Origin: Podospora anserina
Taxonomy: Eukaryota
DNA length: 64,000 bases
Reading direction: 5' to 3'
NCBI GenBank assembly: GCA_017654855.1
Contig: CM030338.1
Span: 3,162,001 to 3,226,000 of the forward strand
In this document: positions 1 through 64,000 of the stretch, piece by piece
Position numbering within the stretch: position 1 is the first letter of the stretch
Layout: every line of letters starts with the position of its first letter
Position numbers and translations under genes: made by a program
Notes under the pieces: generated by a model
What the model saw: the letters and a program-made list of their open reading frames with translations, nothing else
Databases searched by the model: none
What the model was told of the DNA's origin: nothing

Positions 1-1
1 T

Positions 2-29
2 GAGAGAGAGAGAGAGAGAGAGAGAGAGA
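2..29. repeat. (GA)n microsatellite
   Basis: 14 perfect GA units at the window start. Confidence 0.95.
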
Positions 30-458
30 CGGTAACTCGTCCCGATGATTATATTCTCTGGCGGTGACCCAACATCTTGTTTTGTTTTGATTGTTCCTGT
101 CTGGTGTCTTGGTGTTGCCATATTTGTGTCTTGATGTCGGTCCAAAACCAGACAACCATCTGACATTATTCTTACAAACGGTAAAGTTAAGTAAAGTAAG
201 TTAGTTCTCTCTTTCAACAACTCGTAATAAAGACGTGATAATTACTGTGTAATAAACTCCAGATATGCTCCCTCCCTCTCTCTGCAAACAAAGTCCCACC
301 TGTACTGTTGTCCCCTCTAGAAGAGATGATCAATAAGACCCCGATTCACCATACCGAAGAAAAACCAACCCAAGCAATACCAACTGGGTTCCTTTAGCAC
401 AACCACGCCCCTTTTTTTTTTTACCGGTCACCATCAACCTCACCACCATGCCCCCCCC

Positions 459-1224
459 TCAACGGCCCATCTCCCTCCCACCACCCCCCTCCGCCAACTC
501 AAACTTCCTCTTCCTCCCCCCTTCCCCCTCAGTCTCCCCCTCCAGCTCCTCCCCATCAACCCACTCGCTAATCTCATACTCAACCCTTCTAACCCCCCGG
601 GCTCCCCTCTCTTCCCTCACAACCCTCCTCATCTCCCGTCTCCTCAACCTCCCCAATCTACTCCCCTCCACCAACCCCTCAAACCAATCACTCCCCCTCT
701 TCACCTCCAACCCATCATCCCCCGTTTGTCCCTTTCCCTCCTCCTCAGCATCACTATCACCAGGCGACGTACCAGTCAGGTTATCAATCTTGCCCAAATC
801 GCTCTCCCAGAGGGAGTTGACAGTAACTTGTATATACTCCCCCTCCCCCTCAGGACTCGAAGTGTGATACGACAGCGGCGTCCCGCAGTATCCGCAAAAC
901 GTATGCAGAGTATTCGGTGCGTTGGGGGGTGTATAAGACCGGTGAATCAACGAGTGGGACTCGTCTGGGAGGACGGGGAGGGTGAGGGAGCGGTAGGACG
1001 AGAGGGGGACGCGGAGGAGGGGGGTGAGGGGGTGGCCTGAGAGGGGGTGGTTAGCTTGGGATGTAAAGGGGAGATGTTGGGGAGGGGAGGCCGGGGTGCG
1101 TACGTTGATTAAACAGCAGACGAGCAGCTTGACTACCCGTCGAAGAAGACGGTGTTTCTTGTTTGGGGAATTGCACAATGTAGATATTCCGACCGCATTG
1201 GCAGCCACCGTGGAGGAGGGACAT
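459..1224 (-). CDS. GFA/Mss4/CENP-V-like Zn-binding protein, 2 exons (intron 1037..1103)
   Basis: ATG at 1224 gives MSLLHGGCQCGRNIY. A 67-nt GTACGC..GCTAAC..CAG intron joins it in frame to ORF 459..1208, which contains HTFCGYCGTPLSY. GGCxCG and FCxxCGTPL are GFA-family Cys motifs. Acidic/basic tail with RKRK. Confidence 0.75.
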
Positions 1225-2167
1225 TTTCACTGGGCTGGAGGCGGAGGGGGGGGTTGGTTATTGGGAGAGAGAGAGAGAGAGAGAAAAAGGTTTTGTTGAC
1301 AAGGTGATCGAAGTTATCACAGCCACCGAATCGAGGCTTCAAAGCTGGTGGTGGTGGTGTTGAAGTTGTGAGCGGGGTGGTGGTGTTTAGCTTTCCCAAA
1401 GTCGATAGCAACAAAGCGACAGTTTGTCAAGTCAGTCAAATAGTGCGTGCGCAGCGCGGGGTTGGGAAGCAAGAAAGTCTAAAATGCCCTTATTGACAAG
1501 AAAATGTGCACACACACACACACACCTGCCGCTTGACATCAGATGGGAGTGATGTTATAACCTAGCAAGCAGGAGCCAGAGCAAACGAGCCGAGAGGTGC
1601 TTGCAAGTGACAGACAGGATCGAGAGGTTTCTAGAAGGTGTCGACACCTACCCAACCTACTTGACTTATATCCCGGAACCGGATTTGCAGACAGTTTCCA
1701 TATAGGTTTTATGGTGCTACCTGGAATATGCCTATCTAATTACCGCGAGACGGGAGGGGCGCTCTTTGTTGCTTGTGTTCGTTCCCGGTGGTCTAGGTAG
1801 GAGAAGAGAATGGGCACACAATGAAAGTGTAACGTATCGGACTAGTCTGCAATGCTGGCTAGGCATGGTAGCCTGCTGCATGAGCGTTTGTGGCATTGCT
1901 GCAGGCTGCTCGGAGAATACTGGGTGTAGGTAGATGTCAGCCCAGTAGGGTTACGTCTGTGGTCTCCCGATGCCGTCGAGTGGTTTGACAGCCAAGATGT
2001 TCAAGGAAATTTGGTGAGATTAGGAGAACAATAATATCGAGCGCTGTTCAGCGTTGCCCATGAGTGCTGTATCTTAATTGATTATCATGAACTGCGTGAT
2101 TGCAGCCTCGTTGATGCTAATAACTTCGATTGCCTAAAGCAAAAAAAAAATACAAAAAATGAGAGAT

Positions 2168-2239
2168 TAGCTGCAACTCGTTTCGATCGAGTGACCTCCG
2201 GGTTATGAGCCCGGCGCGCTTCCGCTGCGCCATGCAGCT
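2168..2239 (-). tRNA. initiator tRNA-Met (CAT)
   Basis: 72-nt cloverleaf AGCTGCA..CTCATAA..TGCAGCTA with A1:U72, a G-C-rich anticodon stem and T-loop GATCGAAA (eukaryotic initiator hallmarks); downstream T-runs. Confidence 0.97.
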
Positions 2240-2536
2240 TGTTAATCATTTCTTGATGTTTGCTGTAGACGAAAACTCTGCTTATCATTGTGGATCGATG
2301 GGCGCTACTATTGTGGGTTTTTTTCGTGTCCTCAACTTTTTGAGGACGGCATTGTGGGTTTGTGGATGAATGAAAGGCAAGGATGCGCATGTGGCTCTGG
2401 GCGGGTACATGCGGGTTGCATAAGCCATCCTCACTGTCAGGCTGTGAACAAACAGAAGAATTGGCACTGCAAGTCAGTAAAATGTGCAATCTTTGTCAAC
2501 TTGTAGCTTTTTAAAAACAAAATGGTGTTGAAAGAT

Positions 2537-2617
2537 TGTCAAGAGGCCTTAAAAGATAGTCAATATGGCTTCAAAAAATAGTCAAGAGGCCTTCAAAATA
2601 GTCAAGAGGCCTATTCA
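2537..2617. repeat. degenerate ~21-bp tandem repeat (4 units, TAGTCAAGAGGCCTTCAAAA-like)
   Basis: GTCAAGAGGCCT occurs three times plus one diverged unit. Confidence 0.75.
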
Positions 2618-3172
2618 CTTTCTATCAAGGCATGGTTCAGAATATGATGTACATTGGCTTACTACTTGTACAACACCAATTATTCTGTCCACTGCAGGGG
2701 AGCAAGGCAAAAATACCAGTAACACATCAATGATGAGAAGGGCAATAGGGGTTATGAATCATAGCATTAACTCCCCTCCTCTATACATCCACTCAAATAT
2801 CCTAGCAGCCTCTGCCTCTCCTATCCTATCACCTCAACATCACCACCGCCTCCCTCTGTCAGTGATCAAACAGAAAAAAGAACAAACGCCTAGGTTCATG
2901 GTCCCGTGGTATATTAGAGCAGAATCTCATCAACAACTTCCCCATCATCTTACAACCCCCCTCCACCCAACTAACAACAAACAAATAACTAAACACCAAA
3001 AAACAAAAAGGGGTATGTAACAGTGATAAAACTTATGTGCAAAGATGAAAAAAAAACAACAACAAAAAAAAACAAAAAAACTCATCAGTCATACGCGTAC
3101 AAGATATGTCAAGACCGATAACAGTGGTTTGTGCAAAAGAAAAAAGAAAAAAAAACCCAACGAAGAAAAACC

Positions 3173-4860
3173 CTAAGCAGTCAAAGCAGGAGGAGGAACC
3201 GTCAAGTCTGGTACTTGCGGTTGCCCATCACCCTCACCACCCGAGGCCCCAGACATGGTAGGCGACGCCGGGGCGATTTCTGGATCGGGGATTTGAATAT
3301 CAAGCTATCCCGCAAAGTTAGCCATCTGCCACCCCATCCAACTCCCAAGAAGAAACAAGAACTCACACTCATGTACCCCGTCCTCCTCAAAGGCACAATC
3401 TTGGGCGGGATCACATTCCCCCCCTCATCCCCAGGGTGATCCGCCCTCACCGTCTTCTCCATCTCCTTATTCCACTCTTCAATCCACTTCTCCAACCCCT
3501 TCAGCCTGCTCTTCACCCCCGTAAGTCCAAAGTCATCCCACAACCACCCCGTCGCCAAACCGAGTACACCGTCCAAAATGTTCCTCCAGTTGTACGCGCT
3601 AAAGGCCGGCACGAGCTCGCTGTTGAGTTTTTCTATTACTCTCCTAAATTCCTGCTCGCTTACTCCTGCTGGGTCCAAGATGTCCGGGTAGAGGTTGGAG
3701 AACGTCGGGGCGAGGTCACCTTCCAACAGCCAGTCCCTACGGATGCGGATTATACGTGTGGTGGTGTATTCTGGCGAGTCTATCGGCACGTGAGGGTTCA
3801 GATGTGGGTAGCAGGGATGTTGGGGGCCCCATTCCTCGCCATTGTCAGGTTGCTCATCTGGGTCGCCCATGATGGAGGAGTCAGATGACATTTCGGAGCC
3901 GATGCCTGACATGCGGGAGGCCATGGACAGACGCGGGTTGGCCACGTCCGGCCCACGTTCCAGGTCGCGGGAGTAACGATCTCCTGCGCCGACATTGTTG
4001 TCCGGCTGGGACGGTAATGGTGGTGGCGCCATGACTTCTTTGCCTTTCCCTTTTCCTTTGCTGTCTCCCCTCTGGTGTTTCGCTGTCGATTGATCAAAAC
4101 TGAGACCGAATGGTACTCGAAGACGTGACGAGATGCTCTGGCTGTGGCTTCTGGTTTTTCGGAATTCGGACACGGAGAAGAGGTGCTGGGATGGGGGCTG
4201 TTGCCGCAAAAAGGATGGCCCTGGATAGCAAGCCTCGACCGGCGAGGGTGAAGGTGTGGCGCGAACCGATGGCGGAAGGCTGATGCGCTGCTCGGCGCCG
4301 GCGTTGCGTTCGAGGTGAAGACTGATTCGGTTTGAGATGGATTGACGCGGTCGCTGTTCGGGACTCTGTAAAAGTGGGTGCTCACCAGCGGCGGCCCTGC
4401 TGGGCTCCTCGGCAGTGGCAGGGGTAACTGTCAGCGGGACGGGCGGAGGAGGAGGTGAAGACGGAGCACGGCGTCTGCGAGCAGTGCCGTCGGAAGAGGT
4501 TGGTGTTCTCGGGGTCGAGTTGGTGGGGTTCCACAGACGGGCGGGCGAGGTTCGTTGGAGTGGTCGGTGGAAAGGGGTACCGCGGGTCCGGAATGGGGAC
4601 TGATCAGGGAAGGATGATTCCTGGGCGCTGGGTCGGCCCCGCCGTAACAAACTGCTTTTTCTGCGCAACGGCCGGCCGGGCGCTACTGGTTCGAATGGCG
4701 GAGCGGCGGGCGCGGGATAATCGAAGGGGTAAGGGGGCTGCTTGGTCGGCGGAGACGACAGACTCGTGTTTGTGTGCTGGGTCGGTTGGGCGGCGGTTGA
4801 CGCATCTAGGGCGGTATCTTGCTTGTGGGGGGGCGCGTGGGAAGCCGTCGGAAAGATGTT
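3173..4860 (-). CDS. ERF4: Ras palmitoyltransferase accessory subunit Erf4 (golgin A7 family); start uncertain (first AUG at 4032, frame open to 4860); intron 3305..3366
   Basis: EEWGPQHPCYPHLNPHVP..TTRIIRIRRDW..GDLAPTFSNLYP..IVPLRRTGYMS|LDIQIPDP matches filamentous-fungal Erf4. A GTGAGT..GCTAAC..TAG intron restores LDIQIPDP; stop TAG at 3173-3175. Confidence 0.85.
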
Positions 4861-5733
4861 CTAGGGATGGCCGTCTCGGGGACGGCCTCCTCTAGGTACA
4901 GAATGTGTAAGTGTCTGGAGACGGTGGGCAGGCGCAATCTTCGGCTGGTGCAATCTTCGGCTGGTGCAATCACAATCAGCTCATCAAAATTACTAGCAGT
5001 TAGTATCCTCCCTGCTAGTAAATCTTGTATCGCGCCTGTGGATTGCCGACTGCCAATCTTGTCGGAGTCGTGGCCCAGGGGGATAAACGATTGACAGTGG
5101 TTGGCGGCGTGGGATGCGGACTTGATGGAATACTCTCTAGAAATGAAAACGATTGGACTACGGGATAAATTGGAAATCGCTGTGATGGCCGACACAGCGT
5201 GACGCCGACCTTTGATTTGCGACGACGTGTTGGAGTGCCGCGGCTTTTTACACGTGCCACCCGGCGGCAGCTGGCGGCTGTGTCTATCTTGGCAGCACGA
5301 TCTTCATCAACACAACTTCACAGGATGGTCATCTTCGGGGGGTTAACTGATGAGTTTCATAGCTATAGCTTCGAGGCCAGAGACTTTTGAATTCATTGAG
5401 CCTCATTCACTTGCTAGGTAGACACTGCCTGATTTGTGTGTGTTCCACGTAGGTGGATCAGTCGTGTAATCGACATTCTTTGTCCGTTGTCTTTTTACGT
5501 AGAGGAAGAGTTCTTCTGCATCATTCTTTTTCATTTCGATTCTAGCACTTCAAGTCCGGGTTGATTGTTACATCTGAGACTCTATCGCGGAGTTGGTCGA
5601 GTCGAGTCGAGAGAAAACGTCAACTTCAAATTTGCCTGGAGAGCCAAACAGAAGAAACGTGAGCCATGCATGGCCTGGCTATAAGCCGGTCGACAATGCT
5701 CATAAAAAGTGATCCTAAAAAGGGTCTTGGAGC

Positions 5734-5877
5734 AAAAACAGAAAAAGAGTTCAGCCCTTGAAAGTGGAATCGAACCCGTCGGTTGATGACAGTCAGAACA
5801 CCTACGTATCTCTTTTCGGAGTGATCTGGTTTCGTGGGTAAACAGAGCGTACCATAATACCACTTGACCAAACCACC
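5734..5877 (-). ncRNA. tRNA-like Pol III unit or pseudo-tRNA
   Basis: A box TGGTCAAGTGG at tRNA position 8, perfect B box GGTTCGATTCC (5766-5776), upstream TATAA-like element near 5903-5907, downstream T5 runs; acceptor and T stems do not pair canonically. Confidence 0.55.
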
Positions 5878-6273
5878 CTCCGAGGCATTACCGCCCCGTG
5901 TTATATCTCTGCAAAATCCTAAACTATATCCCCCACGAGCCGTTCGACTGGCCGCTCCATTCCCATACTTGCTCACCGAGCAACAATTCTTCAACTTTGC
6001 AAGGGTATTTCTTTCCAAAACCTGCCCGCCTCTTTAATGTGCCCATTCCCACGTCCATGATGCTTTAAAATACAATGCGCGCCTACCAAGTGCAAGCAGA
6101 CAACCTGGAAGGAAGGTACATATCCAAAACTGCAACTAGGGTATCACCACAGAAATTCATTAGTGGGAACGTAACAGATCCCCCGCTGAAGATGTGGGGA
6201 AGGCGCCGGGAGGCCGGCACCTAACGCGGGACCCCGCAAAGCTTATTCGGGTGGGGAAAGAACGGGCAGGTCA

Positions 6274-8088
6274 ATGCCGTCACCCACCTCTCTCCAATTC
6301 TCTCGAAACTCAACTGTTGGTTCTTGTTCTGTTTATTCCTGTCACCATTATGACTTCTCCAACCGCTTTTTGAAAAAGATTTATTTTCTTGTTGTTGTTC
6401 CGTTCTGCTACATGCGTCTTGCCAGTATAATACCACCCATCGCTACGTCACGCCCTCCAGCTGAACCGAGACACTGGACATCCCTGCCATCACATCAAGG
6501 GAAATATTTCTTCCATATCCCAGTCATGAATCATCGCCTCAGACTCACGACCTCGTTGGACTCATGCCCTGGTCCAAGTTCCCAGGGCATATCAACGGCC
6601 CTGGAAACCATGCACGAGGAGTCGGAGTCTGTCCACTCCGGGCCCCGGTCACCAATGTCCGGTGGTACCGCCCCCAGCGCTTTCGAGGACGACCACGGCC
6701 GACGTCGAAGCTCCACTTTCTCAGTGTACAGCTTGAACGAAGCCGGGCGTGGCCTTCACGATGAGATTCTCGATCCAGGGCCGTTTATACACCGAAGCGA
6801 GGTATCATGGGGAGCGACACTTCCCTTAGTATTTGCCCTCCTCCCGGCACTGGTCGGGCTAGTCTTCAAAAACGGCAGCTCGGTTATCACCGACCTCATT
6901 TTGTTGGGGCTGGCGGCCGTGTTTTTGCACTGGTCGGTAACGGTGCCGTGGAAGTGGTATCATGCGTCACAGCAGGTTCGGGAGGAGGAGGGGTCGTTTG
7001 TGGAGAGTGCTTTTCAGGACGACAGCGGGAGCGATGATGCTGTCAGCCCTCGGCAACAGAACCCCGGGCCGGATGAACAACAGCCATCACAGCCAGATCC
7101 CCAGACCCGCAAGATGGACCGCCGCGCCAAAACCGCCAGCCAAGCCCTCACGCTGCTCGGTCTTCTGGAATGTGCCGCCTTGTTGGCTTGCTTTGTCGCC
7201 CCCGGGTTGGCGGCCTGGATGCTCCACCACGGCCGGAACCTTTTGTCGCGAGGCTCGGAGGGGTTGGTGTCAAACTTTAACCTTGTCATCTTTTTTATTG
7301 CGGCGGAGATATCGCCCGTGTCACACTTTATGAAGCTTATCCAGGCCCAGACGCTCCACCTCCAGAGACTGGTCCACAGCAACTCCAACCCCTACCGGCA
7401 GGAAAAAGTCACGATGAATCAATGGAGGGAGTTGATTGCGAGGTTGGATGAACTCGAAACACGGGGACTGACCAATGCTCCGTCACCAGTGGAGGCAGAC
7501 ACGAGGCGGGTGCATGCCAGTCTTGTCAGGGAGGTGAGGAATCAGATACAGCCTGATATTGATGCGTTGAATAGAGCGGTTAGGAGGTATGAGAAGAAGG
7601 CTAGGGTCCTGGCGGTGCACACGGAGGGGAGGTTGAGGGATCTGAGGCAGAGGGTGGATGATGCTATTAGCTTGAGTGCTGTTGTTGCGGGGAGGGGGCG
7701 GAAGGGGACGGAGTGGGATTTGGTGGGGTGGTGTTTGGGGGGGGCGGTTTGGGTTTTGATGTTGCCTGTCAGGGAGGTGATTAGGGGGTTGGCAAAGGTG
7801 TTGGCGGGTGTGGGGTGGTTGATGGGGATTAAGGAGGAGGGGGGGGATGAAGCCATGAGGGGGAAGAAGAAGGGGGAGATGGATGGATCAGAGGTAAAAG
7901 GGAAAGGGGTGGAGAGGGAGACGAGGAGGAGCGGGAGGGCAAGTGGGAGTGGTGCTAGTGGGGGGAATGGCGAGATGGATGGATCAGTGGTAAAAGGGAA
8001 AGGGGTGGAGAAGTGGATGAGTGGTGGTAGGAGTGGAAGCGGGAGTGGTGCCAGTGGGGGGAAGGGGTATCTTGGACGGAGGATGTGA
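6274..8088 (+). CDS. uncharacterised fungal multi-pass membrane protein with coiled-coil region (true start may be Met at 6526 or 6610)
   Basis: 604-aa ORF with several hydrophobic segments (LPLVFALLPALVGLVF, LILLGLAAVFLHWSV, LLACFVAPGLAAW) and a helical region (DIDALNRAVRRYEKK). Confidence 0.8.
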   Translation: MPSPTSLQFSRNSTVGSCSVYSCHHYDFSNRFLKKIYFLVVVPFCYMRLASIIPPIATSRPPAEPRHWTSLPSHQGKYFFHIPVMNHRLRLTTSLDSCPGPSSQGISTALETMHEESESVHSGPRSPMSGGTAPSAFEDDHGRRRSSTFSVYSLNEAGRGLHDEILDPGPFIHRSEVSWGATLPLVFALLPALVGLVFKNGSSVITDLILLGLAAVFLHWSVTVPWKWYHASQQVREEEGSFVESAFQDDSGSDDAVSPRQQNPGPDEQQPSQPDPQTRKMDRRAKTASQALTLLGLLECAALLACFVAPGLAAWMLHHGRNLLSRGSEGLVSNFNLVIFFIAAEISPVSHFMKLIQAQTLHLQRLVHSNSNPYRQEKVTMNQWRELIARLDELETRGLTNAPSPVEADTRRVHASLVREVRNQIQPDIDALNRAVRRYEKKARVLAVHTEGRLRDLRQRVDDAISLSAVVAGRGRKGTEWDLVGWCLGGAVWVLMLPVREVIRGLAKVLAGVGWLMGIKEEGGDEAMRGKKKGEMDGSEVKGKGVERETRRSGRASGSGASGGNGEMDGSVVKGKGVEKWMSGGRSGSGSGASGGKGYLGRRM

Positions 8089-11000
8089 TTGGGGTGGGGT
8101 GGGGATATGTAGGTTAATGTATGAATGAGGCAAGAGTGTTTTTTCTTTCTAGCGGATGGGGGTTGGTTTGGAATGGGTTATGTGGATAATGAAAGCAGGG
8201 AGGTGGCTTTTGGCTATAGCGTTAGCTACTCGATAGCAATGGCTCTTTATGAACTTTATTTACTATGACTTCACACCGACGTCTTTTATTGCAAGGGAAT
8301 ATGTGTGTTTGTAAAGTCTTGACGATGTTGTGGTTGGGGCGAAGATGGTAGGCTGTGGTGTGGGTTGTAAGCGGTGAAGCTAAGGAAGAAGGTGATGTTC
8401 TTTGATTGAGTGTTGGGTACATCTGGGGGGTGTTACACTGTGGGAGGGACTGGACTTTTGGATGATGTAAAGGATAGGAAAGAGCTTTTTGAGACACGGA
8501 GGTCGAAAGCGGGTCGGTGGAGTTATTTCTACTATTCTGGTGCGAAGATCTACCTTGGAGTATAGTGTTTGTACTTGATGTAGATATTAAAACGTTGCTG
8601 CAGGCGTTGAATGGGTGGGATAGCATAAAAATGTGAACACCATCTCTTTTTGATCCTTTTCTTTTCTTTTCCGTTTTTTCTTTCTCTTGGGGGGGTTCCA
8701 ATTTGCAGAGATACTTGTACAAGCCGAAGATGTTGCTTGCCAGGGATATTGAGCGTTGATGCCATTTTGGGCCCCAGATGTTGAACCATAGGAGGTTGTC
8801 AGTTGTCAACGAGTTACCAAGGACTAACTAGCTTCCTGGATAGTTGGGCCTGGTGCAGATAGTATTTTGTTCATGGTCTAGTAGTCTTACTCGTTGCCGG
8901 GCTCACGCTGACAGTTTTGGTCTTGCCCGTCTGCGAGCCGGTAAATGGTCCAGATTCAGAAGGCAAGGATATCCTGGCAGGGTTGGGTAAGTCCAGCTCT
9001 TTTCGGCTGCAGTTATCAGATCAAAAAGTGAACATGTTCGTATCTGTATGTTTCCACTGTCTGTCTCATATTGCTTACAGTTGTGACGGTTGTCATTGTC
9101 AACGTCTTGGAAGAGGCGCCGAGACGGGCAGTTGAGGCGTCCGGAGGTGGACTGTCCTTCCTCATCGAGTCTTCAAACAAACACAAGCCCAAGAAAGGCG
9201 TGCATAAATGCATTGGTGCCAAATGTGGAAGGCATGATAGTTTAACAGTGGTCAGCTTCAGGTTCGGCCCATGGCAGCCTCGATGAGGGACGTGCACTTG
9301 TGGGGTGACATTCGCCCCTGCAAAGCCACTCCACTTGTTCTTTTCTAGCTCCAGCTTGGCGGGAGTATGGCGCTAGCTGAAAGTTAGCCTTGCGGGAAGA
9401 GTGGAGAGGCCGGAGCTTTTAACATCGCATTGTGACATCACCACTGCCAATTGAGAACGATAATTTTTCTGCATCAGAAGGAGGTTGGGGAAGGGACTTT
9501 TGGTATATGAAGTGGAAGGAACAAAACAACCCAAGAACAGAAAGAAGTTGACCGCTTGAAGAGGGGCCAATGTACTGACTGATAGTGTGTCCCATTTGCC
9601 AGATCAGGGCAGGTCTTAAGCCACAGCAGGGGAAAATACCAGCTTTTTCTCGTTTTCTCATTCCCCGCTCATGCTGCTGGCTGTCGCGCTGGCAGATCCA
9701 CATCCAATAAACCCGAGATCATCGACGAGCATTGTGCAGCGGAGGACGCAAGTCTTTCTTCTTTTGTCTTTGTTTATCGTGGTTTGTTTCTAGTCTATCT
9801 ATTCATCCGCACGGTACGTGGACCGTATGATGGCCTCTGGATGGTTGGGCGCGTCCAAGTAACATCCCGCGTCTTGGCGTCGCAAACTGCTAATCAATGG
9901 AAATCAGGTACCGGCTATCTGTGGGGGAGCAACTACAACTTCCTTCGGTTTTCCGGCAGTCAGTCGGCCGATTGCATCTCGTGCTCTCGACATGTGAGAC
10001 GGGGATAACAAACCAGTCCTCATCAGCCTAGCCAGAAGATGGCAAGTTGAGCCACGTTCGGTAACAACAGCCGCCATCAAATTAGTTCTTCACCATGCCT
10101 CCCGCCGCTCACTGCCGGGCTGATTCCGTACGGCAACCAGCGAAAGGTCGGTAATTTAGCCTGCGTCAACTCTGTCTCATCCGGAGAGACACCAGGTTTT
10201 TTTTGGGGACGAACTGCGTCTAGAGTGGTAGCGTAGACTACACGAGTCCACAAGGTTTCCAGCATGGGGGAGGAAAATGCCCGACGTTGGACTGGATTTC
10301 CACGAATTTGGCTATGTCAAGATTTGGGGTGTCGTTGAAGCGGAGCTCGAGGCATGGGCAACAGCACATCACAGCGAATCACGGCCGCACGATGCGTCTT
10401 GATCTGGGCAATCTTGGATGAAAGCGCCCACTTTTGTCAACCTCAGGTCCGGATACGGCACGCGCCAACCCCTTGGCGGCGTTGCTGAACCCTGTCGGCT
10501 CTGCGGAGGCCGGTCGTTAGCTTGGACGCCTTTGCCGCAGTCACACACCCCATTGAGCACCCCACGTCGAGTCGTCAACCTCGTTGACGTCCCGCTAGTC
10601 TCCTGCTTCGAGTGCTGGCCTCGCTGACCATCCACTCGAACTACAGCTTGCCCAGCACCATGTCGACGATGGACGTCTCCTGGTGTGCCATGGCCGGCCT
10701 CCCAACGGACGCCTTAGGTGCTCGTGCCGGCTCGTCGAGGCTCCTGCTGTTTCCTGGCGTCTCCTGATATCCATCCCGTTAACCGTACCGTGATCTGGAC
10801 GAGCGGCCCCATCTCAGATATTGTTTCTCGTGGACGGGTTATGCCAGTTATTGTCGGCGGATCATGGACCAGTTCATCCTTGGGGCCTGCCTCGAGTGGC
10901 TTGACACTGGCTCCAACCCCCCCCCCCCGCCCGCCGGTAATCCCTGGTTTTTCTCAGCTACCTGTTATATGTTCTCCGCCTTGTCATATCGTTTGATCTG

Positions 11001-11293
11001 CCGCATGTCCCTCGTCTTCTTCCCCTCCTGTCCCAGGCAAGCGTCTAGACTGAGCTTCAGCACCCGGTGTTTGCTGCCGGGCCTCCTTCAGTCTGATCCG
11101 TTCCGTATCACCGCCATCAAGTCCACCCAACGCTGGCAGTATTTGTTGAAAGGCAATCCGGTGTCAAAGAATATCGCTGCTTCTTCACCGTGCTATGAGC
11201 TGGCAAACTGCTCCCGTCGGTTTCCAGTAGGGCCTCCGCGCAACTTAGGATAGCGGTCACGATATCGAGCGTGCAACTCGCAGGCTGGCCAAT

Positions 11294-14200
11294 ATGAAGC
11301 TTGCACAGAGCTCTGGAAAAGCTCTGGTTTGTCTGGGGCTTCTGGTTGGCTTCGCTGCCGCGGGTGGTCTCGGGCCAGCAAAGCGAGACGAAGTGACCCC
11401 CTCGACAACGGTCACGCCGACTCGGACGTTGACAGAGGCCGGATCGGAAACGACAAGGTCAATCGCCCCCTCTGGCTCTCCGGTCATTGGTACCCTAAAT
11501 CCCTCGTCCACATTGCCGCCTTCTGCCAAATCAACTGTTGATCCGGCCTCTCTGTTCAACACCAGCGCCCTCGATGGTAAGTGGGATCTGGTCTGCCAGC
11601 ATCTGATTGTTGAGCACCATAGCTTACCGTTCTCCAGCTCCGCTTCCAGATGACCAGCTTCCCCTACAGCCTGTCATCACCCCCGGATGGGCTGTTTCCG
11701 GTGCCATTATGCTCATCACCGGCTTCGTCTATGCTATCGTGGGGATCAAGACAAAATGGCTACACACCTTTTTCTCAACCGCCTACCTGGCAAGTTTAGG
11801 GACAACAGCGCTGATCTTGTACGTCATGGTGCCACCAGTCAGTGACGCTGTCCAAGGAGCATACGTGGTAGCAGCTGTCTGCACCGGAGCTGTTCTCGGT
11901 GGCCTTGCCATCGTTTTTAAGGAACTCACCGAGTGTCTGGCCGGTCTTCTGGGAGGCTTTTGTCTCAGCATGTGGCTGCTGACTCTTCAGCCCGGTGGAC
12001 TTGTCCCATCAACTGTTGGCAAGGTTTTGTTCATTGCCTCGTTCACCTTCTCAGGCTTCGGGGTGTACTTTGTGCCATGGACGCAGATTCGGGCATATGC
12101 ACTTATCGCATGTATTTCCTTCTCAGGGGCCACCGTGACTGTTCTCGGAATCGATTGCTTCACTCGCGCTGGTCTCAAGGAGTTTTGGGCGTACATTTGG
12201 GCACTCAACGACAAGCTGTTTCCCCTTGGCGCGAATACCTACCCACTCACACGCGGCATTCGGGTTGAACTCGCTGTCACAATACTCATCTTCCTCGCCG
12301 GCATTGTTTCTCAGCTCAGGCTCTGGCGTCTCATCAAAGACCGTCGAAGCAAACGTGAGGAGGAGATTGCCGAAGGAGAGCGGAACCTTCGTATCGAAGA
12401 GGAGATCATCGGCCGCCAAGTCGAGGAGATGACGGCTCGCGAGCTCCGTCGCTGGGAGCGTATCTATGGCGAGAACACCCCGACCCACCAGGCCTCCGAC
12501 TCGGCATTGGGCGATATGGATGACGAGAAGCGAATTCGTCACAGCTCTGCCACTCTGGCCTACTCGAGACGCACCAAGTCCCCGACTGAGACTGATGGGA
12601 TTGTAGCGACCGAGGTATATGTCGACCCTCTGGCGGACCCTACGCCCTCGGAGAAGGCCGACGTGAATGAGACTGTTATCGCCAGAGACGTCGGCGATGG
12701 GAGAAGATTCACGGTCAGGATTAGTGAGGACGAGCTTCGCGGGCGCTCGACCCCTGAGGTTACCTCTTCGCACACTCACGATGGTCATATGAGACGCGAG
12801 AGTTATATCATGATGAATTCCAGACGCAGCTCACAACGTAACTCTCAACGAAACTCGCTTCACACCCCTGAGGTTCCCATTCTCAGTCTGCCTTTCCAGC
12901 TGTCCAATGCTAAAAGCGAGGAGGATCGTTCCTCGTTTGCTGCAACCTGTGCCGACGAGGAAGCCCGGGAGAATGTGCCTGGACCTCGGATTAGAAATTC
13001 AACGGCGGAAAAGCTTGCCGAGAGACTGTCGAGTGGTTCGGCCAAGCTGCTTAGGGGCCTTTCCCGGCGGTCTGCCCACAGCAAGCGTGGGATCATCGAG
13101 GGAGTGGGCGAAAGCGCAGAAGACTTGGCTGTCGAGTCTGTCCAAAATAGGGACGACCTCGACTCTCTTGCTGCGGTTTTGGACGACTTGAGCTCTCTGG
13201 GAGAAGTCTCAGCGACACCATCGCCAACTACTGATGTGAAAATGGAACTGCCCGCCTGGAAATCAAAACCCCAGTCGGCCGAGTCTAGTACGCCGGGAGC
13301 CAAAAGGACAGAGGCGGCAGTCCCTGAGATGAAACAAGAGGAGGAAACGTCGCTGAGCTCTAGGGAGGTTGGTGATATGATTCCTGAGATACCCACAAGG
13401 CTCTCCGACGTGGACGTGCTTGCTATTGCCGAGTCACGCTCGGCCAAGTCCTCGCCGGCTCTTGAACAAGGAGGCTTTGTTCCTGAAGAAAAGAATCCTG
13501 CACCCTTACCGCAATTCCAGGCTGACTCCGAGGTCGAGAAGAAGATGGATCCTGCCGAGGACAGCTCGCGGGCGGACCCTGTGGGAAGCCCCAAGCGTGA
13601 TGAGGACGGTGCAAAAGATGGGGATGATGCTGCGGTCAGAGGGGAATCATTGGATTCCGTTGCCGCCAGTCTGACGAGAGGGAATCTTCCACCAGCCTTG
13701 TCCCGAGTAGCATTGTGTTATCGTACAAATGAGTGGGCGAAACACCTGAGTGTGGCTGAGATCCCTGACCCAGATGAGCTCCAGCAAGAGATCGTTGCAG
13801 CACAAGACGGCTCAGACGAAGAACCGGCGCCCCTTGACGTTGTCGACCTTCAGCAAACAGCCGAGAATGCGAGCATTCCTCCATACGCCCCTCGATCGGC
13901 TAGCGCCATGTCAAACTACACAGGCCAACCTGTCAGCAGGAGCAGTTCCAGGACATCGTTCTCGGCGTATCCAGATTCGAATGCCTCTGCTGTCCAGCCT
14001 GGCTCTTCGCCTGACCTGCAGCAAGGAAAGTTGAACGGTCCCTATCGCTCCTCTTCCATGACGGGCGTGATGCTCAAGGGGCGAAATTCGAGACTTATCG
14101 CCGAGCCCATCGCGGAAGAGGGCGATCATGAGCCAACTGAACACGTTTCAGCCCATTTTCCCTCAGATACAACCTGGACCATGCCGAACACAAACTCGGC

Positions 14201-15131
14201 ATCTGCGGTCCCTCATGGGCTGTTGTCTTCAACCTCGGTCCCGAACATGACACGGATCAGCCAACAATCCTTGTACTCTCCGCCTACTCTCATGGGTGTG
14301 CGCGAGACGCTCCTCCGCAATAAAGCGTCTGGGTCAATCTACGCTCAGACTGCTGAACCAATTCCCTACGGAATACCAATCTTTCCTGTCGCAAGGCCTT
14401 CCTCTGAATACGAGAGTCTGCACAGCCACTCTGCACCTAACAATGTCCCTAGCGATTGCTCCAGCCCAGCAGTCGGCGTCGACCTCGATGACCTGCCACT
14501 ATCCCAACGCCGTGCGTTGATCCGACAGAGCAGTATGCCTATGCAGCCCCAGCAGGCGCTTATACGCCAGCGTTCAGGGCTGCGAAGTCCTACGCCACCT
14601 GCCACCTCTCACCCTTCCCCACGCGCAACACCAGAGTCTACCACTTTCGACTCACACCAGCCTCTCCGTCATAGCACAGTACCTACCGAAGCTGTTCGCC
14701 AGGCGCAGCTCGCCAAATTCCGCAACAGCGTTCAAGCTGACCTCCGGGTCAACGCACGGCCAAAGACGTTGGCCCGACACAGGTCTGTCGGAGGTGATGG
14801 CTTCCACCACGGCCCGCCTCTTTCGGGGGGGTTGCTTAATTTAGGAAGTACCACCTCCATGACCAGTCTCAAGGGTGCTTTCCAATCCGTAGGAGATCGG
14901 CACAGTGGAAACACCCCTGGGAGTAGTGTTGAAATCCAGAGGAACATTGACATTCAACGCGGGGTGATGATGGAGCAAAAGGAGGCCGAGGCGGCGAGGC
15001 TGGAGAGCACGAGGCTGGAGAGGGAGGGGAGGCAGAGGGAGTTTGAGGAGCGGATGAGGAGGGATCGGGGGATGTTGGAGGCGCACCGGGATGCCATGAG
15101 GAGGATACAGAGGGGTGTGAGGGATGTTTGA
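11294..15131 (+). CDS. signal-peptide plus multi-TM protein with TM7S3/TM198-like (DUF4203) domain and long disordered C-terminus; intron 11577..11637
   Basis: Exon 1 has a signal peptide and Ser/Thr-rich stalk. A GTAAGT..CTTAC..CAG intron joins it in frame to the 1174-aa ORF with ~7 TM helices and the motif GIDCFTRAGLKEFW. Confidence 0.85.
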
Positions 15132-16223
15132 GATGTCATGACTTTTTTTTTTTTTTTTGCGAAAAAGAAAACAATGATGTTATGGGATGAATTGGAGAAA
15201 TATGACGACGAGATGGCAAAACGTCGGACGTATAGCGTGAGACAGGCGTGTCTGTTTTGCCACTACTGTTGTATTTGGCTTGCGGGGGATGTCTGATGAC
15301 TTGTTTGTTTTTGGAAACATGACCCGGAGATGAGTACGAGTACGATGACGGCATGGCGGTACGGTTTTACGGAAGATTGATGTATACAGGTAGCTTTTAA
15401 TCAAGATTGGGGGTTGTAATTACTTGCTGAGTCTTTTGTGCATAGCATGACGGTTATTGGGGAGGACAAGGTAGAAAGCGAATGGGATGGATGGGGGTAT
15501 AGATTCCGGACTGGATGGGTTAGAGAATAATTAATAGTATATTGAGTAGTTGTTAGAGTCAGACCTTTTTGTGGGTTATGTTTGTTGGTGATGTTTAGCT
15601 ATCCCCGAAAAAACGGCACGCACCCAGCATCATGATATATGTTTCCCAGTATTACAGAACAGAGTTGTAATAAAGTCTGCATTCCTGATAGAGGTAACCT
15701 TGTATTAAATCCCCTTTCAACTATCATTCAACGCCTTTGAACTATCCTCACAGGCCCATCGATACACATTCAACACCTAGAAACCATCTTCATAAACCCA
15801 GTAATTATCTTTAAAGATGACCTTTCTGCATGCAAGATTCGCCATACTCTGCCCTTTGGTCGATGCATGTTCGCCAACCGGGTCACCTTTTACTGTATTC
15901 TTGCCGGCGCTGCGCTTGATCTACTGACTATTCTCAAAGACATATCAACTATCTTTGACGGCCCGTTCCAAAACCCAGTCACCATCCTTTCATTCCACCT
16001 TGTACCGTCTTCGTCATCAAGGACTGTCTCAAACCCTTGAAGCCTTTCCAGTGTCTCATCTTATCTTCATCGAGTAAAACCCAGTCTTCCAACAACGGAG
16101 CCATCAAAGACATTACTCATTTGTGGATATATAAAGCTCGGTTGAGTCATGCAGCGCTCGCAAACACAGCTGATCCAAGGCTCGGATGGATGATATTAGG
16201 CTAGTAAACGCTGCTGATAATGT

Positions 16224-17912
16224 TCATTCGAGCCCGCGAACGGTGGTGAAAGAGAGTTTGGATGGAAAGCTGCCAGCTGCAAGCGCCGATAAAAAGATGC
16301 TGGGGTAACCATATACAATAGGCATAATAAACAGCAAGACAATATCAACGCTTACAAGCGCCCCAAAGCAAACTCCGAGAAAGGGTCCGTGTTGGGCTGG
16401 ATCACCGACCATGACAGGTGGGTTGTAAAACCAAGGGATATGGAGAATATCGTGTTCGGATAACTTGGCCGCCTCGCCAACGATGGCGATGTCGCAGAGT
16501 ATGTACGGTCGACCTTTGGTCTGGTGACAGCATAAGGAGTTGCCAGCACAACACCTGAAAACTGCTCCAGATACTGAGCGTAGACGTCCTTGATGAGCCC
16601 TCAAATCTCTTCGGTCATCGCACCGGTGCATGTATCCAGCGTCTGTTGGAGGTCTGGAAAGAGGTCCGCGCGTTCGCTCACGGCGAAGAGGTATTCGACA
16701 TGCGGGCCCTCGCTTCTCGCCGGAGGAAGTACGATTTCGGACTCGGCTGCGTCTCGTCCTCGTGTTCCGGGGAGTGCTGCAGGTGCGCTCGCAGACGAGA
16801 GCGCCTGTTGAAGGTCGGGAAAGCGGTTTAGGTGATTCAGATAATACTTGTGAAGTGACTGATGCAAACCAAGCTCGGGATTACGTGCTTTGGCATAACG
16901 AAGACTGGTTGCATGCGCGTCCATCGTCATCTTCGCAGGGAAATAGAAGGCGAGGAGCTGATCAGCGACTTGGACAACGGCCGCTTGTGCGATGATTTGG
17001 GCATGAGCCACCATTTGTGATGGCAAACGCCGGATCTTGATCTTGAGTTTGTTGTCTGCTGCTGCATGAAGATGCTTCATCACGGCCTTCTTGGTGGTTG
17101 TTATGTCCCTAGCACCAGGAGTCCCAAGTCTAAAGTCAAGATGGGGAAAGACGATGTTGATTGAGAAGGAGGCAATCTGGGAAAGGGCAGCCTGGGATAC
17201 GACAGCGCGGGATCGGACGAGATAGGTACTGTGCGACTTGATCTCATGAAAAGCCGGTACTATGCCCGAGTCAAGAAGATTGCCCGCGTCCCGTTGCTGA
17301 AACAAGCCTACAAGCTTGGCGAGGTGGGCGTCTGGTCCGTCGCCTTAGGGAGTGCGTCGAAGCCTCTCAATGTTAAGCTCGGCATTCCAAATAGACAAGT
17401 AGATGTCAATGGGTGGGATCAGACGGTCCCAGACAGGACGGAAGACCTCGTCCAGCTTCGGTGCAGTGCTTTGGTTGAGCTGTGGTAAGGTCGGGGACTT
17501 GAAGATGGCAAAGAACGGGTGCTGGTTCTTGCGCTCGTCAACCTCGAGAGGAGAGGAAACTCCTGCTGGAGAGTAAGCTCGACCTGTCCTTGCGCGTCCA
17601 CGCGCTGCTGTGTTTGAGGTAATCGGGAGGAAACGATAGCTGATCGCTAGGAAGCCATAAAGAGCCGCGAGCACACCAGGCAGGTGGTCGTCCAGGCACG
17701 AAAGATAATACTTGGTTTGGGCGCGAGCAAGCCACACTTGACCGCCAGCAGGCGGGAAGCTCACCTTGTGCTGCAGAAACGTTAGTGATGGTCAATGAAA
17801 CAACCAATGTCGAACATACCTCAATAGTAACCGTCTGAGAGCTAGGATAGGGAGGAAGCTCTGAGTAGGCGTTGACTTGGCAGTTGGAGACAGCCAAAGA
17901 TGTTGAGATCAA
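16224..17912 (-). pseudogene. decayed Upf1/DNA2/NAM7-like SF1B helicase fragments
   Basis: Broken ORFs in several frames. DIAIVGEAAKLSEHD resembles Walker B (IIDEA) with D>G; VMVGDPAQHGP resembles motif III (VGDxxQLxP). Confidence 0.45.
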
Positions 17913-19012
17913 GACTGTTAAGTTGTGGGAGAGTTTGAATCGATATCGTGTTTGGATTCATCACCATCTACAAACCCATCAGTGGCCGTCTAGTACAAAA
18001 CACAATAAAAGTCGAAAACATACCTCGATATCGATCGCTTTTCGGCCCATCCTCAATACACCCCTAGTCGAGGTAGTGGGGGAGCTCTGAGGAGGTGTTG
18101 ACTTGGTGGCTAAGCTGGGTTGAAGATGCTGAGACAAAGATGTTGAGACGAAAACTCTAATTGCGGGCAGTAGCAGGGTGAATTAGGGCTTCGATTTTTT
18201 TGTGCAAAACAGGTTCGCGTTTTAGGCAGGGCAACAGCTCAGGGAAGGAACGTGTGGGGTTGAGGTAGCGAGGCAGGAGCGATAGCCCACCTTCCCAAAC
18301 GCTCCTTCCTTGTGAAGAGTATTGTCTGGCTTCGTTCAACTTCAATAATTACATATACGAGAGTGATGATATGGTATTGACGAAATTCCCATGGAAGGCA
18401 TTTAAGATAGCCGAGAGGAGGTGTACAGAATAGATGCTTGGACACCTTAGATAGCAGATCATAAATAGGACATACTGGCAGGCAGGACAATGACTGGAAC
18501 CACAAGGACCTTCAAAAAAAAGATGACATCTGTGTCAGACAAATTTTGCCCTCCCCAACCGAGATGCTATCAATGACATGAAGCTGCTCTCGAGGTAAAG
18601 AGTCACAATTAGACAACCAACTTTACAGACACCCCATACTCAGTCACAGCCCCCTCAGTTACCCCGTAACGGTTTTTTGGGGGGTGGAAAGAGATGACAT
18701 ATCACCCCATCTCTTAACGCTGTATTGAACAAAGCTGATGATTTATACAACCTCATAATTCCTTTCACCCCCCCCCTCCCCTTGCTGCCCCTCTGTCACC
18801 CATAAAAACAAAGTGTATCCCATAAACATATATACTCCTTCCCCATCCTGAACCCAAACTCCAAGCCACAAAAACGCCCATGTCCAAATGCCTATGCTAG
18901 TACGCCACACAAAAACAAATGCTAACGATCTTTAAAGCCAAAGTCTCCTTCCCAATAAACACACCCACCTACCCACCCTAAAGAAAACAAGCACAAACAA
19001 TGCTAGGTCAGG

Positions 19013-21145
19013 TTATAAAGTCTCCACACTATTATATCCCCTTCTCCCCTCCCCCCCCGACGTCCTCGCTCTAGCCAAAACCCCCCCATCCTCTTCACTT
19101 TGAGAAGCCGCTCTTGACGGGGCAGCACTAACACCCAGGAACTCCCCTAGTGTATGACTCAAACTTCTTGCCCGCCTTCTGATAAACCCCGTTTCATTAC
19201 CAGTACTTTCCACCCCCGCGCTGACAGTTTGTTGACCCTGGCCCAGACCCTGTTCCGTGTCTGAGACCTCTTCTGACGGGACAAAAAGGCTGTTTCTGAG
19301 AGAAGGTCGGTTTCGTTTGTGGGTTGGGAGGAGTTGGGTTGGGGACCCTTCCAGATGTGATAACAATTTGTCTGTCACCACTGCTGTCAAGGTGGTGGAG
19401 AAGGGAGAGGGGGAAATAACTGGGTTTCCTCCCGCTGTCACGCCTACTGTGGTGAAGATCCTCGGATGAGGGTGGCTTCGGGGTGTGGTAGGTGGGATGG
19501 TGGTTATTGGTGGGGGCGTTGAAGACAAAGTCACCAATGGGTTATGGTCTGTATCTGAGACTGCCGCTGACGGTATAACGGAGGGAACGGAATCCGAAGA
19601 AATGGTATGTGCCCCCATCCCTGGGTGGCGGAAATGGTTATGATTAGGGGGCGTGCTGTCCCTCCATGGACCTAACAAAGGCGCATCCTCGTGGTCTTCA
19701 TCGTAATCGTCCTCGTTGATGAGAGAGGGTTTCTGCTTGGAAAGGGCGGCTAAGGGTTTGTTTGTGAAGCTCACGCGGGAAGACCGCCTGGATCGTCCTA
19801 CAACTGCCGAGTCGCTACCTCTGCGGGAGGAGGTCCGGGCAAGGGAGTTGGTGCCGGGATCTTGGTTGGAGAGACCGATGGTTTCTTCTATGCCTTCGGC
19901 GTCGGAGAGGGCGGCTTCGTCTTCGTCGTCGTGGCGGGGCCGGCCGCTCGTGATGAGGAAGACGCCGAAAAAGGTGAGGAGACAGCCACCGATGAATTTG
20001 GCGGCGCGTTCCTTGGTAGTGCGCTCAAAGTCGCGGTAGAGGACAGCGCTGCCGATGATGACGGAGAGCGTGAACAGGACGAATTGGATCGGGATGACTT
20101 GGGTGGAGTCGAATCTCTGGAGGGCCTTGTTGAGGAAGCGGACCTGCATGATGGCCGTTGAGAGGAGGACGAAGAGAAGGACATAGGTGACTGGAGTGGT
20201 GAAAGCACCGAGGAGGGTTGATGAGAGCATCGAGGATACACCCTTGGTTGAAAGCGCTGTGTAGCCTCCAAACAAGCCAACCAGGCCCAAATCGATAAGA
20301 ATGGTACGATTCCCGTACCGAGGGCTGAGATACATCAACAGCGCAATCAGACCGCAGCTGGCGCCCATATAAATCTTGAACTCCATGGTGGTGATGGCAT
20401 CCCACACCTCGTGCGGCCCCATCTTGGTCTCCTCCGAATCTGCGCTCAAGACCACCGTAACCGCGCCTCCGATAGCAATAACGACACCCCAGAAGTCGCG
20501 TTGGCGGAATATCTCCTTGAAAAAGATGGGCGCTATCACACAATTCGAAACAAGAGCAACCACGCCGAGCGGGCTGACAATAGACGCCGGCGCAAAGCCA
20601 TAGGCCAAAAAGTTGCCCATCTCACCCACCGTGATGAGAACCTGCCCCAACCACCAGTAAGGGTCCTTGAGATACGTCGAGGGGACCTTGGCTTCGTCGC
20701 TGTCAGAGCTTCCGCTCCAGCGAGAGTCGTCGGACCGGAACGAATGCGTGAGGGGGTCCGTCTCGGTCGAATCACGGGTTTCTTCACTGATCTCACTCAG
20801 CACACCGTCCAAGGGGGATGTCTCGGCCGCTCCATAGCCCCCTAGTCCAGAGCTTTGCGACGCAGAATTGGCATGCTTCAGTGCCTGCCTTGCGCGCTCC
20901 CGCATTGCCACTTTGTGTCTGTGTAACCGAATATGCGCATACCGCTGGACGTTGAGAGCCAGAGCAATGAGGACATTGCCGCAGATGGCGGTTATTATGC
21001 CGATTAGACTCGACCAGTTCTGGAGATCCTTGTCGGGATGGTCCCCATCGTCATGCCCACCGCCAGCATCGTTGGAAAAGGAGGGTAGCCAGCCGGGCCA
21101 GGCGCGGCCTGTTAATGGCGGACTCGAAGCTGGGTGGAGGTACAT
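19013..21145 (-). CDS. NIPA-family magnesium transporter (DUF803)
   Basis: YLKDPYWWLGQVLITVGEMGNFLAYGFAPASIVSPLG and LNKALQRFDSTQVIP are NIPA signatures; ~9 TM helices; ATG at 21145. Confidence 0.93.
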   Translation of the reverse strand: MYLHPASSPPLTGRAWPGWLPSFSNDAGGGHDDGDHPDKDLQNWSSLIGIITAICGNVLIALALNVQRYAHIRLHRHKVAMRERARQALKHANSASQSSGLGGYGAAETSPLDGVLSEISEETRDSTETDPLTHSFRSDDSRWSGSSDSDEAKVPSTYLKDPYWWLGQVLITVGEMGNFLAYGFAPASIVSPLGVVALVSNCVIAPIFFKEIFRQRDFWGVVIAIGGAVTVVLSADSEETKMGPHEVWDAITTMEFKIYMGASCGLIALLMYLSPRYGNRTILIDLGLVGLFGGYTALSTKGVSSMLSSTLLGAFTTPVTYVLLFVLLSTAIMQVRFLNKALQRFDSTQVIPIQFVLFTLSVIIGSAVLYRDFERTTKERAAKFIGGCLLTFFGVFLITSGRPRHDDEDEAALSDAEGIEETIGLSNQDPGTNSLARTSSRRGSDSAVVGRSRRSSRVSFTNKPLAALSKQKPSLINEDDYDEDHEDAPLLGPWRDSTPPNHNHFRHPGMGAHTISSDSVPSVIPSAAVSDTDHNPLVTLSSTPPPITTIPPTTPRSHPHPRIFTTVGVTAGGNPVISPSPFSTTLTAVVTDKLLSHLEGSPTQLLPTHKRNRPSLRNSLFVPSEEVSDTEQGLGQGQQTVSAGVESTGNETGFIRRRARSLSHTLGEFLGVSAAPSRAASQSEEDGGVLARARTSGGEGRRGYNSVETL

Positions 21146-21578
21146 CTTGGTGTTGTTGTCGTCCCCCGGCAAACTGAAGCGCACCGGTGTCGCTCGGTTT
21201 CGAGGTTGGTCATGGGTGGTTTGTGGGAGTAAGTGAGTTGGTCAGTCGGTCGGTCGGTCTAGCTGTCGGGTTCCGAGTAGTGCTGAGTGCTCAGCACTCG
21301 GTACTCAGTAGTAAATTTGGTTGTAATTTCTCACACTAGATATGGGTCGTTGGTTTCGTGCCGCGATGCGAAGTGGCGCTGGCGCACCATCGAACATGGG
21401 GGAGAAGTGGACCGGCCATCTGCCTGCCGCTCTTGTCATCCTACCCCAGTCCAGCTGGAAAGGCCTCTGATTGGCTGGTCGATCAAAACCAGAGAGACAT
21501 ATATCAACACCACATTTCATTCATAAACATATATGCTTAACATCTCCGATTCACCTCTCAAGTCGAAAAGCCTCCCAC

Positions 21579-22863
21579 ATGATTGTCGACAACTTAGACT
21601 CTACGGATCAGCAGGGGGGCTGTATAAAGCCTCTGTTGAGGAGTGCCACCCGCCCTTGATATTCCCCAAGCATGCCCAGATCACTGTTTCTCGGTCCGAG
21701 ACAGGCCCCGATGGGAAGCCTGCTCTTCCAAAAAAAATGTCGAACTGGAGGGCATCGACACTGATGTCTCCAGCCCAGTCTCTCTCGGTGGAACTGCCAA
21801 AACTCATAGCCACCTTTCTTCACTAAAGTGTCTACTCGCCCGTCCGTCTCGCCAATGAACAAGGCTGGGAACCCACCCCCCGTGGCTACACACCACCCAA
21901 GTCCTTCGCTCTCGACGGTACTAACCCGCTCGATGTTACTTATCGTCCCGAATATGCAGAACAAAAGCCAATTTTCGGCTGGCTCGATGCATTCGAGGAC
22001 CTGATGCGAGTCCACTCTGGTCTGGAGCTATCAGACTTAGACACGAAGCACGCCACCGTCCACAAACTATGGCATCTTTCCTGGACGAATAGAAGCGACC
22101 TGGAGTTCCCCAGACTTCGCCATGTGCGAAACATGATGTTTCACATCAACACGTGGTCAAACAACTCTTGGCATCTCTGGTTTCCCTTATTTCTTCGCCA
22201 GGGGGGGAGACATCACCAAACACTCCCGAAGAGTGGCTCAAGGCTCGGGAACAGGAGAGGGAATTCTGGGCTTCCCGGGATGAGCTGACGGAGCAGCGCA
22301 AACGGTTTCAAAAACTGCTCGGCATGGATGTGAACAATATTATCCAAGCCCAATGGTTTCGAGGGGTGCGCAATCCCCCCGAGGAGTACCTGGCCGTGGA
22401 CAAGGACGGCTCATCTTTCTTCGGCGCATTGGCTTTGTCTCTTCCATTGATGCACTACCAGCTCCGAAATGGAGACCTGGTTGAGCATGAAGCGGCCTTG
22501 TCTCAACGACCCCCCGATCAAAGTTGGCCTCTCGCCACCATATTGACCCTCATAAGCATGTTCACAGATCATCCTGTTAGGCCTGCCCGCGACTATAGCC
22601 TGTTGGTTAATCAGGGCCGTTTTTTCCACTATTGGGATGGCATAGTAAAAATTAGGGATAGGGTGGGCGAGGGGAAAGAATGGTTCATCAAGGATTTCTT
22701 GGGGAATCTCCATCGCCACCACTCCCTGATGCTACAAGATGTGGAGAACCCTCACAAACCTGCTCTCAGGTGGCTCTGCCAACAATTTAGCCCCAAGAAG
22801 GAGACACTCGAGGAGGGCAAGGCGAAGTGGGACAGGAAACTGGAAGAACTTTTCGTATCGTAG
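21579..22863 (+). pseudogene. fragmented hypothetical protein gene (in-frame TAA plus two frameshifts)
   Basis: Protein-like text continues from ATG 21579 into frame 21533, through TAA 21824-21826 into ORF 22004, then into ORF 22153..22863. Shifts lie near G-runs at 21614-21619 and 22201-22207. Confidence 0.5.
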
Positions 22864-23415
22864 ACGATGTGGGAAACTTTGCGCGTCGTTAAACAAGGCT
22901 TTTTTGAGGGTAAATATGCTCCAAAGGCGTATTTAGCTCTAGGATGACGCTCTAATAATGCGTCACTACCATTGGCGACAGATTTTGTGCAGGTCATCAT
23001 TTCATCTGCAGGCTGATGAAGCCCAGGCCATATTTCCATCGTTTCTCCGGGGGTATCAGGGCGAGGTAAGGGTCTGCTCAAAGAAAAAAGCGAGCGTGGA
23101 GTATCTAGCATGGAAGAAGAAGAAAAGGGAGCTAATCCTGGGGATATTTTGAGCACACGCACACACAACCTGACGAGCAGAAAGGACACACAACAACCAC
23201 AGTAAATCTCCCTCTTACAATACACAAACACCCACAAGAACAGCGCTTCCCAAATACCCTCAAAAGATAGGACGACAAAAACACTTCCCCAACCCCTCAC
23301 ATACAGCTCCGCCTTTCAGAAACTATAAACATCAAAAACATAAACCTACCAGAACAACAAACCAAACACCACATGCCTAACCTCCCAAAACACATATCAA
23401 AACCCAAAAAACTAA

Positions 23416-23533
23416 AGGTCCTACCCGGACTCGAACCGGGGTTGCCGGAAGAATTTCTCTTACGTACTTTGTATGATGGAGCACGAGAGATTGTTTTCAG
23501 AATCCGGAGTGATAACCGCTACACTATAGAACC
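23416..23533 (-). tRNA. tRNA-Gln (CTG) with ~46-nt intron
   Basis: GGTTCTA TAGTGTAGCGGTTATCAC TCCGGA TTCTGA [intron] TCCGG..GGTTCGAGTCC..TAGGACCT. Confidence 0.96.
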
Positions 23534-23991
23534 AATTTATTGGAACATGCCCATACAGGTCAGACAACTGCCATATCACTCAACATATGTGGTGGCGGCG
23601 TGGAACGGGATACAGAAAAGCACTCGCCAACATCCCAACACTGAAACACCTCAAGGTCAATTCATTCCGAGGGGAAAAAAAAAAGAAAGAAAAAAACCAA
23701 TGAAACAATCCTGTTGTATCTTTGGGTGTGGTATGTGCAATTCAAAACTATGGAATGAAATTGAACAAAAAAGTGCAGTGTGACAGACGATTGTTTGAGA
23801 ACCAACCGTCAAATCATACACAACTGGCGAGTTCACAGTCCTTAATGCGAAGTCATCATAGTAAAATCAAAGCAAAGCCCCCCCAATGCCTCAAAATTCA
23901 TAATTACCCCTCTCACTATTTACATTTTTTATTTCCCAACCCATGTCATTATCTTACGTTTTTATTCTACCATCTCATTATCCCCTCATAA

Positions 23992-26358
23992 CTAAGCCCA
24001 GCTCTCCAAATTCCTCAACTCACACCCATTACCACCCTCCGGCCTCTTCGTCAACCTACCCAAAGTATACACCTTCTCACCAGCCTCCTCCAACCCCTTA
24101 ACAACACCCTCAACACCCTCAGCAGCAACAGCAACCACCATGCCAATACCAGTGTTGAACGTCCTGCCCATCTCGGCGGGCTCAACGCTCTCGGCAAGCC
24201 ACTTGAACACAGGCGGCAACTCCCACGCCGCGACATCAATCTCAGCAGAGAGGTGCTTGGGCAACATGCGGGGGACGTTCTCAGTCAGACCACCACCAGT
24301 GATATGCGCCATACCCTTGACAGCAGCAGCACCGGGCTCAGAAGCCAGAACCTTGAGCAAAGGCTTGACATAGATCTTCGTGGGGGTCAAAAGCGCCTCG
24401 CCGACAGACTTGGAGCCGTCCCATGGGCAGGCATCTGTGTACTCAAGGCCACACTTCTGAACGACCTTGCGGACGAGGGAGAAACCATTGGAGTGAACAC
24501 CAGAAGAAGTAAGACCGATGAGGACATCGCCTTCAACCATGGCATCCTTGCGGGGGAGACGCTGCTCAGCCTTCATGACACCAATGGCGGCGCCGGCAGC
24601 ATCGTAGTCATCGCCAGTGTAGAGGTCAGGCATCTCAGCCGTTTCACCTCCAACAAGAGCACAGCCAGACTCGAGGCAGCCCTTGGCAACACCCTCAACG
24701 AAAGAAGCAGCAACGGACACATCAAGGCGACTGCAGCCGTAGTAATCGAGGAACATGAAGGGCTCAGCACCCTGGACGACAAGATCGTTGACGTTCATGG
24801 CGACGAGATCAATACCAACGGTGTCGTGCTTGTTCATCTTCTGGGCAATGATGAGCTTGGTGCCGACACCGTCGATGGCACCGACAACGATGGGCGCACC
24901 GGGGAAACCGGCCTGGGAGAGATCGACCTCTCCACCGAAGCCACCGATCACAGCGTCGGCGCCAGCGCGGCGGGTGGTGGCCACGGCAGCCTTGATGCGG
25001 TCGACAAGCTCGTTTCCGGCATCGATGCTCACACCAGCTTGGGCATAAGTGAGCTTGCCAGAAGCCTCTGACTCACGGAAAGCACGGTGAGCAATGTCGT
25101 TGCGGTAGTACATGCCATCAAAGTTGATGAGCTTGACGCCCTCATACGCCTTGTCAACAGCAGCACGGAGAGACTCGCCAACAGCATTCGCAGCAATGAC
25201 ACGGCCACCATCAGTGACCAAAACGTCACCAGTGAGCTTGGTACCAGCGTGGAAGATGGTGATATCTTGGGGAGCAGCTGACACCTGCATGGGGATATTC
25301 TTGGGGTATGACTCGGGGTAGCCAGGGGCAGCAACCACCACGGTGGTGGAAAACTTGTTGGACACCTTGACGGGGACGTCCTCGAGGTAGGGGATAGGGC
25401 CGGCGCAGGCGTACATGATCTTGGCGAGATCGGACTCGAGCAATGGCAGAACCGTCTGGGTCTCCGGGTCGCCAAAGCGGACGTTGTACTCGAGCACCTT
25501 GGGGGTGCCATCAGGGGCAATCATCAGGCCAGTAAAAAGGCAGCCCTTGAAGGGGAAGCCATCCTTGCGCATACCATCAATGGTAGGCTGAAGAATCTCG
25601 CGCTCAACACGAGCGAGGAGCTCAGGGGTAGCGAGCTTAGTGGGCGCATAGCATCCCATACCGCCAGTGTTCAGCCCAGTGTCGCCATCGCCAATTCGCT
25701 TGTGATCCTGGGCAGCAGGCAGGGACTTGATCGTGGTACCGTCGCAGAAAGACAGGATGCTCAGCTCGTCACCAACCAAAAATTCCTCAATGACGACCTC
25801 GTTGCCAGCATCACCAAACGCCTTGTCCTGCATGATATCCTTCAAACCCTGCTGAGCCTCCTCCTGAGTCTGGGGAAGGATAACACCCTTGCCAGCAGCC
25901 AAACCAGTGGCCTTGATGACAACATTGTGCTTGACAGTCTTCAGATACTCGCTGGCCTTTTCGTAGTCGGAAAAGTTCTCGTAGGCGGCAGTCGGGATGT
26001 TGTGCTTCTTCATAAAGTCCTTGGAAAAGGTCTTGCTGCCCTCCATGCGCGCGGCCTCCCTGGAGGGGCCAAAGACGGGGATGCCGGCCTCGCGGAAGTA
26101 GCCCTCGATGCCGTCGACGAGGGGCGCCTCCGGGCCAGGGACGACGAGGTTAATGTTGTTCTTCTTTGCGAACTCGACGAGGCCGGGGTAGTCGTTGGGC
26201 TTAACGGCGGTGGTGTTGGTCACCTTGGGTAACCCCGCGGTACCGCCGTTGCCAGGAACGGCGATGATGGATTCCACATATGGCGATTGGGAGAGCTTCC
26301 AGGCAAGGGCGTGCTCGCGGCCACCGTTGCCGACCAGCAGGATCCGAAGAGACGACAT
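23992..26358 (-). CDS. ADE5,7: bifunctional phosphoribosylamine-glycine ligase / AIR synthetase (GARS-AIRS)
   Basis: GNGGREHAL, VVPGPEAPL, GLAAGKGV, QDHKR, EYNVRFGDPE (GARS); YAQAGVSID, DGVGTK, GGETAEMP, HITGGGL, TFNTGIGM (AIRS); intronless. Confidence 0.98.
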   Translation of the reverse strand: MSSLRILLVGNGGREHALAWKLSQSPYVESIIAVPGNGGTAGLPKVTNTTAVKPNDYPGLVEFAKKNNINLVVPGPEAPLVDGIEGYFREAGIPVFGPSREAARMEGSKTFSKDFMKKHNIPTAAYENFSDYEKASEYLKTVKHNVVIKATGLAAGKGVILPQTQEEAQQGLKDIMQDKAFGDAGNEVVIEEFLVGDELSILSFCDGTTIKSLPAAQDHKRIGDGDTGLNTGGMGCYAPTKLATPELLARVEREILQPTIDGMRKDGFPFKGCLFTGLMIAPDGTPKVLEYNVRFGDPETQTVLPLLESDLAKIMYACAGPIPYLEDVPVKVSNKFSTTVVVAAPGYPESYPKNIPMQVSAAPQDITIFHAGTKLTGDVLVTDGGRVIAANAVGESLRAAVDKAYEGVKLINFDGMYYRNDIAHRAFRESEASGKLTYAQAGVSIDAGNELVDRIKAAVATTRRAGADAVIGGFGGEVDLSQAGFPGAPIVVGAIDGVGTKLIIAQKMNKHDTVGIDLVAMNVNDLVVQGAEPFMFLDYYGCSRLDVSVAASFVEGVAKGCLESGCALVGGETAEMPDLYTGDDYDAAGAAIGVMKAEQRLPRKDAMVEGDVLIGLTSSGVHSNGFSLVRKVVQKCGLEYTDACPWDGSKSVGEALLTPTKIYVKPLLKVLASEPGAAAVKGMAHITGGGLTENVPRMLPKHLSAEIDVAAWELPPVFKWLAESVEPAEMGRTFNTGIGMVVAVAAEGVEGVVKGLEEAGEKVYTLGRLTKRPEGGNGCELRNLESWA

Positions 26359-26877
26359 TTTTGAGTTGTGTTGGGGGTGGTTGTCACACTTGCGTGACTG
26401 GAGCAAAGTGAGTCGTCCCTGACCCAGCAGCGCTCTCGGATTGCCCCTCCATTTCTGTCAAAATGAAAATCCGGGGCAGAGAAATTTTACCCCTCCCCCG
26501 CGCTTGTTATCGACAGGGCACCGCTGATTGGCCAATTCCTGTCTGATTAGCGGATAGGGACGGAGTACGTACCTTGAGAGAAAGAGAAAAAAAAAAAAAG
26601 CTCAGCATGTGAGTCGGGCTGTGGAAAAGCTGGACGCAATAGCTGATGATAGAGTGAACACTGGAGCTCTCTGTGAGCTGTCGCTGAGTTCTGGCTCTCA
26701 CCAGCCTTAGCGTTATGCTTCAGGGCGCGCCTTGCTCTCAGTACCAACCGAGCTGTCCAATTTCTGATCTTCACACTGCTCTATTGTGAAACCAGGGTTC
26801 CCGACTTGTTCGCCAACACCATTTTGAAACTCTCAAGGGTTGCATGAAGTGAGGAATGCAAAAACTACAAAAATGAA

Positions 26878-26988
26878 TGATGAGAGTGGGATTCGAACCC
26901 ACGCCCTTTCGGACCACGGAATCTTTTGAGAAGATGTTGATTAAGGAAGACCTTAACGTGGCGCCTTAGACCGCTCGGCCATCTCACC
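26878..26988 (-). tRNA. tRNA-Leu (AAG) with intron
   Basis: GGTGAGA TGGCCGAGCGGTCTAAGGC..CCACG TTAAGG [intron] CGTGG, long variable arm TCCGAAAGGG, GGTTCGAATCC..TCTCATCA. Confidence 0.96.
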
Positions 26989-27260
26989 GTACTGATTTGT
27001 TGAAAGACAAGCCCAAAGCGACGGCTCATGATGCTGCTCAAGGTCAACCGACCAAGCGCATGTTCAAGACCAACCGTCCACAAGAGCTCCTCATATGTCC
27101 CATAATGCACGAGGTCTTTCAAAAGATAACATCAGTCTTCAAATCATATTCATAACATGTCAAACAAAACAAACAACCCAGCCAGTCATGCTATCCTTCC
27201 AGCCCGCCATCCCATATGTTCATCCCTACACCACTATCCAACACCATCATCCCCGGGCAT

Positions 27261-30200
27261 TCACAGAGTGTCCTCACCCTCATCTTCCTCATCCTCATCC
27301 AGCAACTCACTGACCAAACTCTTATCATCTCCATCCTCCTCCGCATCATCTTCCTCAATACTCTTCATCACCGGCTCCGTCCTGCTCAACACAACCGTTG
27401 CCTCCTCCTCCTCTTCATCCTCCTCCTTGATGATGCTCCCTGCCCTGGATGAAACAACTGAGCCCTCCCTTCCAGCATTGTTTCCAGCACCAGCACCGGC
27501 CACACTCCCCAGCCCAACAGAACTAGCCCTGCTAACGCTCCTCCTGTACCTCTGTACTTGACCTTCAGCCGAGTTCATTTGCGCCGCCACAGCAGCAGCA
27601 TCAAGCTGGTTGACAATCTTGCCAAGCCCAACATGCAATTTGTACAGAGAGTTCCGACTCGTCGCATCAGTCAAAAGACCATTCTCAACAGCCTCACAAA
27701 CCAGGGCATAGATGTCTCTAGTGAGCTCCTCACTTGAGGCCGGAGACACATAAAGTTTGCCAAGCAGCGCAGCAATAATCTTCTTTTCCTCTCCTGTCGT
27801 CTCGTTAGCACTCTCCACACGGCCAAACGTGAGAGGGAAACGGATCAAACTTACTCGGCACACTGCCAGACAACCTCTCCAAAATCCCCCTCGCAAACTC
27901 CAAATGCACATCCGCATTCACATTCTTCCTCTCCCCCTCCACCCCCTCCTCCTTGCCCGGGTAGTAACACTTCCTCGGATCCGTCCAGTCCACCAAGCAA
28001 GCGCCAATCGTCGCCAAACTCACCATCTCCTCATCCACATCCGCGTCATCATCCTCCAGCCCCTCCCTCACATTATACAACGTGTGCAGCGCATCCAGCG
28101 CAACAATCCTCATCAAGTCCTGATTCTCCGCCCGACTGTAGCAAAACACCGGCAGGAAATAATTCAGCGCCTGCCTGACAGACTGGTTGTCACTGCTCGC
28201 CGGCTCAAAGTACGCCACAACCAACGTCTTGAGCAGCTCCGCAGAAAAGTCATGATCAGAAATCACCCTCCCAAGCAGCAACTTCGACACCGCCACCGTA
28301 GCAGAAGCCTGCACCTCAGGATGCCTCGCCCCCGACCTCAAAGCCTTGATGTAGACCTTCAACAGTGTAGGGTTAGCAGACAACAGCTGTGACCCATGCA
28401 CATTCAAAATGTCCGTCAAGATGTTCAGCGCCGTAATCTGCAGCGCCGTATGCCCCTTGCTAAAAAAGTGCATAAACAGCGTCAAATTCTCCTCCGCCAG
28501 CGACCTATCCAATAACGAACACAAACCCAGACAGACCAGACCCCTCTCCCGCACAGGCGCCTCGTGGGAACGGACAGCTGGCACAACAAGATTGTTAAGC
28601 ATTGAAACCAAGTGGTCGTTTTGCTGGAGATCGCCCGTCACGTTGGCGAGCATGCACTGCACGATATGCAAGCACTTCATGTTGATCATGATCTCCTTGA
28701 TCGCCTTCTTGGCCGCCTCCTCCTCGGACAGCGCAGGGACGTTCTTGTTCTTGGAGGATTTGGTCGGGGTGGTGTCGCCGTCGGGGGTGGACACCTCTGA
28801 CTGAGCCGAGTGGAACGATTCATCGTCGTTATCGTTCTCGCTCGCGGGCGGCTCGTCGACGATGGTGTCGTGCACGTCGGCTACGGCTTCGAGGACGATG
28901 GAGCAGAATTCTTTTTCCCCGGCAGCGTCAGGGGCGCAAATGTCGCGGAGGACGTTGACAGTCAACTTGGTCACCTCGTCAGGGAGTTCGGGAATCGAGA
29001 GGGTCTGTCGGAGGAGGGAGAACATCTTGCGACGACCGACTTCATCAGAGTAGTCGAGCGTGAGGGCGATGTGGAGGAGCTGTTCTGCTATGAACTCCTG
29101 CTCCACCGTGTCCTCCTCCTCTTCCTCTTCAAGGTCTTCCTGCTCTTCGGCACGCTTGATGGCGTCGATCAGGACCTTGATGTAGCGCTCGAGGTAGAAG
29201 GCTACCTTGGTGACTTCGGGGAGCTTCTCCTCGACGAGCTGCTCAAACTTGCCGTTGCCCTCGCTGCGGCAAAAGTCGTTGAAGGTTCGGCAGACAAAGA
29301 CGGACTCGGCGCTCAGAGTCTCGAAGAAGGTGTCGTCAAAGACCATGGCTTCTCTGTAGTCTGGACGACCTTCCCAGAAACCCTTCATGGCTTCAAGACC
29401 GATGCCGTTCTCGCCACCAGAGTTGATGACATCGATACGCTCCAACAACTCAAGGAGCGCGTCGAGGTTAGGGGGTGAAACCTCAGCCGGCTGACCGGTC
29501 TCAGCAGGCGGTGGTGTCCCCGCGCAATCCTCGATCCAGCGCTCACGGAACAGACGACCGGCCGCCTTACGGACGTTCTCATCTCTGTCGCGCAAGCCCC
29601 ATCGGAGCAGCTTCTCCCTCATCGAAAGTGACAAGTGCCTAAAATCACCTAGCGCGGGAAGCAGCCGCGAATACACCGACCTCCTCGTCGCCGCATCTTG
29701 ATCCCTCGCCCTCTCAAGCAGAAAAGGCAACGTCTTGGGCAGAATAGGCAGATTCACCAAAAGCGACCTCCTGACATCAGCGCTGGGATCGTTCTGCAAC
29801 ACCTCCAGCAACTTATCCAAGAGGCCACTGCCCGCACCACCCCCCTCGCTATCCTCCGAATCTTCTTCAGCCTCGACCTCATTCCCCGCCAGTCTCCCCA
29901 ACCCGAGCACAGCCTGCACCCTCACCATGGCCTCCTTGTCCCGAATCCTCTTCAACAACCCCGACCTCAGCTTCTGAAACAAATCATCATCAATCGCATC
30001 CAGCGAGCTGATAATGTGTGAAATCAACTGCGTCGACCGATACCTCACAAACTTGTCCTTCGCCTGCAGCAACGGCAAAATCGTTGCCATCAGATACGTC
30101 GTGAGTCTCGTAGCAGGCGTCTCAGGCATAGTACTAGTATCCATATCCGCCTCGCCCGTAATCTCATTGTCCTTGTCAATCGCATGCCGCAAAAACAGCC

Positions 30201-30600
30201 CAATGAACCTGACCGTCTTCTCGCCTACCCCTTCCGACTTCTTGACGGGCATGACGCGCAGAACGCAGCGGACAAACTCGGTGTTGAAGTCATCCTCGTC
30301 AAAGTCGCCGAGGTTGGTAGTCGTGGCAGTTTTCTTGGTAGCCGTTGGCTCATAGCAGCAGGCTTCCTGCATCTTGCGGAGGGTGACGGCTAGCTTGCGG
30401 TGGGAGGCGGTGGTGCGCTGGGCGTCGCGGAAGACGGCGGCGACTTGCTGTCGGAGGGCGTTGTCGGGGCTTTCTTCGGGGATGTTGTAGTTTACGGCTG
30501 GGGAGGAGCGGGAGGTGGCTGTTGCTGTTGTGCTGGCGCGGGAGGTGGCGCCGCCGCCGGCGGTGGAGGAGCGGGTTGATCTTGTTGCTCGGGGGGCCAT
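27261..30600 (-). CDS. YCG1: condensin HEAT-repeat subunit Ycg1/Cnd3/CAP-G; intron 27794..27854
   Basis: AKDKFVRYRSTQ, RIRDKEAMVRVQA, NDPSADVRR, ERARDQD, LDYSDEVGRR, RQALNYFLPVFC; a GTAAGT..GCTAAC..CAG intron links the two ORFs. Confidence 0.95.
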
Positions 30601-31219
30601 GCTGGCGACGGGGTTTTGTGCGCGCCGTGGGCTGGTTTCTAAATGTTCAAGTTGTATTTTTGATCCGGTTCAGGAATCGCATTGGGAGTGTCGTTGTGAA
30701 GGGTGTCGTCGTGTCGTAGGAGAATGGCAGTGGTTGTTACAGAAAAGGAGCCTGACAAGTGAATGGCGACTTTGCGAATGTTGTTTGTTTACCCAGCAAT
30801 TTCCTGTTCGAGATTAGCGCGCGAAAGTTTGGAGGGGTATGACCCACAGCTTGGCAGGGACGTCTCAAGGCCTAACAAGATAACAGCGATACCGTCGACC
30901 ATCTTCAACAGCCTTTCCAAGTAATATTAAAGGCCTTCAGACTATCTTTGGAGGTTTATTAAAAGTGTAAAGGCATGTTAACATCATGAAAGGCTTATTG
31001 CACTCTATGTAAGGCCTATCAATCATCTTTTAAGGCATCACGACTATCTTCAAAGGCCGTGATTCTAGCGGCAAGGAGCACGAAAGCCCCCACTTTTCGC
31101 ACGATAAGCTTCTTATCAACCCACCTCCCTGGGGTTTTTTTTTCTTTCCAATTGTCAATTGAGCCAGGGACCAGCTCCTCGGAAAAACCACCAAAAATTC
31201 ACATACCAAATTCGCAACA

Positions 31220-33520
31220 ATGGGAGCAGATAAAAAACGCCAACGCGAGGACGGCCCCGTCGAGGCCACCACCTCTTCCACCGACCAATCCTCCTCCAAC
31301 CCTAACAAAAGACCCAGAGTCGACAAAAACCGATCCCTCTTCGTCCGATCCCTCCCCCCATCAGCCACCAGCGAGTCCCTCACCAACTTCTTCTCCCAAC
31401 ACTACCCCGTCAAACACGCCACCGTCGTCCTCGACCCTAAAACCAAAACCTCCCGCGGCTACGGCTTCGTCTCCTTCGCCGACCCCGAAGATGCCATCGA
31501 GGCCAAGATCAAGCTCAACAACGAGCTCCTCGACGGCCGCAGGTTGAGGCTCGACATTGCCCAGCCCCGTCTCCGCGATGCCGCGAAGGTTAGCACCGAG
31601 GTCGCTGCAAGAGTCGTCACCGAAAAGCGCCAGCGGGAGGAGGAGCTGGCTGAGCAGAGAAAGGCGCCCAAGCTTATTATTCGTAACTTGCCTTGGAGCA
31701 TCAAGTCGTCGGAGCAGCTTGCCAAGCTGTTCCAGCCTTTTGGCAAGATCAAGTTTGCGGATTTGCCCAATTCGAAGGGGAAGCTTTCTGGTTTTGGGTT
31801 CGTCACGCTTCGGGGTCGCAAGAATGCAGAGAAGGCGTTGGAGGCTATCAATGGCAAGGAGATTGACGGGCGGACGGTGGCGGTTGATTGGGCGGTTGAT
31901 AAGCAGACTTGGGAGCAGCACAAGGAGGAAGAGGAGGGTGGTGAGGAGACCAAGACTGAGAAGAAGAAGGCCAAGAAGGCGAAAAAGGAGGAGGAGAAGG
32001 AAGAGGAGGAGGACCCGAACATGACACAGGAGGATCGCGATCTGGCGAATTTCTTCAAGAATTACGGCAAGAATCTCGAGGATGAGGTGGAGGATGATGA
32101 TGAAGATGTCAACAGCGAGGACGAGGACGAAGATGATGACGAGGAGAAGGATTCAGACGAGGAGATGGACGAGGATGGCGATGCCGAGTTTGAGGATGCA
32201 TCAGACGACGAGGAGGAAGAGGCAGAGCCGGAAAAGAAGCTGTCCACTGACAACTCCACCACCGTCTTCATCCGCAACCTCCCTTACACCGCCACCGACG
32301 AGCAGCTTAAGGCCCACTTTGAAACCTTTGGTGCAGTCAGGTACGCTCGCGTGGTCAAAGAGCGCGGCACCGACCGGCCCGCGGGTACTGGATTCGTCTG
32401 CTTCTTCAACCACGACGACTATGTCTCCTGCCTCAAGGGCGCTCCCCGTCGCCCTGCCCCCACGCTGGCCAAGCACTCCGTCCTGCAGGACGAAACCCTC
32501 GACCCCGAGGGAACGTACACCCTTGACGGCCGTATCCTCCAGGTTGCCCCTGCCGTTGACAAGAGCGAGGCTGCGCGGCTGCAAGAAATGAGCGCGTCCA
32601 AGAAGGACAAGGACAAGCGCCGTCTTTTTCTGCTTCAGGAGGGTCAAATCCCCGCTAGCTCGCCCGTTTTCAAGACGCTCTCCGATCAGGAGATCAAGAT
32701 GCGTGAGGCGAGCGCGAAGCAGAGGAAGAAGCTTATTGAGAGCAACCCGGCGCTTCATATCTCGCTCACCCGCCTGGCGGTAAGGAATATTCCTGCTAAT
32801 ATGGACTCTAAGGCCCTGAAGGCGTTGGCCAGGGAGGCGGTGGTGGGTTTTGCGAAGGATGTCAAGGAGGGGAAGAGGGCGCCGCTTTCGAAGGAGGAGA
32901 ATCTCCGGGGTGGTGAGCAGGATAAGGAGGCGGAGAGGCACAGGAAGGAGAAGGGGAAGGGGGTGGTTAAGCAAGCCAAGATTGTGTTTGAGACGGTGCA
33001 GGGGAGCAAGATTGATGAGAAGAAGGCGGAGGGAGGGGGGAAGAGCAGGGGGTATGGGTTTATTGAGTACACCTCGCACCGCTGGGCGTTGATGGGGTTG
33101 AGGTGGCTGAATGGTCATGCGATGAAGAATGAGGCGGGGAAGACGAGCAGGTTGATTGTGGAGTTTGCTATTGAGAATGCGAATGTTGTGCAGAGGAGGA
33201 GGCAGCATGAGCAGAAGATTCGGGAGGAGGGGCCGAGGGCGCCGGGGTCGAGGGCGGAGAGGGAGAAGAGGGAGAGGGAGAGGGAGAGGGGGAGGAAGAA
33301 CAGGTGGGAGAGGAAGGAGGAGAAGAAGAGGCCGGATACGTGGAATAAGAGTAGCAAGGGGAAGAAGAGTGCTGTTCCCAAGGAGGAGAAGGGTAAGGCG
33401 GAGCCGCAGACGAAGGAGGGGAAGAAGAATGCGGAGGCTAAGTTGGCCATGAGGACGAAGATTGTGGCGAGGAAGAGGGAAATGAGGAAGAAGAAGGCGG
33501 AGCTCAGGGGTGAGAAGTAA
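31220..33520 (+). CDS. NOP4: nucleolar multi-RRM ribosome biogenesis protein Nop4/RBM28
   Basis: Four RRMs (RGYGFVSF, SGFGFVTL, AGTGFVCF, RGYGFIEY), acidic tract, LHISLTRLAVRNIP, RLIVEFAIEN. Confidence 0.95.
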   Translation: MGADKKRQREDGPVEATTSSTDQSSSNPNKRPRVDKNRSLFVRSLPPSATSESLTNFFSQHYPVKHATVVLDPKTKTSRGYGFVSFADPEDAIEAKIKLNNELLDGRRLRLDIAQPRLRDAAKVSTEVAARVVTEKRQREEELAEQRKAPKLIIRNLPWSIKSSEQLAKLFQPFGKIKFADLPNSKGKLSGFGFVTLRGRKNAEKALEAINGKEIDGRTVAVDWAVDKQTWEQHKEEEEGGEETKTEKKKAKKAKKEEEKEEEEDPNMTQEDRDLANFFKNYGKNLEDEVEDDDEDVNSEDEDEDDDEEKDSDEEMDEDGDAEFEDASDDEEEEAEPEKKLSTDNSTTVFIRNLPYTATDEQLKAHFETFGAVRYARVVKERGTDRPAGTGFVCFFNHDDYVSCLKGAPRRPAPTLAKHSVLQDETLDPEGTYTLDGRILQVAPAVDKSEAARLQEMSASKKDKDKRRLFLLQEGQIPASSPVFKTLSDQEIKMREASAKQRKKLIESNPALHISLTRLAVRNIPANMDSKALKALAREAVVGFAKDVKEGKRAPLSKEENLRGGEQDKEAERHRKEKGKGVVKQAKIVFETVQGSKIDEKKAEGGGKSRGYGFIEYTSHRWALMGLRWLNGHAMKNEAGKTSRLIVEFAIENANVVQRRRQHEQKIREEGPRAPGSRAEREKRERERERGRKNRWERKEEKKRPDTWNKSSKGKKSAVPKEEKGKAEPQTKEGKKNAEAKLAMRTKIVARKREMRKKKAELRGEK

Positions 33521-33931
33521 GGCTGATGGAGTTGTTTTGTGTATGGGCTTGAGAGAGATAGATTCGAGCGGTTGTTGTTAGCATTATCAAAGGGGTGTAA
33601 TTCAATGAGGGTATTATCTGCGCCAATACACTGTCGTGTGTGTGCTCTGTCTACCATGAAATGGAGGCTTTTTACTGCTCGGGAGCCCAACTGAATCACA
33701 TTTATTTTCATTCTGCCGTATTCCAACCGTTGGAGGTTATTTTGACTCGCATGATGATCTGACTCCTACACAAAATGATGCCAAAAGTATCTCTACTATA
33801 TACCACCCTTTTCAGTCCGACACGACAAAGGTCCCAAGTATTATTGACAGAATGCGTCTTGTGATCATCCAAAAGGGGAAAGACGACAAGGTGCCCATCT
33901 TCCAGAAAGTCCTCTCTCCCCGTCCCCCATT

Positions 33932-36862
33932 TCACGCCTTCTCCCTCCCACTCCCCTCCCTGACTCCAAGCCAATACAACAAACCCCCCATCCCGACATT
34001 CACCCCCAAATGCACCCCCCCAGCCCAGGCAACGACATAAAGATACTTTGGGCTGAAAACCGTCCAAATAAACAAATGATCCCTCAACACCCCACAAGCC
34101 CCCATTACCGCAGCCGTCGCCGCGGCGATAAACACCGTCATGAGGGAGACGTGCAACTTGTACACATTTCCCTCTTCCCCTCCCCGCCGGCGGCTCAGCA
34201 GATGTTGTCGTTTGCTCAGCAGCAAAATCACCGTCGCCACCGCCCAATACACCGGCCCAGCCCAGTTCGACAAGAACGTCAATATCCCCACAAATGTCGC
34301 GTTGTACGTCGCGATCCCATTATACGCCGACGATAAATCGATCGAGCTGATGGCGTTGGAGCCGCCTTGTGCGAAGAACGAGGCGTACTGCAGCAGTAGA
34401 CTCGACAGCGTAATCTCCCCCAGCTCCAACTCCGGTACATACGAGAGTAGTAGCCTGAACTGAAGATTATAAAGCAAAAAAAGCGGGATATCAGTAACCC
34501 GGCTCTGCGTCACCAAAAAAAGCGTCAGCACCGTCAAAGCAGTGAAAACCCCCGGCTGCCCCTGGCTAATCTGCTTCTTCGCCCCCATGAATCCCAGACT
34601 AGCAGCCATCAGAATCCCCAACCCGATAAACACCGCCCGCGCTCTCTCCACCAGCTCCCTCCCCCCACCACTGAAATTAATCTCCAGCAGTTTCTTCACA
34701 AACTCTGTCAACAATTCCGGCGCATCCTCCACCACAAAGGCAACCTTGAAGGTGAATGCCGCGAGCACAAGTCCAATCGACGTCGCAAAAGAAAGCCAGA
34801 TTGGCAGGCTGGAGAGGCCAAAGGTGAGATGTTGCTGGATCCAAAAGTATGTTGCCCCGACTAGACACCATAACAGGACTGGGGACGTCTGGAGGTAGAG
34901 CGTGACAATGTCAGGCTCTCCAGCGAATTTCTGACCGGTTTGGTTCCAGGATCTGATGATGCGAGCTGCGAGGAGGATCACACCAAAGGAGACAGCATGG
35001 GCGATTGGGTGGGCTGTCTTGCGGTTGAGGCCCCGGACGAGGAGGTAGCCGAACCAGGCGGTTGTGCCCCAGTACCAGAAGTGCTGCTCCTCTTCGACGT
35101 AGCTGCTGGCGAACATCATTGCGCCGTAGGCGAGAGTGACGAGGGAGAAGGGGATGGATGGGAGGGTGGGGGAGGAGATGAGAGCGAGGACGAGGGCCGA
35201 AAGGGCGATTCCAAAACCGAGGAGCATTTGTGGAGTGTCATAGTTGCTCGCCATGCCGGAGAGGAAGGATTGGGCTTCGTGGAGCCACTGCTTTTGTTAG
35301 TCAAGGTAGTTGCGGGAAGAGACGGGGGGAACTTACGTTTCCTGCTTTGGGGATCATTTCCTGGTAAAGATCAGGACTGGCTCCTCGGTAGACTTGTTGA
35401 TACAACTGCTCAAATTCCATGTAACCGGCAGCTAGCTTCTCATCGTCTGTCTCGGGCTTGCCGTCTTCCTTAAAGGACCACTCATACATCTTTTGGCCAA
35501 AAGCCGCGTGGGCCACCTGCATGATTTGATCCGCGTTGCGCATGAGAATCTCGGCCTTGACTTCACTGCTAGACCAAAACGGCAAAAAGTCAGGGATGGT
35601 CGCGCCGAGGTTGTTCTTGGAGATTGGAACGCCCATCAAGGCGGCAAGAGTGGGCGCCAGATCGGACTGCTCGACGGTGTCGTAGTACTGGAAGTCGGGG
35701 TTCTCTGGCAGCGGTGCTTGAAGTCTCTTGTTGAGCTTCTTGAGCTTCGGGGAGAGGAACAACAAGGCTGGGGATGTCTCTCCAGCGGAGGAGGCGCCGT
35801 GGTTGCCGGCGTCGTTCATGCCGTGGTCTCCGCAGACGACAAAGAGGGTTGACTTGAGGTAGTCTTTGGACTCGATGGCCTGGTAGATTTGCTTGACGAT
35901 GCTGTCCATCTCGTGCTGCTTGTTGAGCATATGGGGGCTGTAACCGTCAGTACCACCAGCACCTGTCCGTTCACCAGCAGTGGCTTACCTCCTCGGCCCG
36001 CCCTTGTGCCCAATATGATCCAACCCAAGATAATGCAAAACCAGAGTATTCCAATCCTTCCTCTCCAGTTCCTCTGGAACATGCCTCGTGACGTTATTGT
36101 CGACCTCGGTAAAGTCCTACACAACCCCTCAGTCAGCCCCCTAAACCGCCTCTCACAGAGCCATCCCACCTACCGAAACAAAAAAGCTAGTCGTCCCCTC
36201 AAAGCGGTCAAACATGCCCGGAAACAGCTTCAACCATGTATCATCTCCGTACATGACCAGCTTCCCCTTCTTCTTCCTCTTCATCTGCGCCAACCACGTA
36301 TCCTGCGACGCTAAGCTTGAGCTCTCATCCCCCTCATCCAGGTTAAGCACCACATCCAGGAACGAAGGAATAGACCCCGTGGTTATCGCCTTGAGCCGTG
36401 GCATCGTAACAGTCGGCGAAGTGGCATGTGCCGTGAACGGTAGAGCACCCCCATCGCGAATCAGTCTATTCCCTTCTCGGTCAGCCTTCCCCCCCCCCCC
36501 CATTTGCGCCGGACAGTATTCAGAGACGTACGATTGGGTAAATTTGAAGCCGCTGTTTGCTGTGTAGACAAAATCACTGTCGCAAAAGGGTCAGCATAAA
36601 GCGCACACTGTATGAAGAGGGGCTAAGGGGGGAAATACCTCCGCAACGCATCAACAACCATAAACACCAGCTTGTCAAACTGCGCCTTTGGTGGCTCGCC
36701 ATAAACGGAGCTCTCGCCATACGTCGCAAGACCAGGGAGAAGTGGCTTGTAGGGAAAAAACCCCTTGCCAAAGACGAATATGGCGATTGGAACCAGAAGA
36801 TTGGCTGCCACCAGCAGCAGAGTGCTCAAAATGCCGCCATCGCGACTGCGACGCGGCGACAT
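33932..36862 (-). CDS. GPI7: GPI ethanolamine phosphate transferase 2 (Gpi7/PIG-G), 5 introns
   Basis: VVDALRSDF, PTVTMPRLKAITTGS, YGDDTWLKLFP, GDHGMNDAGNHG, GGSNAISSIDLS, RDHLFIWTVFSPKYLY spread over spliced ORFs. Confidence 0.93.
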
Positions 36863-37660
36863 GTCCAACTTTCTTACGCCGGTATCTGAGGCGCGCGTGA
36901 GCAGGAATTGAAGCTTAGTGGGGTATGGTAAGAGATGTCTTTTTTTCTTTTCCGAAGGAAATTCCAGTCTATTGCGTACAGCAGGCCATCCCCAAAAACT
37001 CCAAGAAGAAGAAAAAGAGACAATTGTCAACTCAGTTTTCAGAGATAAGGTTGAACATATCCATCTTGGTGCAGTTTGACCCCATGTCTTGGGATTTGGA
37101 CCTTCTGGAATGTCTGAAGCAGCAGGCGGGGTTCGTGATTGGACGGAACCCTAGTCCAAGATTGGCCCCAGACGTCGAGGCCCCACACTTTGTCGCAAGC
37201 CGTTGCACCAAAACGGCAGGTCTGAACACCATGAGGAAGGTCTTTGATCAATCTTCGCAAGCTAGCAAATGGGGGAAAACTGTGGCATGACACAAATGTA
37301 TTTCTCACGAGATGGTGCCCTCCTCTTCCGGGTCATTGCCACCGAGTGACTGTTGCTTTCCACCGAGGGTATCAGAACTCGCCTTGAATCAGACGAGCGT
37401 CGACTCCAACAATTTTCCACGACCCATTATTAACGCCAGAAAAATGACCAAACGCCTGAACCAGTCCAATGTTGCGCTGTCTCCATGCTGCGTGTGCCTC
37501 CGCTCCGTCAAGGCAATGACCCTTGGCCCCTTGTCTCTCCTCGCCCATTATAGGCTCAGAGCTGAGTGGCCAACTCCAAGTCTGAAGCTGGCCATGGCCC
37601 CGATGTGAATATTGACCTGTTGGGTATCAAAAAAGTAAAGCCTCTGAAAGACCACAAAAC

Positions 37661-38106
37661 TCATTTCTTCTTGCTGTTGGTCTTGGGGCCCTTCTTGCGG
37701 AAGACAATGTTGGACTTTTTGCCTCTCCGCTTGCGCTCCTTCTCCTTGTATGGCGCCGCTGGCTTCTCATCAACCTCCATGGCAGCTGAATTATGTCAGT
37801 TTGAAATTCACTTGACTTCACTCCGAGAGTCAAACTCACCCTCCTCCTTCTCAGCCTCGACCTCCTTGGCCTCCTCATCCACGGGCTCTGCAGACAGTGT
37901 TAGCACATATTTACTCAGTTGTGTTAAATATTTCCAGACATACCGTCGTTCATCTCGACCTCCTTCACAGGCTTGGGCTGCGCAATGAGCTCTGCCAACT
38001 TGGCATGTAGACGCTCAGCACGAGCCGCCTCGACAGGCCCGAAGACATTGGCCTTGAGTTTCCGGTTGTTTTGTTTGATAGTGCTGGCTCTCGAACTCTT
38101 GCCCAT
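37661..38106 (-). CDS. small basic DUF2423 (YBL028C-like) protein, 2 introns
   Basis: MGKSSRASTIKQNNRKLKANVFGPVEAARAERLHAKL N-terminus; last exon AMEVDEK..KKSNIVFRKKGPKTNSKKK then stop. Confidence 0.8.
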
Positions 38107-38890
38107 TTTTGCGGTTTGTGTGTGTAAAGTGAAATTGCTGGCGAAACGGAACTAGCAAAACTTCTTGGTGGTGGTGGTGGTGAATGGGAGCAACTTGGTG
38201 AGTGAAGATGGGGCCAAAAAGTCTAGGCACGGATAAGAGCATGGGATCAAAGTTGATTTTTTTCGACGCCTCGATAACCAAAACCCTGGTCCAAGCTCCA
38301 AACTTAGGATAAGTACTGGTACTTTTTGGTGGATACCAAATTCCCCTGTCGAACTCTATTCCCGCACAACTTCAGGCAGCCAAGACCTCCAGACCAAATC
38401 AACCATTTGTACCCGAGACTTTCTCCGCACTCGGTCGAGGATCCGACGGCGACAGTGGCAGTACCCTTGCAAAAGGGCAACAGTGGACGATCGCTGGTCG
38501 TGGGCTTATCTGCCGCCCAACTCCGCCTTTTTGTATCGACGACCACCCTAGAGTTTCGCGACAGCGCAGAGCTGCCGGTGACGAGGGCGTCAAAGTCTAG
38601 CAGGTTACACGCGTCTCCGATACTTCATCAGCCATCACAGCATCCAGGATATCGAGTTTGAGCAAGAATCGCTTCAGGGCATCATCAACAGGCTGCGCGC
38701 ACCCGCTTCTTACCCGTAAACAAACGGGACCTAGAGACCCCGGAGACCGGGAGAGAGGTGCGGTGCATCACTCCTTCCTTCCCTCCTTCCCGCGCCCTCG
38801 CCCCGAGAACCCTGGGGTGGCTGCCCTGTTTAAATATTGGAGGTCGGCGGCCTGAATTTGCCGCGCCCTCGCTCTCAAGGACATCGGGCC

Positions 38891-40785
38891 ATGGCCGACA
38901 AGACAGCCGAACTGCAGAACCTGACCCGCACCGTCCAGAATCCTGCTCTGCAAAAGACGGTGCTCCAACAGATATGTCAGGTCAATGGCCTCGCTAAGAC
39001 GGGCAACAAAGTCGATCTACAAAGGCGGATCACCCAACGTGAGTCCCTTCCAGTTCTTTTCCGGTTTACTTGCTATTTATGTACAACCCTACCTATGTTG
39101 CGTTTCATCCCACGCTTCAATCGCGCAGAGTGACTAACTGCCTACCTCCAGAATTATCCAGCGTGTCTGAAAAGCAAGATTGGCAGCAGTTCAAGGAACT
39201 CCGCAAGAACATTCTGGCGCGTGCCACTCCTCCAGCATCTCGTCCTATAGCCACTCCTCCAGCATCTCGTGCTATAGCCACCCCGACAGCCAGCCCTGCG
39301 GTAGTTGTTCCGCAAGCTGCCCTCCCAGCTGTATTGTACAACAGTCAGTCGCAATACCAACCACCACGACCGGCGACCCCGCCCCAATATGCTACCATGG
39401 CGTCCTCTTATGGCTCTTCGGGTTATCGGGCGGCATATGGCGGCTACAACTCCCACTCGGCCGGGATGCCCATCCAGAAACCACCACCTGCTCGACTAAT
39501 CGAGCATTTTGCCTTTAAGTCGAGCCCTTTCTACGAGCTGAGGCACCAGCTGGGCAAACCCCGAGAGTTGGAGGGTATGTTGAATTATATATAGAGTTAC
39601 TGCATCTGCTGACAACGCAATAGTAATGACGAGTCATAGGAACACGGAAAAGATCGAGTTGAGAGGGTCGGAGATGTCTGTGTGCGATGAAAACCCATCC
39701 ATGAGGGTTCTGGTGTTTTGTGCCAACGGGACAACGCCAATTCAGGACATTGCCTTTCCTTATCAATGCGAACTACGGGTAAATGGCGAGGAGGTCAAGG
39801 CCAACTTGAGAGGGTTGAAAAACAAGCCCGGCTCGACGAAGCCTGTCGATGTGACGCACCTGTTGCGCTTTCGACCTCCGAGCTATACCAACCGCATCGA
39901 GGTGACATATGCCCTGACTCAAAAGGTGCCCACGGTGCGGCAATCCCTGCGTGGTGACCTTTGGAAACGCTAACATTTTTGCTGCAGAAGTTTTATCTGT
40001 CCGTGGTCCTCTGCAAAACGACCACGGTGGATGCTCTGGTGCCGCAGATCAGGCAGAAGATCCGGAAGGAGCACGTTATTGATGAAAGTAGGCACACGGT
40101 TATTGTTTGTGTTTGTGGATCATTGCTGATATTTGTTCGCACAGTTACCAAGGCGGCCAGTGATCCAGATGTGGTTGCGACATCGCAGAACCTGAGCCTC
40201 AAATGCCCCATCACATACATGCGTCTGACAAATCCATGCCGCGGCGTCAAGTGCAACCACATTCAGTGTTTCGATGCATCTTCCTATCTCCAGATGCAAG
40301 AGCAAAGCCCATTGTGGGTGTGTCCCATTTGCAACAAGGTCACCCCGTTTGAGCAGCTGGCGATTGATGAGTAGGTATCCCTGCGGTGGTTGTTCTGCAT
40401 GTGGTTTGCTGACATGTTATCCAGGTACGCGCGTGACATCTTGGCTCGCACATCGGAATCTACGGAGCAGGTCACCATTGAGCCAAATGGAGAATGGGCT
40501 CTTCCTGGTGCCAAAAAGGACACAGGAGTTTCGAAGAGTCAGGAGGCTAGCTATATTGACGACGATGATCTCGTGGTTTATGAGAACCCCAGCAAGCCAA
40601 TTTACAGCTCTGCACAGCATCCGTCGAGTGCTGCTTATCTGGGGACGCCACAGAGTGGTGCTTCCAGAGACACCTCTGCTGCACCCCGGTCCTCCAGCAA
40701 GCGATCCGCTCCCGAGGTCATTGACCTGATTTCCTCTGACGATGAAGATGATGCCCAGTCCGCAAAGCGCCCGAGGTACTACTAG
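38891..40785 (+). CDS. SIZ1: Siz/PIAS SUMO E3 ligase (SAP-like, PINIT, SP-RING/MIZ, C-terminal SIM), 5 introns
   Basis: FKSSPFY, ANLRGLKNKPGSTKPVDVT, SLKCPITYMRLTNPCRGVKCNHIQCFDA..WVCPICNK, EVIDLISSDDEDD. Confidence 0.93.
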
Positions 40786-41740
40786 AGGCAGGATATTGAT
40801 GAAGTGGGAGCACTTGGCGCAACAGTGTTGAGACGAAAACGCTTCCCCCAGAGCCGGTCGAGAGGACGTTACCGGGACTGATTTGCACCGTAAAGAGGAG
40901 CATAGCAGGTAAACCCGGCGGTGCACAGATACACAAATCGGGTTTGGTTATGCGGTGTGAATCTGGTGAGTTGGGGACAGGTCTGCTGGTGTGATGTTTT
41001 TGATGTGTATAATTACAAAACCCCGGGATTTTTTTTTTTGCATTTCCCGATTGTGGCTGGGCATGGCATTGGCGTTTTGAGCGGGAGCAGTTTTCATTTT
41101 GGACGTCATCACAAACGGGCAGCCGGGACGGAGCGGGAGTTGACTAGGCTGCGGGCTAGGGAATCTTGTGCAGCAGGTATTCTTTTCTGCTAGGGAATGA
41201 GGGTTGATATACCCATGGTTTGTGGATTGTTTTTAAGCCATTGGTTGCTTTGCGACTAGAAATTTGGTAAATGCTTTATAAAAGGTGGTGTGATTGTGGT
41301 GATGTGGTTGTGAGAGTGGACTGAAGTTGGGTGAAGCAATGTGATTTTGTTGAAATGTAACAGCTGGCTTTGGGAGATAGGCATTGAATGTTTCAAGCAG
41401 TTGGCATATTTTTTCAGAGTTTAGAAGCACCCAGGATAGATGAGATGGTTAGGATTTGTTTTGTCATCAGGCCCCTGAGATATACGTCTTAGTTGCATAT
41501 TTTGTATAGTTACATGCGTCTGGCCCCACAGTCCCTGGCTTGGCTTGGCTTGGCTTGGCTTGGCTCTGTGCTTCAAGCTCCCAGGGAGCAACTGGCGGGG
41601 ATCACTTCTTGTTCAACAACTTGCATCATCTCGAGCTCCAACTTGCAACAAACAAACCCGCGATTTCTAAACTACCACCTCACCTCCCCGACGCGACATC
41701 CTACAATCACCCCACCGCGAACTGATTGACCACATCCAAA

Positions 41741-42617
41741 ATGTCCTTCGACCCCGTCCCCCCACCCTACAACCACCTCGATCCCACCGCGCGCTTCCTC
41801 TCGTCGTCGGCGTTGGATTTTTTGTTGATTGAGGTTGTGCCAATGTCGTATCGGATAAACTCAGAGATTTCTGAGGGTGAGGGTGAAGAAGAGGAGGAAA
41901 GGGAGGCCGCGTTTTACCGGTTGGAGGGGATAGGGTACCGGGTTGGGCAGGGGCTGGTGGAGAGGTTTGCGAAGGATAGGGGAAAGTTTGGGGACGCGCT
42001 GGATGTGATCAAGTTTGTGTGTAAGGATCTTTGGGGGTTGGTTTTTAGGAAGCAGGTGGATAATTTGAAAACTAATCATAGGGTGAGTTTCTTCTTTTCT
42101 GTCAAGTGGGGGGCGTTGTGTGATGGTGGGAAGGGGATTAAGATGGGTGAAGGGGGGGGGTGCTGGATTGGGATAGGCATGGAGATGTCAGGCGCATTTG
42201 AACAGAGATGTGTTCTAGGAAAGGAGTTGGATATCACAGAGGGATTACCGGGAAGGGGGGCAACATGAAAGGGAAATTTTATATGGGAAGGACATGCTGA
42301 CAATTTATTTTGGTGGAAACAGGGCGTGTACGTCCTGACGGACAACAACTTCCGCCCACTAAGTCGGATGAGCGTCGAGACGGGAGGAAGAAGTGGAGGG
42401 GCGCAACAGGCCGCTGTTGTAAGAGCCCAACCGGTAAGTTTTACCCACCCTTCTCACCCAATCTTCACAAATACACTGACGTAAACAGTTCCTATGGGTA
42501 CCCTGTGGCATCGTGAGGGGAGCCCTCGCGGCGATGGGGATACAAGCCACTGTTCAAGCCGAGACGACGGAGCTGCCAGGGGCGGTGTTTCAGATCAAGA
42601 CTTTGCCTGCGAAATAG
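41741..42617 (+). CDS. TRS33: TRAPP complex subunit Trs33/TRAPPC6 (Bet3 family); introns 42083..42322 and 42434..42488
   Basis: LEGIGYRVGQGLVERF, LDVIKFVCKDLW, KQVDNLKTNHR|GVYVLTDNNF, PCGIVRGAL. Confidence 0.93.
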
Positions 42618-43819
42618 CTGGCCTCTCTCTCCTTTTCATCGTTGATCATAGCTGGGCCTAGAGACAGGACAAGCATTGGGTTTTGAAACTTTATGAACAG
42701 CATCATCCCGGGTTTAAAGGTGCATATGGGAGTTTTGGAGTTCAAAGGAACGGGCGGGGTAGTGATACCTAATGGATTCTTATGAGAGGGGGTTTGACTG
42801 AATTATAATTTTTTATCTCTATATCTAATTTGTTGTGTTGCTGTGACCACCTGATGACTTTATATCATGGCCTCAAATCTTTAGAGACGATATCAGTGTG
42901 AAATTACAATGTCTTTGCGAGAATAGTATCTACCTTTTGCTTGTCCACACACACACGCACACACACACACACACATACAAACACCTTTCACATTGTCTCT
43001 CTCCTCACCATTATTTCCTAGCCCCGTTCTGTCAAGCTAGATAGGATAGACTGAAGAGTGTATACAGATATAGGATTTGGAGGACCAGGAAGAGGTCAAT
43101 GTTAGGGTACTGAAGAGGTAGAAAATTCGAGATATATGCTCCATATTTGACCTCGATTATCTACCAGCCCCTCTACACATGTACCCGCAGCTGCATACTC
43201 TCTCATGCATGTCACCCATTTGCTGCCATGCCAATGCTTGGAATGATCCTCTCACACAGTACAGACTCGACAGATCCTCACCCCCCATACCCACCCATAT
43301 ATGACTACCAAGAAAAGACACCCACACCTAACACTGAACACCTCCTCATCCACACCATGTTCCCTAACTGCAGACAAGTTCACACTGTGCTCAAAGAGGA
43401 ATAACCGCGTATATTATGTAAAACTAGCAAAGACTACACTCTATATGCTCCCCCCAACCCCCTTGTCGACTCCACAACCTCCCCCGTCCTTCCAACCGTC
43501 TAGAAGGATCTCAAGAGTTCACAAGGCACTCCTGCCAGCCTTATCGCTTAGTCATGAACGCAGACGATGCCCTTTACAACCTAAAGAGAGAGAGAAAGAC
43601 CAATCAGCTACCCTGTTTCTGTTACAAATTCAAACAGTGCATTTCTATTTGTTTGCTCTCTATCGGGGGGTCGTTGTCACACATTCATCACTCTGAGCTC
43701 CAGCACAAACAAACAAAAGCCACGAAAGAAGTTACTTGGTAAACTACACATGGCTTGTCGCGCGCGAAGAGAGGTAGGAAAGAGAAAAGAAAAAGAAACT
43801 TTTGGGTATGGGGGTTTGT

Positions 43820-45193
43820 TTACTTCTGGGGAGGGTTGTGAGCGAAGGTGACACCCTTTGAGATGTTGCCCTTGAGACCAGACACGGCGGCCGCGAGGAG
43901 GGCCTTCTCCTTCTCGGTGATGTCGCCAAGGATGTCAATAGCCTTCTCGGCACCGTTGGGCTATTCGCTTGTCAGCATAAGAGGTCAAGACTGGGGGGGG
44001 GGAAGACATACACCGAGCTCAATGGGGACGGAGAAGAAGTCGACACCAGTCTTCTCGGCAATCTCCTTACCGCCGGGGACACCGGGGAGGTAGACGTAGC
44101 TGGGCTCAACGAGGCCCTTGGCACCAGCAGCAGCCTTCAGGAGCTTCTCAGCGAATCTGGTATGTGTGTCAGCAATAGCCCAACCTCTTTCTCTGATGAT
44201 TATGCTCACCTGTAACCGGCATAGGCCATGGAGAGGGTGGCAGAACCGGCACCATCCTTGGCCTTGACGACCTCATCACCACCGAACTGGACGCGGTTGA
44301 CAAGAGCATCGTACTTGTCATCGGGGATGGTGACGGAAGGAGTGACCTTGCTGAAGAGAGGGACGATGGTCTCGCCGGAGTGACCACCAATAACGGGTAC
44401 GGTAAGCTCTTGAGGGTTGGCCTTGCCGACGATCTCAGCAACGAAGGTCTCGGCGCGGACGATGTCGAGGGTGGTGACACCAAAGAGGCGCTGGGCGTTG
44501 AAGACACCCTTGGACTTGAGGACCTCGGCGGAGATGGGGACGGTAGAGTTGACGGGGTTGGAGATGACAAGGATGAAAGCCTTGGGGGCGACCTCGGCGG
44601 CAACCTCGATGAGGCCCTTGACGATACCAGCGTTGATGTTGAAGAGATCGTCACGGGTCATGCCGGGCTTGCCTAGAGTGGGGGGTCATCGTCAGCACTT
44701 ATGCGCCGGGACAGCAGCACGGCACCAGTCGGACGTACGGGGAATGCCAGCGGGGATGACAATGATGTCGGCATCCTTGAAGGCGGCCTTGGCGCCGTCA
44801 TTGGCGGGAAGGTAGCCGGTGGTTTTCTGTTTGCGGCAAAGGTCAGCCGGAGTTCGCGGGCTCGCGGTTCGCGATTGTGTCTGTCACTTACCGCCTTGGA
44901 GGAGATGTGGGACAAGTCGGCAGCGACACCGGGAGTGTTCACAACATCGTACAGGGCGAGCTCGTCAACGAGCGGGGAGAGGCTCAGAAGAAGGGAGAGC
45001 GGCTGCGGACGTCCGGTCAGTAATGCCGCTCAAACATGACGGCGATGGTAGTGACGGAGGAAGCTATACCTGACCAATACCGCCAGAGGCACCAGCAACC
45101 ACTATTCCCAATGTTAGACTCCCGTCTCGTTTTCCATGCCAGTTATGCGCGCATGTTGCGCTGTTCGGGCAAACACTTACCGGCCTTGACCAT
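43820..45193 (-). CDS. MDH: NAD-dependent malate dehydrogenase, no mitochondrial presequence; 6 coding introns plus 5'UTR intron 45226..45320
   Basis: [85 protein letters not shown]; ends HNPPQK then stop. Confidence 0.97.
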
Positions 45194-46248
45194 CTTGAAA
45201 ATATAAAGGGGATATAGAGGGGTAGCTGTTGAGCGCAATGTGATTGTCAGCTTTGCGGTGTTTCTGAGAAGGAGATAAAGGGGGTTCAGACTCAGCAATG
45301 AATCACATGGGAATACCTACAATGAAGGCGAGTGCGTAGGGGCTGTTAGAGTTAAAATCTAACGGTCAATGGATTGGGATGGTGGGAATCTGGTTGAGCT
45401 GGATCCGGGAGAAGGGGGAAGCTTGGGGGGCTCAAGCTTAAGTAGAGTTGGCGGGGTTATGCTTGGCTGACCGCGATCCCGTGTCGTCAGTTGCCCCGCG
45501 TTCCTCCCCCTCAGCCGGCATCTTGCTGGGGTGCCAGGGAGGGGTCCGTTACTATTGCCGGAGGGCCAAGTGTACAACAGTGTGTCACAGAAACAAGAGG
45601 CGAGCAAAGACGCCATCGGCCTATTCGGGGAGACTCCCGCCTGGAAAAACTCAATTGACGCATCCCCTTTTGCTGCCCTCCCTCAGTTACCACAGCTACC
45701 ACAGCCGTGATACGTCTCCGTCGGTCAATCAGTCCTCAGTCGCGAACAACTCGCGGCACGGGCCGGCCATGACTGCGGGAACTGGCCGACATGTGGGTTC
45801 CGAGGCCCGACACTCGGGTACTGGACTCGGGCAAGATCGGGATGCATTCCATGTTTTGAATCCCAAACAGGCTCGTGAGAACCCGCCGGCGGGTTCAATG
45901 GCTGTTTTCATAAATAAATACCCCTGAACCAAAAGACACCTTTTACACTACATATGTCGTCACTTGAGCTCGTCGATTCCTCAGCGAATGATCATTATGA
46001 ATGCCTCGTATATTGACCGCAACACCGCCCGTTGGCTGCAAAACAGATCCCGACTGAGTGGGTGATCCTCTGTTTGTGGATATCAAACGCCATGCCCATT
46101 CCTGAATGCAAGATTTGACAATCCGTCCCTGTCCCAATTTTGCCCCGGCATCCCATTCGTGTCATGCAACTCTCTGTCTACCCGAGGAGTTGCGGACTCA
46201 ACATCAGAGCTTTATAAACGTTTTCCCTTTTTTTCCCGTTTCCATCCT

Positions 46249-46889
46249 TTACTCGGACTTCTCGGCGGCCTTCTTGGCGGCGTTGCCACGGAGCTTGGGC
46301 TCGGGGGAGGGCTTCACGGGTCTCTGAGAAGCACGGATGGCGGAGGCGCGGGCAACGGCGACCTGGCGGAGATCGCCACGGTACTTGGCGGTCTGCTTGG
46401 CAATAGACTTGTAGGTCCTGTAAATCCATCACTGTCAGCATGGCTGGCGATACCCTCACTTCGAGTGGGTTGCTACTGACTTGCGGTTGGCCTTGGAGGC
46501 GCCAATGGTAGAGACGGTTCTGCCGGAGGCGGGCTTGTTGCCAGCGGACACCTTCTTGGAGATGACCTGGATAGTGTTGTTCTCACCGGCAACGACACCG
46601 ATAGCCTAACCCATGTATATATCAGTTCCTGTTGACTCCTTCACTCGTATCTTATCGTACCTTGTCGTTGACGTAACCAGCGTACTTGCGGGAGTGGACG
46701 TTGGTGAGGTTGAGGGGGTCGCGGGAGAACTGGATACCACCGCTCTCCTTGCGCTTCACGAGGAAGGCGTTCTGGAGGCCTTTGTGTGTGCATTTTCGTT
46801 AGCTGGGGCTCGCTTCAAGGTTCGTGACGGATTCTCGGGCCAGACATACGGGTAACCTCCCAGATGAGATCAGCAGAGACGTTGGACAT
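46249..46889 (-). CDS. RPL28: 60S ribosomal protein eL28, 3 introns
   Basis: MSNVSADLIWEVTR|LQNAFLVKRK..FSRDPLNLTNVHSRKYAGYVNDK..YRGDLRQVAVARASAIR. Confidence 0.95.
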
Positions 46890-47635
46890 TTTGGCGGTGT
46901 GTGGGTGGTTTGGGGTTGGGCGAGGCGGTTCGAGTGAAGTCGTCTGCGAAATCGTTTCGTGATCTTGAATTTCGAGATCCAACGCCTGGATTTTTTGCCT
47001 GGCTCGCAGCAATGTGGGCTCGCCTAACTATCCCGAAGGGGTTTAGTCCATAATTCCTTATCGCTTCTTATCAGTTGAGAGCAAACTCTTGGCGGCTGGC
47101 CCGTGCTTTTTTCTCCCAAGCACCGCATCCGTCATTTCACCTGCTGACGAAGCTCGGGCCTTGGCCCCAAGCCCCAAGAAATGTCATCAGCTTGATCATC
47201 GCCTCGTTGCCCATTCGGCAGCAAACCAAACCATCCGGAAACCCGGGAAGTTGTCAATCAACCACCAGTCGCATTAGCGCAACTGCAATGTCCAGAACCA
47301 CATTCCTCTGACTGCTGCTGTCTTGACCCCTTCTACATTCATTCACTCTTTTTGTTTCTTTTTCCTTTTGCTTTCCGACGCTATCACCACCCCTCCATAA
47401 CTATCCCATCACGTCAGTGCTTTACGCCGCATCTCGAGATCTCCCCGAAGTGAAACGAACCGAGGCCTCCGCCGCAAGACTACATCCACCAGATCTCCGG
47501 CCGCAAACGCAACCTCTTTTTGCCCCGACGACATCTCATAAACAAAACACACTCGCCAGGAGGTCGATTTACACGTTTTCTCTCAACCTTTCCCAAGGCG
47601 GCGCACATCAACTTCCATCACGATATACCGCAGCC

Positions 47636-48025
47636 ATGACCTACCTCTTCTACTCAACCCTCACCCTCCTAACCTTCATTCTCACCACCCTCGCCTACCT
47701 CTTCCGCGCAACCTGGCTCCCCCACCTCTCCCAATCCCGCACAGCCTCGTACCTCTACTCCCGCCTCCCGGGGAACTCGTCCTTTGAAGCCGACATGGAA
47801 GCCGGTCTCTCGTCGTCGAATTTCGATTTAAACACCAACCTGGCAGCGGGCGATTCCAGGTCGGGGCTGGATGAGGGCGCGAAGAGGGAGATCTTGCAGA
47901 TCATGAAGAAGAGGAGATTGAAGTTTGACGAGGCGAGAAGGGTGTACATGGAGCAGAGGTTTGCGGCGAATGGGATTGGGGCGGATGGGAGGCCGAGGGA
48001 TCCAAAGTTTGTTAGTTTCTCGTGA
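47636..48025 (+). CDS. DUF2015/UPF0357 (YCL012C-like) small membrane protein
   Basis: N-terminal TM, SFEADMEAGLSSSNFDL, GDSRSGLD, FDEARRVY, GIGADGRPRDPKFVSFS. Confidence 0.88.
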   Translation: MTYLFYSTLTLLTFILTTLAYLFRATWLPHLSQSRTASYLYSRLPGNSSFEADMEAGLSSSNFDLNTNLAAGDSRSGLDEGAKREILQIMKKRRLKFDEARRVYMEQRFAANGIGADGRPRDPKFVSFS

Positions 48026-49432
48026 GGGGGGAAATGCAAATCCGAGAGTCTGTTGGGGGGGGGGGGTTGTTTGGTCTGGTTAAGGTTTTTCCTGTTCGCT
48101 GCTGCTGTTTGGAAAACAGAGCATATATCATGGGTTTGGCTTCATAAATCTATCGTTAATTACTTTTCCTTCTTTTTCTTTATCTTGATTTTTTTTATTG
48201 TTTTTTATTTATTTACATATTCCCCTGCTTTTTACTATTTTTGTTGATTTTTTCATGTTTTGGAGCGGGATAATCTGCGAAGGCGTTTACATGGGACGGG
48301 TTTCCTTGGCCGGACGGATTGCACATGATGTGGCGAGAAAGGGGGGGGCGGGAAGGGGGGTAAGAAGGAAGGAGGGACATTTGATACCACTGGGGAGGAG
48401 GGAGTTTGAAGGTTTTTACATACGCAGGCGAAAAATAAAGAGATGTATCCCGCTCGATCAGGTTTCAGTGTTGTTTTCAGGGTGAAGAAGCCTGATGACT
48501 GGATGTCTTTTGGAGATATACCAAAATGTCTTCAAAGAGCTATCCCATTTTTCCAGTGCTTCTCGAGAGCTTCTTGCCTTTTATATAGGCCTCAACAAAA
48601 GATGGGAAATGTGCTTGAAGGAACAGTCATTAAAACTAGAAGCATGGTTCTTAATAAAACTCGGAATATAGTTGCTAATCTGTGCAATTTCAGGTTGACC
48701 AGGCGATCGTTGATACTTACTATAGCAGATATTGAAGACCATATCCCAATCTTGACATGTCACGGCCAGACCCTTATATCCAGACATAGTGTTCTCCTTC
48801 AAAATGGACACATCCATTCATCATTACTAAGAGCCACCGAGGCCTCCTCTACCATTACTCTCCAACCACAAGCTTTCATCCCTTTCTCAAACCCAACCCA
48901 TTGCCAACGGGTCATATTACAAGAATACCTATACTAATATGTACGTATCTCAAGAGCGATCTCCCATCAGGAGATACCCCCCTATTTTGTGTTTTGGTCC
49001 TCCACCCTCCTCCCCCCACCCCCTATTTCCCACCCAATCAACCATTCATTCATTAAAAAAAAACGCCAACCCTACTCCCTCGCCTTGCTTGCTGCCCATT
49101 TGGATCATGCCCCCCCGCCCCACCTGTCCTCCTTCCTCCCAATGATATTAACATGTCCAAACCGACCCAAAGATAATTATTATATACAGACGCACATTCC
49201 TCATTATAAAAAAAACCCTCACTATCCATCACTGGACAAAAAACCCTACTTTCCCAAAAGCCCAACATGAAACCACCCCTCCATTACATTTTCATCATGA
49301 ACACCACCGACCGTGAGCTTTCTGCTCAACCTCACCCCAGACCACCAGCCGCCGCAGGGTGGTAACCCAAAAGAACGGTCAACCCCAAGCCAACCCCCCC
49401 CAAGAAAGTTTGATATCAAAAGAAACAGCTCC

Positions 49433-50537
49433 TCACTGCCTCTTCTTCGTCTCCATCTCAGGCTCATACTCCCTATCATCCTCCCCCTCCACCTCCAGCT
49501 GGATCTGCTCCATTACCTCCACCTCCTTCTTCCAATGCTCCTCGCTCATCTTGACCTCCTTCTGGAACATCTCCTGCTCCGGCGCCCTATAACTCCCGCC
49601 AATCCGATCCCACAGAGTAAAATACTGGCCATAGTTGTAGTTGAAGGCCAAGTGATGAATCGAATGGCACGCCGCCCCGTTGATGATGGGGTTGTTGGCA
49701 ATGTACTCCCCGTCGTGAATCATAATCGTCCAAAAGTTGATAAACACAAACAGCGCCACGTACGCCACCTTTTGCAGCGGGAAGATGAAGGGGAAGATGT
49801 GATACGGCAGGCTCTGCGCGTAGCCGTCAAGAGGGTGGAAGGCGTGGCTGGCAAAGGGCGTGGGCATGATCCACTTGTGGTGAGGCTTGTGGAGGTGCTT
49901 GTACACCCAGGGGTGGTGAAGGCCACGGTGAATCCAGTAGATGCCAAAGTCGGTGAAGAAGAGGAAGAGGGGGATTTGGAACCAGTTCCACCACGGCCAG
50001 GGGGCTTCGTCGAGCGTGTCGTAGAGGAAGCCGTAACCCCGGACCTCGGCGACGAGGAGGGGGGCGGTGCAGAGGGCCATGATGGGCATGGCTTCGTTGG
50101 CTTGCTTGATTTCGAGCCAGATTTGGTTCTTGAGGAACTTGGGGTGCTCAAAGGTTTTCTTGTCGAAGACGAAGAGGTAGGAGAGGGAGGCGAAGACGAA
50201 GTAGACTAGGAAGCCGAAGATCCTGGGGAGGGAGGGTTAGTGTCACTTGCGGGTGGGCATTGCGTGTGAGAGGGAAGGGGTAAACAAACCAGAGAATGAG
50301 GAACAGCGACACTCCTTGGCGCCAGATGTTATCTCTAGCCCATAAACTGCCATATGCGGCTTGTGATGGTGTCAGGTACAGGTACTCTGTCGCGGGCTTG
50401 TACTGCCATGTTGACATGGAAGTGCCATTGGCAAAGGTCTGGGATGTGAGGCCGGATGGAGCTGGACGCGCTGGGAGCACCCATTGGTACATGTAATCGA
50501 ACAGAAAGGTATCGCAAACTTCGAGGACGACGTCCAT
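49433..50537 (-). CDS. ERG3: C-5 sterol desaturase; intron 50223..50289
   Basis: [14 protein letters not shown] start; His boxes [37 protein letters not shown]. Confidence 0.97.
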
Positions 50538-53088
50538 CTTGAAAGAATTGTGCGCAGTGGAATGCGCAAAACGGGAGAAAATGAGAAGCAAAAGACAAAG
50601 TTGACGGAGACGGTCCCTCTCCCACGCGACGCGAGCTTGCTCTAGATAAGAGAATGGGGGGAGGGGGGAAGCAGGCGAGAGAAAAAGAAGCAGCGGTCGA
50701 GAAAATTGCGTGAGCGAGAGGGCGACTCCCCGGCTTGTTCTAGTGCGATTTCCACACCCTTGGCAACGACCTTCGCTGGCAGGGACGCAGGGGGCAATCT
50801 TAAGAACGGTGGAGCCTCTGATTCTTCGGCCGCGCTGTTTCCGAACGGGACGGGGATGATTGCACAAAAACGGAACCCTGCAGTGTGAAAGAGGTGTCTG
50901 GAAGATGGGGGCCGGTATCTTTGAGATTGGAATTGATCGGGCTGGGAATGCTGTATACACATAATATACTTTTGCTGATAGACATTGAAAAAGGGCAGTG
51001 GGTTGAGCTTCCTAATCAAGAAGCTGTCCATCATCGTCCGTCTTGGACCGCAACCCCTGGACCGAGCAGGTCTCGACAAGCTGGAATGGCACCAGTTGGG
51101 ATGAAGAATTGGGACAACAGCCGTCAATCCAATTCGCTTTGGCGGTGGTCGTGCAACCAAACTGTCGAGTTGCATGATCCGTTTGGCTCTCAAGCTTTTG
51201 ATTCGCCCAGATCTGGCACTAACTCCCGGAGATTCGAAGCTGCCATGCGGCAGAAATGGCGTGAGCTCTTCATTCGATGGGATGGTGTCCGTTCAACGAC
51301 CCGAGGCCGAGCCTGCTAACCAGACTGTGGTTTGGCCAATCGCAGACTGATTTGGCTTAGATCCCCCACATAGATTGATAAGCACCTGCGAGATCAAGCG
51401 GCCTCCGCGCACCGACCACTGTCTGTCTAGCAGCGACACCGAGCCCGAAGCCACCGAACCCTGCCAGGCACATCTCTGATCCCATTGGGGCCCAAGCTTC
51501 TGCCATTCTCACGGGCCATGTCGCCCGGAGATCTCGGCATGGTCGGGATGCCATCAAAACCTCCTACAAATCTTGTTCGACGGTCGCTCTGTCTGGTTTG
51601 TGATCTTGTGATCTGCCATCCCCGTGTACGTACCGAAATGCCCAGATCCCCGTGGAAAAGTGATCCCCTCTCGAAGCAAATTCGACGCGATACTGAACTA
51701 ACAAGGCCGTGCGGCAGTTTTCTCTGCTTCTACATACTGTCTGCACGACCATTTAGTTGGTAACTCCAGTCGAGACAGATGCTGGATATCAACGTGGCTA
51801 TCACGAGAGGTCATGTTCAGCCTAGATCACGACCGTCTTTATGAGGGTTGGTCTTCCCCTCATCTTGATAGTTTGAGTTGTCCAGCCCCAAACAAAAGTT
51901 GCAGCTCGAACCAACAACACGAGGTCTCATCTCAGAGGTACTTGTCAGCCTTGTTTATCGCTCTATGGCCAGCTCATGAACACTGTCTGTCGACACAATC
52001 GTCGAAACCTTCTGTGTCACATGGGACGCTTCCAGTATAGTTGACCAGTCGCCCGGAAACCAGCGTGCTGGGTGCCCATGGGATACCATTCCGGACTCTA
52101 CATGCCACCTTGAATATTACAAACCTTTGGGTCCAAGGTAGTTGATCGATCAGGTGCCATCACATCCCTACCATGCACGCCCTGGACATGAAAAGTTTTA
52201 CTGCAAGTCAGTAAAACCTGTGGTGATCGTCTACTTACACCTTTTGAGATAGGAAACATACTGGGTCACTGCCCTTCAACGTCTATTAACTATCTTTCGA
52301 GGCTTGTTGATTGTCTTTGGAAGTGTTTTAACAGTTTTTGAGGTGGGTTTGAAGTAATATTCTGCTTTGGCTTACTTCGCAGTGTAGTTATTCCATGCAA
52401 AGCGTAGTTATCAAGGTCGGAAACTCGCCTACAAACACCAGTGTCGCTGGCGATTTTGAGGACCTGTTCACAAAGAGTCAACCATCTCCAATCATTCGAA
52501 ACCCTTACCCCTGAGAGAGACTCCAGATGTCACCTACCCTGATGTCACAGATGTAACCTAAGCCAAACCGGGCATAATGAAACCAAAGCACCCTCTCAAA
52601 ACTGCCAAGATAACAGGGGATGTCTCTGAAAGTTTTGTTTGAGATGCCCATTTCGACCACCGACTCCTGAGCTCCGGTAACGATGGAAACAATGCGGTGA
52701 TCTTGATCTCCTGTAAGGCAGATCATGAGCATCATAGCAATCTCCTCCCACTTTGACCGTACGTGCTCTGAGATCCTCCTAGTAACAGAGTGTACAATAA
52801 AATATGAAGTGTCACTCAACCATCTTGGCGTAGCGGCTATCAATGTAGCAACCCCTTTCTCACCTCTTGTTCCACCAGCATGTGACACCTTCTTCTAACA
52901 TCCCAAGCAAACACACACAACCATCTTCTAGAAATGCTGCCTCTTGGCCTTCTCTTATTTTTAGCCGTGCCTCATGATGCGCGAAGATCATAAAACACGC
53001 CAACGGCGTCAACAGCCGACCTTACCCACGGCCTCCCCTGAAAGCGGCGTCATTCTCGGCAACCTCTCGCCGAATTTTGCACGCCAAA

Positions 53089-54587
53089 ATGACTGCCGAC
53101 ATCCGAGTGGATGGATTTGGTGACATCTTTTACGACCTTGAAATTCTTGTCTCTGCTTCGTGTTCATCGCCAAGTGTTGCCATTATGGGAAGGCCGCCCA
53201 AGAAGCCAGAAGAGGGGACAGTCGGGATAGTTTATATGACTGGAGTAGACTACCTCGTGGCCAAATATTCTTATTCCTGCCGCAGTTTCAGTGAAGACCT
53301 TCCCAACAGAACCAAAACGACTGCTGAACAAACCACCGCCATAATGCTCAAACACACCTTTACATGCTTCTTCATCATTTTCGTCTTCTTCTCCCCGGCC
53401 CTCGCCATGTCCCGCCGTTGTGGGATTGATGGCAGATGTCCAATATCGCGGTTCCCCGAGATGGAAAGGCCCTGGTTGAGCATGATACCAACTGGAAGAT
53501 CACCCGAGCATATACGAAAAACCGCCCCATTGAATCCAGATCAAGCAACATCTACCTGCGCTTGGAAGTTGCCAAAAGGCTGGACGCTTTCAACAAGGCT
53601 AGGGAATACAACAGCCAAGAGAGCCGGTGTACGGCGGAGACCATCATCAAACAAGGGGTCAAAGCTGTCAGCGGTAGAGACACCAACAAGGCGGGACAAC
53701 ACAGACAACACGGGGCTGTCACGAAGGAAATATTCCAGAGCACGACTGAATGGGTTTCTGTCGAGTTTGGACCCGAAACGAAGAAATAAAAAAAAGAGAA
53801 CCAACGCCAGTATGATATAAAAACTATTTCCCCCTCCCCACCTTCAAAACAGAAGTCACCAACCAGCTCGAATTCCAACCATCTACCATCAACACCACCT
53901 AAACCCTCGCCTTCAACGACATGACTCCTCTCACCAGTATCATCTTTCTCCTCCTCACAACTATGATCCCAGAGGCCCACGCTCTCTCATTCATACCTTG
54001 CCAACCGTATCCAAGGGTACATACACCCCCCTTTCCCCCTTAAACCAAACTCCAGCTAACCTCCCCCAGCCCGAAAATCCACACACATTCCATATCCCCG
54101 CCCAAGCGACTTCCTACCCGATTCCATACTTATCACACCACCAACAACTGAACAGCAACTTTGCATCTACTGCAGTCTGCCCAAACCCGGCAATACAAGA
54201 CGTCTATATGTGGGAATTCCCAAAATGTTTGCGGTTCGGGTCACGGACCCGCAGACAGAGAGCGGCGTCAAGCAGCTCAAAGCCGTCATCGCCAAAAAAA
54301 AAAAACCAACACGCTGGGCCAACCCGGTGAGATGACCAAGGAAGTTTGACCCCAAACTCTGGCCCAATCCATCTTTCTACAGCCCCGATGTCATACATGA
54401 TTTTTCCATGGAATACGAGAACCAAATCCAATAGAAGCACAGACGATCCGCGTTCTGCCCGAGCCCGGGGTTGCCAGTTACCTGTCCGTGGAGGTTCCCG
54501 AAGGGGGTGACGTTGAGGGTGCCTACACAGTTCAAACGGGGAGTGATTGAGGAGGGGTCGTCAGCAATTTCGGTGGCGTGCTCGTGA
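53089..54587 (+). pseudogene. decayed hypothetical gene fragments
   Basis: Protein-like ORF pieces in shifting frames (53077..53820, 53436..53789, 54161..54349 and downstream), broken near an A12 run at 54295-54306; no family recognised. Confidence 0.3.
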
Positions 54588-55569
54588 GGGGGCTTAAAGC
54601 GGGTAGATGGAGGCCCGGGAGACTCTCTCTCTAGCTACTTGTTAACAATAACATATACCGACTATGAGATGATGAGAAGAAGAAGGATGCACCTCGCTAT
54701 CTCTGACATGAATGAGATACCTTACGCAAGAATTTTTGTTTCAAGCAAATACCCAGTGTCCAAATCGAGAATGAGATTCAAGACGTAGGAGTGCTAGTAG
54801 TAAGCTTCCGCAGGCCTTTCTGCGGTCAGACATGCGGCCGGCCTGTGATACAAAAAGAGGGCTGCTGCATAACAGGCGTGAAGGAGGTGGGTTTAACTTA
54901 TTCCGAACGATTTTGATATGACGGTTGTGACTGGATGGTAAAGCAGGTGTGATGTTGTTTGTTATGGGAGTTCGTGAAGCAGAAGGAAGCCACCATATTT
55001 CCATGTTGGAACTGACTAGTCACGAGATTTAGCGGCCTCGCTGGATGACCGTTGAGCTTGAGCAACGACAACAAGATGTAGTGGTTCTCGATCACATAAT
55101 CAACAAGGCTGAGCCGGTGGCTTTGTCTCGGCCCGCACTGGACAGGTTCCCGGCTCGGCCTAGCTGGTGCGGAGATAGGGACCCGCTTCTTTTCTCTCCC
55201 TTGGAATGTGCGCCCCCATCTCCGGGGGAACTTTCCGTCATGGCAGAGAGCTTCCGAGTATCCTCCAGGTGATGACCCCGAAGCCTGGGAGTGCATCGAT
55301 GCAGATGTCGATCCCCATCGGCTACGTCGGGTCAGATTTCGTTATATCTTGGGCTTTCCTCGGTGGCCACCTATCACGGCCAGGTCTAAAACATAGGTAA
55401 AGAAAAGTATGCTGGTAAAAATGGTCGGACCACTTCCCCGCATTGACATGGTGTTAACTACTAGAAGACTGTCAGCCGACGGTGAGCCTCTTCGGTGTTC
55501 CAGGATCCAGGAAGCGTTGGAACAGGCAAGATCAAAACGTTGCGGTGATAAGACCTCCGTTTCCCTCTA

Positions 55570-56864
55570 CTGTGGTTACGTACAAAAGTTTTGCCCCCTT
55601 GTCAAGTACCGCCCAGGGCCTTGTTTTTTTGGCTAGGCCAACTTCGGCCAAAATTCTACCGCAATTTCCTCCAGACCAGTATTTTCCACCTTTCAACACC
55701 ACTTAGCCAGCCAGCCAGCACCACAATGGCTCCCAATCGCCACCTTACTACTGAAGAGCGTCAACGAATTCGTACCCTTTATTTCGACGGCCACCTTAGC
55801 CAACCCCGAATTCAAGAAACCACTGGTTATACGAAATACCAAATCCGCCATGCGATACGAGCCCCGGCGGCCGAGGTCGCCCCACGATCTGGCCGACCAC
55901 GCGTTATTACGGCCGATCAAGAGCTCGAGCTTATTCGGTATGTGTGTGAATCAAAGGCACACCGTCGGATGAGCTTCCTGGAGCTTTCTATTGCCCTTTT
56001 CAACTCCCTTCTTAACTGGATTACGATTCGCAACGCCCTTTACCGCCACGGATTTCGCCGTCGAGTTGCTCGGAAGAAGCCTCCTATTTCAGAAGCCAAC
56101 CAGCAAAAGCGACTGGCCTGGGCTATAGAACATAAAGACTGGACTCTCGAACAATGGCGTACAATCCTTTGGAGTGACGAAACCTGGGTAGTTGGTGGTC
56201 CTCACCGTAAGCAGTATGTTACACGCCGAATCGACGAGGAATGGGACCCTACTTGTATCGTTGAAAAGCACCAGAGAAAAGGAGGGTGGATGTTCTGGGG
56301 CTGCTTTTACGGCTCAACTAAAGGCCCTGGTATCTTCTGGGAAAAGGAATGGGGATCGATCAATGAGTATTCTTACCGAAAGAATATCCTTCCTAACGTC
56401 CACGAATTTATTGACGATACCTTCGAGCAACACCATTTACAGCTTTCTTTTTATGCAGGACGGCGCACCTGGCCATCGAGCGGCCGGTACGAAGAAGGAT
56501 CTTGAGAATAGGAAGATTAGAGTAGTTGATTGGCCTCCTTTTTCCCCAGATTTAAACCCTATTGAATCCTGTTGGAATTGGATGAAGGATTATATTGAGG
56601 ATAAATACGGCCTTGAGGAGAAGCCGTCGTACGCGAAGTTGAAGAGGTACGTGGAGGAGGCCTGGCAAGAGCTTCCGGAATCTTACCTTCAAACGCTGTT
56701 GGATTCGATGCCCAGTCGGTGTGAGGCAGTAATTGCAGCGAATGGTATGCATACAAAATACTAGCTATAGATATGGTGATTATTTTGTAGAATACAATCG
56801 TCAGGGTGGACCTTGACTAGCGCGAGTACTTGACAAGAAGGCAAAACTTACCCCTGCACCACAG
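55570..56864 (+). mobile_element. Tc1/mariner (impala-like, DD34E) DNA transposon, 1295 bp, TA target-site duplication
   Basis: TA at 55568-55569 and 56865-56866; imperfect ~40-bp TIRs CTGTGGT-N8/9-AAGTTTTGCC-NN-CTTGTCAAGTAC at both ends; encloses a transposase. Confidence 0.95.
55726..56764 (+). pseudogene. Tc1-family transposase with a single +1 frameshift near 56444-56452
   Basis: HTH region, RSGRPR, WSDET (D1), MFWGCF, then in the +1 frame MQDGAPGH (D2) and WPPFSPDLNPIE (E) with 34 residues between D2 and E. Confidence 0.92.
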
Positions 56865-58188
56865 TAGGCAAACCAGACTTGGGCAGATAATGTGCAGACA
56901 TGTAATGCAGACATGCTGCCTGCTGTGATCTGTGCTCGAGACAGAGCCATGACGGCACATGTGCTGACAGCGGGGCTATTCTCGGGTGCGGAACGCAGGC
57001 TGGGGGTCATCCCGAACATTGGCAGGAGAGCCCAAACGGGTAATCCTCACCACCACCACCACCACGATGCCGATGCAATGTGATGAACGAGATGGGATGG
57101 ATGGGGGTGGATGGCAAGCGGGGATGTTGCTTTGGTTTGCCGAGGGCCACTTGTTGCAGCACTGTGACGAACCGGATAATTTGGACCCCTGTTTTTTGTG
57201 CTCGTTTTTATTTTCTTACCACACAGGTGAGATATCTCACCCAACCCTCGAAACTTTGTGTTTCATTATCGGAATACGGATGCCTTGTGCTTTCCCTTCA
57301 GAGTGGTTTGCTGCTTGTGTTGTGCATGGTGAGAAGTGAGGTGGGAGGGTGAGGTGAGGTGAGAAGGAAAAGACAAACTTGTGTCACCCACAGAGGCACG
57401 AGAGGTTGACTTCACTTCTGTCACAAATTTCCAGGAGCCCAGGCTTTTGCTGAAAATGGTTGGTCTCTCGGGAAACAAAACGTGTGTGCTCGATGCTGCA
57501 GCCACCCCATCCCTGGGGCCGCTGCAGGTTGCTGCACACGCCCCCATTTTGACCCACTCCCCCACTTGCCTCCTTTCCACTTTCCAGAACGGCGCACGCT
57601 AAGACAGCCTGCGCGTGCACGGTCCCTGGTCCACATTGGGGTGGGTCTTCTTGAGCAGGAGCGCCGCATCTGCCCCCCGGTCCTGGTCCCCTGCTGGGAC
57701 GTGGTACTTGACTCCAGCGCTACTGCCACACGTCGGCAAAGGTACCTTTTTTTTTCTGTCCTGCTTGACCGTCCCAGGTAGATTCCAGCCGCCCCTACGC
57801 CCCCCTCCACTCTGGCGCCTTTCCTTCCCTCTTGCTTGCTCTTCACCTTCTTTCCATTTCCTTTCCCTGCCTCTCTGTCTGCAACCACAACCTCCACCAA
57901 AACACCTGCGTCAAAAACATCACCACTCACCCGACACCCGACACCACCCGCGCCGTGTCTTTTTCTTTCTTTCTTTCTTTCTTTCTTCGGAACGCGCGAC
58001 GGCCTCATCCACACCATCGACGGGGAACCAAGAGCTCACAGCCCTCGACCGAGCCGCCGCCGCAATCGGGCGACGTGCACCCATTTCTCGCCAAGACTTT
58101 TGTCTACTCGTAAATTCGTAAATTCTCTGGTGCATCGCCCCCCCATCAACCCAATCCACCCCGACATCATCGTCGCCCACTGCACACA

Positions 58189-60247
58189 ATGTCGATGTAT
58201 CCCGGCCATCGCGGCATGGGCGTCGCGCCCCCTGCCAACCCCAATGGCAGCCGCCAGAACGAGCTCCTGGAGGGCATCCGCGCCGAGTTTGAATCGCATC
58301 AACGACAGATCGAAGGATATGAACACCAAAGTAAGTTTTGGTTCGACAACACCGCCGTGCCTTGTCCCATCCCGACAATGCTGACAGTCTTTCCGCCACA
58401 GTCCAGGCCCAGGTTCAAGAGATGCAAATGATTCGCGAGAAGGTTTATCAGATGGAGCAGCAGCATGTCCAACTGAAGCAAAAGTAAGCTTGAAGCATGT
58501 CTTGGACAAACTACACAAGCCTTCTAACGCGGCGCGCGCCTGTTCAGATACGAGGATGAAATCAACCTCCTTCGTCGTCAGCTGGAAACTCGCGGCGGTG
58601 GCCCCCCGGGACCTATGAACCCGCCGCCACAGCATGCTGGCCCTTCCCAGCAGCCCCCTCCTCAGATAGGCAACATGGGGGGAGGTGGTGTCTTCAACGG
58701 GATCCTCTCCGGGCAGGGCGGACAGGGCGGCCTGGCCCCCCCTCCTCATCCTCCTCAGGAGCAACAGCAGCCTCCCCACATGCCCCCCGCGCCACCGGGA
58801 CTCCAGCAGGGACCTCCTCCCCCTCCTCCCCCGCCGTCTCAGCAGCCCCCTTTCCAGCAACAGTACCAAGGACCAGCCCCCGGCGGTTTTCCATCTCAGC
58901 CCCCCCAGAGCACCGCTAGCCCCGGCCCCGGCAGCAAGAGAGGGCAGCCGATCGGGAGACCCCCTGCCGGCGGTCCCGCCACCCCCCAGATCAACACTCC
59001 GGTTCCCTACAACGGCCCCGGCCAGTCTCCCCAGGTCCCGACCCATCCCACCCCCGACCACCCCCGCATGGTGCAGCAGCAACAGCAGCAGCACCAGCCC
59101 GTCCCGATTTCTTCTCAGAGCAACGCATTGAGCGACCTGGACCCCGAGCGTCTCCCAAGCCACATCAAGAAGGTCAAGGACGATTGGTGGGCCATTTTCA
59201 ACCAAGCGGTGCCCCGTGTTTTGGATGTTGATTTGGTTCACACTCTCCAGCACGAGAGTGTGGTCTGCTGCGTGAGGTTCAGCGCCGATGGCAAATTTGT
59301 CGCGACGGGATGCAACAGATCTGCTCAGATCTACGATGTTCAGACTGGTGACAAGGTCTGCATTCTCCAAGACGAGAGTATTGATCTCAACGGCGATCTT
59401 TATATCAGAAGCGTTTGCTTCAGTCCAGACGGGCAGTACCTGGCTACCGGTGCTGAAGACAAGCTCATCAGAGTCTGGGACATCAAGAACAGGCAAATTC
59501 GCAACACTTTCGCTGGTCACGAGCAGGATATCTACAGCTTGGATTTTGCCCGTGATGGCCGCACCATTGCTTCTGGCAGTGGCGATCGCACTGTCAGGCT
59601 TTGGGATATTGAGACTGGTTTGAACACGGCAACGCTCACCATCGAGGACGGCGTCACCACCGTTGCCATCTCGCCCGATGCCAAGTATGTCGCCGCCGGC
59701 TCGCTTGACAAGAGTGTCAGGGTCTGGGATGTCAAGACAGGCCTCTTGCTGGAGCGTCTCGAGGGTCCCGAGGGCCACAAGGACAGCGTTTACTCTGTTG
59801 CTTTCTCGCCCAACTCTCGTGACCTCGTCAGCGGTAGCTTGGACAAGACCATCAAGATGTGGGAGCTTGCCGCTCCCCGGAATCACAACCAGATGCCCGG
59901 TGGTATTATGAAGCCGGTCGGCCGCTGCATCAGGACTTTTGAGGGACACAGGGTATGTATTTCTAGGTCTTGAAGCCGAGGCCTCGTTGCTAACTTTTTA
60001 ATAGGACTTCGTCCTCAGTGTTGCGCTCACCCCCGACAATGAATGGGTTCTCTCCGGTTCCAAGGACCGCGGCGTTCAGTTCTGGGATCCCCGCACCGGA
60101 CACACCCAGCTCATGCTCCAGGGACACAAGAACTCGGTTATCTCTGTGGCTCCAAGCCCTGCGTCAGGAAACTCGGGCGGCTGGTTTGCGACCGGTTCGG
60201 GTGACATGAGGGCACGCATCTGGTCGTACAGTCGTATCCGCCACTAG
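58189..60247 (+). CDS. TUP1: general transcriptional corepressor Tup1/RCO-1 (Tup_N plus WD40 repeats); introns 58331..58401, 58484..58548, 59953..60004
   Basis: [92 protein letters not shown]. Confidence 0.97.
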
Positions 60248-61130
60248 AAGGAACAAAGGATGCGATCAATCAGACGGAAGCTTGCTAACTTCGCAAGCGT
60301 TCTACGAAAGCTTGAAGCAGAGGGGTTGGGACCTTTGTAACTAATCCAAATTCAAACGGAAATGGAAAGTTGAATAACGTGTGTGTGGGATAAAATGGAA
60401 AGGAAAGGGAAAGGAGTATGTGGAACTTTTGAAGCAAGTAGGAAGCGGAAATTCGGGTTGTTGAACTTTTCTTGTTTCCTACTTTTTTTGCTTTTTATTT
60501 TCTTACTTCTCTTTTTTTGTCTGTTTGATAGGGTATTTTTGTCTGTTTTTTTTTACACACACAACTTTGACAACATAACAAAGGGTATTATTAGTTGGTG
60601 GGCTTTATGGTAGTGGTGGGTTCCGGGGGCGGGGGTGGGGGTGTATTGAACTGAAAGGGTTTTCTTTGAAAGGATCATGGTGAATTGTGATTTGGGTGAC
60701 TTGAATGAGCATGGGGCCTCGGGTAGGGGGGTGGTGTGAATTTACCCCTGAGCCCTGTTTGTGACCTACCTTGGACAACCATCTTCCAACACTTTCTGCT
60801 GCTGTTCTGACGTTTCCAACCAAGGCACACTCTGACAACCTCGACACACACACACACACACTCTCTCTCTCTCTGTCTAAAGTCAAGGAACCCCTTTGGT
60901 TTGCTGTCAGTATGTATGCTCGGTCAGGGGTCTTTTTTTTACTACCTTATGTGCTGAATCTATCAAGAATTTTTCCCTCCAAACAAAACATGAAAAAGGG
61001 ATGGATGCATGTAAGTTTACCTACCTACCTGGAAATCAACACATCGCCTTCTGCGCGGTTGTTGTTCCCAAGTTTGTCCTATCAAGAAAGGTGTGGTGTG
61101 TACACCAGTCAGGGGGGAACAAGAGTGCCA

Positions 61131-61157
61131 TTGTTGTTGTTGTTGTTGTTGTTGTTG
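61131..61157. repeat. (TTG)9 microsatellite
   Basis: Direct read; one of several simple repeats (CA, CT, CATCC) between the convergent TUP1 and SLC1 3' ends. Confidence 0.9.
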
Positions 61158-61746
61158 TCTCTTTGTATGATACACACACACACAAGTCTCAAATGGACAT
61201 GGCCATTTCATTTCCCATTCATTCTAACCCCCAACATCAAACAAATCATACAACCAACCACCACCCACCACCCACCACCCATCCTAGATATCTATCTCCC
61301 TTCTAGATTAATTACCTAGTCACCCCCCCCCCCCACATCTACCCTTTCAAAAAACAAAAACAAAAAAAGAGATCCCCCATTTCTTTCCAAAACGCCTGTT
61401 GGTAAAATACACGCTTGCTTCGCTTTCGCTTTCCCCCCTTTCCACTTACGCTTTCCCTTTCTTGCCCCCCACTCCACCCACCCATCCATCCCATCCATCC
61501 CATCCATCCCATCCATCCATCCTCTTTCTATTAGATGGGGTATCAAAATGCCCTTTTCCCGGTCCTTTCCTTTCAAACATACACACACACACAACACATA
61601 CACCTGGCACGGCGTAGTAGTAGTATCGTCGTTCGGTTTGCTTGTCAGTCGCCTCGTTGTGCCGTTTAGACATCACAGACCCGCCCGCTTGGCATGGCAG
61701 GTTTTGTTTTTGTAATCAACCCTCTCATTTGAGGAGAGGAGGTTTT

Positions 61747-62724
61747 TTACGCAGCAACGCGCATGTCTGTCCCGCTGACCTTGACGACGCCGTTTTGTTG
61801 CTTGGCGGGGACCGTCAGAGGAACCGTCTTCCCGCGGGCCTTTTCCGTCAGGGCAATCATCTCCCTGAGCATGACCTCACGGGTTTCGCGGGCGAGTTCG
61901 TCGACGTCGGCTGTGGTGAGACCGGCTGTGGGGATGGGATCGAGGACTGTGGTTGTGTCAGCCTGTTGCGGTGAAAAATTCAAGAGGAAAATGAAACAAA
62001 ACATACCCTTGCACGGCACGCTCCCCGACTTGAAAACCATGTCCTTGAGGGAATACACATGGCTGTAGTTGGCCACAACCACTGGAACAATAGGCACCTG
62101 CGCCTGGACAGCCAAGTGGAAGGCGCCCTTCTTGAAGGGGAGCATGGTGGGCTCCTTGGTGTAGCTCCGGGTCCCCTCGGGGAACATGTACACGCTCTGC
62201 TTCCTCTTGGTGATCTGCTCGCCGGCTCCCTGCATCGCCTGTCGCGCATCCTTGGAGTTTTTGCGGTCGATGAAGACGGCGCCGCTCAGGGTCATGAACC
62301 AGCCCAAGAATGGGATCTTCTTGAGCTGAGTCTTGGCCGTGACGCTGCAGTACTGTGGGAACATGGTGCCCAGCATCAAGAGGTCGACTTCGGTCTGGTG
62401 GGGACCGATGAAAACGGCGGGACGGACGGTGCCGAGGTGGTTCTTTGGGTCTTCAATGTCAAACTTGAGGCCTGTGCCGAGCAACATGCACAGCTTGAAG
62501 CACCGCCCAACCGCCCATTGTGAGAGACCGCGCTTGCCAATCAAGGAGAGAAAGACAGCAGCGCCGAGTCCGTATGCTGAGGCGATGAGGATCGAGATGT
62601 ACATGGCCAGCGAGCGCGCCACGAAGGCGGCTTTGGAGCTGACTAGACCGAGGAGGTGGAAGAACATGATGAGGGCGGCGTAGTAGGCGAAGAAGTAGCC
62701 GGTGTATGTTATAATTGCCGCCAT
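61747..62724 (-). CDS. SLC1: 1-acyl-sn-glycerol-3-phosphate acyltransferase; intron 61947..62006
   Basis: PHQTEVD (HX4D), FIDRKN, FPEGTRS, PFKKGAFHLAVQAQVPIVPVV. Confidence 0.93.
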   Translation of the reverse strand: MAAIITYTGYFFAYYAALIMFFHLLGLVSSKAAFVARSLAMYISILIASAYGLGAAVFLSLIGKRGLSQWAVGRCFKLCMLLGTGLKFDIEDPKNHLGTVRPAVFIGPHQTEVDLLMLGTMFPQYCSVTAKTQLKKIPFLGWFMTLSGAVFIDRKNSKDARQAMQGAGEQITKRKQSVYMFPEGTRSYTKEPTMLPFKKGAFHLAVQAQVPIVPVVVANYSHVYSLKDMVFKSGSVPCKGMFCFIFLLNFSPQQADTTTVLDPIPTAGLTTADVDELARETREVMLREMIALTEKARGKTVPLTVPAKQQNGVVKVSGTDMRVAA

Positions 62725-63648
62725 AGCTGGTGTTGAGAAGGAACGACGAAGGAGGGGCGGGGTTGAGCCCGAAGGACGGCGAGGGGGAGGAGGGGACTCG
62801 GAAGGCCGACACGGGGGGATGCGCAGTCGCAAGGCTTTGAGTCGTTTTTCGGCTTGGATCCTGTGATGATGAATGGGCTTGCCGGACCGGTGCTCAAGCG
62901 GCGGGTGGCCGGAAAGTTTTTGGGGAGGACGGGGACTGGCGATGTGGCGTCTGGATGGGGATGCTACAGGGCTAGTGGATGCTGGAGAGACAGGCGATCC
63001 CAGTCCAGGTGGTGTCGTTGTGCGTCGAGGGGTTTCTAAGCCAAACGATGGACGGTTTGTTGGTGATTAAGGATATGGAATACTAAGAAACAAGCAATCA
63101 TGGGCTCCGTGGCACCAAAAAGGTCTTGGTTATTGACTTTCGTTCTTCATGGCCCGGGCCGGCACTCGAAGTTGCAGCCCAATCAAATCAAAGCCAGAAT
63201 GCACTGTGAGAGTGTGGGGTGTCCGAGGTTGAGGAATCGTTGAGGCTAAAATTTGCGGGACGTGGGGCAGGTGCCAGCAACCCTTGCAGCCCCTTGCAAC
63301 CCTTGTGACCAGAAAACTTGGCAATCGCGGGGATATCGTGACAAGACTGAGAAGTCAAGCTTCACTTAAAAAACTCGGGTCTCGCCGCATCATCTGTCGG
63401 TTAGTTGGGCACAAACAAACATCATCCAACATGTGCATGTGTTGCTGAATAGTATCTGGTGTTTCTATCCACTCCTCATCACTGAATTGCTACAAGTCTC
63501 ATCTCATGGCCACAGTGTCGTTTCACCTACCCCCCCCAAGTATCTTTTGTTGGGATCGTGCGGGGACGGGAACGGAGATACAAAAAATTGTTTAAGTTGG
63601 AGAAAAGAAAGCATGTGATAATTCCCACCATATGATCATCCAACATCG

Positions 63649-64000
63649 CTAAACCTGCGACGACACCACCGTTGCGCGTACCTGCCGTTTGATCATCTGG
63701 TCATCGCCGAAATCATGGGAAAGGGTTGTTGTCTGTGTTGACACCTCCCGGACCTTTGTGTCCCGTCTGGACAGAAGGAGGATGGATTCAACCGACTCTC
63801 GAAGTCCAGCCAGCTCATACATGAGGATAATTCGACAGATGGAAACACTAGCCATGTACCGTCCCACGATGGATAGCGCATCCTCCACGCCCACGAAGAT
63901 GGTGCTTGAAAAGATCAGGGTCCCGAAGATGATATGAAGGACGGTGGCCATGGATCCAACCCAGGCCGCGACCAAGAAGAGCTTGCTCTCTTGGAAGGTG
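63649..64000 (-). CDS. 3' end of an uncharacterised membrane protein (runs off the window)
   Basis: Open frame to the edge with hydrophobic helices (VLHIIFGTLIFSSTIFV, RYMASVSICRIILMYELAGLR). Confidence 0.65.
   Translation of the reverse strand, partial: TFQESKLFLVAAWVGSMATVLHIIFGTLIFSSTIFVGVEDALSIVGRYMASVSICRIILMYELAGLRESVESILLLSRRDTKVREVSTQTTTLSHDFGDDQMIKRQVRATVVSSQV

Follow-up and report, generated by a model that had tools for sequence, protein, structure and literature searches.

We find that the ERF4 gene on the minus strand of the window, the 64,000-nucleotide stretch of DNA analysed here, probably encodes two proteins on one mRNA, a long Erf4 started at the ACG codon at 4848-4846 and a short Erf4 started at the AUG at 4032. 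In the mechanism proposed, a single unspliced leader would yield both products via start-site choice during scanning. Some scanning ribosomes would initiate at the near-cognate ACG and make a long Erf4 of ~537 aa, consisting of a conserved, Met-free extension of 272 residues followed by the Erf4 core. Ribosomes scanning past the ACG would meet a weak upstream AUG (uAUG) in the +1 frame at 4805, and would either skip it or translate a 40-codon uORF and resume scanning. They would then traverse ~650-770 nt kept AUG-free and initiate at the good-context AUG 4032, giving the short Erf4 of ~265 aa. The original prediction, a long isoform from a near-cognate codon and a short one by leaky scanning, is supported by the comparative data, which refine it to the ACG and add the uAUG. 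The anatomy of the locus, its conservation, the selection against AUGs and the continuity of the mRNA are shown, while initiation at both codons, the ratio of the two isoforms and the role of the extension are inferred. The features are collected in Table 1.

Table 1. Features of the ERF4 locus (positions in the window)
Feature	Position	Strand	Remarks
ERF4 exon 1	3367..5167	-	spliced RNA contig cover; 5' limit approximate
Minimal uORF in the ERF4 leader, AUG AGC UGA	4976..4984	-	weak context, U at -3
Nucleotide-conserved block (GGAGGCCGTC...) just 5' of the in-frame stop	4864..4890	-	apparently non-coding
TAG in frame 0	4861..4863	-	4 codons separate TAG from ACG
ACG, proposed long-isoform start	4846..4848	-	context ccgACGg; 18/18 distinct sequences
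N-terminal extension after ACG, 271 Met-free codons	4033..4845	-	conserved as protein
+1-frame uORF	4683..4805	-	uAUG 4805-4803 (uagAUGc, weak context), 40 codons, stop TAG 4685-4683
AUG 4032, Met277 of the open frame, proposed short-isoform start	4030..4032	-	good context gtcAUGg, conserved
Exon-1 coding remainder common to both proposed isoforms	3367..4029	-	holds Pfam Erf4 domain (ORF residues 370-498)
ERF4 intron, 62 nt, GT..AG	3305..3366	-	joint 3304->3367 in 4/4 runs
Exon-2 coding part, 43 codons + stop TAG 3175-3173	3173..3304	-	reads LDIQIPDPEIAP..., like homologues

The open frame, its conservation and the avoidance of AUGs

The core of the encoded protein belongs to the Erf4/GOLGA7 family (PF10256), which it matches well above the gathering score (E=1.5e-35; 122.1 bits compared with a cut-off of 29.3). 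Within the exon-1 translation of 498 aa, the match occupies residues 370-498, and it covers positions 1-114 of the 116 in the profile. The minus-strand stop-to-stop ORF extends from 4860 to 3202, running on into the intron. Upstream of ATG 4032, the frame consists of 276 Met-less codons (4860-4033) and is closed by a TAG at 4863-4861. The ORF and ATG listings thereby bear out the original description of a Met-free frame open from 4032 up to this stop, and likewise the claim that the 770 nt from 4802 to 4033 hold no ATG in any minus-strand frame. The minus-strand ATGs within 5600-3100 include those at 5307, 4984 and 4805 (frame +1), the next one being 4032 (frame 0, GTCATGG).

Taken by itself, the window is suggestive but not decisive, as the ATG gap and the open frame are only marginally unusual. 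Dinucleotide shuffles of the 770-nt stretch (5000 shuffles) contained 2.7 ATGs on average, with a probability of 0.045 for none. The chance of frame 0 staying open for 276 codons was 0.023, each other frame containing three stops. Over 5304-4033, two ATGs were observed while a mean of 8.6 was expected (P(<=2)=0.003, 3000 shuffles). The recurrence of the pattern in relatives, however, raises the signal far above chance.

Homologues can be aligned across the extension at 46-88% identity, invariant motifs included, and motifs such as RLWNPTNSTPR, RRRxPSxPPPPxVPL and PLL are kept. All 32 metagenome contigs that reach the extension match it in a single colinear frame through into the Erf4 domain, so that the frame-breaking indels or stops that would have spoken against the original prediction did not appear. 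In 29 of the 32, there is no in-frame ATG from the upstream stop (or the contig end) to the Met277 ATG, and the same holds within the extension for all 18 distinct sequences (the window and 17 fungal contigs). The proportion of pairwise differences at codon positions 1, 2 and 3 is 0.46, 0.38 and 0.66 in the extension compared with 0.27, 0.20 and 0.60 in the core, and the invariant motifs of the extension tolerate free synonymous variation. This third-position excess, together with a conserved ACG, is what the alignment suggested in the original prediction was meant to reveal, and it points to purifying selection on the extension at the protein level in frame 0. Among 121 proteins aligned with MAFFT, internal Met occurs 4 times in 30,203 extension residues and 611 times in 29,946 downstream residues. 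One distant relative's sequence (37% identity), represented by three identical contigs, is without the ATG-free design. For the 272-residue extension, which is apparently disordered, Pfam gives no match at E<=0.1.

Avoidance of AUGs goes beyond the reading frame. Past position +162 relative to the ACG, the 18 sequences together contain only two ATGs over 11,724 nt, compared with 161 over the 10,414 nt of their cores. In the extension, the ratio of NAT to NAC codons is 2:68 before a G and 155:166 before any other base (Fisher 5e-15), while the core is without such bias (76:93 and 162:260, respectively; p=0.16). Wobble-level selection against out-of-frame AUGs is measurable and confined to the extension. 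Between the two proposed starts, the window has no AUG but the weak one at 4805, as leaky scanning demands. Of the 18 sequences, 17 have the uAUG, in frame +1 every time, with a pyrimidine at -3 in 17/17 and never G at +4; this conserved weak uAUG and its uORF are part of the proposed design. At the downstream start, Met occupies the Met277 column in 120 of the 121 aligned proteins, and the AUG is preceded by a purine at -3 in 18/18. The arrangement is widespread in Sordariomycetes.

Choice of the upstream start codon

The ACG at 4848-4846 is invariant and in frame, and it marks the 5' edge of conservation. In an initial set of 15 sequences, the PTAS motif always has its Thr encoded by ACG, compared with 1/30 for two other invariant Thr; adding three further contigs (L019, L046 and L053) gives 18/18, each with G at +4. 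In 12 of 17 sequences, the ACG is preceded by an in-frame stop at a distance of 3-4 codons. The original prediction had stated that in-frame near-cognate codons exist and had offered ACG, CTG and TTG as possible starts. Such codons were indeed located (ACG 4848-4846, ACG 4767 and CTG 4761), and among the candidates the conserved ACG 4848-4846 is most likely the start, rather than the CTG or TTG.

Two features speak against the ACG. Its -3 position is C in 17 of 18 sequences, whereas efficient near-cognate starts are expected with a purine, and the 2-3 positions upstream of it follow a hydrophobic-hydrophobic-Pro pattern with varying codons, so that translation could begin slightly upstream. 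It is conceivable, albeit unlikely, that the extension is translated from another non-AUG codon, namely AUC 4857-4855 after the stop, ACG 4767 or CUG 4761. AUC 4857, with A at -3, has a better context than the ACG, and the positions directly upstream of the ACG appear weakly conserved. However, none of these three codons is conserved, and the codons between stop and ACG differ in every lineage; in one contig (L016), this interval contains no near-cognate codon at all. No other near-cognate column exceeds 9/15, and these columns vary synonymously, leaving the ACG as the only fully conserved one. Starts at 4767 or 4761 would additionally lie downstream of the uAUG and leave the invariant ACG GCU UC untranslated.

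Other readings of the region around the ACG were considered and rejected. The invariance of the ACG is not explained by an RNA hairpin around the start, formed by GGAGGCCGUC (4890-4881) and the complementary GACGGCUUCC (4849-4840): RNAalifold on 10 sequences returned only a local stem of 6 pairs, none of them compensatory, single-sequence folds were inconsistent (z = -3.3, -2.4, -1.0, +1.0 and +0.1), and ACGGCUUC is kept in distant relatives without the 5' arm. Readthrough of the stop codon from an upstream start was dismissed as well, since the base following the stop is unconserved, the window has no in-frame AUG in the 39 codons to the next stop upstream, and two database models, P0001 and P0004, put the block above the stop in another frame. 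Further upstream, a tRNA-like sequence at ~5770-5880 was discarded, as ARAGORN finds 0 genes in 4500-7000.

Continuity of the mRNA and existing gene models

RNA contigs from four runs (4 studies) all have the 3305-3366 intron removed and are colinear from 3367 up to their 5' ends at 5115, 5129, 5138 and 5167. The four runs are not recorded as RNA, yet carry the spliced form. Across the leader, these contigs show no joint or indel, and no base change is listed anywhere over the colinear stretch in any of the four runs, each contig piece having '1 other letter' at an unlisted position. Intron-less (cDNA) contigs of two relatives (L019 and L047) are likewise colinear through leader and extension. 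Hence neither of the two findings that could have undone the original prediction was encountered: no spliced upstream exon supplies an AUG, and the RNA does not begin near 4032, its cover reaching at least 250 nt upstream of the TAG at 4863, although contigs place no exact TSS and prove neither one continuous molecule nor the absence of rare isoforms.

Rare variants would be dropped by RNA contigs, and a minor, alternatively spliced or started mRNA could bring in an AUG in frame, an arrangement built into close relatives' database models. In the Podospora model P0002 (96% identical), for example, an exon begins at the uAUG 4805, and an intron at 4763-4600 leads into frame 0; P0030 also places the +1-frame uORF peptide first, followed by a jump to frame 0. 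We consider this improbable. The contigs of all four runs pass colinearly over 4600-4763 and over 4863 while losing the real intron, and the cDNA contigs of the two relatives also cross the proposed intron region without a joint. Moreover, an intron of this type would remove conserved coding sequence (QPxYP, SLLRRG), and the avoidance of AUGs along the whole extension would be left unexplained.

Present gene models most likely miss the two-start design of ERF4. The 120 database models examined disagree on the start: 83 take an ATG lying 2-219 residues above the ACG column, so AUG starts may occur in some species, and 37 begin inside the extension. Neurospora and Sordaria models start with MLGNI... 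and are without PTAS, and at least two models take the out-of-frame uAUG as their start and invent an intron. The many models with an upstream in-frame ATG, including that of the closest named relative, Triangularia setosa (P0001), whose frame is continuous up to an ATG, would fit an extension that is a relic in the window, with the ancestral AUG recently lost and only the 265-aa protein made from AUG 4032. This history is about as improbable as the minor mRNA. At least 12 diverged sequences have a stop followed by the ACG and no in-frame ATG, so the window is no special case; the ACG, the uAUG, the invariant motifs and the ATG-free stretch are all intact in it, and indels relative to P0001 and P0003 stay in frame. 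Finally, C-to-U editing of ACG into AUG, known from plant organelles and equally in need of an invariant ACG, would make initiation formally AUG-dependent, but it is highly improbable, as a base change at the ACG is listed in 0/4 RNA contigs (partial editing would escape contigs) and we know of no precedent for such start editing in fungal nuclear mRNAs.

Comparison with known systems and significance

The closest parallel to the proposed ERF4 arrangement is Neurospora crassa cpc-1 (Pezizomycotina CPC1), for which the main text of Ivanov et al. (2017; PMC5487733) describes an extension started at conserved near-cognate codons, with an ACG conserved in 98 of 100 species (A at -3, G at +4) and non-AUG initiation demonstrated in vitro and via ribosome profiling. 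That main text does not mention erf4, palmitoyl or golgin, and our searches of the paper library turned up nothing on a non-AUG start of ERF4. As described there, cpc-1 resembles ERF4 in having a conserved in-frame extension above the main AUG without an in-frame AUG, in the near-cognate lying upstream of an other-frame uORF that overlaps the extension and is hence bypassed, and in the main AUG being reached via scanning or reinitiation, which for ERF4 is deduced from sequence. In contrast, cpc-1 encodes a bZIP factor and ERF4 a palmitoyltransferase subunit; three near-cognates are conserved in the former and one in the latter, and the ACG has A at -3 in cpc-1 and C in ERF4, both with G at +4. 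At 272 aa, the ERF4 extension exceeds its own 265-aa short form and the ~180 aa of the cpc-1 extension, and, unlike in cpc-1, an in-frame stop precedes the start by 3-4 codons in most lineages. A CUG start was also proposed for Podospora anserina IDI-4 (Dementhon et al. 2004, as cited in PMC5487733). This is a proposed non-AUG start in the genus of the window's closest named relatives; it differs from ERF4 in the codon (CUG instead of ACG) and in that one product was proposed, not two.

In animals, FGF2 and MYC use leaky scanning between two starts, the upstream one being non-AUG. A further animal case is the AUU proteoform of the PTEN 5' leader, referenced in PMC5487733. Genes of this type share with the proposed ERF4 design a weak non-AUG start for a longer proteoform, a downstream AUG for the canonical one and an AUG-poor interval. 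They are unrelated and belong to another kingdom, while the AUG-free stretch of ERF4 reaches ~650-770 nt and is under demonstrable wobble-level selection.

Yeast Erf4 and human GOLGA7 are short proteins, and to our knowledge the yeast and human members of the family lack the 272-residue extension. In yeast, the Erf2 palmitoyltransferase, which places Ras on membranes, is established to require Erf4 as its partner. If two Erf4 forms are made in filamentous ascomycetes, Ras lipidation in them would be subject to an additional control that current annotations do not show, and the extension of the long form would be a conserved regulatory tail. The locus would represent an unusually clean comparative case of non-AUG initiation combined with leaky scanning. 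Since it couples an invariant ACG, controlled by synonymous codons, to wobble selection confined to the extension, it would be a good test bed for fungal start-codon stringency.

We tentatively propose that the ACG, despite its poor context, may be selected by a dedicated conserved cis device rather than by context, a reading we hold to be possible but doubtful. Such a device would combine the nucleotide-conserved block of ~30-45 nt and the in-frame stop directly upstream with the weak +1 uAUG, typically 52-67 nt downstream. Slow initiation at the uAUG could make scanning ribosomes queue up on the ACG, which itself lies in a pyrimidine tract with C at -3. Were this the case, the long:short ratio of Erf4 would act as a readout of scanning flux or initiation stringency, linking it to Ras palmitoylation. 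Basic motifs of the RRxS type can be seen by eye in the extension; with such a cis device, they would permit kinase feedback.

Coding character of the ERF4 extension

In the window, the ERF4 frame is open on the minus strand from an in-frame stop down through the Erf4 domain, and the positions of its features are collected in the table. The original prediction of 276 codons without Met ahead of residue 277 (Met277), and of no ATG in any frame over the last 770 nt of this extension, was reproduced by a listing of all minus-strand ATGs. Dinucleotide shuffles of the 770-nt gap contained 2.7 ATG on average (P(0)=0.045), and between 5304 and 4033 only 2 ATG were observed vs 8.6 expected (P=0.003). 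The open frame across 276 codons has P=0.023, with 3 stops in each other frame. By itself, the window is therefore mildly unusual at most.

Features of the ERF4 locus, in window coordinates
Feature	Position	Strand	Detail
Upstream RNA contig (X5)	5955-6130		G>A difference at 6039
Upstream RNA contigs (X1, X3)	5372-5534		
Upstream ATG	5307	minus	
Open +1 frame	5303-4806	minus	165 codons, no ATG
Upstream ATG	4984	minus	
Conserved block	4890-4864	minus	GGAGGCCGTC..GGC..
In-frame stop	4863-4861	minus	TAG
Met-free extension	4860-4033	minus	frame 0
Candidate ACG start	4848-4846	minus	Thr of PTAS
Upstream AUG (uAUG)	4805	minus	frame +1
First exon of P0002 model	4805-4764	minus	
ATG-free gap	4802-4033	minus	
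Intron of P0002 model	4763-4600	minus	164 nt
Basic Ser motifs	~4660-4630, 4480-4440	minus	RRKSSLLRRG, RRRRAPSSPPPPPVPL
Met277 AUG	4032	minus	frame 0, GTCATGG
3' intron	3305-3366	minus	joint 3304->3367; CT..AC on plus strand
3' UTR repeat	3040-3161		T-rich, low complexity

Only residues 370-498 of the 498-aa exon-1 translation match Pfam Erf4/GOLGA7 (PF10256, E=1.5e-35), and no Pfam match at E<=0.1 was found in the extension. When the whole exon-1 translation was used as query, 683 proteins were retrieved at E<=1e-3 from 8000 scored candidates. The best 120 of these 683 were all Erf4-domain proteins, the source-named ones among them being Sordariomycetes, and many covered 97-100% of the query. 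A single scan of metagenome contigs provided 58 fungal loci, which by best named protein match range from Chaetomiaceae-like and Coniochaeta-like to Fusarium-like (83%), with Colletotrichum-like, Verticillium-like and Apiospora-like sequences also present. In all 32 loci matching to query residue <=110, the extension and the Erf4 domain are matched together in one colinear frame. RLWNPTNSTPR, R.R..S.PPPP..P, PLL and Met277 are invariant or nearly so in a 12-sequence alignment. Aligning 15 non-redundant sequences codon by codon gave pairwise differences at the three codon positions of 0.46/0.38/0.66 for the extension and 0.27/0.20/0.60 for the core (the part downstream of the Met277 AUG), with free synonymous codon choice at invariant residues. 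Taken from these comparisons, the extension reads as coding sequence. By eye in the alignment only, its two basic Ser motifs resemble basophilic-kinase and proline-rich binding sites.

Transcript and start annotation

The 3' intron was removed in contigs of four out of four runs, from four studies, which identifies these contigs as RNA. The intron-removed contigs were unbroken from 3367 to 5138, 5115 and 5167 in three runs, while X10 gave a contig to 4950 followed by an overlapping one at 4948-5129. Over the leader, the contigs of the four runs show neither joints nor indels, and no base change is listed there; such contigs are unable to fix the transcription start site, to demonstrate single molecules or to rule out rare forms. 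Each of four RNA contig pieces over 3367-4950 contains "1 other letter" at an unlisted position. Two metagenome contigs (L019 and L047) are likewise cDNA because the 3' intron is absent; both are colinear over the leader and extension, L047 has the same arrangement of stop followed by ACG, and L019 contains no ATG upstream of its uAUG.

Short, low-depth RNA contigs were also seen 5' of the ERF4 leader (X1, X3 and X5), which may come from a separate transcript or from a minor start further upstream. The 3' UTR repeat was skipped in read alignment, with RNA contigs on both sides.

In 29 of the 32 loci, no in-frame ATG precedes the Met277-aligned ATG as far back as the upstream stop in that frame, or the end of the contig. 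The three exceptions (L025, L026 and L043) carry one and the same distant sequence of 37% identity, in which an in-frame ATG lies 33 codons 5' of the position equivalent to Met277 and six out-of-frame ATGs occur upstream; not all of the family thus shares the ATG-free design. Across 121 aligned sequences, 30,203 extension residues include 4 internal Met (one each in P0014, P0019, P0034 and P0119), vs 611 in the 29,946 that follow Met277.

Database models are inconsistent on the ERF4 start. Among the best 120 of the 683 matches, 83 models start at least 2 residues 5' of the ACG column (2-219, median 56) and 37 start inside the extension, some of the latter being products of ORF callers that may render a non-ATG start as M. 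Two models, P0002 and P0030, have the +1-frame uORF peptide at their N terminus and switch to frame 0 afterwards. P0002 is the closest Podospora protein and shares 96% identity with the window; its model has the out-of-frame uAUG as first codon and reaches the ERF4 frame through an intron that was not seen in the RNA contigs of any of the four runs. P0030, from Staphylotrichum, opens with the peptide encoded by the uORF of L003, its near-identical contig.

The conserved ACG codon

The candidate start encodes Thr of the conserved PTAS motif, and this codon is ACG in 15/15 non-redundant sequences. As a control, two other invariant Thr residues (in NPTNST) use ACC, ACA or ACT, with ACG in just 1/30. 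Including three sequences with variant motifs (L019, L046 and L053), ACG occupies the same place in 18/18, each time with G at +4. No other column of the extension holds a near-cognate codon in more than 9/15 sequences. In 12 of 17 sequences, the window included, an in-frame stop precedes the ACG by 3-4 codons (TAG AAC ATC TTT CCG ACG GCT TCC in the window). Each lineage has different codons from stop to ACG, with no near-cognate among those of L016. The weak point of ACG as a start is its context, with C at -3 in 17/18.

Just 5' of the ACG, a block of ~30-45 nt ending at the in-frame stop is conserved at the nucleotide level in 10 Sordariales-like sequences. In frame 0 it reads GGRLGGR in most sequences, whereas back-reading of models P0001 and P0004 places the same nucleotides in another frame (EEAVS...), and judged by this difference the block is probably noncoding. 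A hairpin between the block and the ACG region found no covariation support.

Proposed scanning to the Met277 AUG

Between the ACG and the Met277 ATG, 17 sequences contain 22 ATG vs 81 expected from shuffles, all 22 in frame +1. In the 18-sequence set, frame +1 likewise holds all 21 ATGs of the first 162 nt; past +162 nt, 2 ATG occur in 11,724 nt vs 161 in 10,414 nt of core. Comparison of NAY wobble bases provides a composition-free test: past +162, NAY codons before G end in T:C at 2:68, compared with 155:166 before non-G (Fisher 5e-15). The same comparison in the core gives 76:93 vs 162:260 (p=0.16). Since the bias before G is absent from the core, out-of-frame AUGs are selected against in the extension only. 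A purine occupies -3 of the Met277 AUG in 18/18.

In 17/18 sequences, the first ATG past the ACG is in frame +1 and lies 10-112 nt downstream; this uAUG has a pyrimidine at -3 in 17/17 and G at +4 in none. Its uORF is 3-48 codons long and encodes an unconserved peptide; in the window, whose uAUG falls inside the conserved ALDAS motif, this uORF spans 40 codons. Leaders 5' of the ACG are ATG-poor as well, with 0 ATG in the 300 nt upstream in 11/18.

The most economical interpretation is scanning in which two starts are productive, and we infer initiation at both the ACG and the Met277 AUG. The former would yield a protein of ~537 aa (272 codons from ACG to 4033 + 222 + 43) and the latter one of ~265 aa, and the leaky uAUG with its uORF between both starts should damp or tune the flow to the Met277 AUG. 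According to PMC5487733, Pezizomycotina cpc-1 has a conserved ACG upstream of a uORF overlapping an in-frame extension, an arrangement that ERF4 shares. This kind of mechanism is already known; ERF4 is unmentioned in the main text of that article, and our literature search returned nothing on a non-AUG start or N-terminal extension of ERF4. The ERF4 case is unusual in the length of its extension (272 residues vs 265 in the short form) and in how clean its comparative support is.

The open +1 frame 5' of the uAUG closes in the window with a TAG directly adjoining it (UAGAUG). In five distinct relatives (L004, L008/L010, L023, L050 and L054), an upstream ATG opens a +1-frame ORF of 103-146 codons that reads across the ACG and terminates between +49 and +70, and in L004 and L008 this stop directly adjoins the uAUG.

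Follow-up and report, generated by a model that had tools for sequence, protein, structure and literature searches.

The supply of cytosolic and peroxisomal malate dehydrogenase (MDH) from one gene, by splicing at the end of its coding region, has already been published for three ascomycetes, and in principle the locus described here adds little to that scheme. The closest systems are the MDH genes of Aspergillus fumigatus and Lipomyces starkeyi, in which alternative splicing of a terminal intron yields a putative peroxisomal signal (PTS1) (Hurtig et al. 2020, RNA 26:1464, PMC7491326). According to the portion of that report which covers these genes, the donor lies within the last sense codon, so that the stop codon forms part of the intron; retention gives the form without PTS1 and splicing adds one residue to make the putative PTS1; the same arrangement is found in the orthologous gene of the window, the whole stretch of 64,000 nucleotides analysed here. 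In L. starkeyi, as in the window, the choice lies between retention and one acceptor, whereas A. fumigatus has a pair of acceptors spaced by 4 nt, the proximal of which restores K-stop. L. starkeyi also lacks a tandem acceptor, so not every member of the alternatively spliced MDH family has one. The window differs from both species, as far as that portion describes them, in its long intron (243 nt), in the A at position +5 of the donor and in the tripeptide QKL.

In Yarrowia lipolytica, alternative splicing of YlMDH2 directs MDH to peroxisomes (Kabran et al. 2012, DNA Res 19:231, PMC3372373). There the intron is removed in every case, and the protein ends in P-A-N or A-K-I depending on which of two 3' splice sites, spaced by 4 nt, is used. 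Within this partial literature it is the sole species in which peroxisomal localisation was shown by fluorescent fusions, whereas for the window we infer import. The original prediction had stated that fungi produce peroxisomal isoforms of MDH by alternative splicing or readthrough, and for splicing these papers agree with it, by demonstration in Y. lipolytica and by putative signals in A. fumigatus and L. starkeyi. A related device is the cryptic PTS1 of GAPDH and PGK in Ustilago maydis and Aspergillus nidulans (Freitag et al. 2012, Nature 485:522, via PMC4207609, PMC9549241 and PMC12316961). As these secondary accounts present it, a hidden PTS1 is likewise exposed by alternative splicing, and some of an otherwise cytosolic NAD-linked enzyme goes to the peroxisomes, but the enzymes are others, their introns are not orthologs of the MDH intron, and in some cases the signal is reached by readthrough of the stop codon.

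In mammals a peroxisomal isoform, MDH1x, is said to come from the cytosolic gene, in work attributed to Hofhuis and co-workers from 2016. MDH1x and LDHBx arise when ribosomes read through the stop codon in the context UGA CU (Stiebler et al. 2014, PMC4207609). On the part of that paper used here, it shares with the window the making of a peroxisomal MDH from a cytosolic gene by bypass of the stop codon; it differs in that readthrough past the TAA of the window would append a 43-residue tail (ORF 43688..43819) ending in ..CWSSE, without a PTS1-like end, and readthrough was rejected as a route for this gene. In Saccharomyces cerevisiae, Mdh3 (SKL) is a dedicated peroxisomal paralog that replaced the alternatively spliced ancestor (PMC7491326, in the portion cited above), and Yor084p/Lpx1 (QKL) is a peroxisomal protein (PMC2173120). 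Both are separate genes in which the signal is directly encoded with no splicing, whereas the window uses splicing.

The MDH gene and its terminal intron

On sequence grounds the gene in the window is a presequence-less MDH ortholog of the MDH2/MDH3 lineage and of the Sordariales type (Table 1). Its large exon matches Pfam Ldh_1_N and Ldh_1_C and shows 86-97% identity to Sordariomycete and Leotiomycete MDHs that start with MVKAVVAGA and have no presequence; the N-terminus in the window, MVKA/VVAG, spans the first coding intron. RNA data were available as assembled contigs of four public runs (X1, X6, X9 and X13) and, though the kinds of these runs were guessed ('RNA?'), introns are joined in the contigs, which must therefore come from spliced RNA. 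The MDH exon joints are present in all four. At the 5' UTR intron the contigs of X9 and X13 stop at 45225 with a loose end of 12 letters, which we read against the upstream exon.

Table 1. Features of the MDH locus, ordered along the direction of transcription (a slash marks the splice point)
Feature	Position	Strand	Evidence or remark
Constitutive 5' UTR intron, 95 nt	45226..45320	-	Joint 45225 to 45321 in X1 and X6
Presequence-less (cytosolic-type) NAD malate dehydrogenase gene	43820..45193	-	Sequence; intron-retaining form
MDH start ATG	45193-45191	-
MDH coding exons	45193-45181, 45101-45070, 45002-44892, 44826-44739, 44672-44210, 44156-44012, 43960-43820	-
MDH end: CAG, AAG, TAA	43828-43826, 43825-43823, 43822-43820	-	TAA is the stop of the intron-retaining form
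Alternative terminal intron, 243 nt	43581..43823	-	X6 contig joint with GT..AG ends
5' splice site AA/GTAAAC, A not G at +5	43818..43823	-	Sequence and RNA contig joint
A-rich block within the alternative intron	43639..43664	-	Partly conserved among Sordariales-type loci (A1, columns about 245-275)
Branch-point motif GCTGAT (CTRAY class)	43603..43608	-	27 nt upstream of the acceptor
Polypyrimidine tract	43583..43600	-	Pyrimidine fraction 0.94 at -20 to -4; CT-rich at 43600-43585
3' splice site AG (TTTAG/G), single acceptor	43581..43582	-	Sequence, RNA joint, relatives
Terminal-exon coding start G TTG TAA	43574..43580	-	Completes AAG (Lys), adds Leu and stop
3' UTR remainder to the poly(A) site near 43390	43390..43573	-	Contigs of X1 and X6 start at 43390

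The donor falls inside the last sense codon, at the G of AAG, which places the stop codon within the intron. When this intron is removed the reading becomes AA joined to G TTG TAA, that is Q-K-L-stop, and the protein ends in ..NPPQKL with one residue gained. The 3' UTR to about 43385 holds 32 AG sites, among which 43581 has the highest pyrimidine fraction (0.94) and gives K-L-stop. Since only this site combines such a tract with a CTRAY branch site, the signals of the terminal intron go beyond chance. A second AG placed 4 nt upstream of 43581 is absent in the window. The 32 AG sites were also checked as other acceptors for the same donor; none rivals 43581 in having both tract and branch site, and none yields a PTS1-like end with good signals. 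The A-rich block may act in the regulation of splicing or in polyadenylation.

Spliced and retained transcripts

The original prediction placed the donor, branch point, CT-rich tract, acceptor and G TTG TAA on the minus strand at positions that proved exact, and the junction of 43824 to 43580 that it proposed is present in a contig of X6. The joint is recorded there as 43578 to 43822 with 'cut +2', which corresponds to 43580/43824, with 243 nt skipped and CT..AC on the plus strand. It was seen in one of the four runs, in a lone contig whose shorter side spans 28 letters, and from the lack of a junction contig in X1, X9 and X13 one can neither conclude that the splice is absent nor gauge its regulation. 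Contigs that retain the intron were found in all four runs. Those of X1, X9 and X13 cross it while all other introns that they cover are removed; in X1 a contig of 1,544 nt has seven introns removed, keeps the terminal one and reaches the 3' end. Splicing of the terminal intron is real and both mRNA forms are expressed.

The spliced form also depends on where the transcript ends, and the original prediction needed polyadenylation beyond 43581. A loose end of 9 T precedes 43390 in the X6 contig, so the 3' end (~43390) lies past the acceptor. Intronic polyadenylation would be expected to leave a loose end or a contig stop inside the intron; none was seen in the four runs, contigs being a kind of data that is not decisive on this point.

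We considered whether the intron is essentially constitutive, the protein always ending in QKL and the PQK end representing unprocessed pre-mRNA and old gene models. The junction contig of X6 is indeed deeper (recorded depth 263.9) than the unspliced X6 contig 43551-43851 (126.7), although depth per contig cannot rank isoforms, and 30 annotated or assembled homologs have a QKL end. Nevertheless the stretch is retained in four of four runs next to introns that are cleanly removed, including the seven in the X1 contig, and among the mRNAs of the A. fumigatus gene the retained form ranks first in abundance (PMC7491326). Contig data are no measure of splicing frequency, because contigs drop rare variants. 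We therefore consider a constitutive intron very unlikely and retain the reading in which both forms are produced.

Conservation of the spliced end in relatives

Among the 120 best homologs, 65 end in PQK, 30 in QKL, one in AKL and one in EKL, and 9 of these 32 xKL proteins are known solely from jgi, ena or lgn contigs of 1.1-1.6 kb. Products of 330 and 331 aa that differ solely by the final L are annotated at one locus both in P. oryzae (MCOR27_006997) and in F. falciforme (NW754_005492); both isoforms are thus already in GenBank for some Sordariomycetes. As most homologs are annotated with ..PQK alone, predictions of peroxisomal proteomes miss the isoform.

Long metagenome loci ending in K-stop gave a wider view. 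In 23 of 26 such loci, which are not independent (L039 and L040 are identical, L016, L019 and L020 near-identical, as are L023 and L026), an acceptor of the type AG/R-Leu-stop lies within 30-400 nt and leads to K-L-stop; the acceptor is absent in the other three (L023, L026 and L035). The shuffle control (500 shuffles) gave a mean of 1.2 loci with such an acceptor and a maximum of 5. Across the loci the intron varies from 40 to 270 nt with divergent sequence and the coding outcome K-L-stop is conserved. A tandem acceptor is present in 16 of the 26 and toggles only between K-stop and K-L-stop. Canonical spliced ends occur in some lineages, namely PSKL in L021, PAKL in L014, L018 and L033, and NSKL in L042. 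Judged from these sequences, nearly all of the diverse Pezizomycotina-type loci share the event, K-L-stop being what is conserved.

At closer range, alignment A1, made of the window and the 7 closest loci, shows the donor, GCTGAT and TAGG-YTG-TRA as invariant islands in an otherwise diverged 3' UTR. The donor pattern GT-AA, including the A at +5, is invariant in A1, the seven loci having GTGAAT, GTGAAG or GTAAAT. CTGAT stands 25-29 nt before the acceptor in L001-L006 and L051, and in all of these, as in the window, the acceptor has no second AG 4 nt ahead of it. The original prediction proposed to look in relatives for the donor and for AG/GYTNTAA; the donor and an acceptor of the type AG/R-YTN-stop are conserved both in the loci and in A1. 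Its description of the intron as cryptic has to be replaced: this is an ancient alternative intron, with both isoforms annotated in some Sordariomycetes.

These conservation data contradict the idea that the junction is functionless noise of the spliceosome, which would have used a GT..AG pair that arose by chance in the 3' UTR. The weak donor GTAAAC and the detection of the junction in one run alone would suit noise, but not the presence of the event in 23 of 26 loci where shuffles lead one to expect 1.2, nor a branch site and acceptor that stay invariant amid a diverged UTR. Moreover other species have annotations for the two isoforms, and the orthologous event has been published (PMC3372373, PMC7491326). 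Noise is hardly credible as an explanation.

The QKL end and the proposed dual product

The PTS1 consensus is (S/A/C)-(K/R/H)-(L/M/I) (PMC2173120). QKL departs from it by the Q at -3, while K at -2 and L at -1 fit, in keeping with its classification in the original prediction as a non-canonical variant. The yeast Yor084p ends in QKL, which its authors interpret as a PTS1 derivative (PMC2173120); our literature search found nothing fungal beyond this protein, no link of QKL to fungal MDH and no report on a peroxisomal MDH isoform of Sordariomycetes. QKL would be predicted to work like a PTS1 only if the upstream residues and the Pex5 of the lineage permit it.

We regard it as probable that one gene gives two mRNAs and through them a cytosolic MDH ending in ..NPPQK, from the retained form, and a partly peroxisomal MDH ending in ..NPPQKL, from the spliced one. 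With the intron retained, translation would end at the intronic TAA and yield the cytosolic form. Splicing places G TTG TAA directly behind the AA left from the final Lys codon, and the added Leu would complete a tripeptide of the PTS1 type. Pex5, the PTS1 receptor, is expected to recognise the ..QKL terminus and import this form, and part of the MDH would for that reason enter the peroxisomes, where it would re-oxidise the NADH of beta-oxidation and serve the glyoxylate cycle. The weak donor would set the isoform ratio.

A splice that is real and conserved could also have been selected for a role other than import, QKL being no working PTS1 in this lineage. Such roles include mRNA stability, translation, choice of the 3' end, or an effect of the extra Leu on the enzyme. 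The non-canonical Q at -3 is compatible with this, the partly conserved A-rich block could act on RNA processing, and in L. starkeyi retention is likely coupled to intronic polyadenylation, in the portion of the report that discusses it (PMC7491326). However, K-L-stop is kept precisely despite introns of very different length and sequence, the tandem acceptors toggle nothing other than K-stop and K-L-stop, and canonical SKL or AKL ends appear in some lineages. A role at the RNA level is hard to defend because of this conserved coding outcome and of the toggle, and we consider a function other than import unlikely.

With peroxisomal import of the spliced product as the preferred reading, the window fits the class of alternatively spliced fungal MDH genes: the gene, the intronic stop, an end of the type x-K-[L/I] and both mRNAs were observed, and the tandem acceptor was not. 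What is newly added is the Sordariales-type architecture, in which a weak donor and a sole acceptor bound a long intron and the spliced protein ends in the non-canonical QKL. It would represent a genuine post-transcriptional targeting switch that can be recovered from raw sequence, and it bears on the re-oxidation of NADH from beta-oxidation in filamentous fungi without a dedicated peroxisomal MDH gene. A separate gene of that kind may exist elsewhere in this genome.

We tentatively suggest, as a possibility of less than even weight, that in Sordariales the ancestral choice between two AG acceptors was replaced by a regulated switch of intron retention, built on a donor that is invariantly weakened (GTRAA, A at +5), an intron four times as long and the conserved A-rich element (43664-43639). 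Growth conditions would then set the peroxisomal share through splicing, and the weakness of QKL as a PTS1 would be deliberate, allowing partial import. A hint that fits regulated retention is that the spliced form was comparable in depth to the retained one in one run and was unassembled in the other three.

Splice signals and transcripts at the MDH stop codon

The malate dehydrogenase (MDH) gene ends with CAG AAG TAA on the minus strand, and excision of 43823-43581 (243 nt) gives CAG AAG TTG TAA, that is Q-K-L-stop. The original prediction had placed a cryptic intron over this stop codon, and when the sequence was re-read its positions for the MDH end, the donor, GCTGAT, TTTAG and G TTG TAA were all correct. 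Every AG in the MDH 3' UTR able to pair with the 43823 donor was surveyed (n=32); the site at 43581, the same acceptor from which the K-L-stop product comes, was alone in combining a CTRAY motif 27 nt away, at branch-site distance, with a strong pyrimidine tract (0.94).

A run search gave 24 runs: in 18 of them 72-81% of the sampled words were present, the share that spliced RNA would give, and in the other six 100% were; the run kinds are guesses, RNA being on record for none of the 24. Logan contigs of four public runs from four studies (X1, X6, X9 and X13) were placed on 43250-45450. The six coding introns are joined in contigs of all four runs, which indicates that the contigs derive from spliced RNA. 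One X6 contig joins 43578 to 43822 (with 'cut +2', 43580/43824), skipping 243 nt, with a shorter side of 28 letters; the skipped stretch has the ends CT..AC on the + strand, or GT..AG in the direction of the gene, and the joint is exactly the one predicted between 43824 and 43580. X6 also holds an unspliced contig over 43551-43851, and the contig depths (263.9 junction, 126.7 unspliced) are not convertible to an isoform ratio. The junction contig was seen in X6 only, its lack in X1, X9 and X13 being no sign of absence; the contigs of these three runs read straight through the stretch, and a single 1,544-nt contig of X1 keeps the alternative intron with the seven other introns gone. The X1 and X6 contigs start at 43390, where X6 has a poly-T loose end, which places the transcript 3' end about 190 nt past the acceptor.

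There are thus two mRNA forms, with an exact junction and a 3' end past the acceptor. Retention is limited to the alternative intron, in transcripts that look mature, and this intron is also spliced out. That the intron is constitutive and its retention marks a mere precursor is very unlikely, as all four runs have transcripts that keep this intron and have lost all others.

In X9 and X13 the contigs stop at 45225 and carry a loose end of 12 letters there, which was read against the exon upstream of the 5'-UTR intron. At 43841 (+ strand) the window has A and all four runs have G, a synonymous Ala change (GCT to GCC on the gene strand) that is probably a strain difference.

Features of the MDH region, in window positions
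Feature	Position	Strand	Remark
MDH last Lys codon	43825-43823	minus	
MDH stop codon	43822-43820	minus	
5' splice site GTAAAC	43823-43818	minus	G of Lys codon plus stop codon
A-rich block in alternative intron	43664-43639	minus	partly conserved: window, L001, L002, L004, L005, L006, L051
Branch-site motif GCTGAT	43608-43603	minus	CT-rich run downstream
Acceptor TTTAG	end at 43581	minus	G TTG TAA next, 43580-43574
5'-UTR intron of MDH, 95 nt	45226-45320	minus	joined in X1 and X6 contigs
L28e-like gene upstream of MDH	46252-46428 and nearby	minus	
CA/TG microsatellite	~42890-43040		

Conservation of the coding outcome

One scan of metagenome contigs yielded 80 MDH loci (L001-L074 are among their labels). 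For 51 of these loci the last exon could be placed.

Ends of the 51 metagenome MDH loci with a located last exon
End	Loci	Labels
Wobble-G donor at K-stop, acceptor within 400 nt giving K-[LMIF]-stop	26	
K-stop without such an acceptor	8	L013, L017, L023, L026, L027, L034, L035, L074
xKL or xKI already present	7	L007, L037, L046, L048, L056, L057, L072
AAA-stop	4	L011, L015, L032, L043
S-stop	2	L038, L041
Other or truncated	4	L012, L022, L030, L068

Among the 26 acceptor-bearing loci, 25 give L and one (L028) gives M first. Intron lengths range from 40 to 270 nt, in contexts that differ widely between lineages. As a control, the flanks of 26 loci whose sequence continues for more than 420 nt past the K-stop were shuffled 500 times. 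AG/R-Leu-stop at 30-400 nt was present in 23 of these 26 loci, against a shuffle mean of 1.2 and a maximum of 5, the set including several near-duplicates and the shuffles taking no account of relatedness; of the one-residue extensions possible in the flanks, KL occurred 23 times and NL, the next, 8 times. The expectation that donor and Leu-stop acceptor would be conserved in relatives was therefore borne out. There is strong purifying conservation of the donor, the branch site, the acceptor and the following Leu-stop. It contradicts mere splicing noise, which is hardly credible, and we regard a real, conserved alternative splicing as nearly certain.

A second AG lies 4 nt upstream of the acceptor in 16 of the 26 acceptor-bearing loci, and its use restores K-stop. 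Four transcript-like contigs (L011, L015, L032, L034) read AA[A/G] TAG, then N-YTG-TRA or GTTTTGA, with a Leu (or Phe) codon and a stop after the TAG. Judged by their sequence, such ends are what splicing at the proximal acceptor, 4 nt ahead of the site that creates the PTS1, would produce; in L032 distal site use would give K-F-stop, not K-L-stop. The spliced PPQKL form is visible in the transcript-like contigs L007 and L037, and canonical spliced ends are PSKL in L021, PAKL in L014, L018 and L033, and NSKL in L042. In L023, L026 and L035 a K-stop with wobble GT is present and no K-L-stop acceptor was found within 400 nt; the switch may have been lost in their lineages, or these loci may be a different paralog. 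The contig of L013 stops 119 nt past the MDH stop codon.

The 120 best protein homologs of the large MDH exon, longer proteins only, were nearly all Sordariomycete or Leotiomycete MDHs starting MVKAVVAGA. Their last three residues were PQK (65), QKL (30), QQK (6), AQK (4), PPQ (2) or singletons (13, AKL and EKL among them), with xKL in 32. Nine of these 32 are known from 1.1-1.6 kb jgi/ena/lgn contigs only, where one frame carries the complete protein, pointing to transcripts as their sources. For some Sordariomycetes both isoforms have been annotated already: cluster look-ups gave two products under one locus tag in Pyricularia oryzae (MCOR27_006997) and Fusarium falciforme (NW754_005492), the longer being the shorter plus a terminal L. 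A third annotated P. oryzae isoform (P0137, 335 aa) ends in ..PPQNSSPRL, not ..PPQK or ..PPQKL; the donor seems to be the same and the acceptor a different one, and its PRL tripeptide is also PTS1-like.

A Sordariales-type variant

The window shares with the seven loci closest to it (L001-L006 and L051; large exon 91-97% identical) a single acceptor with no tandem site, long introns (162-270 nt), CTGAT 25-29 nt ahead of the acceptor, and the donors GTGAAT, GTGAAG, GTAAAT or GTAAAC, all with A at +5. Short introns and a G at +5 (GTGAGT, GTAAGC, GTAGGT) characterise most tandem-acceptor loci. Mean column identity in the alignment of the eight 3' regions is 48%, with invariant islands at the coding end with GT-AA, at GCTGAT and at TAGG-YTG-TRA. 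This is a lineage-specific architecture: proximal acceptor lost, long intron, invariant weak donor and QKL ending. The 3' UTR around the A-rich block otherwise aligns poorly, and this block could act in splicing regulation or in polyadenylation. We tentatively suggest, as a possibility that is rather doubtful, that this lineage turned acceptor choice into regulated retention that has its own intronic element and a PTS1 weak by design.

Probable peroxisomal import, published counterparts and neighbouring sequence

The PTS1 signal, to which Pex5 binds, has x-K-L at the C-terminus as its core. The form with the intron removed (..NPPQKL) would be imported and the form with the intron kept (..NPPQK) would remain cytosolic, with a ratio set by the weak donor, perhaps together with the intronic block. 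This full mechanism, import included, is probable. A role at the RNA level without import is improbable. It accounts poorly for what has been conserved, namely the coding result, down to a tandem acceptor whose only effect is to switch between K-stop and K-L-stop.

Systems of this type are known, with the orthologous event published for three ascomycetes. According to Hurtig et al. 2020 (PMC7491326), the final intron is retained in the most abundant, annotated MDH mRNA of A. fumigatus, where a distal UAG acceptor 4 nt further adds one amino acid and creates a putative PTS1; in L. starkeyi the MDH intron is either spliced or kept. By the authors' dating the event is more than 590 million years old, and duplicate genes took over from it in other yeasts. 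The window has the same MDH terminal-intron event as these two species. In Y. lipolytica a P-A-N isoform was shown to be cytosolic and an A-K-I isoform peroxisomal (Kabran et al. 2012, PMC3372373). Two reviews (PMC3798809, PMC9549241) give Y. lipolytica alone as the MDH case, and assign to peroxisomal MDH the re-oxidation of the NADH of beta-oxidation via a malate/oxaloacetate shuttle. In the open-access literature no paper was found on QKL in a fungal MDH or on a peroxisomal MDH isoform in Sordariomycetes. The QKL end of the peroxisomal yeast protein Yor084p was taken as a functional PTS1 derivative (PMC2173120), and import by non-canonical tripeptides hinges on upstream residues, SKF being tolerated by yeast MDH3 (PMC12316961).

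The same-strand gene upstream of MDH resembles ribosomal protein L28e (Pfam PF01778, E = 3.5e-05, below the curated cut-off for this fragment). Two homologous proteins, P0002 (466 aa) and P0108 (476 aa), have PF01778 fused to MDH domains, most likely because the gene models of these two neighbours were merged. ORF translations of the dinucleotide microsatellite show HTHTHTHT and VCVCVC runs.
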